Assembly (NCBI GenBank): GCA_008080735.1
Contig: SHMW01000081.1
Coordinates: forward strand, 1 to 19,520
DNA from: Promethearchaeota archaeon
GTDB lineage: Archaea; Asgardarchaeota; Lokiarchaeia; Sigyniarchaeales; SOKP01
DNA: 19,520 nucleotides
Direction: 5' to 3'
The position numbers and the translations under genes are program-made. How positions within the stretch are numbered: the stretch's first letter is position 1; each line of letters begins with the position of its first letter. Shown here one piece after another: positions 1 through 19,520 of this stretch. Under the pieces are notes generated by a model. It searched no databases. It was not told where the DNA came from and worked only from the letters and a program-made list of their open reading frames with translations.

Positions 1-123
1 TTACATGCTATATCTGAGATTTATGATATGAATGGAAAACTAATCTCCACGGGAAACTCTAATATGATACGTACAAACTTTAAGCCCGATTATGTTAAAG
101 CTGTGGATGAAAGTGAAGACTAA
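1..123 (+). CDS. 3' end of a gene entering the window, possibly a PaaI/hotdog-fold thioesterase
   Basis: Frame 1 is open from base 1 to TAA at 121-123: LHAISEIYDMNGKLISTGNSNMIRTNFKPDYVKAVDESED*. 'SEIYDxNGKLISTG' resembles the final beta-hairpin of hotdog-fold thioesterases. Confidence 0.55.
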   Translation, partial: LHAISEIYDMNGKLISTGNSNMIRTNFKPDYVKAVDESED

Positions 124-234
124 TGGAAAATTCTTATGGTTATTATTTGTTATTAAATACGCTTTCTATTAATATTTCGGATTTATTATCTCAAATTAGG
201 TATAACCTTGTAGATTGATAATCTCAAAAGAAAG

Positions 235-268
235 ACATAGTCAAAAACAGCACATAGTCAAAAACAGC
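235..268. repeat. Perfect 17-bp tandem duplication (ACATAGTCAAAAACAGC x2)
   Basis: Identical units at 235-251 and 252-268, in the spacer between convergent genes. Confidence 0.95.
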
Positions 269-346
269 ATTATATATTAAATAATGGTCAAATTATCAAG
301 GTTTAATTCAATTTCATCTTTGATAAAAAGACCTTAAACTTGGATC

Positions 347-880
347 TCATAATTCATATTTGAGATTGATTATAAAGGTGGTTACAATTCCATTTTCAAT
401 CGACAACTTCATAACACTCGGTCGCGCAAGGGGTTTTTCAAAGCCTTTTATCTGGTTGGGTGCTTCTGGCATAGTTGGAGAGCCAGGATTTAATAACAAT
501 ACATTATATTCTGTACCTTTTATCAATGGTTTATGCGTATGACCAAAAATCAAAATCCCATCTATTAATTTATTTTTTTCACAAAATAAGTTTAAATCTT
601 CTGGTAATCTATGGATTACTCCTATTGGTTTTGAAAACTCTTGAGTGGTTATTGTTAAGAACGTTTCTGATTCAAATCCGATATCATTCTCCCCTAGCAC
701 ATAAGTGACAGGGGCAATGTTTTGAAGAGTTTGAAGAACCCTTTTAGAACCAATATCTCCAGCGTGAATTATACGATCCACATCTATGAATATCGTTTCT
801 AATTCTTGCAAAACAGATTGTATTTCCTTTTCTCTTAATTTATCTATGTGTGTATCTGAAATTATGCCGAATTTAACCAT
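347..880 (-). CDS. YfcE/MJ0936/Vps29-family metallophosphoesterase
   Basis: Motifs IISDTH, HAGD, GEND, FGHTH and LNPGS; 177 aa. Confidence 0.9.
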   Translation of the reverse strand: MVKFGIISDTHIDKLREKEIQSVLQELETIFIDVDRIIHAGDIGSKRVLQTLQNIAPVTYVLGENDIGFESETFLTITTQEFSKPIGVIHRLPEDLNLFCEKNKLIDGILIFGHTHKPLIKGTEYNVLLLNPGSPTMPEAPNQIKGFEKPLARPSVMKLSIENGIVTTFIINLKYEL

Positions 881-892
881 TATTATCTAACT

Positions 893-1954
893 CTATATAA
901 TAAAAACACCAACAATAAAAATAAGAGCTCCAATAAGTAGGTCAACTAATATACGAATATATTTATCAGAGCCAGTTTCTCCTATCTTTTGATTATTTTT
1001 AAAATATCTCCCAAATTCTCTCAGTCCATTTTGGATCGCGGTTTTAATCCTGGAAAATTGCCAAATAAATAATGCTATTCCGATAATGAGCAAAGGAATG
1101 TAGAGATAAAGTGAAAAGGGTATAAAATCATTTGGATAATTCCATAAAACATGTGCAGAAATAATATTATTAAACGCATGCGCAAAAATCAATGGAAAGA
1201 TCCATTTTTTTCTTAATAAGAACAACGCTAGAATTATGCCAACTAATGATGTTTGGGTGAACCATACTAAGGGATACCATATCGGATAATTAGCACTTAT
1301 CGGATTGAAAAAATATGCAAAATGTCCCAAACCAAAATAGAGTGATGATATAATAACTGCCGAATTCTTTTGAAAATAATCGCTCCCCCTCTTAGCAATA
1401 AAACCTCTGGCAAGAGTCTCTTCATAAATACCCACGGAAAATTGGACGAGAAGAACCGAGATGAGAAAAATAAAATAATTATCATTCAATAAATAATTAT
1501 TCGCGGCATTGGCATAGGTCAGAGAATTGACTGTATATTCAATTGTTCCTGGCATAAGAAGGTATATTATGAAATCAAGAGGAATAAAGACGATAAATAA
1601 TATAAGTATTCCGTAAAGCATTTGATATTTAAAATTAGAAGAGGTTATACGATACAATTTTAAATGACTTTTTGCCGGATTGATATCTTCTTCAAGGATG
1701 ACTTCTCTTTTTTGCCATTCAAGAATGAAGTTGGTGAGTAATAAAAATATGGGGATTGCTATGATGATCCCTATTGCGCGGAGAAGAAAAGATAACGCTC
1801 CAAAGAAAATAGGATCTTCGACCATTAAATCTTGAAATAATAAGGATGGAATAAATGTAAATAAAAATATTCCTAAAAATACTAATATCACTTCAATAAA
1901 GAAACGAAATCGATCTCGCAAAATTTTTTTACTTGGCTTTTCTTGCAGACTCAA
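893..1954 (-). CDS. CPBP (Abi/CAAX type II) intramembrane glutamic protease
   Basis: EExxxRG (YEETLARGF), FGLGH and HAFNN motifs; many hydrophobic helices; TTG start. Confidence 0.9.
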   Translation of the reverse strand: MSLQEKPSKKILRDRFRFFIEVILVFLGIFLFTFIPSLLFQDLMVEDPIFFGALSFLLRAIGIIIAIPIFLLLTNFILEWQKREVILEEDINPAKSHLKLYRITSSNFKYQMLYGILILFIVFIPLDFIIYLLMPGTIEYTVNSLTYANAANNYLLNDNYFIFLISVLLVQFSVGIYEETLARGFIAKRGSDYFQKNSAVIISSLYFGLGHFAYFFNPISANYPIWYPLVWFTQTSLVGIILALFLLRKKWIFPLIFAHAFNNIISAHVLWNYPNDFIPFSLYLYIPLLIIGIALFIWQFSRIKTAIQNGLREFGRYFKNNQKIGETGSDKYIRILVDLLIGALIFIVGVFII

Positions 1955-2004
1955 ATTAAAAACTCCTTTTTGATGTCAATTTGAAGATTAATAAACAAGG
2001 AATT

Positions 2005-2982
2005 TTAAATTTTGTTATTTATAGAATTTTCAAACTGCTTGACTTCATTTAGCAACGGGATCCCATAACGCGCTCCTAATTGTTGGATACATTTCCCTGC
2101 CACAAAATTTCCTATTTCCACACACCTAATTAAATTTTTAAATTGTAAACGCTTTTTCTTATGAAATTTATATATAAAACCTGCTGAAAATGCATCTCCT
2201 GCACCAGTTGTATCTACAACGCTTACATTCTCAATAGGGTTAACAATTTGAGAATCTTTATGAGAGATTAATAATGCACCCCTTTTTCCGAGAGTTATAA
2301 CAATAATTTCTATACCCAACTCCTTAAGGATTTCACAAGACGTCTCATAATGGTCTTTTTTAAAGTTGACCTCCCCATTAATCGCTAGCAATGACCTAAA
2401 TTCATTCTCAGAGAGAATTAAAATATCTATCTTTTGAAGAAGGGACTTAATATGTTCAAATCCTTGTTCTATTATTAGCATTCCTGGATTTAAGATGATT
2501 GGAATGCTAAAATCCTTTGCGAATGTACACGCTTTAATAAAAGGCTCAATATTTTTTAGACTACTTAAATATAGGATATTAGCATTATTAATCTCATTTT
2601 CTTTAATATCCGAAGAAGATAAGTAATTCGCGGCTCCACTATGGGCATAAATTCTCCTATCTCCTGCAGAATTTAGTGCAACATACGCAGAACCCGTTTT
2701 ATACGCTTTTGAATATTTGATATATTCAATACTCACAGACTCTGTTTCGAAATCTTTAATAATTTTTGCTCCGAATTCATCATCTAATCCTAATTTACCT
2801 ATAAATGCGGTATTTAGTCCCAATTTGGAACAGGCTACCGAAGTATTCGCAGCAGCACCTCCTGACAAGATATTTAACTCCGATACAAAAACCTCGTCAT
2901 CTTCTAATGGATGACGTTCTACTTGAGCCACCATATCCACCAAAGCAGCTCCAATGCAGATTACATCATATTTTTTTAGCAT
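2005..2982 (-). CDS. PfkB/ribokinase-family carbohydrate or nucleoside kinase
   Basis: GGAAAN...G.LG.D.FG N-terminal signature, ITLGKRGA, and the DTTGAGDAF anion-hole motif. Confidence 0.93.
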   Translation of the reverse strand: MLKKYDVICIGAALVDMVAQVERHPLEDDEVFVSELNILSGGAAANTSVACSKLGLNTAFIGKLGLDDEFGAKIIKDFETESVSIEYIKYSKAYKTGSAYVALNSAGDRRIYAHSGAANYLSSSDIKENEINNANILYLSSLKNIEPFIKACTFAKDFSIPIILNPGMLIIEQGFEHIKSLLQKIDILILSENEFRSLLAINGEVNFKKDHYETSCEILKELGIEIIVITLGKRGALLISHKDSQIVNPIENVSVVDTTGAGDAFSAGFIYKFHKKKRLQFKNLIRCVEIGNFVAGKCIQQLGARYGIPLLNEVKQFENSINNKI

Positions 2983-2993
2983 TTTAGATACCC

Positions 2994-4181
2994 TTAATGG
3001 TTATATGTAAATTTTCCAAATGGAGAATTTATAGTTAAACTGTTCTGATTCTTTGATTCCGATTTTTCACAGAAACCTATTATCTTTGCTTTGATGTGAT
3101 ATTTTTCTGATAGCTCAATAATCTCATTCGAAATTGATTCTTTACAAAAGATTTCAAGTCTATGCCCCATATTAAACACTTGATACATTTCTCTCCAAGT
3201 TGTTTGTGATGAGGCTTGAATAATTTCAAAAATCGAAGGCAGTTCAAAAAGATCATCTTTAATATAGTGAATTCCGTTCCCAAAATTCAAATCTTTTGTC
3301 TGACCTCCACCTGTATTATGAATTATCCCGTGAATATCATATCGGAATTTATCAAAGATATCAATAAGGAGCGGAGAATAGGTCCGCGTGGGAGAGAGAA
3401 GAGCTTTTCCAATGTCCATATCCAATCCATTTGCTTTTTCTGTAAGCTCATGATTTCCAAAAAAGGCTAGATCCTCATCTAAATTATGATCATAGCATTC
3501 AGGATATTTTTCATAATATATATGAGATAATGTTCCATGCCGAGCCAAAGTGAGCCCATTACTTCCAATTCCGCTGTTGAATTCTTCTTCATAGCTAGAT
3601 TTTCCAGAGCTTGCGAATCCAATGATAACATCGCCCTTCTTGATATTACCCGCATCAATTACATCCGCTTTCTTCATCGTTGTAAAAACCGATGCATTTA
3701 CCAACAGAGTTTTAACTAAATCTCCGACATCAGCAGTCTCCCCGCCACAATTATATATATTAAGTCCGAGAGAGTTCAAAGCCTTACTGAATTTATCATA
3801 TTCGTTAATTATCGTGGAAATAATCTTACCAGATATGAGTATTCCGTTACGATCTATGGTATTGGATAAGAAATAATTTTCTGAAGCTCCGACAGCGAAT
3901 ATATCATCAATATTCATCACCATCGCATCATGAACGATACCATTAAAAACACTTATGTCACCGGTCTCTTTAAAATACATATAGGCAAGTCCCGCTTTGG
4001 TCCCCGCTCCATCGGCATGAAAAACAGAGCAATAATCATCCCTACCGCTTACATCCGGCAAAATTTTACAAAACGCACCTGGAAATAAACCTTTATCTAA
4101 ATTTTCAATAGCATTATGTACATCTTCCTTATTAGAAGAGGCACCTAATTTAGAGTATAAATTTTCTCTTTGCTTTGCCAT
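2994..4181 (-). CDS. purM: Phosphoribosylformylglycinamidine cyclo-ligase (AIR synthase, long variant)
   Basis: HADGAGTK, MNIDD, GGETAD, SNGLTLAR, HNTGGG and VFNMG motifs; lies directly downstream of purB. Confidence 0.9.
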   Translation of the reverse strand: MAKQRENLYSKLGASSNKEDVHNAIENLDKGLFPGAFCKILPDVSGRDDYCSVFHADGAGTKAGLAYMYFKETGDISVFNGIVHDAMVMNIDDIFAVGASENYFLSNTIDRNGILISGKIISTIINEYDKFSKALNSLGLNIYNCGGETADVGDLVKTLLVNASVFTTMKKADVIDAGNIKKGDVIIGFASSGKSSYEEEFNSGIGSNGLTLARHGTLSHIYYEKYPECYDHNLDEDLAFFGNHELTEKANGLDMDIGKALLSPTRTYSPLLIDIFDKFRYDIHGIIHNTGGGQTKDLNFGNGIHYIKDDLFELPSIFEIIQASSQTTWREMYQVFNMGHRLEIFCKESISNEIIELSEKYHIKAKIIGFCEKSESKNQNSLTINSPFGKFTYNH

Positions 4182-4190
4182 TTTTTTACT

Positions 4191-5555
4191 TTAGAATTGA
4201 AAATTATATTTTTCTTTGATATAGGATAATAAATTCTCTGTTTGTTCAACTGCTTGGCCAATATATTTGTGGGGATCAAATAAATCCTCCATCTCTTCTT
4301 TTGTAAATTTATTCTGAATTTTTTCATCTTCCAAAAGAATTTCCATCATGAATCTATCCTCCTCTCGCGCTTTAATAGCCGCGCGCCGTAATAATTCATG
4401 ACCATCTTGACGTCCGATCCCTCGTTCTACTAATGAAACCATGACTTTCTCTGCCAAACAAGCTCCTTTCGTTAAATTAAGGTTTTTTTCTATATTTTTT
4501 TCATTAAATACCAAATTTTGTATATTATTGGTAAGCTGTTGAATCATAAAATCGAGAAAGATGAAATTTTCTGGAAATAATACTCTTTCATCAGCAGAAT
4601 TGGTCAGATCTCTCTCATCCTCTAAAATCATATTGTCTAATCCCGCAATTACGTTTGATTTTAAGATTCTTGCCAGACTACAAATTCTCTCTGATTTATG
4701 TGGATTTCTCTTATGTGGCATGGTAGAACTTCCAACTTGACTCTTTTTAAATGGTTCAAACATCTCTGCTATCTCATTTCTTTGCAAGATTCTGTTTTCT
4801 CTAGCAATCTTGGCAAGTGTTTGACCTATTATAGAGGTTAAATTGAGGACTTCTGCGTGCCTGTCTCTCTGGACAATCTGATTTGCGATCTTTACTGGGT
4901 TCAAATTGAGTTCTTTCATTACGATATTTTGAATTTCAATACCTTTCTCTCCAAAACTAGCCATTGTTCCTACCGCACCAGACATTTTCCCGTAAGATAT
5001 TCGTTCTCGGACTTGATGGAGTCTGTCGATATGGCGGTCTATCTCATATGCCCATACGCCAAATCTCATGCCATAAGTAGTTGGAATTGCGTGCTGCCCG
5101 TGAGTTCGACCGATGCAAACCAGTTCCTTTTTATTTTCCGCTTTTATTGCTAATTCTTTAAGTAAAGCAGTCAATGATTTTTCCAAATAATTCAAAGCTT
5201 CTTTTAATTGGAGAGCCATTGCAGTGTCTTCAATATCATAACTTGTGGCCCCTAAATGAATGTATTTTCCAGCATTACCATCACATTGCTCATCTAATGC
5301 CTTTACCATGGCCATAAGATCATGGTGTATTTCTTTATCGATTTCCTTTACTCTTTCCACTTTTACAAAATCTAAATTTGCTTTACGCGCTATTTCCTCA
5401 GCAACTTCTTTAGGTATATTACCCAATTCAGCATGTGCTTTAGCTAAAACTGCTTCCACTTTAAGCCAATTTTCTAATTTTTTATCTTCCGTGAAAAGTT
5501 CCGCTATATCTGTGCGATATCGAGTTTCCACTGGATGAATAAATTTATGCGTCAT
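4191..5555 (-). CDS. purB: Adenylosuccinate lyase
   Basis: HHDLMA, IHLGATSYD, GRTHGQHA and the GSSTMPHKRNP signature. Confidence 0.97.
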   Translation of the reverse strand: MTHKFIHPVETRYRTDIAELFTEDKKLENWLKVEAVLAKAHAELGNIPKEVAEEIARKANLDFVKVERVKEIDKEIHHDLMAMVKALDEQCDGNAGKYIHLGATSYDIEDTAMALQLKEALNYLEKSLTALLKELAIKAENKKELVCIGRTHGQHAIPTTYGMRFGVWAYEIDRHIDRLHQVRERISYGKMSGAVGTMASFGEKGIEIQNIVMKELNLNPVKIANQIVQRDRHAEVLNLTSIIGQTLAKIARENRILQRNEIAEMFEPFKKSQVGSSTMPHKRNPHKSERICSLARILKSNVIAGLDNMILEDERDLTNSADERVLFPENFIFLDFMIQQLTNNIQNLVFNEKNIEKNLNLTKGACLAEKVMVSLVERGIGRQDGHELLRRAAIKAREEDRFMMEILLEDEKIQNKFTKEEMEDLFDPHKYIGQAVEQTENLLSYIKEKYNFQF

Positions 5556-5695
5556 TCTATTTCTTATTAAGATTGGATAAAAAATATATTTTTTACTAAT
5601 TGATTTGTGAATTTATTAATAACTTACTGAAATTAAGGTTTTTAAAAATAACTAGAATAAGGATAGGCAGAGCGGAAATTCTTTAAAATCTAAAT

Positions 5696-6376
5696 TTATA
5701 CGCTTGTACTACTTAATAATAGCATTATATAGTCCGCTACAGCCTCAATAGCATCCGAAATTGCTTCGATAATATCTATTGTATTGCCAACTACGAATAT
5801 TGAAAAACTATTCACATCATAAGGAGTTTCTTGAAGACTGCGCCTTAATTCTATATTCAAGATATCCACTTCATGTTCCAATTTATTAATTTTTTCAGCA
5901 AATTCCCTTATGTTTTGTCTTTTTCCCAGTAGATCAGATACAATCTTGTCCAAATATTTGGAACATTCCACTGTCTTGTCCATCATCTGAATTATCAGAT
6001 CTATTGATTTACTACTCGATTGCTCCCAAAACATTATCGGAATTGTATTTATTCTCCGTGCCACACCAGTAGAACAATTGGCCACATCATCGAGTCTTTT
6101 TATTAAATGTGAGAGGTCTGTTCGTACACTCGGATTAAGTTCTCCCTTTGATATTAAAGACAATATATCTCTTCTGATTGTATCAGCATCTCCTTCCAAC
6201 AAGTCAACCTGATGAAGAATATTGTGAGCTTTATCTATATCTTTTTTTTGGATAAGAATTTTTACACCTTTATCAAGTTTCTCAACACTTTCTTGAACTT
6301 TTATCGCATGGTCAATTGCTTTTTCTAGTACACTTTTAGCTGTTTCCTTTTTAAAATATTCTATTAAAGATCCCAT
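5696..6376 (-). CDS. DUF47/PhoU-like phosphate transport regulator
   Basis: LEGDADTIRR and LEHEVD repeats, DDVAN and ISDAIE; adjacent to PiT. The start is re-assigned to ATG at 6376 (MGSLIEYF), which is preceded by SD-like GTGAAGGA. The 6445 start runs through AT-rich spacer and overlaps the PiT gene. Confidence 0.88.
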   Translation of the reverse strand: MGSLIEYFKKETAKSVLEKAIDHAIKVQESVEKLDKGVKILIQKKDIDKAHNILHQVDLLEGDADTIRRDILSLISKGELNPSVRTDLSHLIKRLDDVANCSTGVARRINTIPIMFWEQSSSKSIDLIIQMMDKTVECSKYLDKIVSDLLGKRQNIREFAEKINKLEHEVDILNIELRRSLQETPYDVNSFSIFVVGNTIDIIEAISDAIEAVADYIMLLLSSTSV

Positions 6377-6431
6377 ATCCTTCACTAATATACTTATTTT
6401 AATAATATATAATCTATATATTTTATATAGT

Positions 6432-7457
6432 TTATGATAATCCAACTATAAGAAAATTCCAATAGATAAAACCCGCTAATATCGCCGCAATCGGAAAGGT
6501 CAAAATCCAATAAGCACCCATTTTAAACAATCCTTTCTTGTCTGTCTCTTTCTTTTGTGATAAATTTAAACCTATTATACAAAATACTATAACATGAGAA
6601 TGAGAAATTGGTAATCCCATAAATGTGGCGATCATTAGAATTATCGCGGATGAGGATTGGAGGATTAGTCCTTCAGAAGGACGGGCATTAGTCATTTGAC
6701 TTGCTAAATTTCTTATTACATACCTTCCAGCAATATATATGCCCAAAAAAACAAATATACCACAAATTATAACAAAAATATAATATTGACCTAAATCTAT
6801 GAAGTTGCTATTATATAAACCATAGAAAATACCAATACATTCAGCGGAGTTGGCTCCAACCCAAATTTCAGCAAATACAACTGCAATTAATAATAACCAT
6901 TTACAATTTCTTTCTGCTTTTTCTATTTGATTCAAACCCCTTAATTTAGAAAGATAAAACCGAGCAATTATCTTAAATAATATAAAGGTAATTATCAATC
7001 CGAAAGCAGGAGAGAGAAACCATCCCAGCACTACATTAAATAATTTTTCATAATTAAGAGCGGTTGCGGGATCAATTCCTCCCTCAAATATAGAATAAAC
7101 GATAAGAACGCCAAAAATACTCCCTACAGTACTGTGGGTCGAGCTTAGTGGAATTCCACTAAATGAACCGATAACTAACCAAATAATACTGCTTATTAAC
7201 ACAGCAAGTAGCATCAATTGGGTATATTTTATTCCACTCCCAAGAATATCCGCTCCAACGGTTTCCCCTACCCCTTGGCTAAAAAAAATCATCCCAAATC
7301 CCGTCGCAGCCCCTCCGATTATGAGTGCAATTCTGAATTTAATTACTCCAGCACCTACCAGAGCTGATAATGTCTCATCATTGGCACCGATTGAAAATGC
7401 CAAGGAGATACCCATAATTATTAATATTGGAATGAGTAAAAACGCAAATTCTGCCAT
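6432..7457 (-). CDS. PiT-family inorganic phosphate transporter (divergent signatures)
   Basis: IGAND, PLSSTH, VGANS and PISHSH motifs; inverted-repeat membrane architecture; flanked by DUF47-like genes. Confidence 0.9.
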   Translation of the reverse strand: MAEFAFLLIPILIIMGISLAFSIGANDETLSALVGAGVIKFRIALIIGGAATGFGMIFFSQGVGETVGADILGSGIKYTQLMLLAVLISSIIWLVIGSFSGIPLSSTHSTVGSIFGVLIVYSIFEGGIDPATALNYEKLFNVVLGWFLSPAFGLIITFILFKIIARFYLSKLRGLNQIEKAERNCKWLLLIAVVFAEIWVGANSAECIGIFYGLYNSNFIDLGQYYIFVIICGIFVFLGIYIAGRYVIRNLASQMTNARPSEGLILQSSSAIILMIATFMGLPISHSHVIVFCIIGLNLSQKKETDKKGLFKMGAYWILTFPIAAILAGFIYWNFLIVGLS

Positions 7458-7475
7458 GAATTAGAATCCCCTAAA

Positions 7476-8150
7476 TTAATCAAAAATAAGATATTTAGTT
7501 GATAAGAATTGAATGTATTCGGCGAAGTTCTTAATATGATCCGCTAACATCATAATTCCTTCTATTAGTTCCTTCAGATATAAAAACGTTCGAGATAAAT
7601 AATCCATATCGTAGTTCCATAGTCGTTTTAATAAACCAAATTCTTCTTGTCGCATTTGCCGTCTTTCTTCCTTAATATGTTCACAAATATCATGTGATTT
7701 TTCTAGATCAGTTCCAATAAATTTTACCGCATCAGTAATTTTTTCAGAAATGAATCTTAATGATTTAATTATACTTCTTATTCGAAGCTTGAACTCTTCA
7801 TCGGGAAACAAAACTTTATAAAGAAGCATTTTGTTGGCAAGAAACTCCCCGATATTTTTAATATCATTAATCTTACTGAAAATCTTTAGTCGATCGGCTT
7901 TGCTGAACATAAGTCTTGACTTAAAGATTTTCGACTCAAATTTTTTTTTTACTTGAACTTCTGTACTAGTTTGGATAACATAATTCATATTATCTTGAAA
8001 TTCTTCAAAATCTTCATTGATTAGATTTTCAATTCCATCTATTAATATTGAAGTTTGTTTGTTAATTATATCAACAAAAGTATGAGTAAGTTCATCAATA
8101 TCCAATTTTTCTAATCTTTCATTATCAATCGCTTTCATAAATATCCACAT
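7476..8150 (-). CDS. Divergent DUF47/PhoU-like helical protein
   Basis: All-helical acidic protein with 'FSKADRLKIFSKINDI', 'IKEERR' and 'LADHIKNFAEYI', matching the DUF47 layout; directly upstream of PiT. The start may be the ATG at 8138 (MKAID). Confidence 0.7.
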   Translation of the reverse strand: MWIFMKAIDNERLEKLDIDELTHTFVDIINKQTSILIDGIENLINEDFEEFQDNMNYVIQTSTEVQVKKKFESKIFKSRLMFSKADRLKIFSKINDIKNIGEFLANKMLLYKVLFPDEEFKLRIRSIIKSLRFISEKITDAVKFIGTDLEKSHDICEHIKEERRQMRQEEFGLLKRLWNYDMDYLSRTFLYLKELIEGIMMLADHIKNFAEYIQFLSTKYLIFD

Positions 8151-8326
8151 TCGTTTTAAAAAGAATTCTTATAAATCAAAGAGTCGAATTCTGATTTGTT
8201 TATTATAATATATATAGATAATATAAATTTTCGATTGGTCTATTAATAGCTAAATAGGTATATATACAAATCACTAAATCTTCTCTCTCTAGTGTTTTTT
8301 GATAATTGCAGTCTTCATACCTTCAA
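8151..8326. promoter_or_regulatory. Divergent promoter region (phosphate module / Zn-ribbon-tldD-pmbA)
   Basis: AT-rich spacer between divergent genes with several TATA-like boxes (TTTATTATAA, ATATAAA, TATATATA); exact boxes not resolved. Confidence 0.45.
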
Positions 8327-8587
8327 ATGGACAATATCAAGAAATTTTATTTCTTTAGATGTTATCACTGTGGAGAGTGGTATTATTCTTGGAAGCAAAT
8401 ACAAAAAAAAAAGTGTTGGAAATGCAATAAAACCTTTATTTTTAAAAACTCCTCTAAATTCTCTCAAGAATGTTCAACTAGGCAAGCGATAGAAATCATT
8501 AAACGATTAAAAGAAAAAGAAAAGGAGCATAAACCTCAGATGAACAATGGTCAAAATTTCTATTCCATAACGAAATTTGAATTATAA
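8327..8587 (+). CDS. Small Zn-ribbon protein, DUF1922-like
   Basis: FFRCYHCG...KKCWKCNK followed by helix 'AIEIIKRLKE'. ATG at 8327 is preferred over TTG at 8306. Confidence 0.75.
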   Translation: MDNIKKFYFFRCYHCGEWYYSWKQIQKKKCWKCNKTFIFKNSSKFSQECSTRQAIEIIKRLKEKEKEHKPQMNNGQNFYSITKFEL

Positions 8588-8674
8588 AAGCAAACTTTTT
8601 TAGCCTTTTTTCCAAGATCTTTTTAAGTATATTCAAATATTAATTCTATAACCTAACTTAAAAAGGCAAAGGAT

Positions 8675-10120
8675 ATGGAACTTCCGGAAGAACTAAAAAT
8701 TCTCGATGAGAAATTAATCCGTAAATTTGATCAACTCTCTGAGAATAAAATTGATTATTGGGATGTTAGAGCAGAATCTAAATTAGGATCCTCAGTTGAA
8801 TTTACTGATATGAAAAGTAAAGAAGTCTCCTCATTTGAGACAAGTAGATGTGGAATTAGAACCTTCTATAATGGTGGCTGGGGCTTCCTGGTACTAGAGA
8901 ACCTAAATAGAAACGTACTTGAACAAGATTTTAAAAAAGCCATCAAGCTCGCCCGTCTCTCGGAATCATTCAATAAAACCAAGTTTAAAATTCAGGAAAA
9001 AGAACCGCTAAAAGAAAATTTTAATTTAGAAACCAAGGAATCAATAGAAAATATTGGTATTTCTGAGAAGATTGAGATAGTAAAAAATCAAGAAAAAATC
9101 GCCAATGAGTATAGTGAATATATCAAAAATACCCATACTTTATATTTTGACGCTTTTGGAACTAGTTTATATTTAGATTCATTTGGTTCACGAATAACTC
9201 AGAAATTATCAATTTTAAGAATGTTTTCTGCAATATTTGCTCAAAAAAATGGGATTATTCAAAGGGGATTCAATTCTGTTGGTGGACTGGGCGGATTAGA
9301 AATACTTAAAACCCCTAAAGCAGAAGATTTAAGCAAAAGATCTGCGAAAAATGCTGTTGAATTATTAGATGCAAAATCCCCAATAGGAGGGAAATTCACT
9401 CTTATAATGGATCCTAGTTTAACAGGAACATTTATTCATGAGGCTTTTGGACACGCATGTGAAGCAGATTTAGTATTAAACCGAGAAAGTATTTTAGAGG
9501 GGAAGATAGGAAAACAAGTTGCATCAGAAAATGTAACTGTTATAGATGATCCGCGGATGGGAGCAGGTAAAGAATCAGAGTTGCCTTATGAGTTATATGG
9601 AAGCTATTTTGTTGACGACGAAGGAATACCGTCACAAGAGACAATAATCATAAAAAATGGTATATTTAAAAGTTATTTGCATAATTTAGAGACAGCATCC
9701 CGAATGGATCAAGAACCTAATGGTCATGGGAGGGCATCTTCAAGTACTAGCAAACCCCAAGTTAGAATGGGTATTACAAAGTTGGAATCCGGAGATTGGT
9801 CGCTTGAAGAGATGATTGAAGATACTAAAAAGGGAATTTTATGTGAAGATTTTACCTATGGTTATACTGACCCGACAACTGGTAACTTCCAATTTAAAGC
9901 AAAACTCTCTTATAAAATCAAGAATGGAGAGAAAAAAGAATTGATGAGAGATGTCGCACTTTCAGGGATGACATTAGAAGTATTGAATAGAATAAACGCC
10001 ATTGGAAAGAAAATTGAATTTTCTGATGGTAATTGTGGTAAAGGCGGGCAGAGAGTGCGAGTTTCAGATGGAGGGCCATATATAAGAGTTGAGGATATTG
10101 TTGTAGGAGGATTGCAATGA
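8675..10120 (+). CDS. tldD: TldD metalloprotease (catalytic subunit)
   Basis: HEAFGHACEAD, DDEG, GHGR, PQVRM and C-terminal CGKGGQ with the metal-binding Cys. Confidence 0.95.
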   Translation: MELPEELKILDEKLIRKFDQLSENKIDYWDVRAESKLGSSVEFTDMKSKEVSSFETSRCGIRTFYNGGWGFLVLENLNRNVLEQDFKKAIKLARLSESFNKTKFKIQEKEPLKENFNLETKESIENIGISEKIEIVKNQEKIANEYSEYIKNTHTLYFDAFGTSLYLDSFGSRITQKLSILRMFSAIFAQKNGIIQRGFNSVGGLGGLEILKTPKAEDLSKRSAKNAVELLDAKSPIGGKFTLIMDPSLTGTFIHEAFGHACEADLVLNRESILEGKIGKQVASENVTVIDDPRMGAGKESELPYELYGSYFVDDEGIPSQETIIIKNGIFKSYLHNLETASRMDQEPNGHGRASSSTSKPQVRMGITKLESGDWSLEEMIEDTKKGILCEDFTYGYTDPTTGNFQFKAKLSYKIKNGEKKELMRDVALSGMTLEVLNRINAIGKKIEFSDGNCGKGGQRVRVSDGGPYIRVEDIVVGGLQ

Positions 10121-11499
10121 CGGAAAATAACAAGGAGATTGACTATTATCATATTGGAGAGACTAAATTAAAGGAAATTGAACAAAAAAGCAATAAGATA
10201 AAAGCTGCGGAGATATATATCGATTTAAATCGGTATATGAGTATTGAAATTGAAGAAAATGCAATTAAGAATAGTGAAATAGGAACAGAAAATGGAATAT
10301 CAATGCGTTTATTTGACAAGCGAGGTTCTCTCGGTTTTGCATATACGAATCGCTTCGAAAAATCCACATTAGACATGATGCTAAAAAATGCTTTTAAAAT
10401 GATGAATGCGGGAACATCAGATCCTGATTTTAAGGACTTGCCTTCTCATTATGACAATTATCCGAATGTCAAATCATTGTATAACAAAAATATTGAGAAT
10501 TTTGCAATTGAAGAAGCTTCCCAATATGTTGCTGATTTGATTCAAGTATGTGATGAAGATGAATTGGCAATATCTCAGTCGGCGACATTCAAGACAAATT
10601 ATTCGGAAACTTATATATTTAATACGAATGGAGTCGAAACAATAGGTAAAAAAACTATCGCCTCTATTAGTTCAAATATTATTGTTAAAGATGATTCTAC
10701 GGGAGAAACATCTTCTGGATTCGAACGACAATCCGTACGAAATTTACGAGAACTAAACGTAAAGGATACAGCCATTCGTGCCTTAGAGGACGCTAAACAA
10801 AATTTGAATAGACAAAAAATAAGTAACATGAAAGTTCCCGTCGTTTTAACCCCAAAGGGAACCGCCAATTTAATTTTAAGTCCCTTAGCCTCGGCTATTA
10901 ACGCTGAAAGATTTCAATATAAGCGAAGTTTTTTAGTAGGTAAACGAGGGAAGAAAATAGGATCCTCTATGCTCACAGTGGAAGATAATGCATTAATTGA
11001 TGGAGCAACGGGCTCATCTATATTCGATGATGAGGGGGTTCCAGGCAAAAATAAGATGATTGTTGATGAAGGAAGATTCCTCGAAAATGGATTATTACAC
11101 AATAGTTACACTGCTTCGAAAGAGGGAATAACAAGTACCGGAAATGCGGTCCGCTCCTCTTATAATTCCACACCCTCTATAAGCTCCACAAATTTTATTT
11201 TGAAGACTGGTGAACATTCAAAGGAAGAGATGATTCACGATATTAAAACAGGTATATTATTCGATTATACGGGAGACTCGCCGAACATGGCGACTGGAGA
11301 CTTTTCTGGATTAATCTTACATGGCAATCTTATAAAAAACGGAGAGATTTCACATTCGCTCAATGAGACAATGTTTGGGATCAATTTAATTAATCTTTTT
11401 AAGAATATAACGGCCATCTCTAAAGAATATAAGGTATATGGGTCCTTTTGGGCTCCATATGTAAAAATCGAAGAAATGCAGATAATCGGCTCTGCATAA
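10117..11499 (+). CDS. pmbA: PmbA/TldE non-catalytic partner
   Basis: FDDEG, STGNA and TGDFS motifs; no HExxxH; ATGA overlap with tldD. Confidence 0.92.
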   Translation: MTENNKEIDYYHIGETKLKEIEQKSNKIKAAEIYIDLNRYMSIEIEENAIKNSEIGTENGISMRLFDKRGSLGFAYTNRFEKSTLDMMLKNAFKMMNAGTSDPDFKDLPSHYDNYPNVKSLYNKNIENFAIEEASQYVADLIQVCDEDELAISQSATFKTNYSETYIFNTNGVETIGKKTIASISSNIIVKDDSTGETSSGFERQSVRNLRELNVKDTAIRALEDAKQNLNRQKISNMKVPVVLTPKGTANLILSPLASAINAERFQYKRSFLVGKRGKKIGSSMLTVEDNALIDGATGSSIFDDEGVPGKNKMIVDEGRFLENGLLHNSYTASKEGITSTGNAVRSSYNSTPSISSTNFILKTGEHSKEEMIHDIKTGILFDYTGDSPNMATGDFSGLILHGNLIKNGEISHSLNETMFGINLINLFKNITAISKEYKVYGSFWAPYVKIEEMQIIGSA

Positions 11500-11536
11500 T
11501 CTCATTTATTATACTATTATTTTTAGACTTGAAACT

Positions 11537-12067
11537 TTATGAAGCGGTCACATTGATTCGTAGAAATAATATGTTTAGAAAAATAGATTTCGATGGAGAT
11601 ATTACCTCAAAAAGTTCCACGATTATCGTTCTATTTCCTGGGATATAAAATGATATATTTAGTTGTTCCGAAATCCATTCCTCATTATGTTCAAGTGTTA
11701 TGTTAGGAGTCGTGAAATTATATTCTGCATTTTCAGCACCATTCGGCCCTAAGGTTGTTTCATTATTACCTTTAGAGATATTCACAGCAAAAGTTGCTTC
11801 TCTTTCCAAATAATTTCCTATTCCCACATAAAAAGAAATATTTTTACCGATGGTTGCGTTAGTGGGGTAATTGCCCATTTCTTTTTCCTCATTAAGTATT
11901 GTAAAAGTAGTAAAGGGCGGTTCTGGATTTAACACATAATAGACTATAAATCCAGAAACTATGAGAATTCCCGCAAGTAAACACACAGTCACCAATTTAT
12001 CAAAATGCTCAAAACTTTCCTTTAACTTCCGCTTATAGGCACTTTCACTATTATCGTGATCACTCAT
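11537..12067 (-). CDS. DUF1616-like membrane-anchored protein
   Basis: One N-terminal TM helix, then 'EPPFTTFTILN...NYPTN...FYVGIGN' beta-rich domain; 8-nt overlap with the upstream gene. Confidence 0.75.
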   Translation of the reverse strand: MSDHDNSESAYKRKLKESFEHFDKLVTVCLLAGILIVSGFIVYYVLNPEPPFTTFTILNEEKEMGNYPTNATIGKNISFYVGIGNYLEREATFAVNISKGNNETTLGPNGAENAEYNFTTPNITLEHNEEWISEQLNISFYIPGNRTIIVELFEVISPSKSIFLNILFLRINVTAS

Positions 12068-13130
12068 TTTTTTCTAAATCCTTAAACCATTCAATTGTTT
12101 TTTTTAATCCCTCTTTCAAAGGAGTTTGAGGCTCCCAATCTAATAATTGCTTTGCCTTTTTAAGATCAGGACATCTGCGTTCTGGATCATCGATCGGAAG
12201 CGGTTTGAATATGATTTCTGAATTGGAACCGGTCAATTCCAAAATAATTTCAGCTAACTCTAAAATTGTATATTCTTTATTATTACCTAAATTGATAACT
12301 TCCCCTAATGCTTCGTCTCTATCGACAATTTTAAAAAACCCCTCGATCTCATCAATTACATAGGTAAAGGAGCGTGTTTGGGATCCATCACCAAACACTG
12401 TAATATCTAAATCGTTTAAAGCTTGGTGGATAAAATTTGGGATCACGCGTCCAAACTCTGCTCCATAACGAATCCTTGGTCCTGACGTATTAAATATTCG
12501 AACGATTTTAGCCCGCATATTATGCTGGAGTTCATATGCTTTTATAAAAGCCTCTCCCGCGCGTTTCGACTCGTCATAACACGAACGGGGACCTACGGGA
12601 TTAACGTTACCAAAATATGTTTCTGGAGTTGGTACGGCTTCCTCTGGGGGATTTCCATATACTTCTGATGTGCTTGTATAGAAAAAGAGTGCATTATGAG
12701 CTTTGGCAATCCCCAACGCATTCATCGTCCCCAAGGTGTTACTTTTTAATATGGGGATCGGATATTGTCGAAATTCGAATGGAGATGCTCGTGAAGCCAT
12801 GTGCATAATAATATCCAATTTCTTAATGTCTCCAATGCATATTCCTTCAGGATGATTACTAAACCCAAAATAAATCGGTTTTGAAATATCATGGTTTATG
12901 AAACGAAAATTAGCAAAATCCCTCAAATGTTCTATATTTTCAAATTTTCCGGAAGCAAAATTATCTAAACATATACAATAGGCTCCCTGTCGTACTAATA
13001 CATCACATACCCAGGAACCAAGAAATCCTGCGCCTCCTGTAACCAATACAGTCTGATTATTAAAAGATATATTATCTTTTTCTAAGCGGTCTAAAATTTC
13101 ACTGATATCTTTTTCTATATCATAATTCAT
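12060..13130 (-). CDS. UDP-glucuronate decarboxylase (UDP-xylose synthase)-type extended SDR
   Basis: TGGAGFLG, ASRASP, TSTSEVYG, GPRSCYDESKR, GDGSQTRSF and DDPERRCPD motifs typical of the UXS subfamily. Confidence 0.88.
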   Translation of the reverse strand: MNYDIEKDISEILDRLEKDNISFNNQTVLVTGGAGFLGSWVCDVLVRQGAYCICLDNFASGKFENIEHLRDFANFRFINHDISKPIYFGFSNHPEGICIGDIKKLDIIMHMASRASPFEFRQYPIPILKSNTLGTMNALGIAKAHNALFFYTSTSEVYGNPPEEAVPTPETYFGNVNPVGPRSCYDESKRAGEAFIKAYELQHNMRAKIVRIFNTSGPRIRYGAEFGRVIPNFIHQALNDLDITVFGDGSQTRSFTYVIDEIEGFFKIVDRDEALGEVINLGNNKEYTILELAEIILELTGSNSEIIFKPLPIDDPERRCPDLKKAKQLLDWEPQTPLKEGLKKTIEWFKDLEKNE

Positions 13131-13318
13131 ATTAGGATGCTCATTGATTTAATTTGATCAATAAAATATTCAATTGTATTTTATATTTTTTAGTTGTGCT
13201 ATGCGTCGGTTTATTATCATCACAATTTAATTAAAATTAGAATTCTATAAAATTAACAATTAATCAATACCTAGTATTAGATACCTCCAAGCATGCCAAG
13301 GATGCAGGTAGTATATCC

Positions 13319-13930
13319 TTATTGAGTTTTTCTTCCGCAATATTGACAGAATTTTTGTTCGATAGGATATAAATTACCACAATTAGGACATTTTTTTAAG
13401 GAATTTTCCAATATCTGTCTACCTAACATTTTAAAAGCTTTTTCTACATTCTCTCCTGTTTTCGCAGATGTTTTTATTAATTCACCTTGGAAGTTATACT
13501 GCTGGAATATTTTTTGCGCTTTCTCCTTTGAGACCTCCCTCTGATCCTCAAGGTCGCATTTTGCTTCTAATAGTAATTTTGTTTTAGGACTGTTTGGGAC
13601 TGAGCTAATAACTTTCATCCAATCATGCAAGTCAAGTAAGGAATCTTTATTAGTGATATCATACAAGATAAGTGCTCCAGACGCTCCAGATACATATGAT
13701 GGAAGTAAGATCCTGAATTTCTTTTCTCCAGCAAAATCCCAAATATTCAATAGTATGTCCGTTTCATCTATTTCGACCTTTTTTGTTTCAAAATCTACGC
13801 CGATTGTAGATAAAAGATCAGAATGGAACTTACCGGTGGCATACCGCCTAATTAAACTTGTTTTCCCGGCGTTTTTCGCTCCAGCAACCACCACCTTAAA
13901 TTTCAGCAATCTTCTAGAATTTTCGGACAT
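13319..13930 (-). CDS. Rab/Ras-like small GTPase with C-terminal Zn ribbon (eukaryotic signature protein)
   Basis: G1 GAKNAGKTS, G2/RabF1 STIGVDF, G3 WDFAGE, YDIT, G4 AKCD and G5 TSAK; tail CPNC...CQYC. Confidence 0.93.
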   Translation of the reverse strand: MSENSRRLLKFKVVVAGAKNAGKTSLIRRYATGKFHSDLLSTIGVDFETKKVEIDETDILLNIWDFAGEKKFRILLPSYVSGASGALILYDITNKDSLLDLHDWMKVISSVPNSPKTKLLLEAKCDLEDQREVSKEKAQKIFQQYNFQGELIKTSAKTGENVEKAFKMLGRQILENSLKKCPNCGNLYPIEQKFCQYCGRKTQ

Positions 13931-14163
13931 ATTGTTTCTAAATATTAATTTATATAATATTATTATTAGCTTTATTGATTAATAATTTTTTTTTGTTTTG
14001 GATGTTAATAAATTCAACTTCTTAAATTTTCAACAAAAAACCTTTAAAATCATTCAAATTAAAAATCAGATTCTGTTAAAATACTTTATTAAAAGGATTC
14101 AATTTAAATAAAAACGCAAATACATAGATCTAATACATTACAAAGGATTATGAAAGCTAATAT

Positions 14164-14487
14164 TTGACAATGGAGCATATTTTGATTTTCGAAGCAATAA
14201 AAGTCGAGGGACAATGTCCTGTTTATAATGTGGGAGACAGAACAATAATAAAGGGTCCAAATATCGATCTTAAGCATTCTGATGCGGTATGTGTTCACGC
14301 TTTATTTTGCCTTGGGCCGTTCTTGATGGCACTTAGAGAAGGTGTCCCACCAGCTCAGCTAGGACTTTCGAAGAAAAAGAATGGAAATGCATATTTTCAC
14401 TGTTTAGATCCCGGAAAACCTTACACTAACGGGGGAACTGTATTATTTAAGGTATCAACTTCTCAGAGAAAAGAACTACCCAAGTAA
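14164..14487 (+). CDS. TIGR04076-like small Cys-containing protein
   Basis: GQCPVYNVGD, CVHAL and CLDPG...GGTVLFKV pattern. The start is either TTG at 14164 or ATG at 14170. Confidence 0.8.
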   Translation: MTMEHILIFEAIKVEGQCPVYNVGDRTIIKGPNIDLKHSDAVCVHALFCLGPFLMALREGVPPAQLGLSKKKNGNAYFHCLDPGKPYTNGGTVLFKVSTSQRKELPK

Positions 14488-14519
14488 ATTTGATATGTAT
14501 AAATTTTAGCATAAAATAA

Positions 14520-14640
14520 GTATAAAATAAGGAAGGAAGTACTTAGGGGTACCTCCTTCCCTTGAACTCCACCGATACTTTGGTGACTTATTCACCTCTT
14601 TATCTGTTTGAGTTCATATCATGAATATTCAAGTTCCCTT
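14520..14640 (-). ncRNA. Candidate structured non-coding RNA (two hairpins plus U-rich tail)
   Basis: Locally GC-richer island. Nested stems 14563-14569/14610-14616, 14574-14577/14601-14604 and 14582-14586/14592-14596; a second stem at 14529-14542/14549-14562; TATA-like box upstream on the minus strand. Confidence 0.5.
14529..14562 (-). terminator. 14-bp hairpin followed by U-rich tract
   Basis: The minus strand reads AGGGAAGGAGGUAC-CCCUAA-GUACUUCCUUCCUU then AUUUUAUACUUAUUUU; lies between convergent genes. Confidence 0.55.
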
Positions 14641-14659
14641 TTAATTGTAATGTAAATAG

Positions 14660-14673
14660 ATTATAAATTTTTG
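14660..14673 (-). promoter_or_regulatory. Putative BRE/TATA box for the candidate ncRNA
   Basis: The minus strand reads CAAAAA-TTTATAAT, about 25 nt upstream of the GGG at 14638-14636. The AT-rich background lowers specificity. Confidence 0.35.
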
Positions 14674-14771
14674 ATGAAAATTGGTTAAATTTTGAAAATA
14701 TTACACCGCAAAAAAAATCAGATTTGATATATTTCACTTATTTTGAATATTTCTGTAAACCGCTTATAAAT

Positions 14772-17117
14772 TCAAGCAGTTTTATCATTTTTATATTTAA
14801 AGCGGCTTATTTTATATATTTCTTGAGCTATCTTTTTTCCTATATTTTCGATCTGCATTAAATCACCGATATCAGCATTAAATATCGCTTGAAGGGTTTT
14901 CATTTTATCCAAAAGACTTCTGGCTCGCAATGTGTTCACTCCAGGTATTCCCGCAATTATATATTCTAATAGATATGTTAAATCAACTGGTGCCTTCTCA
15001 AATCTAAGTTTTACTGGAGCTTTTTCATGAGTTTGCTCTTTTTTTACGAGATGATATAGAAACGTCGCGGTTTCATCAACATCCGTTGTTCTATACATGG
15101 TTATTCCTAAATTCAAAATAATTGAACTAATTGCGCCATAAATCGCATTTGCATTAATATTCGTATTTTTAAAGGGATCTCCCTCTAAAATAAGAATAGC
15201 ACATTCAAAATTATTACTAAGTTCCATCAATTCCTTGAATAATCGCCCATCTTTAATGGAATCAAGGAAATCTTGACCGCTTTTCCGTTCCACTCCCACT
15301 CGCTCTGAAATTACATAATCACTAACTTCTAATTGCTTCAATACCAAATTTATTCCCATAAGCGAAAGCGTTCTCACGACGGGAGACGCAGTTTCTCTAT
15401 TATCGCATATAATTGTGTATTTGTCTGCTCCTTGAATTTTTTCCGTATGATTTAGATTCCTATTCAAGACGTCATCATCTTCCTCATTCTCCTCCTGTTT
15501 CGAAATATAATTCATTAGACTTGTTTGTTCTTCGGATTCTGATGCTTGCTGAAGCTTTTGTATCTTCTTCAGATTCCTGCGCATATTTGATTCTTTAGCT
15601 TTTTCTGCCCAGTAATATCCCTCATCTCGTGTACCTTCTGCCATCAAAATAAATACCTTCCCTTCCTTCTTACGCCCCGTACGCCCTCTTCTCTGGATAG
15701 ACCTTATTGCGCTAGGTACGACATCGTAAAACACCACCAAATCGCATTCCGCGATATCTAACCCTTCCTCTGCGACGCTTGTTCCTATAAGAGTATTATA
15801 AATCCCCTCCTTAAACTCTTCCAGGAGTCCAATTTGTTGCTTTTGAGTCAATCCCTTATCCGAGCCCTTATTTGCCTGACCTACAAACTTATGCGCCTTT
15901 ACTACTGTATCATCTTTAAAATATTTGACGATATTATTGACCGAATCCCGAAAATGGCAAAAGACCAAGATGCGAGAGAGTGGGTTGTTAATAAGTTGTT
16001 CGCGTAATAATTCATCCAGCTTTTCAATTTTGGGATGGACTATTCCTTTCGCTTGGATTTGATTAGTAAGGTTTATAAGTCGCTTAAACTCATTATCCCT
16101 GAATAATTCTTGAAGTGATTTATTTGCCTTATTTCGTTTGATTTTTTCTTGATTTTTATCTAAATAGTCCTTAAGAGCGTTAATCCCTTGTGTTTCAATT
16201 AATTCGCTCATATGAGAAAGACGGATGGCATTGGCTTGAAGTTTTTTTGCATAAAACAGCATATATTTCTCATCATCATTGCGAGCCCTGGAAATTCTTC
16301 CATTAATCGTCTTATTTAGCTTTAGTAAATCTCTTCGGGTCACTTTAGTAACATCATAGGAATTGAGTAGCTCTTGGTTTTTTAAGTGTTTGTAGATATT
16401 TTTGAGTTTGTCCGAGAGTATGTTTTGTATCTCCGTAAATTCTTTTGGGAGCTTGACCTTAATCCATTCATTATCAACATTATGGATATATGGCTTCACA
16501 TCAGCATCATTTTCCGTACGGATTTCAATATGATCGATGAATAAATTTTGCTTAATCTCTTGAATTTTTTCGCTCTCTGAACCTGGGCTCGCGGTCAATC
16601 CTAAGATTTGAGGATTAGTAGAATTCTCCATATATTTTTGGGCGATAAAACAATACGCATAATCGCCTACTGCTCGATGACATTCATCAAAAATAATTAA
16701 GGATACATCTTCCAAAGTATACTGATTGGAAATAATATCGTTTTGAAGAACTTGAGGTGTCATAAACGCGATCTTTAAATCTTGCCAGAGCTGTTTTCTC
16801 TCATCCGGCGATATAGTGCCGGTGATCGGTCGTAGGGAATCGTGGTTTAAAACCGTCAGACTTCGAAACGACTCATAATGTTGGTTCACTAGTGGCTTGG
16901 TGGGTGCGAGAAATATAACTCGTGAATCTGGCACTTCGGTTAGTCTATGAACCGCAAGCATCAGACCGATTATAGTCTTACCTAAGCCAGTTGGGATAAC
17001 CACCAAAGAATTTTGATTTAAACAACTGATAAAAATATTTTCTTGATAGGATCGCCTGAGCACGGTCTCTTCTTGAATAAGCGGATGAGAGATAAACTCT
17101 TGTTTCTCGGATGCCAT
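14772..17117 (-). CDS. hef: Hef (FANCM/XPF-like) SF2 helicase-ERCC4 nuclease
   Basis: Helicase motifs PTGLGKT, DECH, TASPG, EEGLDI and QRRGRTGR; nuclease motifs DNRE, SDY and ERKSxxD; tandem HhH motifs at the C-terminus. Confidence 0.96.
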   Translation of the reverse strand: MASEKQEFISHPLIQEETVLRRSYQENIFISCLNQNSLVVIPTGLGKTIIGLMLAVHRLTEVPDSRVIFLAPTKPLVNQHYESFRSLTVLNHDSLRPITGTISPDERKQLWQDLKIAFMTPQVLQNDIISNQYTLEDVSLIIFDECHRAVGDYAYCFIAQKYMENSTNPQILGLTASPGSESEKIQEIKQNLFIDHIEIRTENDADVKPYIHNVDNEWIKVKLPKEFTEIQNILSDKLKNIYKHLKNQELLNSYDVTKVTRRDLLKLNKTINGRISRARNDDEKYMLFYAKKLQANAIRLSHMSELIETQGINALKDYLDKNQEKIKRNKANKSLQELFRDNEFKRLINLTNQIQAKGIVHPKIEKLDELLREQLINNPLSRILVFCHFRDSVNNIVKYFKDDTVVKAHKFVGQANKGSDKGLTQKQQIGLLEEFKEGIYNTLIGTSVAEEGLDIAECDLVVFYDVVPSAIRSIQRRGRTGRKKEGKVFILMAEGTRDEGYYWAEKAKESNMRRNLKKIQKLQQASESEEQTSLMNYISKQEENEEDDDVLNRNLNHTEKIQGADKYTIICDNRETASPVVRTLSLMGINLVLKQLEVSDYVISERVGVERKSGQDFLDSIKDGRLFKELMELSNNFECAILILEGDPFKNTNINANAIYGAISSIILNLGITMYRTTDVDETATFLYHLVKKEQTHEKAPVKLRFEKAPVDLTYLLEYIIAGIPGVNTLRARSLLDKMKTLQAIFNADIGDLMQIENIGKKIAQEIYKISRFKYKNDKTA

Positions 17118-17312
17118 AGGAATGAGATTGATTTAAATTCGGTTTTGATACGTCATCTATATTGAATGTAGGTTGATATATAAAATGATAGAGTCTACTG
17201 ATTAACTTAAAATCAATTAATATCTTTTTAATAATTAAACTGCTGAGAGTTTAAAATACCATAAAAGCAGTAAATTTAATTGAAAAAGCATATTATTATT
17301 TTTGAAAAAATT

Positions 17313-17417
17313 GCGCGGATAGTTTAGCTCGGTTATAACGACACGTTCACACCGTGTAGGTCGAGGGTTCGAATTACGACATCGCTTAGATGCGTTGAGA
17401 AATTCCCTCTCCGCGCA
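17313..17417 (+). tRNA. tRNA-Val(CAC) with a 30-nt intron in the T-loop
   Basis: Acceptor GCGCGGA/TCCGCGC plus A73; D arm GTTT-AGCTCGGTTA-TAAC; anticodon arm ACACG-TTCACAC-CGTGT; variable loop AGGTC; T stem GAGGG/CCCTC enclosing 37 nt instead of 7; CCA not encoded. Confidence 0.93.
17374..17403 (+). other. Non-canonical tRNA intron at position 59/60
   Basis: Removing 17374-17403 restores the T-loop TTCGAAT and gives a 75-nt tRNA. The boundaries fall after the second base of two 3-nt bulges (AAT, ATT) flanking a TTCG/AGAA central helix. Confidence 0.82.
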
Positions 17418-17953
17418 CTATTTTTCATTATTTATTCACTAACTTCTCAAATTTCTTTATCAATCAAATCTCGTAGATTGAGGATTTTAAGTTATTTGAT
17501 TATAAAGTTTTTCGATTAAAACCGCTCAATTATCTTTCCTACTAATTTTCAAAAGAATATTCAATATTTATGGAATAGTAAAATAAACTCAATTTTACTT
17601 ATTCTCATATTATCTGAAGTTATAATTTTAGCAAATATTTATTTTTTATCGAGAATATCAAAGAAAAAAATATGATAATTGCTGAGTATCTCATTTTTGG
17701 TAGTTTCAATACATAATATCATTGAAAATCAACCCATATCGTTTTTTTTAACATTTATAATTATAAAAATCTCAAACTGCCCTCTTTTCATCTCTTCTAA
17801 CAATTCATCTATAAAAAAAGCTTTGGAGTCAACAAAGCAAAGAATCCTTGTATAAAATAGTTAAATAATTTTAATTGGATATAAACAGTTTGAATAGCAA
17901 ATAAGTTCATAAAAAAAAATTAGGAAATCATTTAATATATCTAATATATCAGC

Positions 17954-19159
17954 TTAGATATTATTGACCACTTCGTTACCAGTACCCTGATCAAGAATCT
18001 CGGTATTCGAAATAAAAGTAAGTATATTTCCAATTACAGTGTTGTAATCTGCGTTCGAATCCATATGGATTCCATATCCCGTTGAGGATGTAGCTTGGAC
18101 ATCAGAAATCACATTAGAAAGAATAGCATTATAATCATCCTGCATATATATCCCACGCGCTGAACCACCATCTAAATTATCAATTACATTCCCAGAAATC
18201 GTGTTGTAATTGCCATTACAAATAATTCCGAATGAATCATCTGTTGGATTAAAATTACTAAAAGTGTTATCATTAAATGTATTGTAATCGGAGCGAATAG
18301 CTAACCATACTCCGTATATATCATTTCCTGAATTATAATTATTAAATCTATTGCCATCAAATGTGTTATATGCACTATCGCTTACGAAAATCCCCATTGC
18401 ATCATCATTTCCATCAAGATTACTAATTATGTTATCAGTAATTGCATTATAATTAGCATCAAGTACATAAATCCCGATTCCATCATCATCTCCATTAATA
18501 TTATCAATGATATTTCCAATAATCGTATTATTTGCAGCACCAGTTAATATTATACCTCTTCCATCAACACTACCACTAAGATTTTCAATTATATTTCCTG
18601 TAATGCAATTATGACTACTTTCATTTAACCTAATTCCTTTATCCAAGGCATTAAGATGACAATCTTTCACCCAGACATTATCGGAGCGAATCTCAATTCC
18701 ATTCCCCAATCCTATTCCATGGATTTGCACGTTTTCAATAATGACGGGATTATCATTCTCATCGTTTATGTTAATGATATTGAGGGTTGGTGTTGAAAGA
18801 TTGCTGGCATCTATTTTCAGATTCTGAATAGTTAAAGTTTCCATATCACTGACTCTAAACGCTGTTCTATTTCCTCCACACGAAATTGTAATGGCCCCAT
18901 TTCCTTGAATAATATAATCTCCTCCCTGATCTATATCTATTGTATCGCTAAGAGTAATATCCTGTGCAATAATTATTACACCAGCGCCCGAACCAATCTC
19001 ATCTATAGCATTTTGAACTTCTGTGCTACTATAACAGAAATATTGAGGGTTATCATCAAGTTGTCCTTGTGGTACAAATATATTGTAAGATGCAAGCCCT
19101 AATCCACCTAGTGCTAAAATTACGGCAATTAGACCAATAATCGTACCTTTTTTTTCCAT
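17954..19159 (-). CDS. Membrane-anchored or secreted right-handed parallel beta-helix (NosD/CASH-like) protein
   Basis: Basic N-terminus followed by a hydrophobic helix; 'VQNAID' cap; ~26-28-aa repeats of GI.....yNti.gN.I.n. Confidence 0.88.
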   Translation of the reverse strand: MEKKGTIIGLIAVILALGGLGLASYNIFVPQGQLDDNPQYFCYSSTEVQNAIDEIGSGAGVIIIAQDITLSDTIDIDQGGDYIIQGNGAITISCGGNRTAFRVSDMETLTIQNLKIDASNLSTPTLNIININDENDNPVIIENVQIHGIGLGNGIEIRSDNVWVKDCHLNALDKGIRLNESSHNCITGNIIENLSGSVDGRGIILTGAANNTIIGNIIDNINGDDDGIGIYVLDANYNAITDNIISNLDGNDDAMGIFVSDSAYNTFDGNRFNNYNSGNDIYGVWLAIRSDYNTFNDNTFSNFNPTDDSFGIICNGNYNTISGNVIDNLDGGSARGIYMQDDYNAILSNVISDVQATSSTGYGIHMDSNADYNTVIGNILTFISNTEILDQGTGNEVVNNI

Positions 19160-19520
19160 TATTTATATCTTACCTCTTTATTTTTAGATTTGTTAGATAT
19201 AAATATAATCTTCTTATTTTAAATCTGGGGATTAAAAATTAAAGAGAAAGGTTTTTAGTTATCATTTTGAAAATAAAGAAGATTAATTAAGAAATTCAAT
19301 AGAGGATATAAAAACAAAAAACTGTGGTAATTTTGAGATTTAGTAGAATCATTTTATTCTGGGAAAAGTGAGATTATTCATCTCAATGGGAAATAAATAA
19401 TTCATTTAGTCGATTTAAACTTTGTTTTAATTTTACCAATATCATAAAAATTAAATGAAATGCTTTATTTAAACAATCAATTACCTTTTTCTGAGTTTGA
19501 TTCATCTTGTCCAGTTTTTT

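Follow-up and report, generated by a model that had tools for sequence, protein, structure and literature searches.

The 19,520-nt stretch of DNA from a Lokiarchaeia-type Asgard archaeon analysed here (the window) very probably carries, on the minus strand of the spacer between the hef gene and a Ras-family GTPase gene, a standalone non-coding RNA gene restricted to one lineage. Its transcript, with both ends predicted, would be ~110-125 nt long and, without a match to any described family, would represent a new archaeal small RNA family of a known kind. The unit was more than a chance fold because it was conserved as a whole in related genomes. The presence of an own TATA box in each tandem copy, the promoter retained by a relocated copy in the genome G005, and the T8 run after hef all argued for an autonomous gene. 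The preliminary description of this DNA had considered both a standalone small RNA and a hef mRNA with a structured 3' element. The former was supported by the promoter, the duplicates and the relocated copy, whereas the latter was reduced to a rival reading of low probability.

Predicted promoter and limits of the transcription unit

The element was located between convergent genes. Its upstream neighbor on the minus strand was hef (14772-17117), encoding a protein with DEAD helicase, ERCC4 and HhH domains, while the plus strand contained a TIGR04076-family gene (14164-14487) for a Cys-rich protein of 107 aa without a Pfam match. Further downstream, the minus strand encoded the Ras-family GTPase with a C-terminal zinc ribbon (13319-13930), followed by an NAD-epimerase gene. 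The same order of the hef, Ras-like GTPase and epimerase genes (12060-17117 in the window; loci L161-L190) was observed in nearly all genera of the family.

The minus strand read CAAAAATTTATAAT at 14673-14660, corresponding to a BRE-like A-run and a TATA box (CAAAAA-TTTATAAT) that aligned across the copies without gaps. In all 11 copies, the TATA consensus TTTATAAT was positioned ~45 nt upstream of the first hairpin (hairpin 1), and the spacing was also constant in the second tandem copies and in the relocated G005 copy, so the promoter proposed in the preliminary description was found again in every homologue. Another conserved promoter motif, TTAACCAA, was present 13 nt before the TATA box (14681..14688, minus strand); in most copies the sequence at this position was TTAACC(A/T)(A/T) or differed from it by one or two changes. 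This motif is possibly a transcription-factor site. A regulon search of the own genome with the TTAACCWW-N11-15-YTTATAR layout produced fewer matches than the reversed control. Taken together with TATAAT, TTAACCAA also resembled a sigma-70 -35/-10 pair with a 17-nt spacer, despite the archaeal host.

Transcription was predicted from the TATA spacing to start near G14638, ~26 nt downstream of the TATA center. Starting from this position, the minus strand read GGGAACUUGAAUAUUCA, the first letters of which were GGGAAC. The predicted 5' leader of 22 nt (14617..14638) was AU-rich and poorly conserved, with a sequence that differed between copies. At the opposite end, UAUUUUAUACUUAUUUUAU immediately followed the second hairpin (hairpin 2), and every copy had a T-run at this place. 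The predicted 3' end of the transcript fell within this U-rich tail (14511..14528, minus strand), which contained U4 tracts at 14527-14524 and 14516-14513. The column-conservation profile formed an island from ~14700 to 14521 with a peak at 14600-14561 and returned to background beyond 14520. This island comprised exactly the promoter and the transcript.

A distance of 155 nt separated the element from the stop codon of hef, which is encoded upstream on the same strand, and six of the eight carrier contigs shared this synteny with hef. Such an arrangement might be expected if hef transcripts extended to hairpin 2 and the element served the hef mRNA as a terminator or as a structured part of its 3' UTR, where hairpin 1 would stabilise or regulate the message. 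However, a T8 run on the minus strand (14710..14717), between the hef stop codon (14772) and the TATA box, is likely the hef terminator that sets hef apart from the RNA gene. Runs of T5-T8 were present in the matching interval of most syntenic genomes, although G003 had no run of T5 or longer between hef and the element, which fits the hef reading better. The other observations were difficult to reconcile with it: the TATA box and the upstream motif were conserved at constant spacing, the second tandem copies had their own TATA boxes, the G005 copy was not adjacent to hef, and the hef genes of other sampled genera of the family had no such element. We thus considered a 3' element of hef rather improbable.

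Secondary structure and its conservation

The conserved core of the RNA was hairpin 1 (14563..14616, minus strand), an irregular hairpin with three stems that was delineated by RNAfold and by comparison of the copies. Stem P1 consisted of 7 bp (14616-14610/14569-14563) and was followed by an AA bulge. Stem P2 contained 2+4 bp (14607-14606 and 14604-14601 with 14577-14574 and 14572-14571), and between P2 and P3 there was an AAGA/AAAG internal loop. In P3, GGUGA was paired with UCACC (14596-14592/14586-14582) below the apical loop AUAAG. Hairpin 2 (14529..14562, minus strand) abutted hairpin 1 without a gap and had a 14-bp stem, with a purine-rich 5' arm and a pyrimidine-rich 3' arm, and a 6-nt loop. 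It was by far the strongest terminator-like hairpin within the window, where no other gene possessed one of this type. The box, the sequence from 14638 onwards, the long hairpin, the 14-bp hairpin and the U-rich tail could all be read from the minus strand as in the preliminary description, and RNAfold reproduced the long hairpin with its stems, bulge and loops.

The minus strand had an MFE of -41.1 kcal/mol (RNAfold, z = -4.6), and none of 200 dinucleotide shuffles was as stable. The corresponding values for the plus strand were -35.2 and z = -3.5, and in 10 of the 11 copies the sense strand formed the more stable structure of the two. As previously noticed, A-C mismatches of the plus strand became G-U pairs on the minus strand; there were two such pairs, both in hairpin 2. 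The choice of the minus strand as the functional one was thus in agreement with both the folding energies and the conserved G.U pairs.

Folded singly, all 11 copies produced the same three-stem MFE architecture. Namely, P1 had 6-7 bp followed by an A or AA bulge, P2 had 4-7 bp with one mismatch or bulge, the internal loop was A-rich (AA/AAA in some of the other copies), and P3 could be described as GG-N-G-R / Y-C-N-C-C with an apical loop of 5-6 nt. The 22-nt 3' strand of hairpin 1 (CACCAAAGUAUCGGYGGAGUUC) was nearly invariant, and so were the AAA(G) side of the internal loop and the AA bulge. Hairpin 1 varied in its apical loop and along much of the 5' strand, and the leader was variable as well. 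We anchored the comparison of the stems on the nearly invariant 3' strand and observed compensatory changes in P1 (C:G <-> U:A), P2 (A:U <-> G:C; C:G <-> A:U <-> U:A) and P3 (U:A <-> C:G; A:U <-> G:C; C:G <-> U:A). These double changes in the three stems were found together with many G.U pairs, because of which the minus strand was assigned as the strand of the RNA.

In the model-fitted alignment, 92.9% of the cells were paired, compared to 23-47% when the partners were slid by 1-3 columns. These 11 sequences were closely related, and both sides had changed in only 3 pairs of hairpin 1. The observed values were reached in 15-54 of 500 shuffles, so that the control was exceeded only moderately, as would be expected of close relatives. 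Hairpin 2 had 7 pairs with both sides changed and the pairing kept. Thus, on the question of covariation raised in the preliminary description, the comparison revealed compensatory changes in P1, P2, P3 and hairpin 2 among close relatives, and within this set it lends moderate support to a conserved strand-specific secondary structure. RNAalifold, which used the sequence alignment, preferred an alternative with CACC paired with the 3' GGYG, which may represent a second conformer of the RNA.

Since P1 was an exact inverted repeat (GAACTC...GAGTTC) and the element resembled an insertion into an otherwise short spacer, it could in principle be a DNA-level palindrome acting as a protein-binding or recombination site, or else a chance fold in an AT-rich spacer. 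We gave very little credence to either: the pairing was kept via G.U pairs, which would be meaningless in duplex DNA, the sense strand folded better in almost all copies, the promoter and the U tract were strand-specific, and the element did not belong to a repeat family. The z value of the minus strand argued against a chance fold.

No ORF was common to the copies, and the indels between them were not multiples of three. A small protein or a dual-function RNA would imply a short ORF driven by a Shine-Dalgarno-like GGAGG motif, and GGAGG or GAGGUG was indeed conserved in hairpin 1; moreover, four copies had a common frame (..KSPKYRWSS..), and in the G012a copy an AUG was located 3 nt (GA) after GGAGGC. 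However, there was a stop in frame in G003, the frame was different in G001a, and G004, G005 and L157 had either no start or no ORF of at least 12 codons. Substitutions preserved base pairs and not codons, which together with the indels made a coding function extremely unlikely.

Phylogenetic distribution and history

According to both BLASTN and the covariance model, the own genome contained a single copy. Five of the six other congeneric genomes had one or two copies, the exception being a 61%-complete MAG, and genus g7 had two. Two further distinct copies were identified on metagenome contigs by an exact-pattern scan. A first scan of contigs with a degenerate DNA pattern was too loose and returned chance matches in bacteria only, and a tighter pattern returned the same genus and chance matches only. 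Three covariance models (R1-R3) were run over the family, the order and the phylum sample. Models of hairpin 1 alone detected nothing beyond g1 and g7 in 151 genomes of the order, and nothing more in the 151-genome phylum sample with 29 families; matches of the covariance models in G106, G139 and G137 were at chance level. Thus, across the genome and the Asgard genomes searched, the homologues were confined to two genera and the metagenome contigs.

A degenerate look-alike was observed in G017 from genus g12 (L023:1501-1627), upstream of the GTPase orthologue. Its scores were 42 bits for the full model and 12 bits for hairpin 1 by itself; it had lost P3 but retained UAUCGG, the GAACUCAA start and the terminator hairpin. 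This remnant is possibly a decaying copy.

Tandem duplicates were present in G001 (L017:1329-1453 and 1501-1625) and G012 (L022:1232-1351 and 1501-1621), and each of these copies had its own TATA box, both hairpins and the T-run. The duplications in the two genera were apparently independent. The G001 copies had the same hairpin 2 and tail, and in hairpin 1 they differed at ~10 positions, some of them on the AAAG side of the loop, which was invariant elsewhere (AAAA vs GAUA). The G005 copy had unrelated neighbors and was 185 kb away from the GTPase gene, yet its promoter was retained. A repeat or MITE was not supported, as there was one copy in the own genome and at most two adjacent copies elsewhere.

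The spacer between hef and the GTPase gene was ~110-140 nt long and free of the element in the family's other sampled genera, and a search upstream of the GTPase orthologues of other genera did not detect it even with the filters off. From this distribution, we infer that the RNA gene was either inserted or newly evolved within one small clade. It would have arisen in, or entered, the hef-GTPase spacer in the ancestor of two genera, and its later history would include two tandem duplications and one relocation.

The downstream neighbors of the copies varied between the opposite-strand TIGR04076 gene, the GTPase gene and an unrelated 102-aa ORF. The RNA and GTPase genes were separated by the TIGR04076 gene in the window as well as in G006, G001 and G012, four genomes in all, and in G003 and G004 it was absent from this spot and the RNA was retained. 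Genes of the TIGR04076 family were found at other loci in G009 and G024, and no RNA element was detected beside the TIGR04076 paralogues of G009, G024 and G004. In G003, G004 and G017, the GTPase gene was immediately preceded, on its own strand, by the element or its remnant, and an aptamer-like hairpin set against a terminator recalls bacterial OFF switches. On this basis, one might consider a cis-acting leader (riboswitch or attenuator) of the GTPase gene, in which hairpin 1 would act as the sensor, and the expression platform would consist of hairpin 2 and the U tract. We rejected such a leader as highly unlikely for several reasons. The opposite-strand gene intervened in the four genomes listed above, the G005 copy was far from the GTPase gene, and the GTPase orthologues of other sampled genera were not preceded by the element. 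Additionally, no alternative antiterminator pairing was found by inspection, and there was no Rfam riboswitch match.

Comparison with known RNA families

A search against Rfam 15, which the preliminary description had named as a check, returned no matches at the gathering threshold. Permissive Rfam searches of the window and six homologous loci produced unrelated matches with E of at least 0.19, none of which was common to the homologues, and no tRNA cloverleaf was detected in the window by ARAGORN or Rfam RF00005. Rfam, ARAGORN and the published SECIS criteria all failed to assign the RNA, in line with the earlier failure to match tRNA, C/D box or SECIS patterns.

In Asgard eSECIS-like elements, an upper stem of 7-15 bp has been reported to rest on a non-Watson-Crick quartet, (A/G)UGA_(G/A)A, and to carry an A-rich apical loop of 8-20 nt; these elements belong to selenoprotein genes with an in-frame UGA codon, where they are located in the 3' UTR (PMC11227280). 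In the euryarchaeal SECIS, the two stems are separated by a GAA_A bulge, and the upper one contains three G/C pairs in a row (PMC11227280). Our RNA was similar in that it was a hairpin of stem, purine-rich internal loop, stem and loop in an Asgard genome, downstream of a gene ending in UGA. However, it had neither the AUGA_GA quartet nor the GAA_A bulge, its apical loop was 5-6 nt, and it had its own promoter and was not tied to a selenoprotein gene. An eSECIS-like element was rejected since the bases before P1 were not conserved (AUGA, UUGA, UAGA, GAAA) and the GA paired canonically with UC. Location in a selenoprotein 3' UTR was rejected as well, given that the upstream gene was hef, that the RNA had a promoter and that the G005 copy was away from hef. 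The euryarchaeal type was dismissed because the internal loop was AAGA/AAAG or AA/AAA.

Similar to the K-turn RNAs bound by L7Ae, the element was small, archaeal and had a purine-rich internal loop beside a G-C-rich stem. However, it had no C/D or ACA box, no tandem sheared G.A/A.G pairs and no Rfam snoRNA match. K-turn, box C/D and H/ACA candidates were thus rejected: the boxes were absent, and position 2b, which must be A, was an invariant U. The triplet after P1 varied among the copies (AAG, GAC, UAG, GAA, GAG, AAA).

The invariant 22-nt 3' arm, opposite a 5' arm that changed only to keep the pairing, was reminiscent of animal and plant pre-miRNAs. However, no Piwi/Argonaute gene was found in the carrier genomes tested, and the sole Rfam miRNA match was on the wrong strand with E = 0.73. 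A precursor of an Argonaute guide was rejected on the same grounds, as PF02171 was not found in G000-G006 or G012 while the controls were positive.

Another parallel was with the bacterial and archaeal trans-acting sRNAs of the Hfq/Sm type, which are likewise free-standing intergenic genes with their own promoters and products of ~100-120 nt, where a functional domain is followed by a stable hairpin and a U tail, and which are lineage-restricted and prone to tandem duplication. In contrast to them, our RNA had no conserved single-stranded seed or C-rich loop, its conserved bases were inside an irregular helix, and its complementarity to targets was not above chance.

Proposed mode of action

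In the proposed mechanism, archaeal RNA polymerase would start ~25 nt downstream of the BRE/TATA box, near 14638, and transcription would end beyond 14529, at the U4 tracts. Both termination and protection of the 3' end would be tasks of hairpin 2 and the U tail, which may also form a putative binding site for an Sm-like protein. Although hairpin 2 with its U tract matched the pattern of a bacterial intrinsic terminator exactly, the host was an archaeon, where U-tracts alone suffice as the termination signal and a hairpin is not required (PMC8716108). Moreover, a terminator would leave the conserved hairpin 1 and the promoter unaccounted for. Since hairpins are dispensable for archaeal termination, the conserved and covarying hairpin 2 likely belongs to the mature RNA.

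Hairpin 1 would be the working part of the molecule: its 3' strand, A-rich loop and AA bulge were held almost constant, and its 5' strand would change only to preserve pairing. Provided that the RNA is real, our tentative first choice, which we would still place somewhat below even chances, was that hairpin 1 provides a structured platform for recognition by a protein, either as a component of an RNP or as an sRNA titrating that protein. The second choice, possible and less probable, was that the invariant 3' strand is a masked seed, which would become available for pairing with a target RNA upon opening of the hairpin. The protein platform was favored over the masked seed because there was no conserved accessible seed and the complements were at chance level only.

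Specifically, no conserved single-stranded seed was present in the RNA. RNAduplex against 5,020 ORF starts yielded only long, loopy and uninformative duplexes, and the best match in an ungapped genome scan for complements of the invariant 3' strand was at chance level. The 5' regions of the GTPase genes were AU-rich and had no complementarity to the RNA. A 13-nt identity was noticed between the invariant strand (AAAGUAUCGGUGG) and the sense strand of a gene for an LRR protein (G000:C6:27850-27872). It was rejected as a target since it was a sense-strand identity with an LRR codon run (LPKSIGG; P-K-S-I-G-G) and not a complement; it was probably a chance match, helped by the abundance of LRR repeats.

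A more unusual and quite doubtful scenario was that the RNA contains a self-masked effector strand, with the 22-nt 3' arm freed and the 5' arm serving as a lid, or that it mimics the SD : anti-SD interaction. In the first case, the 22-nt arm, once released by processing or unfolding, would act on another RNA or on the ribosome. In the second, the GGAGG(U/C)G : (U)CACC helix would titrate a component of translation initiation. This MAG contained no SSU rRNA, and that of G005 and G006 was truncated; GGAGG was present at -20..-4 in only ~3% of long ORFs.

Significance

Among known prokaryotes, Asgard archaea are most closely related to eukaryotes. In the literature that we searched, no catalogue of Asgard non-coding RNAs was found. 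The present analysis would add one well-delimited and computationally supported sRNA family, with its promoter, structure and range, that could be a possible seed for Rfam, and the RNA gene would improve the annotation of Asgard MAGs. The narrow range of the family limits its wider significance. If a masked effector strand or an SD mimic turned out to be true, it would be a regulatory principle that, to our knowledge, has not been described for Asgard archaea. For the lineage itself, the locus would represent a young sRNA gene that was inserted in the otherwise fixed hef-GTPase spacer, twice duplicated in tandem and once moved.
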